NCBI GenBank assembly: GCA_965261085.1
Contig: OZ253442.1
Location: 1,440,001 to 1,504,000, forward strand
DNA length: 64,000 nucleotides
Direction of reading: 5' to 3'
From: a bacterium
GTDB lineage: Bacteria; UBA8248
The notes below the pieces were generated by a model that did not search any database, was not told the origin of the DNA, and was given only the letters and a program-made list of their open reading frames with translations. The first letter of the stretch is position 1. The number at the start of each line of letters is the position of its first letter. The translations under genes were made by a program, and so were the position numbers. Of this stretch, positions 1 to 64,000 are shown piece by piece.

Positions 1-206
1 CCGTGGCCGAAGTAGCGGACGTTCCCGGCACCGGCGGCTGCACAGTCCAATAGCTCCGGAATGCCGGCCGCAATCGCCCGGGACGGGTCGTCCGGGGTCG
101 AGGGTGTCTTCAGAAACCACGTCTTGCCGTCCGAGAGGCGGACGAGTGCGAAGTCGGTGAACGTCCCGCCGACGTCGACGCCGAGGACGTAACGCTCAGG
201 CGCCAC
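1..206 (-). CDS. Hydantoinase/oxoprolinase subunit A (HyuA-like), N-terminal part, runs off window start
   Basis: Manual translation from GTG at 206: MAPERYVLGVDVGGTFTDFALVRLSDGKTWFLKTPSTPDDPSRAI... carries the GVDVGGTFTD motif; overlaps the stop of the upstream subunit B gene. Confidence 0.88.
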   Translation of the reverse strand, partial: MAPERYVLGVDVGGTFTDFALVRLSDGKTWFLKTPSTPDDPSRAIAAGIPELLDCAAAGAGNVRYFGH

Positions 207-1941
207 GGTTCGAATCTTGGCGGGCCTCCCGCAAGGCCGCGGTCCGGGAGGCGTCGACGCTTCCGCGGACGAGCGCGACGCCGTAGCTCTGCTCCGCCGC
301 GGGTGCGGTCACCTTGCCGGCGGCCACGTCGTCGCGCACCCTCTCCGGATCGCGTTCCCACGGGTCGCCGAAGCCGGCACCGGACGGGGTGTCGACCCGA
401 ACCGTCGTTCCCGCGTCCACCTTGAGCTCCGAGAACGAGCCAGGAAGCTTCGTCTCGCGGTTTCCGCCCGGGTCCAGAACGAAGACGCCGGGACACCCCG
501 AACTTCCGCCAAACAGCCCGGACGCGCCTCGGGATTGGCGCAGTCCGCGGCCTGCGAGCCTCGCCCGCTCCGCCCAGATGGTGACGTCGCGGCGCGTCGC
601 GAGGCCGCCGCGATGCCGTCCGGGGCCTCCCGAGTCGGCGATCAGCTCGTAGCGGCCGACGGTCAGCGGGAACTCCTGCTCCACGGATTCGATGGGCAGG
701 TTGGCCGCGCCCGAAACGTGGACCCGGACCGCGTCTTTTCCGTCGAGCGCGGAAAGCGCGCCGGACGCTCCCGCGTAGGTCTCGTAGTCGACGAAGTACT
801 CGTTCCGGCGCGGGTCGACGCCGCTGAAGATAAGCCCGTGGAGCGGACCGCAGCCGGCCATCACCCGGTCCGGCGCCGCGTCGGCGAGCGCGCCCAGCAG
901 CAGGTCGCCGAGCACGTTGCCGGTCGCGCCCCGATCCCCGACGGCGGCGGGGGGGCGGCAGTTGACGACCGTGCCTTCCGGCGCGGTGACGCCGATGGCG
1001 CGGAAGTACCCGGAGTTGGGCGGCAGCGCCGGGTCCGTCACCGCCTTGACCGCGTAGTAGACGCCGGACAGGGTGGCCGCGAGCGGCATGTTCCGGGCCC
1101 CTGCGATCTGCCCATCGGTGCCCGTGAAGTCGAAGTGAATGCGATCGACGCGAATGGTGATCTTGACGCGGAGGCGAACGATGCCGTCGGCCACGCCGTC
1201 GTTGTCGACCACTTCTTCGTTCTCGTAGGTTCCGTCCGGCAGCCTCGCGATCTCGGCGCGCGTGCGCGACTCGGCGTAGTCGAGGAGCGCTCTCGCGCCC
1301 CGGTGCACGCTATCGGCTCCGAAGCGAGCAAAGCACTCCTGCACCCGGCGGACCCCGATGGCGTTGGTCGCGATCTGGGCCCGCAGATCGCCCTCGCGCT
1401 CGCGCGGGGTGCGCGAGTTGAGGAGCACGAACGCGAGTATGTCGGTGCACAGCTCCCCCTCGTCCAGCAGCTTGACGGGAGGGATTCGCAGCCCTTCCTG
1501 GAAGATGCTCGTGCAGTCGGCGCTCTCGCTCCCCGCCACCTTGCCGCCGATGTCGGAGTGGTGGGCGATGTTGGCGACGAACGCGACCGGCCGGCCATCG
1601 AAGAAGACGGGGCTTGCGAGCGTCAGGTCCGGCAGGTGCGAGCCGCCTCCCACGTACGGATCGTTCGTGAGGAAGCCGTCGCCGGGGCGAAAGCGGTCGA
1701 GGGGGTAACGCCGGGTGATGTTCTCCACGAGGCCGAGGAGCGAGCTCAGGTGAAGGGGGGCGATGGCGGTCAGGGCGAGGAGGTTGCCCGCAGTGTCGAA
1801 GATCGCGACCGAGCAGTCACGCCGCTCCTTGATGTTCGGGGAATACGCGGTCTTGACGAGGGTGGCCATCATCTCGTCGGCCGCGGTGGCGAAGCGGTGC
1901 GCGATGACCTCGGTGGTGATTCGGTCGCAGCCTGGATCCAT
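196..1941 (-). CDS. Hydantoinase B/oxoprolinase family protein
   Basis: Motifs AYSPNIKERRDCS, NDPYVGGGSHLPD, AHHSDIGG, FQEGLRIPP, SGGPGRHRGG; ATG at 1941 preceded by GGGGAG SD (the ORF track start at 2043 lies inside the IS256 end). Confidence 0.93.
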   Translation of the reverse strand: MDPGCDRITTEVIAHRFATAADEMMATLVKTAYSPNIKERRDCSVAIFDTAGNLLALTAIAPLHLSSLLGLVENITRRYPLDRFRPGDGFLTNDPYVGGGSHLPDLTLASPVFFDGRPVAFVANIAHHSDIGGKVAGSESADCTSIFQEGLRIPPVKLLDEGELCTDILAFVLLNSRTPREREGDLRAQIATNAIGVRRVQECFARFGADSVHRGARALLDYAESRTRAEIARLPDGTYENEEVVDNDGVADGIVRLRVKITIRVDRIHFDFTGTDGQIAGARNMPLAATLSGVYYAVKAVTDPALPPNSGYFRAIGVTAPEGTVVNCRPPAAVGDRGATGNVLGDLLLGALADAAPDRVMAGCGPLHGLIFSGVDPRRNEYFVDYETYAGASGALSALDGKDAVRVHVSGAANLPIESVEQEFPLTVGRYELIADSGGPGRHRGGLATRRDVTIWAERARLAGRGLRQSRGASGLFGGSSGCPGVFVLDPGGNRETKLPGSFSELKVDAGTTVRVDTPSGAGFGDPWERDPERVRDDVAAGKVTAPAAEQSYGVALVRGSVDASRTAALREARQDSNRGA

Positions 1942-1955
1942 GGGCACTCCCCGAC

Positions 1956-3326
1956 GAGTTACTGTCAGAAGTTGTGTATGAGCTGAATTGAAGAAGGCGC
2001 ATCCTGCTGAAATAGGGTTGTCCAAAGCCCGGTCATTCAGCACACAGGAGATGCTCCACCATGAGAGAAGATACGACGATTCCTTTCCGGAATCCAGCCC
2101 TACGGGACGAGTTGAGCGAACTGGTGCGCGAGGGCGCGCAACGAATCATCCGCCAAGCGGTGGAAGCGGAGTTGGAGGCCTTTCTGGAAGGGTATGCGGC
2201 CGACCGTGACGCGCAAGGTCGACGCGCGGTGGTTCGCAACGGCTACCTGCCGTCGCGGGAGGTGTTGACGGGTGTGGGTCCGGTGCGTGTCCGGGTTCCG
2301 CGGACGCGGGACAGGTCGGGCGCGGGCCGGTGCTTCCGCTCGGAGTTGCTGCCGCCGTATTTGAAGAAGACGAGGCGTATGGAGGCGGTGATTCCGTGGC
2401 TGTACCTGAAGGGGGTATCGACGAACGACTTCGGTGAAGCGCTCACGGCGCTGTTCGGCGAGTCGGTGAAGGGATTGTCCCCGGCGAGCGTCGCGCGGCT
2501 CAAGGACGGCTGGGAGCGTGAGTACGCGCAGTGGCGCGAGCGGGACTGGGGTGGCGAGGAGTTCGTGTATCTGTGGGCGGACGGGATCTACGTGAACGTG
2601 CGCGGCGAGGAGCGGCGTTGTCTGCTAGTGGTTGTGGGCTGCGACGCGCGTGGCCGCAAGCGCTTCCTGGCCCTGGAATCCGGGTTCAGGGAGTCGAAGG
2701 AGAGCTGGAGGCGGTGCTGTTGAGCCTGCGGGACCGGGGCGTGAGGGCGGCGAAGCTGGCGGTGGGCGACGGTGGGCTGGGGTTGTGGTCGGCCCTGGCC
2801 GAGGTATATCCCGAAACCCGTGCGCAGCGTGCTGGGTGCACAAGACGGCGAACGTGCTCGACAGGCTGCCCAAACGGGTTCAGGGCGAAGCGAAGTCGAT
2901 GCTGCACGAGATATGGGGGTCGGACACCCGTGCGCATGCGAAGGAGGCTTTTGAGCGCTTCTGTGCCACCTGGGAGGCGAAGTACCCGAAAGCCGCCGAT
3001 TGCCTGGCGGGGGACCGCGAGGAGTTGCTCGCCTTCTACGACTTCCCGGCGGCGCACTGGCGGAGTCTTCGGACGACGAACCCCATCGAATCGACCTTCG
3101 CCACCATCCGCTTGCGAACGGCGAAGACGAGGAACTGCCTGAGCGAGAAGACGGCGCTGAGCCTGGTGCATCAGCTCGCCATGAGCGCCGAGAAGCGATG
3201 GCGCCGACTACGCGGCTTCCATCATCTGGCCGAGGTGATCGCCGACGTGAGGTTCATCGATGGGGTGGAGGAAAAAGAATCGGGCGGGAGGGCCGCTGGA
3301 TTCAGGACGGCCATACAACAGATTTG
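1956..3326 (+). mobile_element. IS256-family insertion sequence, degenerate; right inverted repeat interrupted
   Basis: Left IR GAGTTACTGTCAGAAGTTGTGTATG (1956-1980); partial right IR CATACAACAGATTTG (3312-3326) resembling the reverse complement of the left IR, then an abrupt switch to an IS1111-type end. Confidence 0.82.
2061..3300 (+). pseudogene. IS256 (mutator) transposase split by frameshifts
   Basis: Motifs RNGY, LYLKGVST, YLWADGIY (frame 1), LAVGDGGLGLWSAL (frame 2), CWVHKTANV and LRTTNPIES (frame 3); frameshifts near 2705 and 2828. Could be decay or sequencing indels. Confidence 0.9.
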
Positions 3327-3339
3327 TGTATGGACGCGC

Positions 3340-3597
3340 CCAAGAATGCAAGCGTTGGCCCGGAGGTTTTGGTGCGTTATGGTCAGACTCATTCGTGTAT
3401 ACGGCCTCTCAATTGCGGCGTTTCACTATTACCGCGGGCCCGTATGGAAATGCGAGGATCGGGTCCGAATCGACCGTGCGAGCTTGAAAAACTCCAAAAT
3501 CTGGTCCTGGTTTTCCCGACCCCGTCTCAATGACCGTTCGCCCCTACCTCCTCATTCGGCCTGCTCACATTCCCGCCGTGCTCCGCTCGCCTGCCGC
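3340..3597 (-). ncRNA. Putative IS1111-type bridge/seek RNA
   Basis: Downstream non-coding region with stem GGGGUCGGG/CCCGAUCCU enclosing an internal loop (ACCAGAUUU ... GCACGGUCG), and a second stem-loop region carrying UCCAUAC, which matches the element end. Confidence 0.72.
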
Positions 3598-4073
3598 TCA
3601 GGCGGCCGGCGCCGGCTCCCGGTAGAATTCTCTGTTCGTAATCAGCGCCCAGTCGATGCGCGCCATCCTGTTGGCCAGCGCCACCGCAACCAGCATCTTG
3701 GGCTTACGCGCCAGCATCCGGGCCAGCCACGATCCGGGAGGCGCGCCTCGCCGGACCGCCCAGCGCACCACGCTCATCGCGCCCGTGATCAACAACCGCC
3801 TCACGTCGCGCTGGCCCATCTTCGATATCCTACCCAGTCGCGGCTTGCCTCCGGTCGAGTGCTGTCGCGGCACGAGACCGAGCCAGGCGGAGAAGTCGCG
3901 CCCGCGCCGGAAGCTTGCCATCGGCGGCGCGAAGGCCTGTATCGCCGAAGCGCAGATCCGCCCGACCCCCGGGATGCTCATCAGGCGCCTCGCCTCTTCG
4001 TCCTCGCGCGGAGTCGCCCCTCCAGCTCCGAGACGCTTTCTGCGGTGGCCAAGACGTCCAATACCTCGTCCAG
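3598..4073 (-). pseudogene. IS110/IS1111 recombinase, C-terminal fragment (Transposase_20)
   Basis: SIPGVG, FSAWLGLVPRQHSTGGK (catalytic Ser motif), ISKMG, VAVALANRMARI; the N-terminal DEDD RuvC-like domain is absent. Confidence 0.9.
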
Positions 4074-6626
4074 CTATGCTTTCAGGCGGGCGCCCTCAGG
4101 GTCGAACATCGCCGAGCGCGAAGCCACGGTCACGGGGAAGCACTCGCTCATGTATAGCACCTGCAACTTGATGCCGGCCACCGCCCGCTCGATCGGCAGG
4201 TAGGCCAGCAGGAGGTGCTGGCCGAGGGACGGTCCCATGCCAGCCGAGGTGACGAAGGACTCCCGTCCGCGGACGTCGACGAGGCGCTTGCCGTCACGCG
4301 TCAGGATCGGTTCGCTGCTACCGGTGGGGAACCGAAACACCCCGGATTCGCTGGTGTGACCGTCAACCGTCAGCGCACACAGCTTCGCCGCCGGACCTTC
4401 GGCGCGTGCCTGCAGGTAGGCCTGCTTCCCGATGAATTCCGCGGCCTTCACGCGGGGCCGCGCCAAGCCCGCCTCCACCGGCGAGTACTCGGAGGTGAGA
4501 TCGGCGCCCATGAGTGCGTATCCCTTTTCAAGGCGTCCCGTGGTGCCGTAGACGCCGATACCGACGGGTCGGGCGTCGAAGGCGCGGCCCGTCTCCCAAA
4601 TCGCGTCCCACAGGCGCACGCCGTGCGACGTGCGCGTGTAGATCTCCCATCCGCTCTCGCCCACGTAGGAAATGCGCAGCATCGTCGTCGGAACGCCATC
4701 AATAATCACCTCCTGCATCGTCCCGTACGGAAACGCTTCCTGTGTTAGCGGGGTGCTGGCAATCTCGGAGAGCAACGCGCGGGCATCCGGTCCCCATACC
4801 CCTATGGTGCAGAATGCCGACGATTGGTTCTCGAACTGAACCGAGCCGTCCCTGGGCAGATGGCGGCGGAACCAGACCTCGTCGCGCGCACCGTCGAAGA
4901 CTCCGGTCACGATGCGGAACCGATCATACGCCAGCCTCTGTATGGTGAGATCGGCGCGGATCCCGCCATCCGGCGTTAACAGCGGGGTGTAGATCGAGCA
5001 GCCCACCGGACGATCGCAGAGGTTGACCGTCAACCGCTCCAAGTAGGGCACGACGCCAGGTCCGGACACGTCAAAGATCTGAAAGGCGCTCAAATCCACG
5101 ATCCCGACTTTCTCCCGCATGTGGAGATGCTCCGCGTTGATGATCGGCGACCACCAGCGGCGATCCCATTCGTGCGGGCGATCCGAAACGCCGTAGCGGG
5201 CGACCAGATCCTCGTTCGACGCGTACCACTGGGGTCGCTCCCAGCCGTGCGCTTCGAAGAATTCGGCGCCTAGGTTCGCGGTGCGATCGTAGAACGGTGC
5301 CCGGTGCATGCCGCGAGCGGACGCCCACTGCTCACGCGGATGCACGATTCCGTACGTCTTGTTAAAGTGCTCGCAGCAGCGCTGTCGAATGTGCTGCTCG
5401 GTTCGCTCGTGCGGGTAGAACCGCGTGATGTCCGAGCCGTGTGGATCGCACAGACGCGGATAGCCGTAGGTGATCCACTCGGCGATCAAGCGCGCGGTGC
5501 CGGGGCCCTCCTTGATCCAAACTGCGGCCGCCGACCAGAGCTTCTCCACCTCGGCAGTCTCGCCCAGCACCTGCCGCGCATCCGGGGTCAGAGACAGTAG
5601 TCCGTTCACCGAATATTGCATTTCGGAACCGGCAAGCAACTCGCCCATAATCGTCCGGGCATGCTCGAGCTGCGGAGCGAAGTCATCGCCGGTGAAGGGC
5701 ATCTCGGTGGGTGTCCGCTCCGCCTCCGCAAAGGAAGGAATGTCATCGGGTTGCACCAAGATGGGGCGATGGGCATACGAGCCGATCTCCATCGCCTCGT
5801 GACACTGTCGCTCGTACATGAAGGTGTCCATGTCGCGGACGATCGGATAGTCGATCTCGTTTCCCGTCCTTCGCAGCAGGTCGATCGAGCCCATGTCAGC
5901 CATCTGGTGCACCGCTGGGGTAAGCGGGATGGTCGCTCCGGCGAGCGCGGCGACTCGCGGGCTCCAGACACCGCACGCAATCACCACCTGTTCCACCGCG
6001 ATCGTGCCGCGCGTAGTCGCCACGGCCCGGATGCGCGGACGGCCGAACGGCGGGCGTGATACCTCCAGCCCGGTGACCTCGGTGTTGTCCAGCACGGTCA
6101 GCACTCCCTTGGCCCGCGCCTGCTCACGCATGATGGTGCCCGCCCGGACCGAGTCGACCACCGACACGCTCGGCGTGTAGAAGCCGCCTAGGATCACGTC
6201 ACCGTTCACGAACGGTACCTTGGCAACCACCTCGGCGGGATTAAGTAGCTCGGCCTCGATACCCCAGCAGAGAGCCGAGGTCATCCGCCGGAGCAACTCT
6301 TCCATGCGAGCATCCGTGCGTGCCACTTCGATACCGCCACACATGGTGTTGACGCCGAGCGCGGCATACTGGCGTTGGCTCTCCAATGTCAGCATCGTGA
6401 TCTCGCGATTGTGATCAGTGGGGAAGATGAAGTTCGACGCGTGGCCGGTCGAACCACCGGGGTTAGGCAGCGGCCCCTTTTCGATCAGCAGTAGGTTGTC
6501 CCACCCCAGCTCCGCCAAGTGCCGCACTAGGCAATTGCCAACGATACCGGCACCGATCACGGCAATCGTCGCCCGTGTCGGCGGCGGCGAAGTGCTCTCG
6601 GCTAGGCTGCTGATGGAGTCTTTCAG
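4074..6626 (-). CDS. GcvT-family FAD-dependent oxidoreductase (dimethylglycine/sarcosine dehydrogenase-like)
   Basis: IAVIGAGIVG Rossmann motif, GSTGHAS, GWERPQWY, C-terminal GcvT domains. The frame is open to about 6626; the start is uncertain (CTG/ATT after GGGGGA, or GTG at 6560, which would clip the first beta strand). Confidence 0.9.
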   Translation of the reverse strand: MKDSISSLAESTSPPPTRATIAVIGAGIVGNCLVRHLAELGWDNLLLIEKGPLPNPGGSTGHASNFIFPTDHNREITMLTLESQRQYAALGVNTMCGGIEVARTDARMEELLRRMTSALCWGIEAELLNPAEVVAKVPFVNGDVILGGFYTPSVSVVDSVRAGTIMREQARAKGVLTVLDNTEVTGLEVSRPPFGRPRIRAVATTRGTIAVEQVVIACGVWSPRVAALAGATIPLTPAVHQMADMGSIDLLRRTGNEIDYPIVRDMDTFMYERQCHEAMEIGSYAHRPILVQPDDIPSFAEAERTPTEMPFTGDDFAPQLEHARTIMGELLAGSEMQYSVNGLLSLTPDARQVLGETAEVEKLWSAAAVWIKEGPGTARLIAEWITYGYPRLCDPHGSDITRFYPHERTEQHIRQRCCEHFNKTYGIVHPREQWASARGMHRAPFYDRTANLGAEFFEAHGWERPQWYASNEDLVARYGVSDRPHEWDRRWWSPIINAEHLHMREKVGIVDLSAFQIFDVSGPGVVPYLERLTVNLCDRPVGCSIYTPLLTPDGGIRADLTIQRLAYDRFRIVTGVFDGARDEVWFRRHLPRDGSVQFENQSSAFCTIGVWGPDARALLSEIASTPLTQEAFPYGTMQEVIIDGVPTTMLRISYVGESGWEIYTRTSHGVRLWDAIWETGRAFDARPVGIGVYGTTGRLEKGYALMGADLTSEYSPVEAGLARPRVKAAEFIGKQAYLQARAEGPAAKLCALTVDGHTSESGVFRFPTGSSEPILTRDGKRLVDVRGRESFVTSAGMGPSLGQHLLLAYLPIERAVAGIKLQVLYMSECFPVTVASRSAMFDPEGARLKA

Positions 6627-6760
6627 AATTGATCCCCCACGTACGCATGACGGTCACAACTCGCGACATGCTCGGCCCCGGAGTCGATCGCGTAGGTTTC
6701 CGGTCTTGCCCCCATGAGCGGCATCGGCGTCCACATCACGCCCTGGCCAGAAGGTCAGCC

Positions 6761-6788
6761 TTGAAACATGGCCTATATGGCATATAAT
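6761..6788 (+). promoter_or_regulatory. sigma70-like promoter with overlapping palindromic operator
   Basis: TTGAAA-N16-TATAAT; palindrome TATATG-G-CATATA (6774-6786) overlaps the -10, between two divergent GcvT-family genes. Confidence 0.55.
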
Positions 6789-6999
6789 TAGCCCTGTTTA
6801 CAAGTGTCGCGAGAGTCGGGAGCACCTCGGTAACGGCGGCAAACTCGTACCGCGAGGCATCGCCGGTATCGGGGCGCCGTTGGCTTTCGGCATTAGCTGT
6901 GCCACGGTTGGTGCAGTCGCTGCCGTTGGATCATTGTGAGTCGATCGCGTACCGGAGCCGCGCCAGAAAGCCATAAGGCGTGACGGAGCAGGAGGAGCC

Positions 7000-8304
7000 A
7001 TGAGTGGCCAGCCGCACAGTGTCGACCAGTCCGACCGAATCGTTCCCATCAACCTGCGCCAGAGTGGCCGGACGCCCACGGAGCTGCTCATCTCCACGCG
7101 GGTGCGGAAGTCGCCCTACTGGCATCTGTCCCACGACACGGGCTGCTGGCGAGCCACGGTCTACAATCGCACCTACCATCCGCGCGGCTACGTAAGGCCG
7201 GAGGAGGGCGGCGCAGCCGTCGAGCACGAGGCGCTGACGAACCACGTGACGCTTTGGAACGTCGCGGTCGAGCGGCAGATCCAAATCAAGGGACCGGATG
7301 CAGAGCGGTTCGTCGACTACGTCATTACTCGCGACGCGACCCGCATCAGGCCGATGCAAGCGAAGTACGTCATACTCTGCAACGAGAAGGGCGGGATTCT
7401 GAACGACCCGGTCCTGTTGCGCCTGGCCGCGGAGGAATTTTGGTTCTCGCTGGCGGACTCCGACATGCTGTTCTGGCTGCAAGGCGTCAACGTCGGGAAG
7501 CGGATGGATGTGGAAATCAATGAGATCGATGTCTGCCCGTTACAGATCCAAGGGCCGAGGTCGCTCGCGCTGATGGTCGATCTACTGGGCGACGATGTCC
7601 GGGACATCCCCTACTACGGCATCCTCGAAACCGAGGTCGAGGGCTGCCTGGTGGTCGTATCCCAATCCGGCTTCTCGGGAGAGAAGGGCTACGAGATCTA
7701 TCTGCGCGACGCCACCCTGCACGCCGAGAAGCTGTGGCACGCGCTGCTTGACGCGGGCAAGCCGCACCAGCTAATGGTCACCGCCCCCGGCCATCAGCGT
7801 CGTATCCAGGCCGGCATCCTGTCCTGGGGGCAGGACATCGACCACGAGACGGTGCCTTTTCAGTGCAATCTGGCCTATCAAGTGCCGCGCAAGAAGCAGG
7901 GCGACTACATCGGCCGGACGGCCCTCGAACGGATGCGAGCCGAGATCGTCGCGGGGCGTCCGCCGTTCTCGATGGTGATGGTGGGCATGAAGCTGGGCGG
8001 CAAGCCGATCAACGACTACGCGCCCGACTTCTGGCTGGTCTCGGATGCCGACGGAGGCGACCCGATCGGTTACCTGACTTCGCCGTGGCACGCCCCGGAG
8101 TTGGGGTCCAACATCTCACTAGGTTACTTGCCGATCGGCAAGTCGGCGGTTGGGACCGAGCTGCTGGTCTGGCTGCCGGATGAGTATGCCAGCGAGCCGG
8201 GGCAACCCGACCGTGCGCAGGTTTGCGAGGTCCCCTTCCGCCCATCGGTCAATCCGAGTGCGCGCGAGCTGGCACATGCCCGCGGCGAGGACGCGGCCGA
8301 CTAG
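7000..8304 (+). CDS. Aminomethyltransferase / glycine cleavage T-family THF-dependent demethylase
   Basis: LWNVAVERQIQIKGPDA, GGILNDPVLLRL, QIQGP, SQSGFSGEKGYEIYL, RRIQAGILSWGQD; strong SD AGGAGGAG. Confidence 0.9.
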   Translation: MSGQPHSVDQSDRIVPINLRQSGRTPTELLISTRVRKSPYWHLSHDTGCWRATVYNRTYHPRGYVRPEEGGAAVEHEALTNHVTLWNVAVERQIQIKGPDAERFVDYVITRDATRIRPMQAKYVILCNEKGGILNDPVLLRLAAEEFWFSLADSDMLFWLQGVNVGKRMDVEINEIDVCPLQIQGPRSLALMVDLLGDDVRDIPYYGILETEVEGCLVVVSQSGFSGEKGYEIYLRDATLHAEKLWHALLDAGKPHQLMVTAPGHQRRIQAGILSWGQDIDHETVPFQCNLAYQVPRKKQGDYIGRTALERMRAEIVAGRPPFSMVMVGMKLGGKPINDYAPDFWLVSDADGGDPIGYLTSPWHAPELGSNISLGYLPIGKSAVGTELLVWLPDEYASEPGQPDRAQVCEVPFRPSVNPSARELAHARGEDAAD

Positions 8305-8529
8305 CCCGGCAATCATCACCTTGCTGCTCTGCTTTCCGCTCAACCAACCTCCCAGCAATTCCTCACCGATCTCAGGTCTTGAGGCGTTTGATCGACTCCG
8401 AACGGGTGGGGGCATGGCAACAGCACCTGGGCACCGGATCCCAGTGGATTCCGGGTAAGAAGCGTCCGGTCGGACGTAGTTCCAATGCCTTCGACAGGAC
8501 CAGCCTCGCGGGGAGCGCGGACCTGCCCG

Positions 8530-8756
8530 GCGCGAGCCTCGACGCCGAGGTGGCCTACGGCCTGGACGCCATGCGCGGCCTCCTGACGCCGTATACGGGC
8601 GTGGCGCTCACGGAGAGCGGCGAGACCTGGCGCGCGGGTGCGCGCTGGAAGCTCGGTCCCGCCTTCGACTTGGAGTTAGAAGCCAGCTTGAAAGAATCCG
8701 CCGCCGAGGAAAAACCCGAGAGCGGACTCCTCCTGCGCGGTTCGCGAAGGTGGTAG
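8530..8756 (+). pseudogene. Orphan C-terminal fragment of an autotransporter-like outer-membrane beta-barrel protein
   Basis: LDAEVAYGL...LLTPYTGVAL...WRAGARWKLG...LLLRGSRRW-stop (amphipathic strands, terminal aromatic); no N-terminal part. Confidence 0.6.
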
Positions 8757-8777
8757 GCGGACAGCATCCTGCATGAA

Positions 8778-8816
8778 GCGAAGGCGCCGCCGGAGGGATC
8801 CGGCGGCGCCTTTCGC
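8778..8816. terminator. GC-rich hairpin downstream of the barrel fragment
   Basis: AAGGCGCCGCCGGA-GGGA-TCCGGCGGCGCCTT perfect 14-bp stem. Confidence 0.6.
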
Positions 8817-9369
8817 GCATCCTGAACCGGACGCGAGACGCGAGTAGAAGCCACCTCTTTCGAGTCCACGTCATATCAACAGCGCCAGGACCGTGCCGAA
8901 ATGTTCGGCCCATCCACTACCATAATTCATGGTATATGAAATTGAACAGTCCAACACGGACAGACCGCCCGGTTGTCCTAAGGGTTATCGTTTCCTTGTC
9001 GGGGTGTTTCGGAGTCGGTGGATAGCGGTGGCGGGGTTCCGCAGATGCATTCTCTGCCGTGCAATGGATGTCGCCGCCGATGGAAAGGCGAAACATGACC
9101 GCAGGCAAACCGTTGTGAGCGGGACTTTGCAGAAGGAACGCGCAATTGTCCGACACGGGTATCCTTTCAATCGTCGGGTGAGATCGTCGCTGGCACCAGA
9201 GGCAGTTGTTGGTATTGTGCGGCGTAGTCGGTTTGGGCCGGTGCTTTCTTGGCCACCATCACCCCACGACTGAATGATTACCGGGAAACAATATCGAAAG
9301 ACGGCATGGTTGAGATCCTTATGGGGCGGCGCGTCGTGCGGCCGCCGGAGTATTACCGGCCCGGATGAG

Positions 9370-10728
9370 TCACAGCACGAACAGTAGGTAGAGCAAAGCG
9401 AGGATGATCTGGACCAGGGCAAACGGAATTGCCGCCTTGACGAAGTCGACGAACGATAGTTTCAGCTCGTATTTGTGGATGATGGTGACCGCAACCAGCG
9501 TTGAGGCCGAACCGATCGGGGTGATGTTACCACCCAGATTGGCGCCGAAAATAAGCGACCACCAGAACGGCGACTCCGGGGATAGATCTATTCCGCCGAG
9601 GATTTTTGCCAACATCGCCGCGAGCGGGATGTTGTCGGTGACCGAACTTGCCACCGCCGCGGCAACCATCAGCGCGGGCGGTCCGGCGATATCATTCAAC
9701 GCCAGGATCGGTGTCAACAGGTCACCGATCAGCTCGAGCACCAGGGCGTGCTCCATCATGTTAATCACGATGAACAGGCCGCCGAAGAACGCGAGCAGAT
9801 CCCAGTCGATTGCCTGATAGAAGCGATCCGCGGTTGCCTTGTAGCGAACCAGCATGATCGCGGCGAACGCCAGCGCGACGTAGCCGAGGCCGAGCTCCTT
9901 GATGTAGGGCATGACCGAGGCACTTGCCATGGCGGCGATAAACAGCCCGGTCATCGCCGTGCCGAACCAGAAGAAGCCACGCGATTCAACGCCGTCGTTT
10001 TCGTCGAGGCCAGCGACCAACCCACGCGCTTCGGCCCGCGCCGCCTCACTCGCCAGCGGCCGGATATCGAACAGCCGAACCCCGAGCCAGATTGTTGCCG
10101 CTGTCGCGACCACCACATAGGGACTGGCTTTGAGGAAGAACGTGACGAAACTAATGCCAGCCGCGTTGCCAACGATGATGTTGGGGACCGAGGAGATCAG
10201 CGTTAGCAAGCCGCCGACGTTGGTCAGCAGCCCTTCGATCAGCAGAAAGCCAAGCAACTTATCCAGCCGCCCGAGCTTGCCGAGCGAAACTCCTGAAAGC
10301 GTGCCGACGATGATCATCGCGGTGACGTTGTTGAGCACGGCCGAGAACACCACGGTCATGACGCCGTAATAAATCAACAAGCGCAGGGGATCGCCGCCTG
10401 AGAGCTTGGTGAGGCGGATCGCCATCCAGGTGAAGAGACCGGATTTACTGGTGACGTCGACGAAGATCGACGAGCCGAGGATGATCGCGATGACCTCCCA
10501 ATCGACGCCGGGGATGTAAACAGGAAGCCGCACCGCGTGGCCGAGGATTTCTGCGGTCTCGGGGCGCACCAGCGCGAAGAACGCGGCCAGGAATAGCGCT
10601 GCAACGGCGAACAAACCAACGATCACCGACTTTTTGGCATGGATCTTCTCTTCGAACGCGAGGCACAGAATCATCGCCACCAGCATAACGGAAAAAATCG
10701 CGGTGACGTGGGTTGGAACGTGATGCAT
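9370..10728 (-). CDS. SLC13/ArsB/NhaD-type ion transporter permease
   Basis: Very hydrophobic; SAVLNNVT, GGLLTLISSVPNII, SSVTDNIPL, GANLGGNITPIGSAST. Confidence 0.88.
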   Translation of the reverse strand: MHHVPTHVTAIFSVMLVAMILCLAFEEKIHAKKSVIVGLFAVAALFLAAFFALVRPETAEILGHAVRLPVYIPGVDWEVIAIILGSSIFVDVTSKSGLFTWMAIRLTKLSGGDPLRLLIYYGVMTVVFSAVLNNVTAMIIVGTLSGVSLGKLGRLDKLLGFLLIEGLLTNVGGLLTLISSVPNIIVGNAAGISFVTFFLKASPYVVVATAATIWLGVRLFDIRPLASEAARAEARGLVAGLDENDGVESRGFFWFGTAMTGLFIAAMASASVMPYIKELGLGYVALAFAAIMLVRYKATADRFYQAIDWDLLAFFGGLFIVINMMEHALVLELIGDLLTPILALNDIAGPPALMVAAAVASSVTDNIPLAAMLAKILGGIDLSPESPFWWSLIFGANLGGNITPIGSASTLVAVTIIHKYELKLSFVDFVKAAIPFALVQIILALLYLLFVL

Positions 10729-10733
10729 GGCGG

Positions 10734-11591
10734 TCAGATCATCAACAGCGGGATTTGCCTGAGCTCTACCGCCAATGGGTAGGCCAGCCCATGCATGGCG
10801 AGTTGTTCCTCGTCTTTAGCGCGCATGACCAGCAGATCGACCTCATGCGACTCAATAAGCCGCCGGTACTCCGCTATGCGGCGGCCCATGACGACGATTT
10901 CTTCGATGGCGATGTCGAGCCCGGCCGTTTCGATGGCGGCGCGGCAGGAGCGGATATAGTCGTGCGGCTCCTTGAGGAGCTGAGCCTTGATGGTCTCCGT
11001 CGCGGTGTCGGTATCGATGAGCGGGATCTTCGAGATGATCTCGATGTAGCGCTCGAAATCCGCCGCGCGCTCAACATGGGTGAGCCAGCAGGTCCCGCCT
11101 GCGGCCGTGAAACCGAGCGCTTGGTCGACCAGGCGGGCGTCGCCTGCGAGGTGGTCGGTAATCGCCATGGCGACGTCGGTATTCCGAACGGTGTGTGGCA
11201 GGCTGCGGTCGGCCTCGGGATGCGGCAAGATCAGTATCGGCAGCTCGGTCGCTTGGGTTAAGACATCGACGTACTCACCGAGACTGTAGGGCCAATGCCA
11301 GGCGTTGGAATGAAGATGCCGATAGGTGACAACAAGATCCGGCTGGTGTGCTTCGACCTGCGCCAGCAGCGCCCGCACACTATCGAACGAATCACCGGCG
11401 AGCGACTGCCAAACGGTTTCTGCGCGGTCGATCACCGCAAGAAACTGGCGCACGGCGTCGGTAACTAGCGCGGCACCGTCGGCTGGCAAATCGGTTGCGA
11501 CCAACACGCGCTCGATGTTCAGCGGTGTATAGGCGTAGGTCTCCTTGGCCGCCGCCCGAAAGGTAGCTTCGAACTGATCGATCTTGGTCAT
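10734..11591 (-). CDS. Universal-stress-protein-like (tandem USP fold) protein, operonic with the transporter
   Basis: ERVLVATDL, PDLVVTYR, EVDLLVMRAK, IPLLMI; 5-bp gap to the permease. Confidence 0.65.
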   Translation of the reverse strand: MTKIDQFEATFRAAAKETYAYTPLNIERVLVATDLPADGAALVTDAVRQFLAVIDRAETVWQSLAGDSFDSVRALLAQVEAHQPDLVVTYRHLHSNAWHWPYSLGEYVDVLTQATELPILILPHPEADRSLPHTVRNTDVAMAITDHLAGDARLVDQALGFTAAGGTCWLTHVERAADFERYIEIISKIPLIDTDTATETIKAQLLKEPHDYIRSCRAAIETAGLDIAIEEIVVMGRRIAEYRRLIESHEVDLLVMRAKDEEQLAMHGLAYPLAVELRQIPLLMI

Positions 11592-11709
11592 CGCCGCCCT
11601 TGCCTTCCGCAACGTTGCTGGGGAACCGAACCCATTCTAGGCGTTGTTTCGATGCCGCGTTCGCCGCAAGTTGTTACGCGGTTGTAGGCGAACAAAATAA
11701 TTGCGAATT

Positions 11710-11813
11710 GAAATAAAAATAATTACGAATGCCCTGGAAAACCTCGCGATTTTCTAGCCGTTTTTTATCTTGAAAAGGCCGATTTTCGGACCGTTTGCAA
11801 TTATTTTTATTTC
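11710..11813. repeat. AT-rich inverted repeat pair
   Basis: GAAATAAAAATAATTACGAA (11710-11729) versus TTTGCAATTATTTTTATTTC (11794-11813), 18/20 complementary. Confidence 0.65.
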
Positions 11814-11941
11814 CCCACAATGAGTCGCGCCGAGGCGTTTGTCAATTCTGGTATTTTGCCGTATGGCAATCTGCCATAGGCAGGGCTATGTTTCAGATAG
11901 TACCCTATAGTTGAGGGCCCCAGAAGAGGGATAATTCATTG

Positions 11942-12455
11942 ATGACCAACAAAAAGAAGAAGAACCGTGACGTGCACTACGAGCCAGGTTCCATGATCTT
12001 CCACGCGAAGTCATTGCGGTGTGTTGTGAAGGAATAGCAAAGGAACGGGTCTGAATCTCCCCAGTCGGACCTATTGCTTTTCTTCGGGACGGGCTTGGCG
12101 AAACCGATCTTATTGTCGCTGGCGACGGAAGTCGCGTTGAAGGCGTGGCAGTGTCGAGAACAGAACGGAAAGCCTATGCACTGTCATGACTTGCTGAAGC
12201 TGTTCGATGGCTTAGAATCGGGTACACAAGATCTACTAGCACAGGGGCTGGCAGGCCTAGAACACCTACTTTTCCCGCAGATTCTCGAACAATCGATGCC
12301 CGCGGGCAGATACCGTTTTGCGCGCGATCCTGAGGCACCACAGTAACTCTTTCACGCACTGGAGGTACTTGTACGAAGACCACAGGGGCACGTTTGCCAC
12401 AGCTGCATTCGACTTGGCACTCACCGTAATAATAGACGCCTACGACAAAAGGTAG
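11942..12455 (+). pseudogene. HEPN-like protein pseudogene
   Basis: LLSLATEVALKA, HDLLKLF, FTHWRYLYE; in-frame TAG at 12035 and a frameshift near 12300. Confidence 0.6.
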
Positions 12456-12542
12456 GGAGATTCAGCCTAAAGCTCGGACTCTGAACAGACGGCCAGTTGC
12501 CGCTCCGGCTACATTCGAGGAGAGGCCGGCCTCGAACCCAGT

Positions 12543-13730
12543 TTAGGAAGCCAATTGAGGGTCCGGCTCGAAGGTCAGCTCCGGCACGATCACTTCCCAG
12601 GCATCGCATTTCATGCCGTCACGATACTCCGGCTTCAATGCCTCGCGGTTCCATCCCACGACGGCCAGAACCGTGACGGACCGGCACCGTGCTCCGGCCG
12701 GTGGCCTGAAGCTTTTGGCGAGACGTCCAACCAGCATGCCTTCCGGGTTCAGCAGTTCCCAGCGCCCGGCGTTCACAACTCGTGTCTGTAGGGGATCGCC
12801 GGGAGACAGCGCGGCGATGGCACGATGCACCGGTCGATGGATGCCCTGTCGGCCCGCAAAACCGAGATCCACTTCTTCAAGGCTCGGACGGATAAAGCGG
12901 TATTTAAGCGCTGCGGCCGTGGGCGGAAGCTCACTTGGTTCGCGATGCACAACACAGGGTTTGTCGAGCAACACATTTTGCAACGGTTGAGGCCCCTCGA
13001 AGCGCGTGAGCGCAAGGGTCTTCTGAGCGCGCGTCATGGCCACGTAATACAGCCGTCGCGGCGCATCCGGGTCCTCGCCGTGTCCGACGCGGTTCCAGCC
13101 GCCGTCCAGCACGACCACATGGTCGAACTCGAGACCCTTGGCGCGGTGCGCGGTCATCAGCAGTAGTCCGCCGCTGGCGCCGGCGTATGTCGCGGCCCCA
13201 CTCCGCCAACCATTCGATGAAGTGGTTCACGGGGGTTTCCGCGCCACCGGTCTCCAGGGCACGCTCCTCGATGGCTTGCCGCAGTAACTCGTTCCAGGGG
13301 TTGGACGCGCATGCATCCGCCCAGCCGCGCAGGACGGCGGCGTCGACGACGCGGGGCTCCCGGCTGCGCAGCCATTCGATGAATACGCGGGTCTCGCGCA
13401 GGCGCCAGAAGCCGGGTATTTCCTCGTTCCCCATTTGCGCCGGAATATCGTGTAACTCGCAGAACGCACGCACTGGAACCAGATACTCCCACTCCCGCGC
13501 GATCACGGCGCAGCGTGACCAGTCCCAATCGGGCGACAGGTTCTTAAGGCGTAGCAGTTCCGCTATGGCGGTTCGCGCCTGCGAGACCGGATCGCGCCCC
13601 GCCGGTAGTATCTGCACCCGCCCTTGCGAGATCGGGTCCAGCTTCTGCCACGCTCCGCCCGGCTGGTCCTTCGCGCGCGCCCGGTCGATATGGATGGGAT
13701 GCTCCGCCTTCATCCGCTCCCGCGCCGGCG
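12543..13730 (-). pseudogene. C-terminal fragment of a large RecQ/UvrD-type helicase, frameshifted
   Basis: CAVIAREW, MTAHRAKGLEFDHV, RRLYYVAMTRA (UvrD_C motifs V/VI); frameshift near 13170; no N-terminus. Confidence 0.85.
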
Positions 13731-13813
13731 GGTTTCCCGGATGCCGACGCGAAGCCGGAGTTCGGGGCCGCATGCAAAAGTCGGTATCGAAAATGACCGA
13801 TACCCCGGGCTCC

Positions 13814-13931
13814 GGGGATTTCACATGAGGACCCATGGGGCGGCGTGCATGCGGAATACACCGTTCTGGTTACCGAGACGGGCATGGCGCACCTGGGCGA
13901 GCCCACCCGCGAGCACGTCGTCATCGAATGA
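13814..13931 (+). pseudogene. Possible C-terminal remnant of an M24 (Xaa-Pro) peptidase
   Basis: Manual translation ...PWGGVHAEYTVLVTETGMAHLGEPTREHVVIE-stop resembles the M24 C-terminal GGxxxExxVxVTxxG pattern. Confidence 0.35.
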
Positions 13932-14195
13932 TTCTATAACCATCGAATAATCAACTACTTAAAAAACTTCTTCGCTAACCCCTGGGCGCGCAAATCGCCT
14001 ATTTACTTATCATTTAATTATCGAAAAACCCCGTGAATTTATCGATATTTTCAGAAATTCCTTATTCTCAAACGCGGCGATGCGCTTCGCAATCATACAC
14101 GTGCGCGTCTTGAGTCCGATGACGGCAAATGCGGGCAATTGCGCGCGGGCGTTTTTTGCTCTTACTCCCCCGCTCGTCTCGGGTAAACGCTCCCC

Positions 14196-14867
14196 CTAGG
14201 GTTCCGGATGCTCTTTGTCATGGATGCGGGGGTAGGCGACTTGTCCCCATACTTGCGATTCGGGGTTGGCGTCGATCTCGGCCTTCATGACTTCGAGAAT
14301 CACCGGAACGACGTCGGCCATGATGCGCACGCCGCCCCTGAGTTGGTTGCGGCCCCATCCCTCGGCGAACGTCATGCCCCCGTGGAAGACCTGGTTGCGC
14401 AATTCATACAGCCGCCGGAAGATTTCGCTGAAAACGACGTGCACGTTTCTCTCCTCCAGGGCGCTTCTTATTCTGTCTCTGTTGGATTCGAACCCTTTGC
14501 GCCAGTTATAGGTCCTCGAGGGGTCCCGCACCCACCGCCAGAAGAGTTTGAACAGGTACTGATTCTCCAGCAGAACCCGAGTCGGCCCGGAATACGTTTC
14601 CCAGAGAATGGCTTCTATTTCTCTTTCTTCGTCACGTTCGATGACTTCGCGCAGGAAATTCTTGATCTGCTGGTTCTCGGAGGGGTGGTGTTCATCGATG
14701 CCGGTCGACTCGGCTCCGTAGGCGGCGTTGAAGGCGATCCATAAAAAAATGAACCTCTCCTCGTCGATCCGGGCCCTTTTGCTCCGTTCGAGCCAGCTGA
14801 AGGCTCGCCGCATCCGGTGTTCGTTGTGTTTTCTTTGTTGTAGAAATCCGTCGCTTCGGGTCATCAT
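14196..14867 (-). CDS. HEPN-domain protein (Apea/RiboL-PSP-like), putative RNase
   Basis: FIFLWIAFNAAYG and the RxxxxH motif LRNQVFHGG; start ATG at 14867 after GAGAGG. Confidence 0.82.
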   Translation of the reverse strand: MMTRSDGFLQQRKHNEHRMRRAFSWLERSKRARIDEERFIFLWIAFNAAYGAESTGIDEHHPSENQQIKNFLREVIERDEEREIEAILWETYSGPTRVLLENQYLFKLFWRWVRDPSRTYNWRKGFESNRDRIRSALEERNVHVVFSEIFRRLYELRNQVFHGGMTFAEGWGRNQLRGGVRIMADVVPVILEVMKAEIDANPESQVWGQVAYPRIHDKEHPEP

Positions 14868-14885
14868 CGGACCTCTCGCCGCCCT

Positions 14886-14997
14886 CTCGGCGCGAGATGA
14901 TGAAAGCGAACTCCCCGGTTTCGCCGACGCGGAAAAACCTTGGCATCTCCGCGTCGGCGAGGGAGCTTCTCGTTTCCGTTTCTCTGTTCGAGCCGAG
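14886..14997 (-). ncRNA. Long hairpin 5' leader / candidate ncRNA upstream of the HEPN gene
   Basis: Perfect 13-bp stem 14921-14933/14948-14960 extended by CTCCC/GGGAG and CTCGGC/GCCGAG. Confidence 0.5.
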
Positions 14998-15008
14998 TCC
15001 TCTAATTT

Positions 15009-15037
15009 TTTATAGGTTTTTGCTCTTCGGAATTCAA
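15009..15037 (-). promoter_or_regulatory. sigma70-like promoter for the hairpin-HEPN transcript
   Basis: Minus strand TTGAAT-N17-TATAAA with an AT-rich upstream region. Confidence 0.6.
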
Positions 15038-15115
15038 TAAAATTCAACCATCTTTATCAAAATATTATATTTCATGTCCAGGAGGCGTTTTTCGCGCATC
15101 CGCGAACGCCCATTG

Positions 15116-15142
15116 CTTGCCCCATCCAACCGGATGCGCGAT
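15116..15142 (+). repeat. Direct repeat R1 (promoter copy)
   Basis: CTTGCCCCATCCAACCGGATGCGCGAT is identical to 15745-15771 and similar to ~16888-16914. Confidence 0.9.
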
Positions 15143-15163
15143 GGTCGGCGTCTTCTCAGGTGC

Positions 15164-15229
15164 ATGCAGGCCTGCTGCGGCATCGACGTGCTGCGCATCG
15201 CTCCTCGGGGTCAGGCTTATAGGCGATAG
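15164..15229 (+). pseudogene. C-terminal remnant of a RelE/ParE toxin
   Basis: ...IDVLRIAPRGQAYRR-stop directly before the Xre antitoxin SD; matches the typical RelE C-terminal IxPRxxxY pattern. Confidence 0.55.
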
Positions 15230-15238
15230 GAGGACGGC

Positions 15239-15610
15239 ATGAACAAGACGCAAGTCATTTTTGACGACCTCGGCCAACCGGCGTTCGCCGTCATCCCGTG
15301 GCGTGAGTATGAGCGTCTCTCGAACGGGGACGCCGAGTCGCTCTTGAGCGATGAGGAGCTTTATGATCGCGCCGGAGCGGAAGGAGGCGAGTCCTTTCCC
15401 GCCCTAGTCGCGGATCGTCTCCTGGCCGGTGAAAACCCCATCGGCGTATACCGCAACCATCGCGGCCTGAAGCAGGGCGAGTTGGCCGCCGCAGCCGGCA
15501 TCCACCCGGTCTACCTCTCTCAAATCGAGACGGGAAAGCGCTCGGGCTCCACAAGAACGCTGGCCGCCATCGCCAAGGCGCTCGGCGTAACCGTGGACGA
15601 CCTGATCTAG
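15239..15610 (+). CDS. Xre-family HTH protein (antitoxin-like)
   Basis: PAFAVIPWREYERL N-terminus; LKQGELAAAAGIHPVYLSQIETGKRSGS HTH_3; SD AGGAGG. Confidence 0.9.
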   Translation: MNKTQVIFDDLGQPAFAVIPWREYERLSNGDAESLLSDEELYDRAGAEGGESFPALVADRLLAGENPIGVYRNHRGLKQGELAAAAGIHPVYLSQIETGKRSGSTRTLAAIAKALGVTVDDLI

Positions 15611-15718
15611 GGGGAGTGAACCCCACAGGTGGACGATCGTGAGCGCCCCACATTTCTCATCACGCATCCCGTAGGTGGGTGTTCGTGAACGCCCCCATGT
15701 TCGTGAACAACCCTCACA
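15611..15718. repeat. Degenerate REP-like palindromic cluster
   Basis: GTAGGTGGGTGTTCGTGAACGCCC, TGTTCGTGAACA and GTGGACGATCGTGAGCGCCCCAC share a TCGTGA core; one copy has a GTAG foot. Confidence 0.45.
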
Positions 15719-15954
15719 CCCCCACGCCACTTCCGCTGACTGAACTTGCCCCATCCAACCGGATGCGCGATATTCCACGCTTTGCGATATGAACATGTGG
15801 ACGCTGTTTTCGGGAAATCAAACCCGCCCATGCGGCGGGTGCTCATTCAAGGGAAAGGACGAGAGCGATGACGTATTTCTACAAAACGGACGATATGGAA
15901 AAAAACCTGGCGGGCGCGGCCTACAGCTCGGTGGCGGGCTCGTGGGTGACGGGC
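15716..15954 (+). repeat. Direct repeat R2: duplicated promoter, 5' UTR and first 29 codons of the cupin gene
   Basis: Aligns with ~16859-17097 (offset 1143), including AAGGGAAAGGACGAGAGCG-ATG ACG TAT TTC TAC. Confidence 0.93.
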
Positions 15955-16005
15955 CTCAACGAAACCTATAGCCTTTCCTTGGTTCCGGCAAGAACGACGA
16001 TATGA
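15868..16005 (+). pseudogene. Truncated cupin copy (45-aa leader ORF) whose stop overlaps the DUF3800 start
   Basis: MTYFYKTDDMEKNLAGAAYSSVAGSWVTGLNETYSLSLVPARTTI-stop; ATGA at 16002-16005. Confidence 0.75.
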
Positions 16006-16649
16006 CCCGTTGCTCCTACATCTTTCTTGACGAGGCGGGCAATCTCGACTTCAGCGCCAACGGAACACGCTACTTCGTGCTGACGAGCATCAGCATGCGC
16101 CGACCGTTTCCGGTATACGAGGCGCTTAACGACTACAAGCATGATTGTCTCGAATACGGCTTGGACATGGAGTATTTCCACTGCGTCGCCGACAACAATC
16201 ACGTTCGCAAGGGTGTGTTCGACCTGATCGCCGCTCACCTTGGTGGTATGCGTCATATGAGTATCGATTCCCTGGTGGTTGAGAAGCGCAAGACCGGCCC
16301 AGCGTTGCGGGAGGACATGCGCTTCTACCCGGAGATGCTGGGTCATCTACTGAAATTCGTGTTGCCCAAGGAGTTGGATGCGGGCGCCGAAGAGGTCATC
16401 GTGATCACCGATAAACTTCCGGTGAACAGGAAACGGCAAGCCGTCGAAAAGGGCACTCGCCTTGCGTTGGCCGAGATGTTACCACAGGGAATGAGGTATC
16501 GCATTCTGCACCACGCATCGCGGTCGCATTACGGGCTACAGGTGGCGGACTACTGCTGCTGGGCGGTATTTCGGAAATGGAATAGAAATAAGACGCACTA
16601 CTACGACCTCATCAAGCAAGCAGTTCGCAGCGAGTTCGATATTTTTTAA
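16002..16649 (+). CDS. DUF3800 family protein
   Basis: YIFLDEAGNLDF...YFVL, FH, IVITD, GLQVADYCCWA motifs. Confidence 0.88.
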   Translation: MTRCSYIFLDEAGNLDFSANGTRYFVLTSISMRRPFPVYEALNDYKHDCLEYGLDMEYFHCVADNNHVRKGVFDLIAAHLGGMRHMSIDSLVVEKRKTGPALREDMRFYPEMLGHLLKFVLPKELDAGAEEVIVITDKLPVNRKRQAVEKGTRLALAEMLPQGMRYRILHHASRSHYGLQVADYCCWAVFRKWNRNKTHYYDLIKQAVRSEFDIF

Positions 16650-16684
16650 AATGGAATCAGGTATTACTATTGACAACCGAGGTC

Positions 16685-16777
16685 ATAAAAAGTGACCTCC
16701 CCGACTACTCCGTCTTCCGTCGCCGGAGGCTGGAGAGAACCCCTTGGGTTCTTGTCATCGGGGAGGGACCTTTTTAT
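16685..16777 (+). ncRNA. DUF3800-associated structured RNA candidate (three-way junction)
   Basis: P1 ATAAAAAG/CTTTTTAT plus CCTCCCCGA/TCGGGGAGG; P2 CTCC-GTCTTCCG-TCGC-CGGAGGC-TGGAG; P3 AGAACCC-CTT-GGGTTCT. Confidence 0.7.
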
Positions 16778-17010
16778 CTTTACCAGATATAAACTTTCAA
16801 AATTTAATATAGTCCCTTCGGCTTCGGAATGCAACTAGCGGCGCGTTTTGCCCCCACCCCACCCCCACGGCGGTTTCCTGCCCCGACCTTGCCCGATTCA
16901 TGCGGATGCGCGATATTTCCCGTCTTGCGATATGAATATGTGGACGCTGTTTTCGGGAAAACGAAACCGCATAGGCGGCGGATAATCATTCAAGGGAAAG
17001 GACGAGAGCG

Positions 17011-17727
17011 ATGACGTATTTCTACAAGACGGACGATATGGAAAAAAACCTGGCGGGCGCGGCTTACAGCTCGGCGGCGGGCGCGTGGGTGACGGGCGAG
17101 CGGCTCATATTCGGGAAAATGCGTATGCCCGCCGGCACGCGCTCAAGCGCGCACGCCCATGCGAACGAGCAGTTCGGCTATTGCCTGGCCGGCAGCACCC
17201 GCCTGAACATCGAGGGGGACGAGCGAATCTTGACGCCCGGCCACATGGCCTACAGGCCCGCGAACGCCGTGCACGCGGCCGAGGTGCTGGGCGATACGGA
17301 TTATGAGTTTATCGTGGCGAAAGATACGGCGACGAGCATTGCGGGCACGCCCACGGAGATGACGCAAACCGCCGAGCACGTCCCTTATTTCTACGATACC
17401 GAGGCGATGGAAAAAGGCCTGGCGGGCGAGGCCTACAGCCCGACCGAGGGGGCCTGGGTGACGGGCGAGCGAATCATTTTTGGGAAAATGCGCATCCCCG
17501 CGGGCGGGGTGGCCGAGCTCCACTCTCACCCCAACGAGCAGTTCGCCATCGTCCTGGCCGGGACTTGCCGCATGACGATTGGCGGCGAGACCGGGACGAT
17601 CACCGCCGGCGACATCGCCCACATTCCCGCCGACATCGTCCACTCCGCCGAAATCCTGGGCGATGAGGACTACGTCTTCGTGACGGCGAAAGACACCTCC
17701 TGGGGCATTCAGGGGATTAAGGCGTAG
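17011..17727 (+). CDS. Tandem cupin-domain protein
   Basis: Two internal repeats with HAHANEQ...H and HSHPNEQ...H metal-binding motifs. Confidence 0.9.
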   Translation: MTYFYKTDDMEKNLAGAAYSSAAGAWVTGERLIFGKMRMPAGTRSSAHAHANEQFGYCLAGSTRLNIEGDERILTPGHMAYRPANAVHAAEVLGDTDYEFIVAKDTATSIAGTPTEMTQTAEHVPYFYDTEAMEKGLAGEAYSPTEGAWVTGERIIFGKMRIPAGGVAELHSHPNEQFAIVLAGTCRMTIGGETGTITAGDIAHIPADIVHSAEILGDEDYVFVTAKDTSWGIQGIKA

Positions 17728-17740
17728 GGGGGGGATACAA

Positions 17741-18025
17741 CTACGCCACGACCCGCTCGACCTTGATCTCATCTGCGCGTTTCATCGCCTGGGCGAAGTC
17801 GTAGGCCGTCTGTAGGCGATACCACACCTCGGCTCCCCCGCCGAAGGCTTTATCCAGGCGAATCGCCATCTCGGGCGAGATGCCAGAATGCCCGTTGACG
17901 AGGCTGGATAGCTGCTTGCGGCTCACGCCGAGCCTCCGCGAGGCCTCGGTTACGCTCAATCCCAGCGGCTCCAGGCAATCGTAACGAACGGAAAGACCCG
18001 GATGGGGCGGGCTCTTCATGGGCAT
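17741..18025 (-). CDS. higA: HigA family antitoxin
   Basis: [30 protein letters not shown]. Confidence 0.93.
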
Positions 18026-18039
18026 GTCATGGTCCTCCT

Positions 18040-18318
18040 CTAGTGATAATCCGTTAAATCCACATCAGTGACGTGTTCGCCCTCGTAACGAAACACGATC
18101 CTCCAGTTGCGGGAGACACTTACAGCCCAGAACCCGGCGAGTTCTCCTCTTAAAGGATGCAACCGAAAACCCGGCAAATTCATGTGCGCGGGTATTATAG
18201 CCCGGTCAAGACGGGCGAGAATCCGCTCGATTTTGTCGACATGCTCTGATGGCACCCGACGCCGATTTCCCCTCTCGTATAGAAACTGAAGCCCTTTGTG
18301 TCGAAAGTGGATAATCAT
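18040..18318 (-). CDS. higB: HigB (RelE/ParE killer-like) toxin
   Basis: [35 protein letters not shown]-terminus; upstream of higA. Confidence 0.93.
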
Positions 18319-18324
18319 GCCTAA

Positions 18325-18354
18325 ATTGTAACCTATAACCTCTCAGGTTACAAT
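18325..18354 (-). promoter_or_regulatory. higBA promoter/operator; leaderless higB
   Basis: Perfect IR ATTGTAACCT-N10-AGGTTACAAT coinciding with TTGTAA-N17-TACAAT, 6 nt before the ATG. Confidence 0.8.
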
Positions 18355-18453
18355 CCCCTTTCAGCGTGAAAGGAGTTTTTCGTATATTCAACTCTAAGGA
18401 TTGGAAATTACCCGGTCGACAAGGGGCCCTGAAATTTTGGGGCCTTGTTGTTA

Positions 18454-19113
18454 CTACGGCCCCAGTCTCTCGACGCGCCACTCCCCGCTTGCTTCCAGCG
18501 TGTAGCGCACGCGGTCGTGGAGGCGGCTGTCCCTGTGCTGCCAGAATTCCACCGCGTGGGGTTTCAGGACGTAACCGCCCCAGTGGGGGGGACGCGGAAC
18601 GTCGCGGCCTGCGTATCGGGCTTCCAGGGCGCGCTCTTGCGCTTCGATAAAGGCGCGGGAGGGAATCACCCGGCTCTGGGGCGAGGCCCACGCGCCTATC
18701 TGGCTGCCGCGCGGGCGGGAGGCGAAATAGGCGTCAGAAACTTCTGCGGGCAGTTTTTCCACGACTCCCTCGGCGCGGACCTGCCGGGCGGGGGGCTTCC
18801 AGTGGAAGAGGATGGCGGCTCTTGCGTCGCGCGCGAGCTGCGCGGCCTTATCGCTCTCATAATTCGTGAAAAAGGGAAAGCCCGGCTCTGCGAAGCCGAG
18901 GTCGCTTAAGTCCTTGTAGAGCACGATGCGCGCAGCGGGCGCGCCGTCCGTCCCCACGGTGGCGAGCGTCATCGCGTCCTCACGGGGAATCGCAGCGCTT
19001 TTCGCCTGCGCGTACCAGCGGCGAAACTGCTCTACCGGATCGGCGGCCACGCTCGCTGTGTCGAGCGCTTCCGCCGCCATCTCGCGGATCAAGTTCTCGT
19101 CCATAGCGCTCAT
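18454..19113 (-). CDS. pdxH: Pyridoxamine 5'-phosphate oxidase
   Basis: AMTLAT, FFTNYESDK, YFASRPRGSQIGAWASPQS, PPHWGGY, EFWQHRDSRLHDR. Confidence 0.96.
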   Translation of the reverse strand: MSAMDENLIREMAAEALDTASVAADPVEQFRRWYAQAKSAAIPREDAMTLATVGTDGAPAARIVLYKDLSDLGFAEPGFPFFTNYESDKAAQLARDARAAILFHWKPPARQVRAEGVVEKLPAEVSDAYFASRPRGSQIGAWASPQSRVIPSRAFIEAQERALEARYAGRDVPRPPHWGGYVLKPHAVEFWQHRDSRLHDRVRYTLEASGEWRVERLGP

Positions 19114-19243
19114 GGGCCTGACCGATCCGAATCATCGCGGACCTCGGCCCGTATGACATTCTCGTCCATTGCGCTCATGGGCTTGGCGGCTCCGAATCAT
19201 CGCGGGCGTAGGCCTCTATCAAATTCTCGTTCATTTCGTTCAT
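19085..19243 (-). repeat. 65-bp tandem repeat (about 2.4 copies) encoding two 22-aa upstream ORFs
   Basis: ATGs at 19243, 19178 and 19113; MNEMNENLIEAYARDDSEPPSP*, MSAMDENVIRAEVRDDSDRSGP*, then MSAMDENLIRE (pdxH). Confidence 0.85.
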
Positions 19244-19288
19244 CAGTCAGAAACTCTTTCTGGCGGCGGAGTGGGGATATCGTTATTT

Positions 19289-19753
19289 CTACCCGGCCAC
19301 GCCGACCTGTACGATGCGGGGTTTGTCCACGCCCGCCACGCCCACGTATTTGAATGACTTGCCGTCCAGTTTGCGCGGCTGAAAGCCCTGGACGACGATC
19401 TTCTTGGCTCCGCTCAAGAGCGCGGCGAAGGGCGCGGCCTGCGACTTGGCGTTCACGTCGGTCGGGAACTTGAAGTTCGCCCCCGGTATGTTGGTGAACT
19501 CAATCCGGCCCTTGGCGTCGCTGATCCAGAATTCCGAGATCACCGATTCTTTCGCCACCTTGGCGAGGACGCCGTTGATTTCAGTTTTGTTCATGCCCGC
19601 CTTGAGCGCCGCGGCGATGAGGTGCGCCGTCAGGGTCGCTTCGGCGATCATGTGTTTCGAAACGGCGTCGTCCATCGAGCGGGCCTTCTCGACCCCGGCG
19701 CCCAGGCTGAGACAAAGAGCAAGGATCACGGCGGCTATGAGGGCTTTTGTCAT
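19289..19753 (-). CDS. Secreted stand-alone Cache/PAS-like sensor-domain protein
   Basis: Signal peptide; ISEFWISDAKGRI...SQAAPFAALL...FKYVGVAGVDKPRIVQVG resembles chemoreceptor periplasmic domains. Confidence 0.6.
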   Translation of the reverse strand: MTKALIAAVILALCLSLGAGVEKARSMDDAVSKHMIAEATLTAHLIAAALKAGMNKTEINGVLAKVAKESVISEFWISDAKGRIEFTNIPGANFKFPTDVNAKSQAAPFAALLSGAKKIVVQGFQPRKLDGKSFKYVGVAGVDKPRIVQVGVAG

Positions 19754-19869
19754 CGGGGTTTCCTCCGGATTTCGCCAAACGCGGGATGTTTTTCCTCGAA
19801 CATCCGCGAGATGATACTAGGCGCGGAAACCACCGCGCAAGGGGGCGGCTCTGCGACGCCGCTTCGCGT

Positions 19870-20559
19870 TCAGGCGTCCTTTTTCACCGGCTGTACGTCG
19901 TTCTGAGCGGGGTCGTTGGGGTGGACCCTGTCGGGCTGGATGTAGGGGGCCTGCATCTCGAAGATGTCCTGCGTGCGGCAGTATCGGGGGCCGCCCAGCC
20001 TGCCCACGGGCTGGAGCTTCGCCGGGTCGATGTAGTTTTTCCCCTCGATGGTCATCATCAAATCCTCGCGCACGTGCCAGCGCAGCACTTCGCCGATAAT
20101 GAGGTGCGTCACCCACTCCTTGCCAAAGGGAATCATGCGCTCGAAGCGGCACTCCATCGCCACGGGGGCGTCCTTGATGCGGGGGGCGTCCACCAGGTCT
20201 GCGGGAACCGTCTCTAGGCCCGCCGCCTCGAACTCGCTCTCATCGGGCGCGTAGTTGCCCGCGCAGACGTTCATCGACTCCTCCCAGCCGTTCACCACCG
20301 TGTGGATGACGTAGCCCTTGGTATCGAGAATGTTGCGCGCGGTGTCCTTGGGCTTGTTCTCGCGCTCGCCGACGGAAATCGACGCCATCGGCGGATGGTG
20401 CGACACCATGGTGAAGAAGCTGAAAGGGGCGAGATTCGCGACGCCCGCAGCGCTCATGGTGCTCACCCAGGCGATGGGCCGGGGGACGACCGAGCCGATG
20501 AGCAGGCGGTAAATCTGCTGGTGGTCTATCTCAGCGGTGTCGAAGACGCGGTAGTTCAT
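19870..20559 (-). CDS. Flavin reductase-like (DIM6/NTAB family) protein
   Basis: VVPRPIAWVST, NLAPFSFF, KDTARNI, PVGRLGG. Confidence 0.92.
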   Translation of the reverse strand: MNYRVFDTAEIDHQQIYRLLIGSVVPRPIAWVSTMSAAGVANLAPFSFFTMVSHHPPMASISVGERENKPKDTARNILDTKGYVIHTVVNGWEESMNVCAGNYAPDESEFEAAGLETVPADLVDAPRIKDAPVAMECRFERMIPFGKEWVTHLIIGEVLRWHVREDLMMTIEGKNYIDPAKLQPVGRLGGPRYCRTQDIFEMQAPYIQPDRVHPNDPAQNDVQPVKKDA

Positions 20560-20562
20560 CTT

Positions 20563-21696
20563 TTATCCTTGTGTCGTGAGGGGAGAGGGAGCGTCTTGGC
20601 TCTCAGCGGGGTATTCGAGCCGCGCGGGGTTCGTGTCTTTTAAGAGCGGCATCACCTCGCGCCCGAAAATCTCCGCTTCTTCCAGATGCGGCCAGCCCGA
20701 GAGGATGAAGTTGCGAACGCCCAGATCGACGTATTCCTTAAGGGCAGCGGCCACCATCTCCGGCGTGCCGACCAGCATGGCGGCTGCGCCAGAGCGCACC
20801 TTGTTCACGCCCATCCAGAGGGTATCGGTGAGCCAGGGGGAGCCGCCCTCGTAGAGTTCGTTCATGCGGCGCTGGCCCTCGCTTTCGGAATGATTGCGCT
20901 GGTCGGCCCACATGCCCGTGTTCTCAAGCGCGCTGTCTTCTAAAAGCGCCTCCGCCGCGCGGCGGGCTTCTTTCTTGGTTTCGCGGCACATCACGTGGAG
21001 CCTGAGGCCGAAGCGCAGGTCATCCCGCCCCGCTTCCTCTGCGCGGCGGCGCATGTCCGCAGCGTCATCTGCGACTTGTTCGGGCGCCACCGCCCACATC
21101 ATGTGCACGTCGGCGTGCTTGGCGCCCACCCGGCGGCCGGCTTCGGAGCTTCCTCCCAGGAATATCGTGGGGTGCGGCTTGGAGACGGGCTTGGCGTAGA
21201 GCGTGGCGTTCTCGATCTGGTAATACTTGCCCGAATAACTGACCGGCTCATCGCTCGTCCAGAGCGCCTTCACGACGTCTAAGAACTCCTCCGTCCGCTC
21301 GTAGCGCTCCGCGTGGGCGAGGTGATCGCCGTAGCGTTTCTGATCAAGCGGCGTCGAGCCCGTCACCACGTTCACCGTGAGCCGCCCGCCCGTTACGGCG
21401 TCATACGTGTTCGCCTGCTGGGCGGTGAGTACGGGGCTCGAAAGCCCGGGCCGGAAAGCCACGCAAAATTTGATGCGCTCCGTGCGCTGGGCCACGGCCA
21501 GGGTGATCATCCAGGCGTCGAGGCAATGCGTGCCCGTCGGCACGAGGAGATTCACGAAGCCCACCGCCTCCGCCGCGCGCGCGACTTCGCTTATGTACTC
21601 CACCGTCGGGGGACGCTCGGGAGTCTTGGCGTTGATGGTGTGGCCGTCGCCGTATCTTCCCGTCGGCAGAAACCATGCGTATTCAGTGAAGGTCAA
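20563..21696 (-). CDS. LLM-class flavin-dependent monooxygenase (SsuD-like)
   Basis: WFLPTGRYGDG, VAFRPG, GGRLTVNVVTG, GGSSEAG, LVGTPEMVA, FILSGWPHLEEA. Confidence 0.92.
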   Translation of the reverse strand: MTFTEYAWFLPTGRYGDGHTINAKTPERPPTVEYISEVARAAEAVGFVNLLVPTGTHCLDAWMITLAVAQRTERIKFCVAFRPGLSSPVLTAQQANTYDAVTGGRLTVNVVTGSTPLDQKRYGDHLAHAERYERTEEFLDVVKALWTSDEPVSYSGKYYQIENATLYAKPVSKPHPTIFLGGSSEAGRRVGAKHADVHMMWAVAPEQVADDAADMRRRAEEAGRDDLRFGLRLHVMCRETKKEARRAAEALLEDSALENTGMWADQRNHSESEGQRRMNELYEGGSPWLTDTLWMGVNKVRSGAAAMLVGTPEMVAAALKEYVDLGVRNFILSGWPHLEEAEIFGREVMPLLKDTNPARLEYPAESQDAPSPLTTQG

Positions 21697-21814
21697 GTTC
21701 GCTCATCCCCCGCGATGCGGACGGAAAAGGGCGGCCCGCCGCATGGGCCGCCCGCATATCCTCGTATCATCTCAAGCGCCCCCTCGCTTCCGGGGCGTTT
21801 TTTCCACTCTTCTT

Positions 21815-22462
21815 CTAGGCGGAAGCCGCCGCTTCGGCCTGCTCGGAGAGCAATTCGTCGAGCAACTCCTCGATGCGCGCAGCCTCCATCCAGTCGGACT
21901 TGTAGGCGATTTTGCCTTCCTTATCCACGATGAACGTCATGTTCGGCATGCGGCCGAATGCGTGCACGACGCTCTCGTCCAAGTCGTCGATCAAAACGGG
22001 CACCTTCATGCCGAATTCCGCCACGAGTTCCGCCGCGTATTTTTTCTTGTGCTCATACGTCTCGTGCTGCGCGTATTTCTTGAAGTGGCTCGTCTCCCCG
22101 GCGTGGGGTTCCTTGGAATACACGACGAAGAATACGACGTCCTCACCCTGGTATTTCTCCTGCAAGCTCTCGACGCCGGCCACCTGCCGGCGGTAGGGGG
22201 GTCACGTGATGGCCCCGAACTCGATGACGATGTTCTTCTTGCCAAAGAAATCAGAGAGGTCGAACGCGGCGTCCTCGGTGGCCTTGAGACGGACGTCCGG
22301 CATCGGGTCGCCCGGCTTCAGGGTGTCGCGGAACGCTTGTTTGCGCTCTTTTCGAGCTCCCATGAGGTTTCGTTTCAAAAACTTCCACTTGTCGATGTAG
22401 AACGCGCTCCAAAGCCCGAACAGCGGACCCGGCGGCCTGTCGAATTCATCCACTTCTCGCAT
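21815..22462 (-). CDS. Deiodinase-like/AhpC-TSA thioredoxin-fold selenoprotein (in-frame UGA read as Sec at 22202-22204)
   Basis: Two track ORFs are in frame across TGA: EFGAIT-U-PPYRRQV; downstream VYSKEPH; SECIS-like hairpin after the UGA. Confidence 0.88.
22174..22192 (-). promoter_or_regulatory. Bacterial SECIS-like hairpin
   Basis: CGCCGGC-AGGUG-GCCGGCG begins 9 nt after the UGA; the loop has G at its second position. Confidence 0.72.
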
Positions 22463-22603
22463 ACTCACTCCAGATATGGGGTCATGAAAATTTGTTTCCC
22501 CATTAAAAACGAACGAAGCGCGAAGCGCAAGCACGGGGGGAGTGGCGCGCGGGGGTGAGGGGGGGATTAAGGGGTTAGGGGGAGTACTCGGTGAGAGGAA
22601 AGA

Positions 22604-24844
22604 TTATGGGGATCCATTCTGGGATTCCAGCCCATCTGTACTCATCATCATCTTGTAATGAGCGATGTGCCCAGCTTCTTCGAATATTCGCTTGAAAACG
22701 TTCAGATAAATTTGAACATCTGAATCATTAGAGACGTAGAGCGAATCGTGGGCAGAGTGCGAGCCGTCGTTGACCCAAGAGAATAATGAATTGCAAATTT
22801 GTTTTTCTTTCCCTTTAAAATGCTCACAGAGATCGTTGAAATCTACTCCCCCTAGAATCTTGAAATAGTTCTCAAGAATCCTTCGGAGCGTATTTTGAAT
22901 CGCCAAGTTATTCCGGTCGCTATTGCGTACTTCGTCCCACAAGAGTTCATATCCGGTTTTAATTGGATTCGTTTTGTAGCCCTTAATTTTAGAGATGATG
23001 TTAGATTTTCTCACTATCCAGAATGTTTCGTCTTTTAGTTTCTGATTTTCGTCTCTCCTTGAGTCAAAAGAAACCTGCTTGTGAAAATAGACGTTGTGGG
23101 TAAGAACAAAAACTTGTTTGATGGTCCCAGGGCTGTTTCTCATTTCGTCAAAGAGTTTTTGTATCAAAGTGCTGACGATAAAAAGGATGTCGCTGTCGAG
23201 GCTGGATACTGGATCATCGAAAACGACTACACGATCTGATGTGATACCGCTTTCTGATATGCTGCCTTTGAGCAAATGGTAGAAATACAGAAAAGCAACA
23301 AAGCTCTTCTCTCCTTCGCTGAGCGTTGTTTTGGCGTCGGAATGATCAGCACGCTCAATTTTGTAGAACCTGTCGCGGTCGGATTTCGCAAGAGAGAAGC
23401 CTTGGAATCCAAACTCTGTGAGGAAATCGTTTATATCGTCAATCGTAGGTTGAATGCTGGTCGTGTCTTTTTCTAGATTTTTGATTTCTTCTTCTTTGCT
23501 TCGTTCCTTCACAGTCTCTTCTTCGATCTGTTTCTCAAGGTTGGCTATCGCCTTCTCGATATTTTCCTTCTTTTTTTTATAGCTGGCCAAATCGTCTTTG
23601 ATTTCATGATCAAGCAGATATCTCCACACTTGAGCCGTAAGTTCGGATTTCTCTGCTGTTAGATTCTCAACCACTTTGTTGTGGTTACTAATGTCAGTGT
23701 TTGCGGCATCCAAAAGCCTCTTGATGGCATCAAAATTTTCATTTAGAGATTCAAGTTCAACTTCTTTGCTTGGTTCTTGTATTTTCCCCTCAATACGTTG
23801 GATATTTAGATTCATGCTGGGGTCGAGAAGGTCGCTTGCAGCTTGTAGTTTTTCATTGTCAAGGTGCCTTATCGGATTCGTGAGGAGAGTCTGCAAGTTT
23901 TGTCGCAGGTGCTCGGAATCAGACTTATAGTTTTCGTAAAGTTTTTCAATCACATCAGAATCAGCCTTAAAGGTATCGTCGAAGTACTCATTCAAACTTT
24001 GCTCTAGTAAAGGCTCGGTGTCTTGTTGGCAAAAAGGACAAGTAGGTTTTGATTTCTCATAAAACCCTCGGCCTTGTTTGACCCAGTCGCTGTTGCTAAG
24101 TTTTTTGATTATCGCCGCAATGTCGACATCAGATTTTCCAATGACTGGCTTTTGCAGAATCGGGTTGGTTTCGTGAGTGAGCAGAGCCTTTAAATCGGGG
24201 AGTCTAAGCAACTCCTCACGCTGAGGAGTTTCACCAAAAACGGTTTTAGCCCTCTGTTTTAAGTCGTCGAGCGGAGCAAAAGTGGCAGAATTAAGTCTCG
24301 ATTCCTCGATTAGTTTTTTCTTAAATTTCTCTTTGTCTGCCCGATATCCCCTGAGTGCTTCCTTAAAGGGCTCATCGTGTTTTTGCTTCAACTCCCAGAA
24401 TTTTTCGGTAAATTCCTTTTCGCATTCTTGCAACTCTTTACGCTTCCCGCCGTTGCCTTGGTCGTCTTCAAGAGTGTCTCTAAATTTAGCAATGTGGTCT
24501 TTTATGGAATCCAGTTCTTCTTTGGCGCGAGTAATTTGGGCGAGAGTTTCCTTGTCCTTCTCGCCTAGAGTGAAAATCCCTTCGAGTTCATCCGGCTGGT
24601 TGAAGTTCTTATCGATGAAATCACGATTGTAGACTAATGTTTTCAGTTCTGTTTCGTCCTGCCAAGTTATTGCGCAGTCTGAATAGTCTTTAGAATAGTC
24701 TGGGTCATTCGCAATCGCCCGAGAGATCGTTGTCTTCCCTGTAGCGTTTGAGCCGTAGACAAAATTGATCTTCTCTAAACCATCTAACTCCTCTGGAGAT
24801 TCTCCATAGGTTGCAACTTTCTTGATGCTAATCTTCTTGATCAC
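22604..24844 (-). CDS. AAA_13 / RloC-like ABC ATPase with zinc hook and C-terminal HEPN
   Basis: Walker A GSNATGKTT, CPFC hook within coiled coil, LSEGE signature, VVFDDPVSSLD, LTHN, LRRILENYF...NDGSH; low GC. Confidence 0.88.
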   Translation of the reverse strand: MIKKISIKKVATYGESPEELDGLEKINFVYGSNATGKTTISRAIANDPDYSKDYSDCAITWQDETELKTLVYNRDFIDKNFNQPDELEGIFTLGEKDKETLAQITRAKEELDSIKDHIAKFRDTLEDDQGNGGKRKELQECEKEFTEKFWELKQKHDEPFKEALRGYRADKEKFKKKLIEESRLNSATFAPLDDLKQRAKTVFGETPQREELLRLPDLKALLTHETNPILQKPVIGKSDVDIAAIIKKLSNSDWVKQGRGFYEKSKPTCPFCQQDTEPLLEQSLNEYFDDTFKADSDVIEKLYENYKSDSEHLRQNLQTLLTNPIRHLDNEKLQAASDLLDPSMNLNIQRIEGKIQEPSKEVELESLNENFDAIKRLLDAANTDISNHNKVVENLTAEKSELTAQVWRYLLDHEIKDDLASYKKKKENIEKAIANLEKQIEEETVKERSKEEEIKNLEKDTTSIQPTIDDINDFLTEFGFQGFSLAKSDRDRFYKIERADHSDAKTTLSEGEKSFVAFLYFYHLLKGSISESGITSDRVVVFDDPVSSLDSDILFIVSTLIQKLFDEMRNSPGTIKQVFVLTHNVYFHKQVSFDSRRDENQKLKDETFWIVRKSNIISKIKGYKTNPIKTGYELLWDEVRNSDRNNLAIQNTLRRILENYFKILGGVDFNDLCEHFKGKEKQICNSLFSWVNDGSHSAHDSLYVSNDSDVQIYLNVFKRIFEEAGHIAHYKMMMSTDGLESQNGSP

Positions 24845-25249
24845 ATTGACCTCACAAATTGAAGAGATTCCAAGGACTGGAATTTCAGTTCGTCGTAATT
24901 TGATGGTGCGAGGGCGAGAACATCTTAGTCTCGAAAAGGCATCGATGTTTTCTAAAGGGGAGTATTGCTTGAAGTGGTACTACCCCAAACAGGAAATACC
25001 TACCACAATATAATGTTATTTTCAATTTTTGCATCATAGATTTGGCATATTTAATTATTTTAATTTCTGACATTGTGCGCTAATGTAATAGTGAAAGACG
25101 GTAAAAATTCCTCCCGCCCCATCGATCTCATCGACACGCTTTATCGCCCGAGCGGAGTCGTAGTACATCTTCTGGAAAACTCGTTCAATTTCGTGTATAT
25201 TCCGGCATAGATAGGCAGTGTATCTGCTCTCCCCCCGAAGGAAATCCGA

Positions 25250-25786
25250 ATGACAATCCGCTTTGAGATGAACGAAAACAAGGTCATCGAAGTTTTGTCC
25301 TGGCTGGCGAATGAACAGCCGGGGATCGGTGCTTTTCACGTCTCGAAGGTTCTCTATTATGCGGACAAGGAACACTTGAACCTCTACGGCAGGCCTGTTT
25401 TAGGGGATACATATATCCGAATGGAATTTGGCCCTGTGCCTTCGAAAACATACGATCTGATCAAGAAAGAGAAACTGGAGCAAAGCGTCATAAAGAAATT
25501 CAGGGAAGCCGTTGATGTCCGCGGGGGTTTTCGGCACTTGCATCCCCTGCGGGAGCCGAACATGGAGATGCTTTCACGGACGGATATCGAATGCCTGAGG
25601 AATGCGCTCAAAAAATACGGAACTCGTGATTTTGGAGTTCTGAGTAGAATTTCACATCGTGAGACTGCATGGACGAAGGCGCAGGAAAACGGGCCGATGG
25701 ATTATGAACACATGATTGAACAAGGCCCTAACCAGGAAGAGATCATACAAAATCTCAAAGAGTATTCGCACCAAATCGCATTTTAA
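25250..25786 (+). CDS. Panacea (DUF4065/SocA-like) antitoxin
   Basis: KVLYYAD, FGPVPS, LSRISH...AW motifs. Confidence 0.88.
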   Translation: MTIRFEMNENKVIEVLSWLANEQPGIGAFHVSKVLYYADKEHLNLYGRPVLGDTYIRMEFGPVPSKTYDLIKKEKLEQSVIKKFREAVDVRGGFRHLHPLREPNMEMLSRTDIECLRNALKKYGTRDFGVLSRISHRETAWTKAQENGPMDYEHMIEQGPNQEEIIQNLKEYSHQIAF

Positions 25787-25789
25787 GCA

Positions 25790-26143
25790 ATGCTGTCCGG
25801 CGACGTCTTTCACTACCATAGCCGTATTACCAGACCGCCAAAAGACAAGTTCATCATCTGTGTTTGCCCGATAGAATTATTGTTCTTTTTCATAAATTCC
25901 AATCCACCCATCCCGGTGGGTGCGGGGGTCGAAATTACGCCATCTGAACTTCCTTGCCTGAGTCACGTATCTTATGTTGATACGTCCATGATGATAATGG
26001 TTTATCCAGAAGAACTGGATGAGACATCAGCGAGGGGCAAGATATTGCTGCCCTTGCGTCGAAAGATTGTGACGTGCGCCCGAAGTCACGGAATTCTCCC
26101 GGAGAGATTCTTGCATTTATTAGAGGAAAATTTCCTTACATAG
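25790..26143 (+). CDS. Hypothetical protein, probable cognate toxin of the Panacea antitoxin
   Basis: 3 bp after the antitoxin; GDV..., PKDKFIICV, FFFINSN, LSHVSYVD suggest a PemK/MazF-like SH3 barrel. Confidence 0.55.
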   Translation: MLSGDVFHYHSRITRPPKDKFIICVCPIELLFFFINSNPPIPVGAGVEITPSELPCLSHVSYVDTSMMIMVYPEELDETSARGKILLPLRRKIVTCARSHGILPERFLHLLEENFLT

Positions 26144-26332
26144 TTTTCAGTCTAACTTCCTTGGGTAAGGTTGGATCTGATCCCACCCCCCTCCCCCATA
26201 GACAAACGCAAAGCCGTGTTTTACCTTCGGTTGAGAGAAAAAACAGGATGGAAAGGCTGTGCGGCGCCCGCCGAACCGGGTGATTTTCAGCCTTTCGTTT
26301 CCGGGGTTCATCCGCAATGCCGAGGTGAGAGA

Positions 26333-27205
26333 GTGAAATACCCCCTGCCGGAGATTCGCCACGATCATGAGAGTTTCGAAGCGCTGGCGGGCCTCCATGC
26401 GCGGACGAAGGATTGCTATCTCGAGGAAATCGAGATCGATTTAAGCGAAACGGCGTATTTCGAGGCCGATATGTGCGCGGCCCTGGGCGCGATTCTCTAT
26501 CGTCTGGGGCGTCAACTGAACACGGTGCGCCTCGTCGGCGTCACCGGGGAGGTGGCGGAAACGCTTTCTAAAAACGGGTTTCTGAGCCACTACGGGCGGG
26601 CGAAACTGCCCGATTCCTGGGGAGCGGCCGTTTCTTATAGAAGGTTCGACGTGCGCGACGATCACCATTTCTCGGGCTACATCGAGCGCGAACTCATCGA
26701 TCGCCCAGGACTCCCCGAGATGCCGCCGGGTCTGGTGAAGAAGTTCCGCGAAAGCATTTTCGAGATATTCAGCAACGCCGTGCTGCATTCCGACACCAGG
26801 CTGGGGATATTCAGTTGCGGGCAATACTTCCCGGAGCTTGAGCGGTTCGATTTCATGGTGACCGACCTTGGCGTCGGCATGCGGCGCAACATCAGGGACC
26901 GCATGGGGCGCAGCTTGGGGTCGGTGGATGCGATCATCTGGGCGACCGAGGAGCACAATACGACCAAGCGCGCCGGCGTGCCGGGCGGGCTGGGCTTGAA
27001 ACTGCTCGGCGAGTTCATCGAGGCGAACGGCGGCTGCATCCGCATCGCCTCCGACGGCGGGTATTGGCAGAAGAAGAAAACCGAGGTCTCCACCGCGACG
27101 CTCGCCCACCCTTTTCCGGGCACCGTGGTGAGTCTCGAGGTCAAAACCTCGGACGCAGGCGCCTACAGGGTCGCCTCCGGGGTGAGCGTCGACGATATTT
27201 TCTGA
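26333..27205 (+). CDS. GHKL/HATPase_c (anti-sigma kinase-like) ATP-binding protein with STAS-like N-terminus
   Basis: N box EIFSNAVLHS, G1 DLGVG, G2 GGLGL, PGTVV; GTG start after GAGG. Confidence 0.82.
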   Translation: MKYPLPEIRHDHESFEALAGLHARTKDCYLEEIEIDLSETAYFEADMCAALGAILYRLGRQLNTVRLVGVTGEVAETLSKNGFLSHYGRAKLPDSWGAAVSYRRFDVRDDHHFSGYIERELIDRPGLPEMPPGLVKKFRESIFEIFSNAVLHSDTRLGIFSCGQYFPELERFDFMVTDLGVGMRRNIRDRMGRSLGSVDAIIWATEEHNTTKRAGVPGGLGLKLLGEFIEANGGCIRIASDGGYWQKKKTEVSTATLAHPFPGTVVSLEVKTSDAGAYRVASGVSVDDIF

Positions 27206-27216
27206 GAAAGGGAACC

Positions 27217-27582
27217 ATGATGCGCAAGGATATCGCCATATCCATTTTCGAAGTGGTGGGCAGTCCTCTTTGCGTCGCTTCGGGCGATGGCCAGAAGGTG
27301 TATGAGCGTCTTGCGTCGGTGCTCGCGGAAGAATACGGCGCGGTGCTCTCGTTCCACAACGTCCATATGCTGACCTCGGCCTTTTTGAACACCGCCATAG
27401 GCCAGTTGTACGGCAAATTCACAGAGGAGCGGATTCGCTCCTCCTTGAGCGTGGTGGACATGGAGCCCGAGGACGTAGCACTTCTCAAGCGCGTCGTCGA
27501 GACGGCCAAGCGCTACTTCAAGGACCCCGAAAGATTCGAGCAGGCGAGCCGCGACGCGCTTGAGGACGATGATGACGCGTGA
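27217..27582 (+). CDS. STAS-like domain protein (DUF4325-like)
   Basis: LSFHNVHMLTSAFLNTAIGQLY; SD AAGGGA. Confidence 0.82.
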   Translation: MMRKDIAISIFEVVGSPLCVASGDGQKVYERLASVLAEEYGAVLSFHNVHMLTSAFLNTAIGQLYGKFTEERIRSSLSVVDMEPEDVALLKRVVETAKRYFKDPERFEQASRDALEDDDDA

Positions 27583-28120
27583 CGTGCGGCAATACACATT
27601 CACGCCTGAGGATCGCTTGTTCCTGGACACCAACGTCTGGTGGTACATCTACGTTCCCCAGAAGCCGAAAGCCACCCGCCAGGTGGACATCTATTCCCAG
27701 GCCCTTCGAGATATCCACGAGGCGAGGAGCCGCATCCATATCGACGTGCTCGTCGTTTCGGAATTCATCAACGCATACGCCAGGCGGGAATGGAGAAACC
27801 GCAGGCCGGACATCAGGGACTTCAAGTATTTCCGCAGGAGCGAGGATTTCGAGTCGCTCGCCGCGGATATCGCCCATGACGTAAAGCTGGTGACGAGCCA
27901 GTGCGAACAGGTTCCGAGCGGCTTCGACACGCTGCGAATCGACGAGATGATGAGCGCATACGGCGCGGGCCATTCCGATTTCAACGACCAGGTAATCGCC
28001 CATCTGTGCGAAAGAGAGGGGCTGACGCTCATCACGCACGACGCCGATTTCACGTATCAGGGAATATCCGTCCTGACCGCCAATCCCCGGTTACTGGCCG
28101 CGGACGGCGTCGTCTACTGA
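27569..28120 (+). CDS. PIN-domain nuclease
   Basis: FLDTNVW, VVSEFIN, DFNDQVI, LITHDADF; overlaps the STAS stop. Confidence 0.9.
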   Translation: MMTRDVRQYTFTPEDRLFLDTNVWWYIYVPQKPKATRQVDIYSQALRDIHEARSRIHIDVLVVSEFINAYARREWRNRRPDIRDFKYFRRSEDFESLAADIAHDVKLVTSQCEQVPSGFDTLRIDEMMSAYGAGHSDFNDQVIAHLCEREGLTLITHDADFTYQGISVLTANPRLLAADGVVY

Positions 28121-28292
28121 CTCGCGGCGTTTTCAGCCTCACGGCCTTCGAGCGCCGTCCCACGCCTTGCGGACAGGTGAAATTCACGTACGGCTTCGGA
28201 TTTGATATGCTCTGGCCGTGGCGCCTCTTGAGTATCGGGCGGCGCCCGCCGGATGAGCGAACCAGCCGCTTTCCTCCCGGAAGGAGGGGACG

Positions 28293-30125
28293 ATGAACAA
28301 GAAAACGCAATTTTCCATCGGGTACTTTCTCTTCATATTCATCATCATGTCCCTGATCCACACCCTGTTCTTCCAGGGCGCGCGCTACCAGCGCATCCCC
28401 TACAACGAGTTTCGCGCCATGCTGAAAGAAGGCGACGTGGAGCGCGTCGACATCCGGGGCGATCGCTTACAGGGCGTTCTCAAAAGGCGTGACGTGAACG
28501 GGGGGCAGAGGTTCTTCGAGACCGCGAAGGTGGCCGACCCCGAACTCATCAAGCTCTTGGAAGGCGCGGGCGTCACTTTTCAGGGCCAGTTCGAGCCGCC
28601 CTGGCTGGTGCAGGTGTTCACGAGCTGGGTGCTGCCGCTCGGGATACTCTTCGCCGTCTACGCGTTCGTGCTGCGCCGCATGGGCCCGGGCCAGGGGGTG
28701 ATGGCTTTTGGCAAGAACAAGGCGAAGATTTATGCGGAAAAAGAAGTGGGCGTTCGCTTCTCGGACGTCGCGGGCGTGGACGAGGCCAAGGCGGAACTCG
28801 AAGAAGTGGTGGATTATCTCAAAAATCCGGATCGCTACCTGCGCCTGGGCGGCAAGATTCCGCGCGGCGTCCTGCTGGTGGGGCCTCCCGGCTGCGGGAA
28901 GACGCTCATGGCGAAGGCCGTGGCGGGAGAGGCGGGGGTCTTTTTCTTCAGCATCAGCGGGTCGGAGTTCGTCGAGATGTTCGTGGGGCTGGGTGCGGCG
29001 CGCGTGCGCGATTTGTTCGAACAAGCCATGGAGAAAGCCCCCTGCATCGTCTTCGTCGATGAGTTGGACGCCCTGGGCAAGGCGCGCGGCGTGGGGAATT
29101 TCGCGGGCGGCCACGACGAGCGCGAGCAGACGCTCAACCAGCTCTTGGTCGAGATGGACGGCTTCGACACCCGAAAGGGGGTCATCATCATGGCGGCGAC
29201 CAACCGGCCCGAGATTCTCGACGCAGCCCTGCTGCGTCCGGGGCGCTTCGACAGGCAGGTGCTGGTCGACAAGCCGGACTTGATCGGGAGAAAGCACATC
29301 CTGGAGGTGCACACGAAGGTGCTGGTGTTAGGCGTGGACGTGGATATCGTGAGACTCGCGGAGATGACGCCCGGCCTTTCGGGAGCCGACCTCGCCAATC
29401 TCGCGAACGAGGCCGCGCTCTTAGCGGCGCGACATGACAGGGACGCGGTGATGATGGCCGATTTCGAAGAGGCCTTCGAGCGCGTGGCGGCGGGTCTCGA
29501 GAAAAGATCCCGCGTCATGACGAGCGAGGAGCGCCGCCGCGTGGCCTATCATGAACTCGGCCACGCGATAGTGGCCGAACTCGTGGGCACGGCGGACCCG
29601 GTGCAGAAGGTCTCGATCATTCCGAGGGGCCTCGCCGCGCTGGGCTACACCCTGCAGCGCCCCACGGAGGATCGCTACCTGCTCTCGAAAAAAGAACTGG
29701 AAGACAGAATCGCCGTGCTCTTGGCGGGCCGCGCGGCGGAAGAGGTGGTTTTTGAGGAAGTCTCCACGGGGGCGCAGAACGATTTGCAGCGCGCCACCGA
29801 CATGGCGCGCTCCATGGTGACCGAATACGGCATGAGCGAGCGCTTCGGCCCCCACGCGATGGGCGGCGCGCCGCGCCCTTTGTTCCTGGGCGGCGGGATG
29901 AACGGCGCATCCGGTCATCTGGACATCAGCGAGGCGACCCAGCGCGAGGTGGACGAGGAGGTGGAGAAAATCCTGGACGGCGCCTACGCGCGCGCGACGG
30001 AAATTTTGACCGAGAGACGCGACGACCTCGAAGCCCTCACCGCGCGCCTGCTTGAGCAGGAAACCCTCGGCGGAGACGAGTTGCGCACGGCCTTGGGCGT
30101 GACCGAGACCCGAAACGGCGGATGA
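28293..30125 (+). CDS. ftsH: ATP-dependent zinc metalloprotease FtsH
   Basis: Two TM helices, [35 protein letters not shown]. Confidence 0.97.
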
Positions 30126-30193
30126 CGAGGGGCGGCGAACCCGCGCTTCAGCCCGATGCGCACTCGTCATTCCCTCTTAGACAGTCCCGCCTC

Positions 30194-31366
30194 CTAGTCC
30201 TCGTCACTCAGCGTGAACGCGCCGTCGCTCGCCGGTATGTAGGTTTCCGGCAGGCCGAGTTCCTTCTTCACCAAGTTCGTTCCCCGCGAGAGGGCTACCA
30301 TCTTGTAGAACGCGTGGCGGCGGCTCATGCCCTCACGCCCGAAGCCGCAGTCGGTGGAAATGCACAGCCGCTCGGCGGGAATCGTCGTGAGCGCCTTTCG
30401 GATGAGGGCGGCCACTTCTTCTGGGCGCTCCACCTGGAGCCCCCGGTGGTTGATGACGCCGATAGCCACCTTGGGTTTCGTGATGCGCTTTCCGATTTCA
30501 TCGAGATCCATACCGCCCGTGCTCGCGCACTCGAAGGTGAGCACGTCGACGTCCAATTCGTTCATGTACTCGAGAGCGGGCGCGTAGCTTTTAGAAGACT
30601 CATAGAACCTCTGCTGGGCCGGGTTGCCCCAGCAGGTGTGGCACCATAGCTCAAGCTTATCCCGCAAGCCCGCCACGCTCTTGTTGAACGCATCCACGTA
30701 GAATTCCATCGACATTTCCGAATCTTCCGAATGAAAATCGAAGCGGTGCACCCAGGGTTCCTCCACCTGAAAAATCTGGCAGCCCGCGTCTGCGAGTCGG
30801 TGGAATTCGGCGTGCATGATTTCGCATAAATCGAGGCAAAGCTCGCGCCTGTCGTCATAGAACTCGTTCGAGATGATGGATTCCACGCAATCGGCGCTGA
30901 TGGAGCCGAATTTGAGCGGTTTGTCCGTCATCGCCTGCGCGCAGCGCCACATCTGGGCGTATTCGAGGGGGCCTTCGCCCACCTTCGAGGTGACCTTGGG
31001 GAGCATCCTGGCTTCCAGCACCTCGTACATGATCTCCCCGGGCACGGACCCTCCCCAGGTGGCGTGGCTCCTCGAGGTTTCATAGCCAGAGAAACCCTCC
31101 AGCCTGTCGACGATGTAGCCCACCCAGTCGCGCCCGCCCACGTTGGTGTCGAAGCGCGCGTCCCCGTCGGTCACGATGTCCAGCCCCGCGCGCTCCTGAT
31201 CCCGGATGACGCAGGAGACGTTGTCGAGATACTGCTCGCGGAATTCCGCGTCGATCATCGCTTCACGGAATGCCCTTCGCCCGATGTTCTGGCGAAACCA
31301 GCCGGGCCGGGGCAGGGAGCCCGTGATGGTGGTGGGCAGTATGACGTCATTCGTGGAGATATACAT
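30194..31366 (-). CDS. Cobalamin-independent methionine synthase II family (catalytic domain only)
   Basis: TGSLPRP, GLDIVTDGD, HTCWGN, STDCGFG zinc ligands. Confidence 0.88.
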   Translation of the reverse strand: MYISTNDVILPTTITGSLPRPGWFRQNIGRRAFREAMIDAEFREQYLDNVSCVIRDQERAGLDIVTDGDARFDTNVGGRDWVGYIVDRLEGFSGYETSRSHATWGGSVPGEIMYEVLEARMLPKVTSKVGEGPLEYAQMWRCAQAMTDKPLKFGSISADCVESIISNEFYDDRRELCLDLCEIMHAEFHRLADAGCQIFQVEEPWVHRFDFHSEDSEMSMEFYVDAFNKSVAGLRDKLELWCHTCWGNPAQQRFYESSKSYAPALEYMNELDVDVLTFECASTGGMDLDEIGKRITKPKVAIGVINHRGLQVERPEEVAALIRKALTTIPAERLCISTDCGFGREGMSRRHAFYKMVALSRGTNLVKKELGLPETYIPASDGAFTLSDED

Positions 31367-31470
31367 GTCGATTCCCCCGCTCGAAGTGTTTTAGCCGAAT
31401 CATCCCCGTGGACAGGTTCGTTGTGGTTGTCTTGATTCCCCCAGTTCGCGTCTTTCTGGACGCGCGCGTC

Positions 31471-32466
31471 TTACAGTTTCATGAGCCTCGCCGGCGTCTC
31501 GCGGAGGATTTTTTCCTGCGCTTCTGCGGTGAGGCCCGCCCCCTCGACGAAATCCACGACGCGCTGCTGCATCATGTCGTAGGGGTAGTCCGTGCCGCAC
31601 ACGACGCGATCCGCACCCACCTCCTCGACCATCCACTTGAGTGCGGAGGGGTTGAAGGTGATGACGTCGAAATAGAGGTTCTTGAAATAGTATCGGGGCG
31701 GATGCGGCGTGTGCACCTTCGTCTCGGGCCGCGCCTCCCAGCAGTGCTGGATGCGGCCGATAGCCCAGGGGAGGTTTCCGCCCGCGTGGGCGAGAAGAAG
31801 CTGGAGGTTCGGGTAGCGCTCGAAATGACCCGAGAAGATGAGCCTTGTGGCGGCCACGGTGGTGGACAGCGGGTTGCCGATGCAGTTCGCCATGTAGTAG
31901 GGGAACAGCGGCTTGTAGTCTGCGAAATCGGGATGGATGAACACCAGGGCGCCGAGCCGCTCCGCCGCCGCCCAGAATTCCTCGTACTGGGGCTCGTCCA
32001 GCGCGTGGGCGCCGATGTGATCGGAGATGATGCAGCCGAGCAGCCCCTTGCCCATCGCGCGCTCGAGTTCGGCCGCCGCGGCCTCGCCACCGTTCTGCAT
32101 GGGTAGGTTGCAAAGGCCCCGGAATTGCGCGGCGTTCTTGTTGCAGAAATCGACGACGCCGTCGTTTTGCACCTGAATGATCTCCTCGCCAGCCGCGCCG
32201 CCTATCCAGTAATAAAAAGTCGGCGGCGGCGGGGAGGCCAGCGCCATCTCGAGGCGGTCCTCCTTCATGTCGCTGAGCTTACGCTCCGCGTCGGCGAGTT
32301 GAACCGCCCAGTTCTCCTCCGTCATCTTCGCGTTGTACCGGGAGGATTCGGGAGGGAAGAATCCCTCGAAGCTGTCGGCGTGCTGGGGGCGGCTTTCGCG
32401 CTCTTTGGCGGCGAGCGCTTCCGCCTCGGGGATATAGATGTGGTGGTGCAAATCGATGTTGGGCAA
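31471..32466 (-). CDS. Amidohydrolase_2 family (ACMSD-like decarboxylase)
   Basis: IDLHHH, VFIHP, LAHAGG, GTDYPY. Confidence 0.9.
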   Translation of the reverse strand: MPNIDLHHHIYIPEAEALAAKERESRPQHADSFEGFFPPESSRYNAKMTEENWAVQLADAERKLSDMKEDRLEMALASPPPPTFYYWIGGAAGEEIIQVQNDGVVDFCNKNAAQFRGLCNLPMQNGGEAAAAELERAMGKGLLGCIISDHIGAHALDEPQYEEFWAAAERLGALVFIHPDFADYKPLFPYYMANCIGNPLSTTVAATRLIFSGHFERYPNLQLLLAHAGGNLPWAIGRIQHCWEARPETKVHTPHPPRYYFKNLYFDVITFNPSALKWMVEEVGADRVVCGTDYPYDMMQQRVVDFVEGAGLTAEAQEKILRETPARLMKL

Positions 32467-32701
32467 GGGGACTTCCCTCCGTTTGGGTTCTTTTGCGGCG
32501 TCTTCACGCCCGCTTGGTTGTAGAAATGATGATGACTCTTGGGGGAGAGAGTAGAATCTGGCGCTTTCGGCGTCAATCGGGGTTTGCGCCCGCCGATTGA
32601 CGCCCTCGATTCTGAGTGAGAAACTTGGGGTCGCGTGCTCGCCCGGGTTCGGCGGCGGGAGGTTTTCCGGCTCCTGGGCTTGCGTTGGGGGGACGATTCC
32701 G

Positions 32702-33037
32702 GTGAATGACGAGGACGCTCCACAACTCCCGCGTTCCTATGAGGGCTTCAGGGCCTTGCAGGCCGAATTCGCGCGCTATCAGGAGCGGGCGTTTCCGGAG
32801 CGCGAGCCCAGGTTTTTCGCCCTGGAGCTGGCGGGCGAGACGGGCGAACTCGCGAATCTGGAGAAAAAAGAATGGAAGGGCCGCGAAATCGACATGGCGG
32901 CCTATACGGATGAAGCGGCGGATGTCATGATCGCCGTGATGAACTACGCCAACGCGCGGGGAATCGATTTGGGCGAGGCGGTTTCCGATAAAATGGCCAA
33001 AATCGAGCGCATCAGAAGGCAAGCACCGGAGAAATAA
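32702..33037 (+). CDS. MazG-like all-alpha NTP pyrophosphohydrolase
   Basis: LAGETGELANLEKK...DEAADV...IDL...KMAK. Confidence 0.8.
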   Translation: MNDEDAPQLPRSYEGFRALQAEFARYQERAFPEREPRFFALELAGETGELANLEKKEWKGREIDMAAYTDEAADVMIAVMNYANARGIDLGEAVSDKMAKIERIRRQAPEK

Positions 33038-33148
33038 GCCGGGAAATCTCGTCATTTTTCAATTCCGTATTGGGGCGGTATCGAAAAGGGCGGACACAGA
33101 AACAAGCCGCAGGATGAATGTTCTGCAGAGCGGAAAGGATGAAATTCG

Positions 33149-33958
33149 ATGTCAGGCCACCCGACGGAGCCTGCCGACCTCGCCGACGTGCAGGCGAGTT
33201 CCGATGAGCGCAACGTCAAGATAGACAAGGTGGGTGTCAAGAACATCCGCTACCCCATCGTGGTGAAGGACAGGGCGAAAGAAGCCCAGCACACCATCGG
33301 CAACGTCAACATGTACGTGGATTTGCCGCACCACTTCAAGGGCACCCACATGAGCCGTTTCATCGAAGTGCTGAACGAGCATACCGACGCCATCGGCGTG
33401 GACAGCGTGCCCATGCTATTACAAACCATCCGCGAGCGCTTAGACGCGCAGACCGCGCATTTTTCCGTAACCTTTCCCTACTTCATGCAAAAGGCGGCTC
33501 CCGTCACGGGTGCGGAGGGCCTGATGGCGCTCGAGTGCGGATTCGACGCTTCGGCGGGTGCCGTGGACGACTTCATCCTGAGCATCATGGTGCGCATCGC
33601 CACGCTGTGCCCGTGCTCGAAGGAGATCAGCCTGCGCGGCGCGCACAACCAGCGGGGGCACGTGAGCATCAAGGTGCGTTTCGACGGCGAGTTCTGGATA
33701 GAGGAACTCGTCGAGATCGCCGAGAGCGCAGGCAGTTGCGCGCTTTATCCGATACTCAAGCGCGAGGATGAGAAGTTCGTCACCGAGACGGCTTTCGACA
33801 ACCCCCGCTTCGTGGAGGACGTGGTGCGCGAGGCGGCCCTTCTGCTCAGAAACGACAAACGCATCAGGTGGTTCCAGGTGGAGGTGGAGAATTTCGAGTC
33901 CATCCACGACCATAACGCCTACGCCTTCATCGAGGAAGAGGTAAGCCACAAGGAGTAG
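33149..33958 (+). CDS. folE2: GTP cyclohydrolase IB
   Basis: KGTHMSRF, TLCPCSK, GAHNQR, NPRFVEDVVR, ESIHDHNA. Confidence 0.96.
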   Translation: MSGHPTEPADLADVQASSDERNVKIDKVGVKNIRYPIVVKDRAKEAQHTIGNVNMYVDLPHHFKGTHMSRFIEVLNEHTDAIGVDSVPMLLQTIRERLDAQTAHFSVTFPYFMQKAAPVTGAEGLMALECGFDASAGAVDDFILSIMVRIATLCPCSKEISLRGAHNQRGHVSIKVRFDGEFWIEELVEIAESAGSCALYPILKREDEKFVTETAFDNPRFVEDVVREAALLLRNDKRIRWFQVEVENFESIHDHNAYAFIEEEVSHKE

Positions 33959-33999
33959 TTCGTTTCGGGCTCAGGGTGGGGTAAGGGCAGAGTCGAGAG

Positions 34000-34437
34000 T
34001 TAGAGGGAGAAGTAGTATTTCCTGTCCCATCCCGCGATCATAAAGATGCCTCTGTCGATGATGTCCCTTCCGAGAAGCCCTTGGTATCTTGACGTATCTC
34101 CAAGGTATTCCATCACCTGGATATTCTGAACGGGAAAGGTTTGCAGATTGGAACCCTGAGCTCTTTTGGGGTCGCCGAAAGGAATCAGCAGATCGACGAG
34201 GTAAGTGTTCATGCTTGCGACGCCGGAAGCAACGCCGACGGTTTGTTTCCCGAGAGAACGTAAACCTGTTCGTTGCACGATTTCAGGAGATATACAGGTG
34301 ATGGATGCGCCAGTATCAATCAGAAAATCCGCCCCTGTAGCCTGCCCTGTTGGTGCGACCAACGCCCCCGCTTGTGTGAAGAGAATGTGTATTATCGGGC
34401 CAATGGCAGGGTCATACTGAAACGACATGGATGGCAT
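34000..34437 (-). CDS. Retropepsin-like aspartyl protease
   Basis: FLIDTGA and GLLGRDII motifs. Confidence 0.88.
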   Translation of the reverse strand: MPSMSFQYDPAIGPIIHILFTQAGALVAPTGQATGADFLIDTGASITCISPEIVQRTGLRSLGKQTVGVASGVASMNTYLVDLLIPFGDPKRAQGSNLQTFPVQNIQVMEYLGDTSRYQGLLGRDIIDRGIFMIAGWDRKYYFSL

Positions 34438-34678
34438 GAGAAAAGAACCCCATATCTACGATTCGTTCGGTTATTTCTTGAACCGAAAACAAATCGTCGT
34501 CGTATTTATCTTTGGCGAAAACAACGGCGTCATGTACGGAATCGAAAATTTGCTCCACTTTCTCGCCGCGCATGAGGGCGAACCTTCCGTAGTGCTCTGC
34601 AATCAGTTCCGGCAGCAACTTTTGAAAAGCCTCATAGTTTCTGTCCACTTCGGTCTGAATTGCCGAATTATTCATCAT
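34412..34678 (-). CDS. DUF5678-like small protein
   Basis: NYEAFQKLLPELIAEHYGRFALM...FSVQEI; overlaps the protease start. Confidence 0.72.
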   Translation of the reverse strand: MMNNSAIQTEVDRNYEAFQKLLPELIAEHYGRFALMRGEKVEQIFDSVHDAVVFAKDKYDDDLFSVQEITERIVDMGFFSHAIHVVSV

Positions 34679-35030
34679 CGCTCCTCCCCGAATCTTTCAG
34701 GGAAACCCTCACTTGTAGTGAGTTCCCGATGCGCTTTGCGGGCCCACGCTGCGGACAAGGCTCACCTATGCTCAGATATAATATATGACCTCATATTCCA
34801 ATATACTATACCATTGTCGATACGATTTCACGACAAATGTCGAATTACAGATAAAATTTTACTTCCCGTAGCAGAACATAGCGGCCATGTTCCATGAGCC
34901 TTGGCGAATCATCCCGAACACTACTAGAACACTACAATAGAAATCTTGCGCTTTTCTCGCGCTTGAAAATCACTTATAACCACTCTTTGGTTGGCGTTTG
35001 AACCTTTAAGCGTTTGATTCGGGGCTGTTT

Positions 35031-38804
<3,774 letters not shown>

Positions 38805-38982
38805 CTTTCGTTTCCACATCACGCATCACGCCCGGGGGGATGGCTGCATTCTGATTTCCCCGTTGACGGCCCGCCTGTGTGCGATTAGATTGAAAGGCTT
38901 AAGGTACCGGCCCGGGGGACTCTTGATGGGCGGTGGATTCGGACGTGGCTTTCAAGTATAAGCCTTTGTTCGCCAAGGAGAT

Positions 38983-39067
38983 GCGAGGGTGGCGGAACTG
39001 GTAGACGCGCTGGATTTAGGTTCCAGTGCCTTCGGGCGTGGGGGTTCGAGTCCCCCCCTTCGCACCA
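38983..39067 (+). tRNA. tRNA-Leu (TAG)
   Basis: GCGAGGG/CCTTCGC acceptor, anticodon arm CTGGA-TT-TAG-GT-TCCAG, long variable arm, TTCGAG, CCA end. Confidence 0.96.
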
Positions 39068-39116
39068 ATGGCTGTAATTTTTCATGTTGTTGAGTTTCGA
39101 TTCTGGAGAGTGAGGA

Positions 39117-40487
39117 ATGACCGGCACAGTGAGCGACATCGACGCCTGCACGAAGCGTCTGGAAGTCGCCGTCCCGCGCGCGGAGGTAACGGAAGAGATA
39201 GACCGCGCCTACAGGCGCCTCTCGGGGCGCGTGAAGATCAAGGGTTTCAGAAAAGGGAAAATCCCCCGCCGCGTACTCGAGCGCTATTACGGCGAGGAGG
39301 TGCAGGCGGAGGTTCTGAACCACCTGATATCGACTTCTTACCGGAGTTTGCTGGAGGATATGGGCATGCGCCCGGTAGGCGAGCCGAACGTGACCGACAT
39401 CCAGATGGAGGACGACGCGCCGGAGTTGACCTACAAGGCGACGGTGGAGGTCATCCCTCCCTTCGAACTCGGCGAGTACAAGGGGCTTCAGGTGAAGGCC
39501 CATCGACATACGGTGACGGATGAGATGGTCGAGACGCAGATCGAGGCCCTCCGGAAGCGGGCCGCCACCTTCGAGGACGTGGACAGGGAGGTTCAGGCGG
39601 GAGACTATGTTCTCTTCGACATCGAGGGGTTCGAGGACGGCGAGGCCGTGCCCGGCACCCGGGGGGAGAACCAGGCCCTCATGATCGGAGGCGATGAGGG
39701 TGAAAAGGAGTTGAGCGATGCGCTCCTCGGCGTGAAGAGCGGCGAGGAGAAAGAGGTCGACATCGACGTTCCCGAGAACGCCTCGCCGAACATCGCGGGC
39801 AAGAGCCTCCAGTTTCGGCTTCACCTGAAAGAAGTGAAAGAGGCGCATCCTCCCGAACTGGATGAGGAATTTGTAAAATCCTTAGGGAGAGGCTATACGA
39901 GCACGGAGGATTTGCGGGCGGACGTCGCCAAGGAGATGGAATCCATGGAGGATGCGAATGCGCGAGGCCACGGAATCTCGGAGCTTCTGGCCGCGCTCTT
40001 GGAGACGCATCCCTTCGAGGTGCCTCCCTCCCTGGTGAAGGGGGAGGCGGATGAGCAGATTCGCGAATACGAGCGGCGCCTGCGCCAGGAGAACCCCGAC
40101 GTTCAACTCTCGGAAGCCAAAATCGAGGAGTTGCGCGAGGAGTTGAAGCCCCGGGCCGAAGAGCGGGTGCGCCAGCTCATCATCGTGGAGCGCATCCGCG
40201 AGGCCGAGGAAATCGAAGCGAGCGCCGAGGAGGTTCAGGCGCAGATCAACATGTCGGCCGCGCGCTACGGCATGACGCCCGACAAGCTTCGCGAGAGAAT
40301 GATGACGACCGGGGCGATGGCCTCGCTCGTCTCGAATATCAACTACAACAAGACGGTGAGTTGGCTCTATGATCAGGCCGACGTGGAATTCGACGTTCAC
40401 GATGCCGCCGAGCATGAAGCGCATTCCCACGACCATGAAGAGGGTGGGGAGCATTCTTCGGACGGCGATTCGAAAGAGGATGGATAA
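39117..40487 (+). CDS. tig: Trigger factor
   Basis: KIKGFRKGKIP signature, FKBP-like domain; upstream of clpPX. Confidence 0.96.
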   Translation: MTGTVSDIDACTKRLEVAVPRAEVTEEIDRAYRRLSGRVKIKGFRKGKIPRRVLERYYGEEVQAEVLNHLISTSYRSLLEDMGMRPVGEPNVTDIQMEDDAPELTYKATVEVIPPFELGEYKGLQVKAHRHTVTDEMVETQIEALRKRAATFEDVDREVQAGDYVLFDIEGFEDGEAVPGTRGENQALMIGGDEGEKELSDALLGVKSGEEKEVDIDVPENASPNIAGKSLQFRLHLKEVKEAHPPELDEEFVKSLGRGYTSTEDLRADVAKEMESMEDANARGHGISELLAALLETHPFEVPPSLVKGEADEQIREYERRLRQENPDVQLSEAKIEELREELKPRAEERVRQLIIVERIREAEEIEASAEEVQAQINMSAARYGMTPDKLRERMMTTGAMASLVSNINYNKTVSWLYDQADVEFDVHDAAEHEAHSHDHEEGGEHSSDGDSKEDG

Positions 40488-40490
40488 AAA

Positions 40491-41141
40491 GTGGCTCTCG
40501 TACCCATGGTGGTGGAACAGACGAATCGAGGCGAGCGGGCGTATGACATCTACAGCCGTCTTCTCAAGGAGAGAATCATCTTTCTGGGCACGGCGATAGA
40601 CGACACCATCGCGAACCTCGTGACGGCCCAGCTTCTTTTCCTGGAGGCGGAGGAACCCGACCGCGACATCGCCATGTACGTGAACAGCCCGGGCGGCGCC
40701 GTCACGGCGGGTCTGGCCATTTACGACACGATACAGTACATCAAGCCCGACGTGTCGACCATCTGCATCGGCCAGGCGGCGAGCATGGGCGCGCTCCTGC
40801 TGACGGCGGGCGCGAAGGGCAAGCGCTACGCCCTGCCCAACTCGCGCATCCTGATCCATCAGCCCCTCGGCGGCGTGCAGGGACAGGCGAGCGACATCGA
40901 CATCCAGGCGCGCGAGATTCTCCGCATGCGCGAGAAACTCAACGAGATTCTCTCAAGACACACCGGCCAGTCGGTCAAGAAGATTGAAAAAGATACCGAT
41001 CGTGATAATTTCATGACGGCCGAGCAGGCGAAGGACTACGGCCTGCTCGACGACGTGATCGTCGCGCGCACGGCTCCATCGAACGGCAGGCCGGGCACCG
41101 GCGACGATGACGACAAGAACCAGGAGAACAACGGTTCCTAG
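40491..41141 (+). CDS. clpP: ATP-dependent Clp protease proteolytic subunit
   Basis: [32 protein letters not shown]. Confidence 0.98.
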
Positions 41142-41193
41142 CCGGGGGTCGGTTTTGTTTCGGGAAGCGTTCTTCTCCGAGGGGGAATAATCG

Positions 41194-42435
<1,242 letters not shown>

Positions 42436-42649
42436 GCCATCTTCCGCGCCATTTCTACACTCGATGAGCGTTTCGTGAGTCTTAAGCCTCATGGTCGGCC
42501 TTACTTCGCTTCGAGAGAGTCCGCCACCGGCGGGAGCTGGTTGGTTTTTTTTATGAAAGGCGTTATTTTTAATTCGCATGGGGAAAGCGCGCGTTGACAA
42601 TGCGCGGGACGCTTCCCTATCATTTCGCTATACCGGATATGCTGGACGA

Positions 42650-42724
42650 AGGCGCGTAGCTCAGGGGGAGAGCGCTTGCTTGACACGCAAGAGGTCGGCG
42701 GTTCAAAACCGCCCGCGCCTACCA
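42650..42724 (+). tRNA. tRNA-Val (GAC)
   Basis: AGGCGCG/CGCGCCT acceptor, CTTGC-TT-GAC-AC-GCAAG, TTCAAA T-loop, CCA end. Confidence 0.96.
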
Positions 42725-42818
42725 TAATGGAATTGACGATGGGGCCGATTGCCGCCGCATCGTGAGGAAGATTCGAGAAACTTCAAGAGGAGCTTGCGGC
42801 GCCAGCCAACGCCCGTTT

Positions 42819-44696
42819 ATGTCTCAACAAACCAAGCGCAAAGATTTCCCCAAAGACGCCATCGCCCTGAAGTTCAACGGCGCGCCCGTTGATTTGAATC
42901 GCGATCTTCCCGACGACGCCGAGCCGGAGGTTATCTTCCTCGATTCGGAGGAAGGTCTGGAGATTCTACGCCACAGCACGGCGCACCTCATGGCCCAGGC
43001 GGTGCAGGAACTCTACACTGGCGCGCAACTCACCATCGGCCCTCCGATCGAAAACGGGTTTTATTACGACATCGACGTCGACGTCACCTTCACGCCTGAG
43101 GATTTGAAGACGATCGAGGCGAGAATGAAAAAGCTCGCCAAAAAGAAATACGCCATCGAGCGCGAGGATATCTCGCGCGCGGACGCTTTGGCCCTTTTCG
43201 GGGAAAGGGGCGAGAACTACAAGATAGAGATGATCCATGACTTGCCCGAAGGCGAGGCGCTTTCCATCTACCGCCAGGGCGGTTTCGTGGATTTGTGCCG
43301 GGGGCCGCATGTGCCCGGAACCGGGGTGCTGCGCAACTTCAAGCTCCTGAGCGTGGCGGGCGCCTACTGGCGCGGGGATGAGAAGAACAAGATGCTCCAG
43401 CGCATCTACGGCACCGCCTTCGCGACCAAAGAAGACCTGGCGGCCCACATCCAGAGGCTCGGGGACGCGAAAAAGAGAGACCACCGCGTCATCGGCAAGC
43501 AACTCGGCATATTCCTGGTGGATGAGGACGCGGGCGGCGGGCTGATCTATTGGCCGCCCAGGGGTACGACGCTTAAGAAGGTGATCGAGCGCTTCTGGGA
43601 GGATGAGCACGTAAGGCGCGGCTACCAGCTCGTCTCCATCCCCCACATCGCGCGCGACGTGCTCTTCAAGACTTCCGGCCATTATGATTTTTACCGGGAA
43701 AACATGTATGTCCTGAACATCGACGAGGACGAATACGTCTTGAAGCCCATGAACTGCCCGGGCCATATTCTGGTGTACCAGCAGAAAATCCACAGCTACC
43801 GCGATCTGCCCTACCGCCTGGCGGAACTGGGCACGGTCTACCGCTACGAGCGCAGCGGTGCGCTGCACGGAATGCTCCGGGTGCGGGGCTTCACCCAGGA
43901 CGACGCGCACATCTTCTGCACGCCGGAACAGGCCGAGGGAGAGGTGCTGGGCGTCATCGATCTGGCGCACTTCATGCTGCGGACCTACGGCTACGAGGAT
44001 TTCGAGACCGAACTCTCCGTGCACGACGCTTCTGATTTCAGCAAGTACGCCGGCGAACTCGAGGATTGGGAGGCGGCGGAGGAGGCGCTGACAAGGGCGC
44101 TCGAAAAACGCGGCATCGCCTATAAGCGCATCGAGGGCGAGGCGGCGTTCTACGGGCCAAAAATAGACATCAAGATGCGCGACGCCCTGGGCCGAGGCTG
44201 GCAGGGGCCGACCATCCAGTTCGACTTCAACCTGCCCAAGCGCTTCGATCTGAACTACGTCGGCGCGGACAGTGCGCGCCATAAGGTTGTCATGATCCAC
44301 AGAACCGTCATGGGTTCGATGGAGCGTTTCGTTGGCGGGCTGATCGAACACTACGCGGGTGCGTTCCCCCCGTGGCTCGCGCCCGAGCAGGCGCGCGTCA
44401 TGACGATCACCGACGATCACATCCCCTACGGCCGTGAGGTGGAGCAGAAATTGCTCGCCGCCGGTTTTCGGGCGGAAGGGGATTTCCGAAACGAGAAGAT
44501 TGGGTATAAAATAAGGGAAGCCCAGAGAGACAAGATACCGTACATGCTTATCCTCGGCGCCCGGGAGGCGGAGAGGGGCGAAGTTTCCCTCAGGCTCCGC
44601 GAGCAGGGCGACGTAGGGGCCATCTCATTGGAGGAACTTATGGAGAGAATGCGAAGCGACATCGAGAATAAATCACTCACCTCGGGAACGGTCTGA
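42819..44696 (+). CDS. thrS: Threonine--tRNA ligase
   Basis: RHSTAHL, DLCRGPH, KPMNCPGH, RVRGFTQDDAH, FYGPKID. Confidence 0.98.
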   Translation: MSQQTKRKDFPKDAIALKFNGAPVDLNRDLPDDAEPEVIFLDSEEGLEILRHSTAHLMAQAVQELYTGAQLTIGPPIENGFYYDIDVDVTFTPEDLKTIEARMKKLAKKKYAIEREDISRADALALFGERGENYKIEMIHDLPEGEALSIYRQGGFVDLCRGPHVPGTGVLRNFKLLSVAGAYWRGDEKNKMLQRIYGTAFATKEDLAAHIQRLGDAKKRDHRVIGKQLGIFLVDEDAGGGLIYWPPRGTTLKKVIERFWEDEHVRRGYQLVSIPHIARDVLFKTSGHYDFYRENMYVLNIDEDEYVLKPMNCPGHILVYQQKIHSYRDLPYRLAELGTVYRYERSGALHGMLRVRGFTQDDAHIFCTPEQAEGEVLGVIDLAHFMLRTYGYEDFETELSVHDASDFSKYAGELEDWEAAEEALTRALEKRGIAYKRIEGEAAFYGPKIDIKMRDALGRGWQGPTIQFDFNLPKRFDLNYVGADSARHKVVMIHRTVMGSMERFVGGLIEHYAGAFPPWLAPEQARVMTITDDHIPYGREVEQKLLAAGFRAEGDFRNEKIGYKIREAQRDKIPYMLILGAREAERGEVSLRLREQGDVGAISLEELMERMRSDIENKSLTSGTV

Positions 44697-44724
44697 TATG
44701 GCGTCGCGATTCAGAGGACGGGAC

Positions 44725-45429
44725 ATTCACCCGACGGCTACAGGCCCCAGGGCCAATCGTGACATCCGTGTTCCGATGGTGCGGGTCATCGACGAGGAGG
44801 GCCAGCAACTCGGCGTTCTTCCCGTGGAAGAGGCGGTGAAGGCCGCCGAGGACAGGGATCTGGATCTCGTCGAAGTGTCTCCCAACGCGGATCCGCCCGT
44901 TTGCAAGATCATGGACCTGGGCCGCTACAAATACACGCAGCAGAAAAAGGCGCAGGAGGCCAAGAAGAAACAGCGTGTGGTGGAGGTGAAAGAAGTCAAG
45001 CTTCGCATCAAGATTGAAAACCATGACTACGTGATAAAGAAAAGACACGCGGAGCGGTTTTTGAACGATGGGAACAAGGCGAAGGTCACCATCATGTTTC
45101 GCGGACGCGAGGTGACGCACCCCGACCTGGGGCGAAAACTCCTCGAGCGCATGGCGAACGAACTCCTCGAAATCGGCACGGTGGAGCAGTTCCCCAACCT
45201 GGAAGGCCGCAACATGACGATGGTGATCGCGCCGAAATCGACAAGACCGCCCAAAAAGGATACAACGCCGCGAAAGAAATCGGGCAGGAAAGCCGAAGTC
45301 GTCTCGATGGGCGAGGAAAAACTGACGGCTCCTCTGGCGGAGGCGCTCAAGGGAGCGGAAATTCAAATCAGCCCGGCTGACGGGGCGGGTGACGAGAAAC
45401 CCGAAGGAGAAGTGAAAGAAGATGCCTAA
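44725..45429 (+). CDS. infC: Translation initiation factor IF-3 (probable ATT start; C-terminal extension)
   Basis: [28 protein letters not shown]; ATT at 44725 lies 6 nt after AGAGGA, with an alternative ATG at 44698. Confidence 0.95.
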
Positions 45430-45619
45430 GATGAAGACGAACCGCGGGGCGGCCAAGCGTTTCAAAATAACGGCCACGGGCAAGGTGAAGCGCTTCCACT
45501 CCCATCACCGTCATATCCTGACGAAGAAGGCGACGAAAAGAAAGAGAGAACTCCGCCACAGCGTCATCGCGAATCCCACGGATGCCAAGATGATCAAGCG
45601 GCTGATACCTTATTTGTAG
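45422..45619 (+). CDS. rpmI: 50S ribosomal protein L35
   Basis: [21 protein letters not shown]. Confidence 0.98.
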
Positions 45620-45697
45620 CCTTTTCGTAGAGATGGTGACGGTTTCGCCCCGGGCGGCGAAGAGCCCGCGCCGTCATTTCACCGGAGTAAAGAAGAG

Positions 45698-45847
45698 ATG
45701 AGCAATCCGGTGGGCAATCTGAATGACTTTATAAAGTCGATCTTCGACGGGATTGGATCGTTTATAGTTGATTATCCTTACGCTGCTGGGGTAGTCCTTT
45801 TTGTAGCCATAGTCCTCAGGCGCACTATCAAGCGCGCCCGAAGGTAA
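45698..45847 (+). CDS. Small (49 aa) single-TM hypothetical protein
   Basis: MSNPVGNLNDFIKSIFDGIGSFIVDYPYAAGVVLFVAIVLRRTIKRARR; below the ORF-track cutoff. Confidence 0.6.
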   Translation: MSNPVGNLNDFIKSIFDGIGSFIVDYPYAAGVVLFVAIVLRRTIKRARR

Positions 45848-45992
45848 CCCGCTCTTTTTTCTGACGCTTAGGGCTTGCGGTCCTCAGCCCGTGCGGGTAT
45901 AGTCCCCCCGGTCGGTCGCAGGAATTTGTGGTATTTCGAGGCGGCCTCAGAGGGAATGGAAGAAAATCATAGATTGAGGGAGTAACCGAATC

Positions 45993-46346
45993 ATGCCGCG
46001 TTCGACAGGAAAACCGGCCGGTAGGGAGAGACATCGCAGGCTTCTCAAGAAAGCGAAGGGCTATCGCGGCGCGCGCTCGAAAAGGTTCCGCTCCGCCCGG
46101 GAGTCCGTGCTTCGCTCCCTCGCCTACGCCTATCGTGACCGCCGGGTGCGCAAGCGCGTGTTCAGGCGTCTTTGGAATGTTCGCATCAATGCGGCGGCCC
46201 GTCTGCATGGTCTCAATTACAGCCGTTTCATCTGGGGGCTGGGCCAGGCTGGCGTGGAGGTGAACCGCAAGATTCTGGCCGAATTGGCGATAGAAGACCC
46301 CCAGGCCTTCGGCAAACTCGTGGAAATCGCCAAGGCGCAGGCCTAG
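45993..46346 (+). CDS. rplT: 50S ribosomal protein L20
   Basis: [33 protein letters not shown]. Confidence 0.98.
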
Positions 46347-46369
46347 AGCCGGACGAGAAGAGGTGCTTC

Positions 46370-46400
46370 AGGCTCCACCCTGCCGGGTGGGGCCTTTTTT
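46370..46400 (+). terminator. Rho-independent terminator after rplT
   Basis: AGGCTCCACCC-TGCC-GGGTGGGGCCT followed by a T-run. Confidence 0.8.
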
Positions 46401-46436
46401 ATGCGGCCCCGAATGGATGGGGGTAGAGGAAAAAGC

Positions 46437-47549
46437 ATGAGCGAAGACCGGCTTATCGATATTATTCGTGAATCCTCGAGCCTGGTGTCCGAGGCCTGGA
46501 CCGCTCGCGACGCGCAGGCGGCCGAGAACGCGCGCATCCGCTATCTGGGACGCAAGGGCGGTGCGCTCAACGAGGTGATGCGGGGTCTGAAGGATTTGCC
46601 CGCCGATGAGAAGCGCGTCGTCGGCCCACTTGCCAACTCCGTTCGCGCCTACATCGAGGCGAGCGTTTCGGCCATCAAGGAAGATGACAGGGAAAAGATA
46701 ATCGAAGCGCACCGCGCTCTCGGCGAGCGTCTCAGGGAAAGAGAGAGGGACGAGGCGTTGGGCGAGGAACTCGAGGGCAGGGCGAGTGAGATTCTTGGCG
46801 CCGGCGATGTCGCCGCCACTTCCCGTTCGCAGCTCGACCTCACGATTCCCGGGCGCTCGCCGCTCATCGGCCACGAGCATCCGCTCGTGCAGACGATGGA
46901 AGATTTGATCGAGGTGCTCACGCGCCTGGGCTATTCCGTGGCGGAAGGCCCTGAAGCGGAACTCGACTATTACAACTTTGAGGCCCTGAACATTCCCAAG
47001 GACCATCCGGCGCGCGACATGCAGGATACGTTTTATCTGAGCGGCGACGCTCTTTTGCGGACGCACACCTCGCCCGTCCAGATCCGGGTGATGGAGAACC
47101 AGGAGCCGCCTGTGAAGGTCATCGCTCCCGGTAAGGTGTTTCGCTGTGACGCCGACGTCACGCATTCGCCCATGTTTCACCAGATCGAGGGCCTGTACGT
47201 GGATGCGGGCGTGACGTTCGCCGACCTCAAGGGGACGCTTGAGGCCTTCGTGCGTGAGATTTTCGGGCCCGAGTACCGCGTGCGGCTCCGGCCCAGTTTT
47301 TTCCCGTTCACGGAGCCGAGCGTCGAGGTCGACATCGCCAGCGATTATGTGGCGGGCGGGGAATGGATGGAGGTTTTGGGCGCAGGGATGGTAGACCCGG
47401 CGGTCTTCGAGGCGGTGGGGTATGACCCCGAGCGATGGACCGGATTCGCCTGGGGCCTGGGCGTGGAGCGCATCACCATGCTGCGCTACGGCATCAGCGA
47501 CATCCGTCTTTTCTTTGAAAACGATTTGAGAATGTTGCGGCAATTCTGA
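46437..47549 (+). CDS. pheS: Phenylalanine--tRNA ligase alpha subunit
   Basis: HPARDMQDTFY, LRTHTSPVQ, FPFTEPS, GFAWGLGVER. Confidence 0.98.
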   Translation: MSEDRLIDIIRESSSLVSEAWTARDAQAAENARIRYLGRKGGALNEVMRGLKDLPADEKRVVGPLANSVRAYIEASVSAIKEDDREKIIEAHRALGERLRERERDEALGEELEGRASEILGAGDVAATSRSQLDLTIPGRSPLIGHEHPLVQTMEDLIEVLTRLGYSVAEGPEAELDYYNFEALNIPKDHPARDMQDTFYLSGDALLRTHTSPVQIRVMENQEPPVKVIAPGKVFRCDADVTHSPMFHQIEGLYVDAGVTFADLKGTLEAFVREIFGPEYRVRLRPSFFPFTEPSVEVDIASDYVAGGEWMEVLGAGMVDPAVFEAVGYDPERWTGFAWGLGVERITMLRYGISDIRLFFENDLRMLRQF

Positions 47550-47582
47550 ATTTCAGGATTGGCCGCGCGATGAGGAACCCCG

Positions 47583-49994
47583 ATGCGGATTAGCCTGGAG
47601 TGGCTCGCCGATTTTATCGATTTAGACCTCGAAGATGCCGAACTGCCCGAACGCCTGGCGAACGGGCTTCTGCTCGCCGGCCTGGAAGTCGAAGCGCTCG
47701 AACGCCCCGAGGCGGCGTTCGACGGGCTGGTGGTGGCTGAAGTCTTGTCCGTGGCGCCACATCCCAACGCGGACAGGCTGAAAGTCTGCCGCGTGGCCGA
47801 TGGCGCGGGAGAGCGCTCCGTGGTGTGCGGTGCGCCCAACGTCGCGGCGGGCAGGCGCGTCGTCCTGGCCACCCCGGGGGTGCGGATGCCGGGGGGGATG
47901 AAGGTTGAAATCGCGCGGATTCGCGGTGAGCAGAGCGAGGGGATGATCTGCTCGGAGCGCGAACTCGGCCTGGGGACGGATCATAGCGGCGTCATGGTGC
48001 TCTCAGACGCGCACGTTATCGGGAGCGACGCGGCGGAGCTTCTGGGGCTGAACGATGTGATTTTCGATATTTCGATTACGCCGAACCGCGCAGATTGCCT
48101 CTCTGTCCTGGGCGTGGCGCGCGAGGCGGCGGCCCTTTTGGGAACCTCGCTGCGCATGCCCGAGATTTCCGTCGAAGAGGATGAGGACGTTTCCGCGGCT
48201 TCGGTCTGCGCGGTGGAGATATGGGACCCGGATAAATGCCCGCGCTACGCCGCCCGCATCATCCAGGGCGTTCGAATCGGCCCATCGCCCAGGTGGATGG
48301 CGCGGCGCCTGCGGGCGGCAGGGATGCGGCCGATCAACAACGTGGTCGACGTGACGAACTACGTGATGCTTTCCCTGGGTCAGCCGCTCCATGCGTTCGA
48401 CCTGCACCGTTTGGCTGAGCAGAAAATCATCGTGCGAAGGTGGGCCGAGAGCGATGGCCCCTTCACCACGCTCGACGGCCAGCAGCGCGAGATGGACGAT
48501 GAGGATCTCATGATCTGTGACGGTGAAAAGCCCGTTGCCATCGGCGGCGTGATGGGGGGTCTCGACTCCGAGGTGAGCGACGACACTCGGGATATCCTTC
48601 TCGAGAGCGCATATTTCACGCCCCAGACCATCCGGCGCACCCGCAGGCGTCTGGGCATGTCCACGGAGGCGTCGTATAGATTCGAGCGTGGGGTGGACCC
48701 CTCGGGCGCCGTTCGAGCGGCGGATCTGGCCGCCGAACTCATTCGCCAGACGGCGGGCGGCGTCATCGCCCAAGGTGCGGTGGATGCGCATCCCGCGCCC
48801 ATCGCGCCGAAGCAGGTGCCGATTCGGGTGGCGCGCGCATCGAGCCTGCTCGGCATATCGCTGGATGCTTCCCGGGTCAGGGAGACCCTCGAATCCTTGG
48901 GGTTTCTCGTGAGCAAGAAAGAAGACGGCGTTTTTAGCGTCGAGGTACCCACTTTCCGGCCGGACATCGAACGCGAGATCGACCTGATCGAAGAGGTGGG
49001 CAGAAGGGTGGGGTATGAGAATATTCCCGCTACCCTGCCGGCTTCTGGAAACCCCGCCGCAAGGCCGACCCGCACCCGCTCCCTGGAGCTTCAGGCGCGC
49101 CGGATCATGGTGGCCGGCGGATTCAGCGAAGCGCTCAACTATAGCTTCGTCAGCAGAGAGGCTCTGCGGGGCATGGAATGGCGCGATGAACAGATGGTGG
49201 CGCTGCGCAATCCCCTGAGCGGTGAGATGGACGTGCTCAGAACCACCCTGCTCGCCGGTTTGCTTGCGAACGTGGCGCACAATCTGAGCCGTGGGGTGGG
49301 TGAGATTCGCCTGTTCGAGTTGGGGCGCTCGTTTCATCCCGTGAATGGAGAATCCTTGCCGGATCAGGTATTGCGCATGACCGGCGTCGTCGTCGGGAGC
49401 GAGGTGTCTCAAGACAGCGTGTCGCTTCCGGGAGCTTTGTCGGAACTCAAAGGGGTGCTCGAACGCTTCCTGGAATCCTTGAAGCTGGAGAACCTTCTGT
49501 TCGAGCCGGTCGACGCCGCTCCGGGTTGGGAGCCGTCGGCGGTTTCTAGGATTCTTGCCGGCGGCGTGTCGCTCGGCCACGTCGGTTTGGTGGCGCCCGA
49601 GGCGTTGGGCGTCTGGGACATCGAGACGGGCGTATCCGCTTTTGAGATAAACCTCGCCGCATTGGCCGAAATCGACCCCGCCCCCCGTCGCCTGACGCCC
49701 TTGCCGAGGTACCCGGCCTCTCTGCGCGATCTGGCGGTGGTGGTGGATGCCGCGCGGACCAATGGGGAGATTGAGGAGATCATCCGCCAAGAGGGCGGAA
49801 AATGGCTCGAGTCGGTGAATTTGTTCGACGTCTATCAGGATGTCGCCCTGAAGGCCTCGGGAGAGAAGAGCCTGGCGTATTCGCTGGTGTTCCGCCACCC
49901 CGAGGCGACGCTCACCGATGAGCAGGTCAGCGAGGCATTCGATGGAATCGTAGGGGCTTTGGGTGCGCGTCTGGGCGCGCGACTTCGTTCGTGA
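47583..49994 (+). CDS. pheT: Phenylalanine--tRNA ligase beta subunit
   Basis: HPNADRL, ITPNRADCLS, RFERGVD, DLIEEV, NPLS, FDX-ACB domain. Confidence 0.98.
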   Translation: MRISLEWLADFIDLDLEDAELPERLANGLLLAGLEVEALERPEAAFDGLVVAEVLSVAPHPNADRLKVCRVADGAGERSVVCGAPNVAAGRRVVLATPGVRMPGGMKVEIARIRGEQSEGMICSERELGLGTDHSGVMVLSDAHVIGSDAAELLGLNDVIFDISITPNRADCLSVLGVAREAAALLGTSLRMPEISVEEDEDVSAASVCAVEIWDPDKCPRYAARIIQGVRIGPSPRWMARRLRAAGMRPINNVVDVTNYVMLSLGQPLHAFDLHRLAEQKIIVRRWAESDGPFTTLDGQQREMDDEDLMICDGEKPVAIGGVMGGLDSEVSDDTRDILLESAYFTPQTIRRTRRRLGMSTEASYRFERGVDPSGAVRAADLAAELIRQTAGGVIAQGAVDAHPAPIAPKQVPIRVARASSLLGISLDASRVRETLESLGFLVSKKEDGVFSVEVPTFRPDIEREIDLIEEVGRRVGYENIPATLPASGNPAARPTRTRSLELQARRIMVAGGFSEALNYSFVSREALRGMEWRDEQMVALRNPLSGEMDVLRTTLLAGLLANVAHNLSRGVGEIRLFELGRSFHPVNGESLPDQVLRMTGVVVGSEVSQDSVSLPGALSELKGVLERFLESLKLENLLFEPVDAAPGWEPSAVSRILAGGVSLGHVGLVAPEALGVWDIETGVSAFEINLAALAEIDPAPRRLTPLPRYPASLRDLAVVVDAARTNGEIEEIIRQEGGKWLESVNLFDVYQDVALKASGEKSLAYSLVFRHPEATLTDEQVSEAFDGIVGALGARLGARLRS

Positions 49995-50087
49995 TGGTTT
50001 CCTTGACACTCTTCTTTGCCGAACTTAGAATTATCCATATTCGTTAACCGCGATTCTATTTCTTGCGCCCTTGGAAAGAGTGTCTGA

Positions 50088-50342
50088 ATGGTCATCGACA
50101 AATTGAACGCGCTCGAAACCGCGCTCTCGAATCTTTTGGAGGAACGCGATGCCCTGAGGCGCTCTCGGGCGGAGTTGGAGTCGCAACTCCAGAGGTTGAG
50201 AGAAGAGGCCCGCACTGACTCCGAGTCCGTGCGGGCCCAGGCCGATGAGTTGGCGAAATGCCAGTCGGAAAACGAGCGGCTTCAAAATGAGCAGGCCGAG
50301 GTTCGAGAGCGAGTGGAGAAGATTCTGACGCACATCGAGTAG
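50088..50342 (+). CDS. zapB: Coiled-coil cell division protein ZapB-like
   Basis: All coiled coil; pheT-zapB-zapA-6S synteny. Confidence 0.65.
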   Translation: MVIDKLNALETALSNLLEERDALRRSRAELESQLQRLREEARTDSESVRAQADELAKCQSENERLQNEQAEVRERVEKILTHIE

Positions 50343-50384
50343 TTCGTTGAAAGTATGCAGGACAACGGCATAAGGAGACAGCTT

Positions 50385-50663
50385 ATGGCCGGGGAGAATA
50401 AATTCGTGGTGGAGATCTTTGGTCATTCCTTGAACCTGAGAAGTTCGGCCAACGCCGAATATACGTTGGAACTCGCCGAATATGTTGATTCTCAAATTCA
50501 CAAGGTCTCGCGCCAGTCGAACGATCCGATCAAGGTCGTTCTGCTGGCGTCGATGAACATCGCCAATGAGTTGTTTGAGGAGAGAGAAGCGAAAGAAAAA
50601 AGTGAGGAAGCCCTCTCACAACGCGCTGATTCTCTGTTGGAGATGGTGAAAAGAGTGGACTGA
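50385..50663 (+). CDS. zapA: Cell division protein ZapA
   Basis: VEIFG...LAEYVD...LASMNIANEL. Confidence 0.9.
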   Translation: MAGENKFVVEIFGHSLNLRSSANAEYTLELAEYVDSQIHKVSRQSNDPIKVVLLASMNIANELFEEREAKEKSEEALSQRADSLLEMVKRVD

Positions 50664-50741
50664 GCAGAAGTTTCTCCCCACGCCAGTAGCTTTTCCTTGT
50701 ATTCATCCCCTGGTTTTAGTGTCATAATACTTCTTTGCTTT

Positions 50742-50919
50742 GGCCCTGCCGTGTTCGTGATGAGGGAAAGCATTTTGACCCAGTACTATTGTACCGGGAG
50801 TCCTGCCCCACGGTGGTGAGCTATTCCTCTCGGGGAGTTCGGCCTAAAGCCATGGACGTGGACGCCCACCTGGCGAAAGCTGGGTTCAAAGCGAACCTCA
50901 CACGGCACAAGGCGGGGTC
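50742..50919 (+). ncRNA. ssrS: 6S RNA
   Basis: CCCTGCCGTGTTCG...TTGACCC...CCCACC...GGGTTCAA...CGGCAC..GGCGGGG long rod with central bubble, between zapA and the 5-formyl-THF cyclo-ligase gene. Confidence 0.9.
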
Positions 50920-51001
50920 ATTACTGACATGGACCTCGAGTCCGAGATAGGGTTTCCGCTTCTGATCGTGAGGACTCGGGTGTGTCGTTGTAAGAGAGTT
51001 C

Positions 51002-51619
51002 ATGGCCGAATCAAACATGGAGAAACGTGACGTTCGGCTGAAAATGAAGGAGATGAGAGAACAACTCCCCCCTGCCGAGACTGGCGCGTTGAGTCGCCTG
51101 GCGGGACGGCGCCTGGATTCTTTTCTGGTCTTCATGGGCGCGAGCAGGGTGGGAATATATGCGGCGGTTCGCGGTGAGATGGACTTCTCGTCGCTCTGGA
51201 ATGAAGGCAGCGATGCGAAAAGAATATTTTATTTTCCCAGGGTGGAAAAAGATGTTTTGCACTTCTGCCCGGTGAATCATCCCGAGTCGGAGCTTCAGTC
51301 GGGTACGCTTCAAATTCCAGAACCTGTTCGCGATATCCCCCCCCTGGATGTGAATGAATTGGATGTGGTCATTATCCCCGGCCTCGCATTCGATCTGTAT
51401 GGCGGTCGGCTGGGAACCGGCGGTGGATTCTACGATCGCACTTTTCAGGGTCGCCGCGGCGGACCGAATGGGTCCGGCCCTCTTCTGGTGGGCGCTGGCT
51501 ATGCGTTTCAGTTGCTCATTGGTGAGTCCTGGAAGTGGGACGCCTGGGATGTCGGCGTTGATTGGGTGATAACCGATCGGGGGGCGCTGCTTTGCCTCCC
51601 ACGTGAATATATGCCCTAG
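51002..51619 (+). CDS. 5-formyltetrahydrofolate cyclo-ligase
   Basis: IPEP, VIIPGLAFD, RLGTGGGFYDR, WDVGVDWVIT. Confidence 0.93.
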   Translation: MAESNMEKRDVRLKMKEMREQLPPAETGALSRLAGRRLDSFLVFMGASRVGIYAAVRGEMDFSSLWNEGSDAKRIFYFPRVEKDVLHFCPVNHPESELQSGTLQIPEPVRDIPPLDVNELDVVIIPGLAFDLYGGRLGTGGGFYDRTFQGRRGGPNGSGPLLVGAGYAFQLLIGESWKWDAWDVGVDWVITDRGALLCLPREYMP

Positions 51620-51628
51620 GAGGCGAAT

Positions 51629-53212
51629 ATGGATAACGTGGTTTTGTTGCAGATAGTCGTTGTTGCCGTTGCCGTCGTATGCGTGGCGGTGCTCTTGAGC
51701 ATGCGGGGAATGAAGCGCCGGCATGAAGAGATGACGTCCCGCCTGGAGGCGGACGCCGACAAGCGGATTCAGCAGATTAACGAGAGCGCAGCCAAAGAAC
51801 TCTCGCAAAAGATTCAGGAATCGCAGGTAGCGCACAAGGCGGAATTGCTGCAGGAAAGAGAGCGCATCGAGCGGGAGAACAAAACCCGCGTGGATGAGCT
51901 TCAGAAACTCGAACAAAGGGTGATCCAGCGCGAAGAGATGCTGGACAGGCGCCGAGAGAGCCTCGACGGCAAGGAGGCGGCCGTTGAGCGCCGCGATGCC
52001 GAATTGGGTGAAAAAGAACAGGACTTGAGGCGTCAGGAGGCGCGCTACAGACAACTGCAGGAGGAGGAGATCAAGAAGCTGGAGGAGATTTCCGGCCTCA
52101 GCGTCGAAAACGCGAAGAAAGAGCTCCAGGATCGCTTCATGGAGGAGGCGAAACAGGATATTGCCGCCGAGGTGCAGCGTCTCGAACGCCGGGCGAGGAA
52201 TACCGTCGATACCGAGGCGAAAAAAGCGCTTGCCCTCGCCGTGGAGCGTTTCTCTTCCGAACACGTTGCGGAAAACCTGGTGAGCGTGGTGGATTTGCCG
52301 ACCGATGAGATGAAAGGCCGCATCATCGGTCGCGAGGGCAGGAACATACGCGCCCTGGAGATGGCGACCGGCGTGGACGTGATCATCGACGATACGCCCG
52401 AGGCCGTCGTCGTCTCGGGCTTCGACAAGGTTCGCCGTGAGACGGCGCGCCTGGCGCTCGAAGCGCTCGTGCAGGACGGGAGAATCCACCCGGGCAGAAT
52501 CGAGGACATCGTCAACAAGACGAAAAAAGACATCGACACGCAGATACGTCAGGCTGGCGAGGAGGCCGTCATGGAGCTTGGGATCGGCGATGTGCATCCC
52601 GAACTCGTGAAGCTGCTGGGGCGTCTCAAATACCGCACGAGCTACAGCCAGAACGCGCTGATGCACTCCAAGGAAGTGGCCTATCTCGCCGGGATGCTGG
52701 CGGACGAGTTGCGCATTGACTCCGCGATGGCGAAGCGCGCCGGCTTGTTTCACGACATCGGCAAGGCGGCGACGCACGAGGTCGAGGGCTCCCACGTCCA
52801 GATAGGCTACGACATCGCCAAGCGCTACAACGAGCCGCCCGAGGTTCTCAACGCCATTGTTTCGCACCATGAGGATGAGGAGGCGAATTGCATCGAATCC
52901 GTCCTGGTGAAGGCGGCCGATACGCTCTCCGCCGCCCGTCCGGGGGCGAGGCGCGAGATGGTGGAGAGCTACATTAAGCGCCTGGAGGCGCTGGAGAAGA
53001 TCGCCGAATCCTTCAAGGGCGTGGAGAAGTGCTTCGCCATCCAGGCGGGCCGGGAGATTCGCGTGTCGGTCCTGCCCGATGAGATCACCGACTCGCAGGC
53101 TACTTTCCTGGCGCGGGACATCGCCAAGAGAATCGAGAGCGAGCGAACGTATCCGGGTGAAATTCTCGTCACCGTCATCCGGGAAACCCGCCATATGGCC
53201 ACGGCGCGTTGA
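51629..53212 (+). CDS. rny: Ribonuclease Y
   Basis: N-terminal TM, coiled coil, KH ([13 protein letters not shown]), HD (FHDIGK). Confidence 0.97.
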
Positions 53213-53219
53213 GGTTGTC

Positions 53220-54005
53220 TTGAGGCTTCTGTTCATCGGAGACGTCACGGGAAAGGTGGGCCGCCGGATGGCCTGTGCCCACATGGGCGCACTCAGGGAA
53301 AAACACGCGGTGGACGTGTGCGTCATTAACGGAGAGAACGCAGCCGGCGGCTTCGGGATCAACAACGCCCATGTCGATGAGTTGCTAGATGCGGGCGCGG
53401 ACGTCATCACCTCGGGGAATCACATCTGGAATCGCAAGGAGACGGCCGAATTCATCTTGCGTGAACCCCGCTTGCTCAGGCCCGGGAACTATCCTCCCCG
53501 AACGCCGGGCAAGGGCGTCTACGTGCTGGAATGCGCAAAAGGACCCCTCGCCGTCTTGAACCTCATGGGCCGCGTTTTCATGCCGCCTATTGAATGTCCT
53601 TTCAGGGAAGCCGATGAACTCATTAGACGGGTGGGTCATGAGACGAAAATGATCGTGGTCGATTTTCACGCGGAAGCCACGAGCGAGAAGGTGGCGATGG
53701 GTTGGCATCTCAACGGTCGCGTGAGCGCCGTCTTCGGTACGCATACCCACATTCAAACGGCGGACGAGCGGGTGCTGCCCAAGGGCACGGCTTTTATTAC
53801 GGACGTCGGCATGACGGGACCGCGCAATTCCATCATTGGTATGAAAACGGAGATTGTTCTGGATAAATTTCTATCGGGACTTCCCCGCCGTTTCGAGGTG
53901 GCCGGAGGAGTGGGGCAACTCAACGGCGCGCTCGTCGAGATGGCCCCGGATACCGGAAAGGCTCTTTCCATCGAACGTATCCAGGTGCTTGAGGGAGAGC
54001 GTTAG
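53220..54005 (+). CDS. ymdB: YmdB-like metallophosphoesterase (TIGR00282)
   Basis: FIGDV, NGENAAGG, TSGNH, DFHAEATSEK, GTHTH, TDVGMTG. Confidence 0.93.
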   Translation: MRLLFIGDVTGKVGRRMACAHMGALREKHAVDVCVINGENAAGGFGINNAHVDELLDAGADVITSGNHIWNRKETAEFILREPRLLRPGNYPPRTPGKGVYVLECAKGPLAVLNLMGRVFMPPIECPFREADELIRRVGHETKMIVVDFHAEATSEKVAMGWHLNGRVSAVFGTHTHIQTADERVLPKGTAFITDVGMTGPRNSIIGMKTEIVLDKFLSGLPRRFEVAGGVGQLNGALVEMAPDTGKALSIERIQVLEGER

Positions 54006-54042
54006 CGATTGCGCCTGCTTCCCCTACATCCCGGTGAAGGCT

Positions 54043-54648
54043 TCAGCGTCCGTTTCTATGGGTGGACTTCTCGTAGTCGGTGATGGCGAATTTCGAGGGT
54101 TTGTCTTTTTTGAGAAATGCAAGTAATCGCTTCAGGCGCCATCTGAGAGAGCGCGACCCCAGGAAGGCCTGTTTTTCCCTCAGCGGCAGTCTGAGGGCCT
54201 CGGCGACGGCGAAGGAGAGGTGGAACGGGTCTTTCAGCAACTCTTCGGGCAGGTTCGGGGGCGTCGGCCCGCTTTCCTTGAGGGTGTTCCACACCATTCG
54301 GCACAATGACGTGGGGTTCTCCACTTCTTCATCATCAAAGTCGCTCGCCTCTCCCTCGAAGTAGGGTCGGGTGTCATATATGCGGAGAACCTCGAAGCGT
54401 TGCCCGCCTCTGGTGAGGATGTTCATCCTGCCGTCGGGGAATTTGTCTAGTATTTCGACGATGTGGGCGACGCATCCGATTTTGTGGATGCCGTTTTTTC
54501 CCACTAGGACGATGCCGAAGGGCGCGTGATTCTCCATGCACTCGCCGATCATGGTTTTGTAGCGTTCCTCGAAGATGTGTAGGGGCAGGTGCTGACCCGG
54601 CAAGAGTACGACCTGAAGCGGAAACAGGGGCAGGCGATAGGTAGTCAT
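54043..54648 (-). CDS. LON peptidase substrate-binding (N-terminal) domain protein
   Basis: LPLFPL, LPLHIFEERY, DGRMNI. Confidence 0.9.
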   Translation of the reverse strand: MTTYRLPLFPLQVVLLPGQHLPLHIFEERYKTMIGECMENHAPFGIVLVGKNGIHKIGCVAHIVEILDKFPDGRMNILTRGGQRFEVLRIYDTRPYFEGEASDFDDEEVENPTSLCRMVWNTLKESGPTPPNLPEELLKDPFHLSFAVAEALRLPLREKQAFLGSRSLRWRLKRLLAFLKKDKPSKFAITDYEKSTHRNGR

Positions 54649-54846
54649 GAGAAAAGTGTAACCTGAATGATTCGATTTTGGAATTCCCGAGAAATTCTCA
54701 GGAGACGCAACGCTCGGCGCATATCGCTCTGGGCAGGAGTCTTGCAACCTACCTCAAGCTGGCCTGATTGCGCGTGAATATGGTATTTTGTTCTCTCTTG
54801 AAACTAAGGCGTCATTCGGATTTTCGTTTTTTGAGGGTTTCCCACG

Positions 54847-56475
54847 ATGAGCGAGCCGAGCATCGCCATGGCCCAAAGGGCCTGGAGCAAGCCTGCGGAG
54901 GAAGGGGGTAAAACCACCCTCTCGGGCATCGCTTTGCCGGCGTTTTTCGGTTCAGGAGAGGTGGATTCGGAAAGTCTCGATGAAAAGCCGGGCGCGCATC
55001 CCTACACGCGCGGCATCTACGGGAACATGTACCGGGGCAGGCTCTGGACGATGCGCCAATACGCCGGTTTCGGCAGCGCGAGAGAGAGCAACCACCGCTA
55101 CCGCTACCTTCTCGATCACGGGCAGATGGGAATTTCCGTGGCGTTCGATCTGCCCACCCAGATTGGCTACGACCCGGATCATCCCCTGGTGTACGGTGAA
55201 GTGGGCCGCGTGGGGGTGTCCATCGCTTCTATCGAGGACATGGAAATTCTGCTGGAGGACATTCCTCTGGATAAGATTTCCACGTCGATGACCATCAACG
55301 CCACCGCCCCCATTTTGCTGGCCTTGTACGTCGCGGTGGCCGAGATGCACGGTATTCCCTCCGAAGCGCTTCGCGGAACCGTCCAGAACGACATTTTGAA
55401 AGAATACATCTCGCGCGGAACCTATATTTATCCGCCCGAGCCGAGCCTGCGCCTTATCACCGATACCATGGAGTTCTGTAAGGAGAGGGTGCCCAAGTGG
55501 AACGCCATATCGATCAGCGGCTACCATATCCGTGAGGCGGGCTCCACGGCCGTCCAGGAGGTCGCATTCACGCTCGCGAACGCTATCACCTATGTGGAGG
55601 CCGCGGTGGACTCAGGCCTGAACGTGGATGAGCTCGGCTCGCACGTCTCATTTTTCTTCAACGTCCACAATCACTTTTTGGAGGAAATCGCAAAATTCCG
55701 CGCCGCGCGCAGGCTTTGGGCGCGGATCATGCGAGAGCGGTTCGGGGCGCGCTCGGAGAAGGCCTGTATGCTGCGGTTTCATTCCCAGACCGCCGGCAGC
55801 GCGCTGACCGCCCAGCAGCCGAAGAACAACGTCGTGCGCGTCGCTCTTCAGGCGATGGCCGCCGTGCTGGGGGGCACGCAGTCGCTTCACACGAATTCGA
55901 TGGATGAGGCGCTTTCCCTGCCCACGGAGGATGCGGCGAAGCTCGCGCTCAGAACCCAGCAGATACTCGCCGAGGAATCGAACGTGCCGAACGTGGCGGA
56001 CCCGTGCGGCGGGGCGTACGCCATCGAAGCGCTGACGTCGGAGATCGTCTCCCGGGCGGAGGAGATAATTCGGCAAATCGACGATTCCGGCGGCATGCTC
56101 CGCGCCATCGAAACGGGGTGGGTGCAGCGCCAGATTCAGGAGAGCGCCTATGCCTACCAGCGCCTCGTGGATGAGGGAGAGGTGGTCGTCGTCGGCGTGA
56201 ACCGCTATCAACAAGAAGAAGAGGCCGGCATCTCGACGCTCCAGATTCGCCCGGAAGTCGAGGGGGAACAAAAAGAACGCGTCGCCTCGCTCAAGAGGAA
56301 GCGCCATGCCGCGGACACGAGCGAGGCGCTGGAATCCCTGCGCCGGGCGGCCGGGAGTGATGACAATCTTCTGCCCTACATCCTGAGGGCGGTGAAGGCC
56401 CAGTCCACCGTCGGGGAAATCGCGGATACTATGCGCGAAGTATTCGGCCTTTATCAACAAGACGTTGCCATCTAA
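54847..56475 (+). CDS. Methylmalonyl-CoA mutase, substrate-binding (large) subunit
   Basis: [41 protein letters not shown]; Tyr and Arg determinants indicate MCM-type; no B12-binding domain. Confidence 0.92.
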
Positions 56476-56542
56476 GGCGGAGCAGGTCATATCTTGCCGC
56501 TGAAATTTTGATATCAGGTGCGTCATTTGGAGAAATCAGCAT

Positions 56543-59188
56543 ATGAAGGGCAATGAGGTTCGCCAGAAATTTCTCGAATTCTTCGCCGACGAGGCGCACA
56601 GAATCGTTCGAAGTTCGGCGCTGGTGCCCATGAACGACCCCACCTTGTTGTTTACCAATGCAGGGATGGTCCAGTTCAAGGATGTGTTCACGGGCCTGGA
56701 GAAGCGCGACTACTCCCGGGCGGTGAGTTCCCAGAAATGCCTGCGGGTGAGCGGCAAGCACAACGACCTCGAAAATGTCGGCCGAACGGCCCGGCACCAC
56801 ACGTTTTTCGAGATGCTGGGCAACTTCTCCTTTGGGCAGTATTTCAAGGAAAAAGCGATCGAGCTCGGTTGGGAATTTTTGATCAATCGCGTGGGTCTCG
56901 ATGGAGATCGCATGTGGATAACCGTCTTCAGAGAAGATGACGAGGCGGCGGAACTCTGGGAGCGGCTCGTCGGCGTTCCGCCCGAGCGCATCGTCCGGAT
57001 GGATGAGAAGGATAACTTCTGGGCGATGGGGGACACCGGACCCTGTGGTCCCTGCTCGGAACTCATCTACGACCAGGGGGGGCACATCGTCGGCGCGCCG
57101 CCGGGCAGCGGACACGAGGATGAGGACGGGGATCGCTATCTCGAGTTGTGGAACCTGGTGTTCATGCAGTTCAACCGTGAGGCTTCGGGCAAGATGGAGC
57201 CGCTGCCTAAGCCCTCCGTCGATACGGGAATGGGTCTGGAGCGCCTCACGGCGGTAGTGCAGAAAGAAGACAGTAATTACCATACCGACCTCCTGATGCC
57301 GCTCATTCATTCGGTCGAGGAGCGCTGCGGCAAGGAATACACGGGCATTGACGCACCGAACGACGTTTCTTTCCGCGTCATCGCGGACCACGTTCGCGCG
57401 GTCAGCTTCTTGGTGGTCGACGGCGTTTTGCCGAGCAACGAGGGCCGGGGCTACGTGTTGAGGCGCGTGGCGAGGCGGGCCTTGCGTCACGGCAGGATGC
57501 TGGGCATCGAGGGGCCGTTCTTACATCAGACGGTAGGCGTGGTGGCCGATATGATGGGAGATGCGTTCCCCGAACTCAGGGAAGGCCTCAGTTACATCTC
57601 CCGCGTCACGCTGGCGGAAGAGGAGAGATTCGACCACACCCTCTCGCAGGGGCAGCCGCGTATGGACGCGCTTTCAGAAGAAGTAAAATCATCGGGCAGC
57701 GACACCATTCCGGGCGGGGAGGTGTTCACCCTGCTCGACACCTATGGTTATCCATGGGATTTGGCGGTGGAAACGGCCGCGTTTCATGGCCTCGATATAG
57801 ACCAGAGCAGTTTCGATGAGGCGATGGAGCAACAGCGCGAGCGGGCCCGCGCCCACTGGAAGGGATCGGGCGAGGCCGCTGTCGATGAAATCTGGCACCA
57901 GGTGCGCGATGAGGCGGGCGCGACCGGATTCACCGGCTATGAGCAAGATGAGGAGGACGCCTGCGTGCGCGCCCTCATCGTGGATGGTGCGCTGCGTGAC
58001 GAAATTGGCGAGGGAGTCGAGGCGCGTGTCGTGCTGGATAAGACGCCGTTTTATGGAGAATCGGGCGGGCAGGAAGGCGATAGGGGCGGATTCTCCTGGC
58101 CCGATGGCGCCGCCGCCGTGCTCGACACGCAAAAACCGCTTCCCGACGTGTACGTCCATCATATCAAGGTGACGGAAGGAACCCTCGAAAAAGGACAAAA
58201 CCTTAACGCGCGAATCGACACGGGAAGGCGGGATCTTTTAAGGCGCAACCACTCGGCCACCCACCTGCTGCAATATGCGCTGCGCCAGGTTTTGGGAGAT
58301 CACGTCAAACAGGCGGGTTCCCACCTATCGCCCGAGAGGCTGCGGTTCGACTACGCCCATTTCACGGCGATGACGGCCCGTGAAAAAGAGAGGGTCGAGG
58401 ACATCGTGAATGAGCGGATTCGCGAAAATACGCTCGTCGATACGCGCGAGATGTCGATAGATGAAGCGCTGGCCGCAGGCGCGACGGCGCTCTTCGGCGA
58501 GCGCTATGGCGAGGACGTGCGGGTCGTCTCCGTGGGTGATTTCAGCATGGAGCTCTGCGGGGGTACGCATGCGCGCGCCGCAGGAGACATCGGCTTGTTC
58601 CGCATCCTGCACGAGGGTAGCGTGGCCTCGGGCGTGAGGCGCATCGAAGCCCTCACGGGGGAGGGCGCACTCCGGCAGGCGCGCAAGGAGCAGAACGTCC
58701 TCTCCGAGATCGGGGAACTCACCAGGGTGGCGCCCCTGGAGGAGGCCGAGCGGGTGAGGCGCCTGCTCGATCGCGTGAAGACGCTGGAGCGCGAGTTGAA
58801 GGATTCGCGGGACAGGCAATCGCGCGATGAAATGGGCGATTTGGCTTCCGAGGCCCGGGAAATTTCAGGCATCAGGTTCATCTCCGTAAGGCGCGACGGC
58901 CTTCAGGCGGGTGATTTGCGCGGGATCATCGACGCGGCGAAGGGCAAACTCCAAAGCGGCGTCGCGGTGGTTGCCGCCGTGACGGACGGGAAGGTCGCCA
59001 TCGCCGCCGGCGTCACGAAAGACCTCACCTCTCGTGTGCATGCCGGGAATCTGGTGAAAGAGGTCGCCTCGCTCGTCGGAGGCAGAGGCGGCGGCAGGCA
59101 GGATTTCGCGCAAGCGGGCGGCAAAGACGTGGAAAAAGTGGACGACGCCCTCGCCGCGGTGCCCGGGCTGATCGAAAAAATGACATGA
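56543..59188 (+). CDS. alaS: Alanine--tRNA ligase
   Basis: LLFTNAGMVQFK, HHTFFEMLGNFSFG, NHSATHLL, ELCGGTH, GGRGGG. Confidence 0.98.
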   Translation: MKGNEVRQKFLEFFADEAHRIVRSSALVPMNDPTLLFTNAGMVQFKDVFTGLEKRDYSRAVSSQKCLRVSGKHNDLENVGRTARHHTFFEMLGNFSFGQYFKEKAIELGWEFLINRVGLDGDRMWITVFREDDEAAELWERLVGVPPERIVRMDEKDNFWAMGDTGPCGPCSELIYDQGGHIVGAPPGSGHEDEDGDRYLELWNLVFMQFNREASGKMEPLPKPSVDTGMGLERLTAVVQKEDSNYHTDLLMPLIHSVEERCGKEYTGIDAPNDVSFRVIADHVRAVSFLVVDGVLPSNEGRGYVLRRVARRALRHGRMLGIEGPFLHQTVGVVADMMGDAFPELREGLSYISRVTLAEEERFDHTLSQGQPRMDALSEEVKSSGSDTIPGGEVFTLLDTYGYPWDLAVETAAFHGLDIDQSSFDEAMEQQRERARAHWKGSGEAAVDEIWHQVRDEAGATGFTGYEQDEEDACVRALIVDGALRDEIGEGVEARVVLDKTPFYGESGGQEGDRGGFSWPDGAAAVLDTQKPLPDVYVHHIKVTEGTLEKGQNLNARIDTGRRDLLRRNHSATHLLQYALRQVLGDHVKQAGSHLSPERLRFDYAHFTAMTAREKERVEDIVNERIRENTLVDTREMSIDEALAAGATALFGERYGEDVRVVSVGDFSMELCGGTHARAAGDIGLFRILHEGSVASGVRRIEALTGEGALRQARKEQNVLSEIGELTRVAPLEEAERVRRLLDRVKTLERELKDSRDRQSRDEMGDLASEAREISGIRFISVRRDGLQAGDLRGIIDAAKGKLQSGVAVVAAVTDGKVAIAAGVTKDLTSRVHAGNLVKEVASLVGGRGGGRQDFAQAGGKDVEKVDDALAAVPGLIEKMT

Positions 59189-59249
59189 TCCTACATCCGC
59201 GCCCGGTTCACACGGGCTAACCACAGCATTTTTCGTTTCGGAGAACATA

Positions 59250-60431
59250 TTGAGCAATACGGCCGTGGCCGGCGCGGCTCCAGAGCGCCTCAAGAAGAGA
59301 AGAATATCCCTGCTCATCGTCGCCCACGTCGCGAACGACAGTTATTTCGGCTTTCTCCCGCCATTGCTCCCCCTCATCGTGGAGCGCATGGACCTGCCCT
59401 TGAGTCTGGCGGGTCTGCTGGCCACCACGCTTTCCATCACCGGCGCCGTGGGCCAGCCCCTTTTCGGCTACTTCGCGGACAGGATCAAGAAAGGATGGCT
59501 CCTGGCGCTCGGCCCGTTGGGCGGCGCGCTGCTCGCATTCATGCTCTACATGCCGAATTTCTGGATGCTCATGCTCCTCATGCTGGTTGCGGGATCGGGC
59601 TCGGCCTGTTTCCACCCCGTGGCATCGGTCATTGCCGGCCAGTCCGCGGGCGCGAGAAAAGGGTTCGGAATGTCGCTTTACGTCGCAGGCGGCCGTCTGG
59701 GCGTGGGTCTGGGCTCAGGCATGGCGACGTTCATCGTCACGAAATGGGGCATCGACGCCATACCATACGCGAGCCTCGTCGGCATCATCATCGGAATCCC
59801 TTTGTTTTTCGTCTCCCCGCCCATCCGGGACACAGGGGGCGGCGCATCGCAAAGTTTCGTGCAGACGACGCGCATGCTCAGGCTCGTGTTCCGTCCACTT
59901 TTCCTGTTGTGGGTCGTGAATCTGTGCCGCACCACGGTGACGATGACGGTGCAGGTCTTCTTGCCGATATACATCATCGCCAAGGGTGGTTCGCTGGCCG
60001 CGGGTGGTGTGGCCATCACCCTGTTTCTGGTCGCCGCTACCGTTGGAGGCATTTACGGCGGGCATCTCTCCGATATCTTCGGCAGGCGGATCGTGACGAT
60101 CTTGGCCATCTGTGTGGGTACGCCGGCGCTGGGCATGGCATTTTTGTTCGATGAGCCTTTGCGGACCGTCTTCGTCATGCTCTCGGGCGCCGCTTTTTAC
60201 TCGCAAATGGGGGTTTCGGTGACGTACGCGCAGGAGATTGCGCCCGGGCACGCCGGCTTGGTGAGTAGTTTCATGCTCGGTGTTGTCTGGTTCGTGGCGA
60301 GCATCGGGATGATCGCCGTGGGTGGCCTGGCCGATTACATCGGCGTGGAACAGGCCCTGCCCATCGTCTGTATGGCGTTCGGCGTCGTGGGCTCGTTCCT
60401 CTCCCTGGGACTGCCCAAAGAGACGGCTTAG
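59250..60431 (+). CDS. MFS transporter (FSR-like)
   Basis: AHVANDSY, QPLFGYFADR, FHP, GGHLSDIFGRR; about 12 TM helices. Confidence 0.9.
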   Translation: MSNTAVAGAAPERLKKRRISLLIVAHVANDSYFGFLPPLLPLIVERMDLPLSLAGLLATTLSITGAVGQPLFGYFADRIKKGWLLALGPLGGALLAFMLYMPNFWMLMLLMLVAGSGSACFHPVASVIAGQSAGARKGFGMSLYVAGGRLGVGLGSGMATFIVTKWGIDAIPYASLVGIIIGIPLFFVSPPIRDTGGGASQSFVQTTRMLRLVFRPLFLLWVVNLCRTTVTMTVQVFLPIYIIAKGGSLAAGGVAITLFLVAATVGGIYGGHLSDIFGRRIVTILAICVGTPALGMAFLFDEPLRTVFVMLSGAAFYSQMGVSVTYAQEIAPGHAGLVSSFMLGVVWFVASIGMIAVGGLADYIGVEQALPIVCMAFGVVGSFLSLGLPKETA

Positions 60432-60435
60432 AAGA

Positions 60436-60828
60436 ATGTCCAAGGAATTCAAGCCCCTGGCCGTGGAGCGCGAGATAGCCGAGGAGATGGCCTCCACTCT
60501 GGGCCGCATCGGGAGTGAGTTCTCCAAGCGCCACCAAAGGGCGTGGAATGCCTGGCGCGCCTGGGAGGAGAGGCAGGATCCGGGAGATAAGACGGGAGAA
60601 AGGCTAGAGCGTTCGCTCCACCAGGCGATGGATGAAGCGGAGCGCTACCGGTATTTTCTCATCGTGCAAAGAGAGGCGATGGGGCTTCGAAACCATGCGG
60701 AGGTGAACCTCAAATATCCGCTGCCCCGCGTGCCGGGCAGGCCGCCTGCAGCGGGTGATCCCTCTAGCCCTCGTCTCGCTTGGCCCGGAGGATTTTCACG
60801 AGGTTGGCGTAGGAAGTTCTCCGGATGA
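60436..60828 (+). CDS. DUF6665-like hypothetical protein
   Basis: EIAEEMASTLGRIG...LIVQREAMGLR...YPLP. Confidence 0.65.
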   Translation: MSKEFKPLAVEREIAEEMASTLGRIGSEFSKRHQRAWNAWRAWEERQDPGDKTGERLERSLHQAMDEAERYRYFLIVQREAMGLRNHAEVNLKYPLPRVPGRPPAAGDPSSPRLAWPGGFSRGWRRKFSG

Positions 60829-61369
60829 TGGAGCGGAACTGGTCGCGGTAGTTTTTCACGAGGCTGATGCCCTCTACCAGAACGTCGTAGACGCGCCATC
60901 CGTCTTTCTTTTTGTGCAAGCGGTAGGTGATGTCGACCTCTTTCTTGTCCGTTGTGATGATGACGGTGTTGACCTTGGCGAATTCCGAGTCGCTGGTTTC
61001 CTTGCCAAAGACGACTTTCTCATCGGTATAGCTTTCCAGTGTACTGGCGTAATTGCGCTCCATGAAATAACTGAAAAGCTCGATGAATTCGGTCTTTTCC
61101 TCAGGCGTGCGTTTTCTCCAACTTCTAGCGAGGCTTCGCCTGGACATTTCCTCGAAATCAAAATACTGATGGATGACCTTGCGCATCCGGTTTCTGCGAT
61201 CCACCTTTTTCCCGGGGGCCTTCAAATCGGGTTGGCGAAGAATCTCCAGCACTCCGTGAATCCCCGTGCGCACCACCTCGGTCGGCTCCCCCGCCTGGGC
61301 GGGTGGCGCGAGAAGTACACAGGCGAGAAGCGCAGCGATGAGGAACGACGTACGCTTTTTCAAAAACAT
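60764..61369 (-). CDS. mlaC: MlaC/Ttg2D phospholipid-binding protein
   Basis: Signal peptide, FDFEEMSRRSL, WRVYDVLVEGISLVKNYRDQF. Confidence 0.92.
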   Translation of the reverse strand: MFLKKRTSFLIAALLACVLLAPPAQAGEPTEVVRTGIHGVLEILRQPDLKAPGKKVDRRNRMRKVIHQYFDFEEMSRRSLARSWRKRTPEEKTEFIELFSYFMERNYASTLESYTDEKVVFGKETSDSEFAKVNTVIITTDKKEVDITYRLHKKKDGWRVYDVLVEGISLVKNYRDQFRSIIRRTSYANLVKILRAKRDEG

Positions 61370-61539
61370 GGATTCTCCTCGTGCGGTATGGCTTGAATTC
61401 GGGAGTGGCGAAACCGGGATGATGTCATGACCTCAGTATATGTTGCGGCCCTCTCGATTCTGAATCCATCTGCGTCAAAATCTTATTGACGAACAGCTTC
61501 TCGGCCATCTTCAAGGGTTGCCTGGGCGGCGATGGCCCT

Positions 61540-61986
61540 TTATTTCTTCACCTTGCCGAAAACAAAGTCGCCGATGAGTTTCTCGATGTCAACCGGGGGT
61601 TCCGTTTCGCGAATCCGCCCGCCCGGGGAGATGATCTTTTCCGACCCACCCTGGCTGAGGCTGACGTATTTATCGCCCAAAACCCCTTTTGTGCGAATGG
61701 AGGCGATGGAATCCCGTGAGAGGCTGATGTTTTCATTGATGCGGAGCGTGATTTTCGCATCCTCTCCATCGAGAGAGATTCCGCTCACACGCCCGACGCG
61801 TACACCCGCCATTTCCACGGAGGCGCCGCTCCTCAGGCCCGTGGCAGTCGTGAAATTCGCCGAAACTTCATATGTGCCGTCATCGAAAATATCCAGGCCG
61901 CCGAGGTTGATGGACAGATAGGCGAGCGCGAGGATTCCCGCCAGAACGAATATGCCGACGCCGAATTCCACGTTTTTTCGGTACAA
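61540..61986 (-). CDS. mlaD: MlaD (MCE domain) protein
   Basis: VGIFV, GLRSGASVEMAGVRVGRV, TKGVLGDKYV; TTG start. Confidence 0.93.
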   Translation of the reverse strand: MYRKNVEFGVGIFVLAGILALAYLSINLGGLDIFDDGTYEVSANFTTATGLRSGASVEMAGVRVGRVSGISLDGEDAKITLRINENISLSRDSIASIRTKGVLGDKYVSLSQGGSEKIISPGGRIRETEPPVDIEKLIGDFVFGKVKK

Positions 61987-62000
61987 GGCTCGTTCCTTCT

Positions 62001-62789
62001 TCAGATAAGAATCGAGGTGAGGAAATAATCGCCCACCAGTATCAGCACAGAAGACAGCACCACGGCCGAGGTGGTCGCCTTGCCCACTCCCTCGGCCCCG
62101 TGGCCGCAATGATATCCCTTATAGCAGCAAACCCATGTGACGATCAGGCCGAAGACGATGGATTTCCATAAGCCTACGTTGATGTCGACCATCTCGATCT
62201 TGTCCTGCATCTCCCCGAAAAAGGTGCCCGAACTCACGCCCATCAACTCCACGCCCACGAGATAGGCCCCGAATATGCCGATGAGGTCGCAAAGCGCCGT
62301 GAGTAGGGGGAATACTATCACGCCCGCCAGCAGCCGGGGAGAGACGAGGCGCTGGAGTGGGTTCACGGCCATGCTCTTTAGAGCGTCCACCTGTTCGGTG
62401 ATTTGCATGATGCCGATTTCGGCCGTCATGGCGGAACCTGCCCTTCCGGTGACGACGAGCGCGGTGAGCACGGGCCCGAGTTCGCGAATGAGGCTGAATG
62501 CGACGGCGGGGCCGAGGAAGGCTTCGGAACCGAATTTTCTGAAAGCGTATATTCCTTGGAGCGCCAGGACCATTCCGGTGAACAGGCCGCTCAGCAAGAC
62601 GATGGAGAGCGAACCCGTGCCGATGATGTATATCTGGCGAATCAGGAGCGAGAATCTCCAGGGCGGTGCGAAAATCCACCGAACGGATTCGAGGAGGAAG
62701 ATTGCGGCGCTCCCCATGCCGGCGATGATCCCTATCGCGCGCCGACCGAGCGTTCGGATGCCTTGCTTCACCATTTTCACGGTACTCAT
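62001..62789 (-). CDS. mlaE: MlaE ABC permease
   Basis: RELGPVLTAL, GRAGSAMTAEIG, EQVDAL, GAEGVGKATT. Confidence 0.95.
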   Translation of the reverse strand: MSTVKMVKQGIRTLGRRAIGIIAGMGSAAIFLLESVRWIFAPPWRFSLLIRQIYIIGTGSLSIVLLSGLFTGMVLALQGIYAFRKFGSEAFLGPAVAFSLIRELGPVLTALVVTGRAGSAMTAEIGIMQITEQVDALKSMAVNPLQRLVSPRLLAGVIVFPLLTALCDLIGIFGAYLVGVELMGVSSGTFFGEMQDKIEMVDINVGLWKSIVFGLIVTWVCCYKGYHCGHGAEGVGKATTSAVVLSSVLILVGDYFLTSILI

Positions 62790-62973
62790 GGGGTTTGCCT
62801 TCTATTCCTCATCATGAGCGAGTATAGTGGTCGTCATCAGTTGCGTGGCGGCTTCTACGGGCGTTCTCGCGATTCGTTGGGCTGATAAAATCGAGGCCTA
62901 GTGTATCGTTCCTGAAGGATGAAGATCAACGCTTACACGAACGGCCATATTCTTCTAAGGGTTTGTTTTTTAT

Positions 62974-63798
62974 ATGAAAAATACAGCAGTCGGCCCCCTG
63001 TCCAAATATATCGAGTTCGGCGTGCGCAATCATAAGGCGGATTTTGCGCAGATCACCCGCCTTTTCGTCACGATTTACGTACCCATATCCATGATTGCGC
63101 TCTCGGCGCATCCTTCGATCAAATCGTTGATAGCCCCCGACGCGAACCTCATGTTGCTGTTCCCCCTCATGATCGGCTCTCAGCTTCTCCTGCGCGTATT
63201 GCAGGTGTTCTTGTTCATCCTCCTGATTTTGCGGGTCGAGTCCGAGCGCAATGGCGATGGGGCTGTTTGGGACATCGCCGAGGCTGTGAATCGTCTCAAA
63301 TCCGTCGCCAAGGTGGATTTGGCGTATACATTCGGTTTGCAGTTGCTGGGTGTCATCGGGTTTGCGACCTCGTTGTTCGTCTTCGGTTTCCTGTTCGGTG
63401 ATTCGCCCATCGGGCTTCCGTTCTCATTCGCCGTCACGGTTTTTCTCGTGCTCACGCCTGCCGTGCGCTATTATTTCTGCACCTTGACCGCGATGCTCTA
63501 TGGCGATGACTTCGCCCAGGCTTTTCGCCGCGCCGGGGTGATATCGAGCGGAGGCGAGAGAACCGTCGTCGTCCTGGCGATGACCTATCTGCTGGTCTGG
63601 TTCATTCTCTGGCAGGTGATACAGGGGATTTTTGGCGGGGGTCTGTTGGGGCAGGTCTTGCTGCAGACGGGCGTGATGGTGACGTCGATCTCGTATTATC
63701 TGGCGGGGTATCTTTTATTCTCGGATCTCTGCCAGGGGGCGAGCGGAAGCAGTATGGATGAAACGAAGGAAATCCCGGAAGACACGAGCGATATGTAG
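62974..63798 (+). CDS. Hypothetical integral membrane protein
   Basis: About six hydrophobic segments; no recognisable motif. Confidence 0.7.
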   Translation: MKNTAVGPLSKYIEFGVRNHKADFAQITRLFVTIYVPISMIALSAHPSIKSLIAPDANLMLLFPLMIGSQLLLRVLQVFLFILLILRVESERNGDGAVWDIAEAVNRLKSVAKVDLAYTFGLQLLGVIGFATSLFVFGFLFGDSPIGLPFSFAVTVFLVLTPAVRYYFCTLTAMLYGDDFAQAFRRAGVISSGGERTVVVLAMTYLLVWFILWQVIQGIFGGGLLGQVLLQTGVMVTSISYYLAGYLLFSDLCQGASGSSMDETKEIPEDTSDM

Positions 63799-63806
63799 TT
63801 CAGCCC

Positions 63807-64000
63807 TTACAAAAAAACCTCGAAACTCAGCCCGTCATATGCGAGTTCCACGCCGCTCGGCAGGTTTCGGTTCGTTTCGTAGTATTCGAGTTCGAAGTTG
63901 GTGTGGGTGAAATAAGTCTGCTCGGGCTTGAGCACCTCGACGATCTCAAGCGCCTCGGCGACCGTGAAGTGTGAGGGATGCTCCCGGTGGCGCAAGGCGT
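63807..64000 (-). CDS. MBL-fold metallo-hydrolase (PhnP-like), C-terminal part, truncated by window end
   Basis: HPSHFTVAEAL...TYFTH...LAYDGL. Confidence 0.85.
   Translation of the reverse strand, partial: ALRHREHPSHFTVAEALEIVEVLKPEQTYFTHTNFELEYYETNRNLPSGVELAYDGLSFEVFL

Follow-up and report, generated by a model that had tools for sequence, protein, structure and literature searches.

The closest described systems are the IS1111 seekRNA elements ISEc11, ISKpn4, ISPst6, and ISPa11, in which an essential seekRNA of 70–170 nt is produced that co-purifies with the transposase (Siddiquee et al. 2024, PMC11187229). As described there, these elements encode a transposase of approximately 340 aa with DEDD and PF02371 domains, have subterminal inverted repeats with 7- and 3-nt extensions and a long downstream non-coding region, and arrange the two target-matching segments in the order T then B with an overlap at the crossover (sections 4 and 9 of PMC11187229). 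Natural re-aiming occurs between close relatives, such as ISEc11 and ISXne4 (PMC11187229). The bridge RNA of IS621 holds separate target and donor segments in one RNA and reads both strands of each site around a common core; for 93% of IS1111 elements, the same study predicts a bridge RNA within the right end (Durrant et al. 2024, PMC11208160). Insertion into the ends of other mobile elements has also been reported. Judging from the title, IS4321 and IS5075, both of the IS1111 family, insert in the terminal inverted repeats of the Tn21 transposon family (Partridge and Hall 2003), and the IS110-family element IS1383 integrates specifically at the inverted repeat of IS1384, itself an insertion sequence (Müller et al. 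2001), in a paper whose title names no guide-RNA analysis.

We analyzed a 64,000-nt stretch of bacterial DNA (the window) in which an IS1111-group element interrupts the right inverted repeat (IR) of an IS256-family element. The sequence features listed above for the IS1111 seekRNA elements were all found here, with a one-base overlap at the crossover and with the complete transposase in the lineage rather than in the window copy, which is truncated. The predicted target, an IS256-family right IR, is not known to be among the targets named in PMC11187229, and the RNA of those elements was studied, whereas the guide of the window element is predicted from sequence. The locus resembles IS4321/IS5075 and IS1383 in its landing site, with IS256 in place of Tn21 or IS1384. 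The IS621 RNA, unlike that of the window element, lies in the left end, and the order of its strand matches is reversed relative to IS1111 (PMC11187229). Nothing on IS256 as an IS110/IS1111 target was found in the literature searched; the supplementary logos of PMC11187229, covering about 300 insertion sequences, might list one. The initial annotation had read the locus as an RNA-guided recombinase gene aimed at the IS256 end that it interrupts. This observation was confirmed and its interpretation was largely right; the locus is a natural example of an already known mechanism and not a new one.

An IS256-family repeat split by an IS1111-group element

The IS256-family element occupies 1956–3326 (plus strand); a frameshift near 2700 divides its transposase gene in two. 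Pfam Transposase_mut (PF00872) was found on both halves of the gene (ORFs 2061–2723 and 2719–3330), and this Mutator-type transposase and the terminal inverted repeats, compared left with right among the genomic copies, place the element in the IS256 family. The element ends at ...CATACAACAGATTTG (3326). Because three intact relatives in the same genome run 10 nt beyond the breakpoint (AC(C/A)GTA(A/G)CTC), the right IR is cut 10 nt from its tip, and its retained inner part (3310–3326, plus strand; CAAATCTGTTGTATGGC on the element strand) serves as the right-hand flank of the inserted IS1111 element. The IS1111-group element adjoins this repeat directly at 3326/3327, as initially described. An assembly chimera at this position was rejected, as the joint was bridged by contigs from two other public runs (X2 record 13, spanning 3288–3683 with 0 differences, and X3 record 23, spanning 3281–3683 with 3 differences) and was identical in three sister genomes.

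The IS1111-group element (3327–4029, minus strand) corresponds to the 3′ ~700 nt, approximately positions 668–1380, of a 1376–1380-bp element, and has a 10-nt deletion near its upstream end. It was identical to the full-length orthologue L011 at 733 of 769 aligned positions and 85% identical to four full copies within the same genome. Its truncation, reported in the initial annotation, is evident from the remnant ORF (3598–3981, minus strand, 127 aa), which encodes the C-terminal transposase domain (Pfam Transposase_20, PF02371) without the catalytic DEDD domain and matches NCBIfam NF033542 (IS110 family RNA-guided transposase) at positions 223–341 of 343. The stretch GLVPRQHSTG in this ORF corresponds to the IS1111 C-terminal motif GL-P----S(t)G, as defined in section 6 of PMC11187229. 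A transposase of 330–350 aa with DEDD and PF02371 domains is present in the lineage: the c2-type sibling in the same genome has 341 aa (PF01548 and PF02371) and scored 321.7 bits on NF033542 (cut-off 140), and the four c2-type transposase copies of the source genome are identical. As the 5′ 670 nt with the catalytic domain have been lost, the window copy is a fossil.

After the right subterminal inverted repeat GGGCGCGTCCAT (3330–3341, minus strand) comes the 3-nt terminal extension ACA (3327–3329), and the partner of the repeat, ATGGACGCGCC(C), lies behind the 7-nt extension CGATGGG in full-length copies. The 12-nt repeat is of the IS1111 subterminal type (11–13 bp), and the extensions are asymmetric, with 7 bp on the left and 3 bp on the right if the shared C is counted as part of the left end; the element boundaries were fixed by empty sites for the sibling subtype. 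The 271-nt non-coding region 3′ of the transposase gene (3327–3597, minus strand), long as is usual downstream of IS1111-family transposase genes, is the predicted seekRNA or bridge-RNA gene. It contains TTGCAT (3346–3351, minus strand), which is conserved in the alignment and may be a circle-junction promoter because abutted ends would give (C/T)ACGAT 17 nt downstream; this reading leans on a general statement in section 4 of PMC11187229. A promoter and terminator scan of 3200–4300 found nothing.

Full-length copies in sister genomes carry both repeat halves, with GAGTTACGGY to the left of the element and CAAATCTGGTGTATGG to its right. The 10 nt missing from the window lie on the far side of the copies L010, L011, and L025, where the left joints read ..GAGTTACGGC (L010 and L011) or ..GGGTTACAGT (L025) followed directly by CGATGGG. 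The target deduced from these copies, GAGTTACGG(C/T)^CAAATCT(G/T)(G/T)TGTATGG, is the same site as that proposed initially, roughly GCACGGTCAAATCTGGT. All five copies with the window-type guide lie in IS256 right ends in one orientation, and none was found in an unrelated flank. The window copy, L010, L011, and L013 represent one inherited locus and L025 an independent insertion, which makes only two independent insertions; these agree in position and orientation and lack a target duplication. Only a single C, ambiguous in its assignment, is common to both joints, unlike in IS621, of which the core is CT. Every copy found of the window subtype is defective, the window copy and L013 by truncation and L010, L011, and L025 by frameshifts, with longest ORFs of 367 (N-terminus out of frame), 233, and 296 aa, respectively, against the expected 341 aa. 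Long-read homopolymer errors could be behind some of these frameshifts.

Anatomy of the predicted guide RNA

The single-sequence fold of the guide region was no more stable than those of shuffled sequences (z = +0.94; 160 of 200 shuffles at least as stable); thus, the alignment-based structure was used instead. In the consensus structure, 98.7% of cells were paired, compared with 20–45% when the partners were slid, and five pairs showed double changes. The stem closing the target-binding loop consists of the 5′ arm GGGGUCGGG (3515–3523, minus strand) and the 3′ arm CCCGAUCCU (3455–3463, minus strand). It was present in both the single-sequence fold and the consensus fold of 20 relatives, in agreement with the stem around an internal loop drawn in the initial annotation. 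This helix (helix 4) has eight pairs, with 99.4% of cells paired and compensatory changes at two pairs.

The T guide ACCAGAUUUUG (3495–3505, minus strand) is the complement of the right flank's top strand, C-AAATCTGGT. It extends by UG the segment ACCAGAUUU (3497–3505), for which a match to the flank at 8 of 9 nt had been noted; that match holds for the window's own flank, and to intact IS256 ends the segment matches contiguously at 9/9. The B guide ACGGUC (3472–3477, minus strand), separated from T by the apical hairpin GAG...CUC (helix 6; 3480–3494, minus strand), reads as the final 5 nt of the left flank plus the shared C, and these 5 nt belong to the outer half of the split IS256 repeat (..TTACGGY). 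Extended by the GAU that comes next (from 3469), the B guide spells the left joint, namely the flank plus CGAT. The segment GCACGGUCG (3471–3479), initially said to resemble the missing outer half of the IR, does so through ACGGUC, which is that half as visible at the orthologous loci (...GAGTTACGGC). The complement of the top strand lies 5′ of the match to the bottom strand and the two short matches overlap at one C, as in seekRNAs, and the guide is encoded downstream, in the right end, and not upstream in the left end as in the IS621 type. By these sequence features, the element appears to act like a bridge RNA system, yet it belongs to the IS1111 group.

The D segment AUACACGA (3393–3400, minus strand) matches the donor: its sequence is that of the element's final 5 nt followed by CGA, the start of the left end, as in the joint formed by abutted ends. 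It tracked the element's own end in 42 of 43 evaluable copies from five end classes (six rows, in which either the anchor or the end could not be located, were not evaluable), and it provides the donor-binding part covarying with the element's own ends that is general to bridge RNAs. The initial annotation had pointed instead to UCCAUAC (3442–3448, minus strand). Its identity to the end of the element (3328–3334) holds; however, the motif is near-invariant among 20 aligned subtypes and does not follow the variable 3-nt end. Being invariant across subtypes with different ends, it shows no sign of programming and was rejected as a programmed donor guide. An equivalent of the RDG of IS621, complementary to the left end, was not identified with confidence in the window guide RNA.

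An Rfam scan of 1800–4300 returned three unrelated matches (a lncRNA, a miRNA, and a snoRNA), all with E > 1, and no family for the guide RNA. The RNA-library runs X18 and X19 (Logan contigs) yielded for this region only short pieces, 90–95% alike, from relatives.

Covariation of the guide segments with their targets

More than 40 related copies were found in the genus, and their T and B segments change together with the flanks, following at least eight different targets on near-identical scaffolds. The covariation between loop and flank expected across homologues was thus present. The B segment equaled the left flank plus C at 6/6 positions in 11, 5/6 in five, and 4/6 in two of the 18 evaluable distinct insertions. 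For the comparison of own-type with cross-type pairs, 33 distinct rows were kept of the 35 with a right flank; the mean number of B matches was 5.6 of 6 versus 2.3, and the mean longest run of complementarity between T and the right flank was 6.8 versus 3.9, although these are not independent samples because the copies are related. The independent copy L025 shows a compensating change in T (ACAAGAUU, with the flank AATCTTGT), and L019 matched its own right end at 9/9. The four c2-type copies fit their flanks poorly, with 5 contiguous nt and 4 more past a 1-nt bulge, and L016, L029, L030, L040, and L043 showed runs between T and the flank of 3–5 nt only. The copy L034 is 5′-truncated. The addresses of the sister subtypes comprise an IS66 end, a second IS256 site, the tails of sibling IS1111 elements, and palindromic repeats.

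Site choice by the protein only, with the likeness of loop and flank arising from shared ancestry or from recombination with IS256, was also considered, and the transposase sequences do differ between subtypes as well. However, one segment is antisense and the other sense, the two are split by a hairpin within a conserved scaffold, and simple capture would not yield such an arrangement; the segments also covary with at least eight targets in near-identical scaffolds. RNA guidance has moreover been experimentally shown for four IS1111 members (PMC11187229). We consider protein-only choice highly improbable.

Target sites, remnant activity, and history of the locus

The T and B segments joined as a 15-mer have one perfect site in the 4.27-Mb genome versus 0.005 expected and, with at most one mismatch, two sites versus 0.26 expected. 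Both are IS256 right ends, and the perfect site is an intact IS256 end. The perfect IS256 target, at genome position 3774411, carries no insertion. Scanning 185,579 species genomes with a guide-based pattern returned only already known window-type loci (four), and scans of metagenome contigs with the guide-based and the joint-based patterns gave 0 matches each.

The remnant guide gene might still produce a transcript, for instance through read-through from the oxidase gene upstream on the same strand, and re-aim the four intact siblings in trans at IS256 ends. Over its 271 nt, the non-coding region shows 100% identity in the three copies of the locus from sister genomes, compared with 94.7–98.7% for the neighboring IS256 half, the stretch from the upstream gene (stop at 4074) to the remnant contains no terminator-like site, and the scaffold is common to the window and c2 subtypes. 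According to section 9 of PMC11187229, a seekRNA is not strictly bound to one close group of transposases. However, all four c2-type copies lie in IS66-type ends and none in an IS256 end, the perfect target at 3774411 remains empty, and excision needs a donor flanked by a matching target (discussion of PMC11187229). The absence of differences over 271 nt is only weakly unusual at a background divergence of 1–2%. An active guide is, in our judgment, very unlikely.

The reverse order of events, in which IS256 landed beside an existing IS1111 end and the guide-like matches are coincidental, would suit the little site preference with which IS256-family elements insert and the window by itself, which keeps only one side of the joint, but it was rejected with hardly any residual probability because the IS256 repeat is split around the IS1111 element: an incoming IS256 would bring a complete repeat, whereas here its last 10 nt are missing and lie beyond the IS1111 element in L010, L011, and L025, and the 15-mer match has 0.005 expected occurrences.

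Very probably, 3327–4029 is the remnant of an IS1111-group element whose 3′ non-coding region encodes a seekRNA specifying the right IR of IS256-family elements. An ancestor with a DEDD transposase would have entered the IS256 end in one orientation, 10 nt from its tip, between GAGTTACGGY and CAAATCTGGTG (GAGTTACGGY / CAAATCTGG within the right end), parting the tip of the repeat from the rest of IS256. In the source genome, the element would later have lost its 5′ 670 nt, along with the catalytic domain and the repeat tip. In the proposed RNA, the conserved stem would enclose a loop in which the 11-nt T segment pairs with the top strand immediately to the right of the crossover and the 6-nt B segment, after the small hairpin, with the bottom strand immediately to its left, the two having one C in common; D, further 3′, would copy the joint of the element's own abutted ends. 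An RNA would presumably be made from 3327–3597 and be bound by the transposase, and the split IR may disable IS256, in which case the element "parasitises and inactivates" its host transposon, as initially worded.

More speculatively, one IS1111 lineage may have radiated by rewriting three RNA segments, with many of its addresses being mobile elements (two IS256 right-end positions, IS66-family tips, and the guide regions of sibling IS1111 elements). Re-aiming would then be transposon-against-transposon antagonism or the seeking of a safe harbor, under selection, and an orphan guide gene could lend intact sibling transposases a new address. Taken jointly, these statements form a possible but rather doubtful reading.

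RNA-guided IS110/IS1111 recombinases are under development as genome-insertion tools, and the IS1111 guide code is still being worked out. In the genus, more than 40 copies with a near-constant scaffold and at least eight addresses form a natural series. According to this series, the nucleotides read are approximately 8–10 nt right of the crossover, 5 nt plus the shared C left of it, and an 8-nt copy of the element's own-end joint. The locus adds IS256, and its siblings add IS66 and IS1111 itself, to the mobile elements whose ends serve for IS1111 landing, which is relevant to competition among transposons and to the shelter that one may find in another.

The IS1111 remnant and the interrupted IS256 end

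The minus strand at 3327-4029 carries a 3' remnant of an IS110/IS1111 element, which by alignment to a full-length orthologue corresponds to element positions ~668-1380 with a 10-nt deletion close to the upstream edge. Its 127-aa ORF (3598-3981, minus strand) carries the C-terminal PF02371 domain only, matching positions 223-341 of 343 of the NCBIfam entry 'IS110 family RNA-guided transposase', and the catalytic domain is absent from this copy. A 271-nt non-coding tail (3327-3597, minus strand) lies 3' of the ORF. No terminator-like site was retrieved by a scan of the interval between the remnant and an oxidase-like gene that ends just upstream on the same strand (4074), and thus transcriptional read-through from this gene is possible. 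The identity of the remnant to its orthologues was uneven (89% over the 159 nt of 3871-4029 and 99-100% over the 544 nt of 3327-3870), a mosaic that suggests earlier recombination between subtypes.

The element lineage matched the features of the IS1111 definition in PMC11187229 (sections 4 and 6). The elements have a 12-nt subterminal repeat, terminal extensions of 7 nt on the left (CGATGGG) and 3 nt on the right (ACA), and a non-coding region 3' of the transposase gene; the GL-P----TG motif is also present, and the sibling transposase (341 aa) contains PF01548 plus PF02371. The element boundaries were set by the empty sites of c2, a sister subtype in the same genome (GTAAGC^ATTCGGTCG), which indicate that a single C is common to target and element.

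The interrupted host is an IS256-family element on the plus strand (from 1956), with Pfam Transposase_mut found on both halves of its frameshifted gene. Its right end closes with ...GGCCATACAACAGATTTG at 3326, while three other IS256 copies in the genome run on past this point with AC(C/A)GTA(A/G)CTC, the mirror of the left repeat GAGTTAC...; thus, the right inverted repeat is cut 10 nt from its tip. At 1940-1960, the left end falls in the upstream region of a minus-strand hydantoinase-B/oxoprolinase-like gene, ~15 nt from its start codon, and this insertion is common to three sister genomes. The initial annotation had raised an assembly chimera at the joint 3326/3327. The joint is real, as it is crossed by contigs of two other public sequencing runs, namely X2 record 13 (3288-3683, 0 differences) and X3 record 23 (3281-3683, 3 differences). 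A contig of a further run (X19) follows an IS256 relative as far as 3326, where it goes on into ACAGTAACTC, the intact tip of the repeat.

Full-length copies at other loci (L010 and L011, 1377 and 1380 bp; L025, 1376 bp) are flanked by the two repeat halves. The left flank of L010 and L011 reads ...GAGTTACGGC, followed by CGATGGG and ATGGACGCGCC, and that of L025 reads ...GGGTTACAGT at the equivalent position; the right flank was CAAATCT(G/T)(G/T)TGTATGG in all five copies of the window guide type. Taken together, the two flanks indicate that the IS1111 element entered a pre-existing IS256 end, and they place the insertion between GAGTTACGGY and CAAATCTGG, in one orientation throughout.

The genome contains nine matches to the remnant, including itself, among them four full 1376-bp c2 copies (85% identical), one internally deleted copy, and several degenerate pieces. 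Tail matches were found in 15 of 42 genomes of the family, and these 15 all belong to the genus of the window. The window guide type occurs at four more loci (L010, L011, L013, and L025), scanning the species-genome collection with a pattern built on the guides retrieved these and nothing else, and two metagenome contig scans retrieved none. The window, L010, L011, and L013 share the same IS256 beside the same hydantoinase-B-like gene (95-99% identity) and represent one inherited locus; L025 lies in another IS256 (82% identical) in another genomic context, giving two independent insertions. At the three sister-genome copies of the inherited locus, the tail was 100% identical across 271 nt and the adjoining IS256 half 94.7-98.7%, a weak hint of constraint on the tail. 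L013 is 5'-truncated, as is the window copy, and the longest ORFs in the remaining copies of the subtype were 367 (start out of frame), 233, and 296 aa, with 341 aa expected; either genuine defects or long-read errors could account for these lengths.

Putative guide blocks for target and donor

The alignment of tails showed two short variable blocks between conserved blocks. Block T (ACCAGAUUUUG; 3495-3505, minus strand) is the complement of the right-flank top strand, with 9/9 contiguous matches to intact IS256 ends vs. 8/9 to the flank in the window; in L025, block T (ACAAGAUU) and the flank (AATCTTGT) carry a compensating change. Block B (ACGGUC; 3472-3477, minus strand) reads as the final 5 nt of the left flank followed by the shared C. 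It forms a U:G wobble against the L010/L011 flank (ACGGC|C), and the L025 flank (ACAGT|C) has one mismatch to its own B (ACUGUC). Together with the next bases, GAU, block B reproduces the left joint exactly (flank plus CGAT). In the 5'-to-3' direction, T precedes B with a one-base overlap, which is the order and overlap reported for IS1111 seekRNAs; IS110-type elements have the reverse order (PMC11187229, sections 4 and 9).

Among 18 evaluable distinct insertions of all subtypes, B matched at 6/6 positions in 11, 5/6 in five, and 4/6 in two. The mean B match was 5.60 for own-type pairs (n = 62) vs. 2.31 for cross-type pairs (n = 262), and the longest complementary run of T to the right flank averaged 6.79 (n = 117) vs. 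3.90 (n = 972), with the pairs in both comparisons drawn from related copies and hence non-independent. T misfits were observed for the four c2 copies, matching CATTC only plus GGTC past a 1-nt bulge, and for L016, L029, L030, L040, and L043, with runs of just 3-5 nt. In the genome, the joined 15-mer target occurs once without mismatch (0.005 expected) and twice at ≤1 mismatch (0.26 expected); both sites are unoccupied IS256 right ends.

In the predicted consensus fold of 20 diverse tails, T and B face each other across an internal loop closed by an 8-bp stem, which recovers the enclosing stem drawn in the initial annotation, and capped with a small GAG/CUC hairpin. Standard pairs occupied 98.7% of cells on the consensus structure vs. 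20-45% with the partners slid, and five pairs were changed on both sides vs. 1.8 in shuffles. The window sequence folded alone was no better than shuffles (z = +0.94), and Rfam contained no model for the predicted tail RNA.

UCCAUAC (3442-3448) had been noted as identical to the end of the element; the identity holds, but as an end-tracking donor block it was rejected, being nearly invariant across the 20 tails of the alignment, against clear variation in the 3-nt terminal extension (ACA, GCA, GTA, and ATA). The donor-matching block is instead the 8-nt AUACACGA (3393-3400, minus strand), which joins the final 5 nt of the right end to CGA, the first bases of the left end, and thus reproduces the junction that abutted ends would form. 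This block tracks the ends in 42 of 43 evaluable copies of five end classes, the sole exception being a degenerate copy and six rows being not evaluable, and it occupies the same column in loci L010-L054. By this covariation with the 3-nt extension, it is a putative third programmable block, and the tail agrees with the two-part RNA, serving target and donor, that has been predicted in the right ends of IS1111 elements (PMC11208160). The tail yielded no segment that convincingly partners the left end. A conserved TTGCAT (3346-3351, minus strand) lies 17 nt ahead of the end joint, and abutted ends would give (C/T)ACGAT; the two may form a circle-junction promoter, a known feature of the family (PMC11187229).

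Targets of related subtypes

The c2 subtype (L002-L005, four identical 1376-bp copies) is inserted in IS66-family ends, 5 nt inward of the tip (GTAAG^CATTCGGTCG), and empty sites lie at 276208 and 3722733 in the genome. One of the flanks contains coding sequence for part of an IS66 transposase (DDE_Tnp_IS66) and a DruA-like (Druantia) ORF. An unoccupied look-alike of the IS66-type end is present in the window (GTAATCATTCAGTCGTGGGGTGAT; ~9258-9274, minus strand). IS66-type ends also occur as facing pairs 220 bp apart in the genome (1213161/1213381 and 2515167/2515387), which look like miniature non-autonomous derivatives. In the internally deleted copy c6 (~1872342-1873025), the first transposase codons (MEQGHIIGIDLAK...) are joined to the C-terminal third; its guide matches the IS66-type target at 9/9, better than the four full copies, and its own right flank is unrelated.

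The guides of L034 (~1400-1830) fit a second IS256 right-end site, TTCAGGA^CGGCCATAC, which lies 28 nt from the tip with the orientation reversed, with T matching the flank at 9/9 and B equal to the IS256 sequence at window 3305-3311. This copy is 5'-truncated with its left side lost, and its right side retains only a complete solo IS256 repeat. Three subtypes from three genomes, L019 (~1500-1900), L020/L033, and L014 (~1500-3100), are each inserted in the non-coding tail of a further IS1111 copy (GAGAGGC^CGNATNNAC), just upstream of the donor-matching block of the host copy; their guides fit this site, with T matches of 9/9, 9/9, and 7 contiguous nt, respectively, and they represent nesting within the IS1111 family. 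Further subtypes were found in palindromic repeats, e.g., CGGACATATATGTCCG.

Relation to known systems

Targeting through guide RNAs was published in 2024 for both IS1111 and IS110 elements (PMC11187229; PMC11208160), as was natural re-aiming between close relatives (PMC11187229). No report of IS256 ends as an IS1111/IS110 target was found in the literature searched, with supplementary target tables lying outside that search. The IS1111/IS110 members IS4321/IS5075 and IS1383 reportedly land in the inverted repeats of the Tn21 family and of IS1384, respectively, and resemble the window element in using the inverted repeats of other transposons as landing sites. The original interpretation, a predicted guide RNA of an IS1111 remnant aimed at an IS256 end, is correct and well supported, and what the present analysis adds is a natural series of copies that exposes the guide code.
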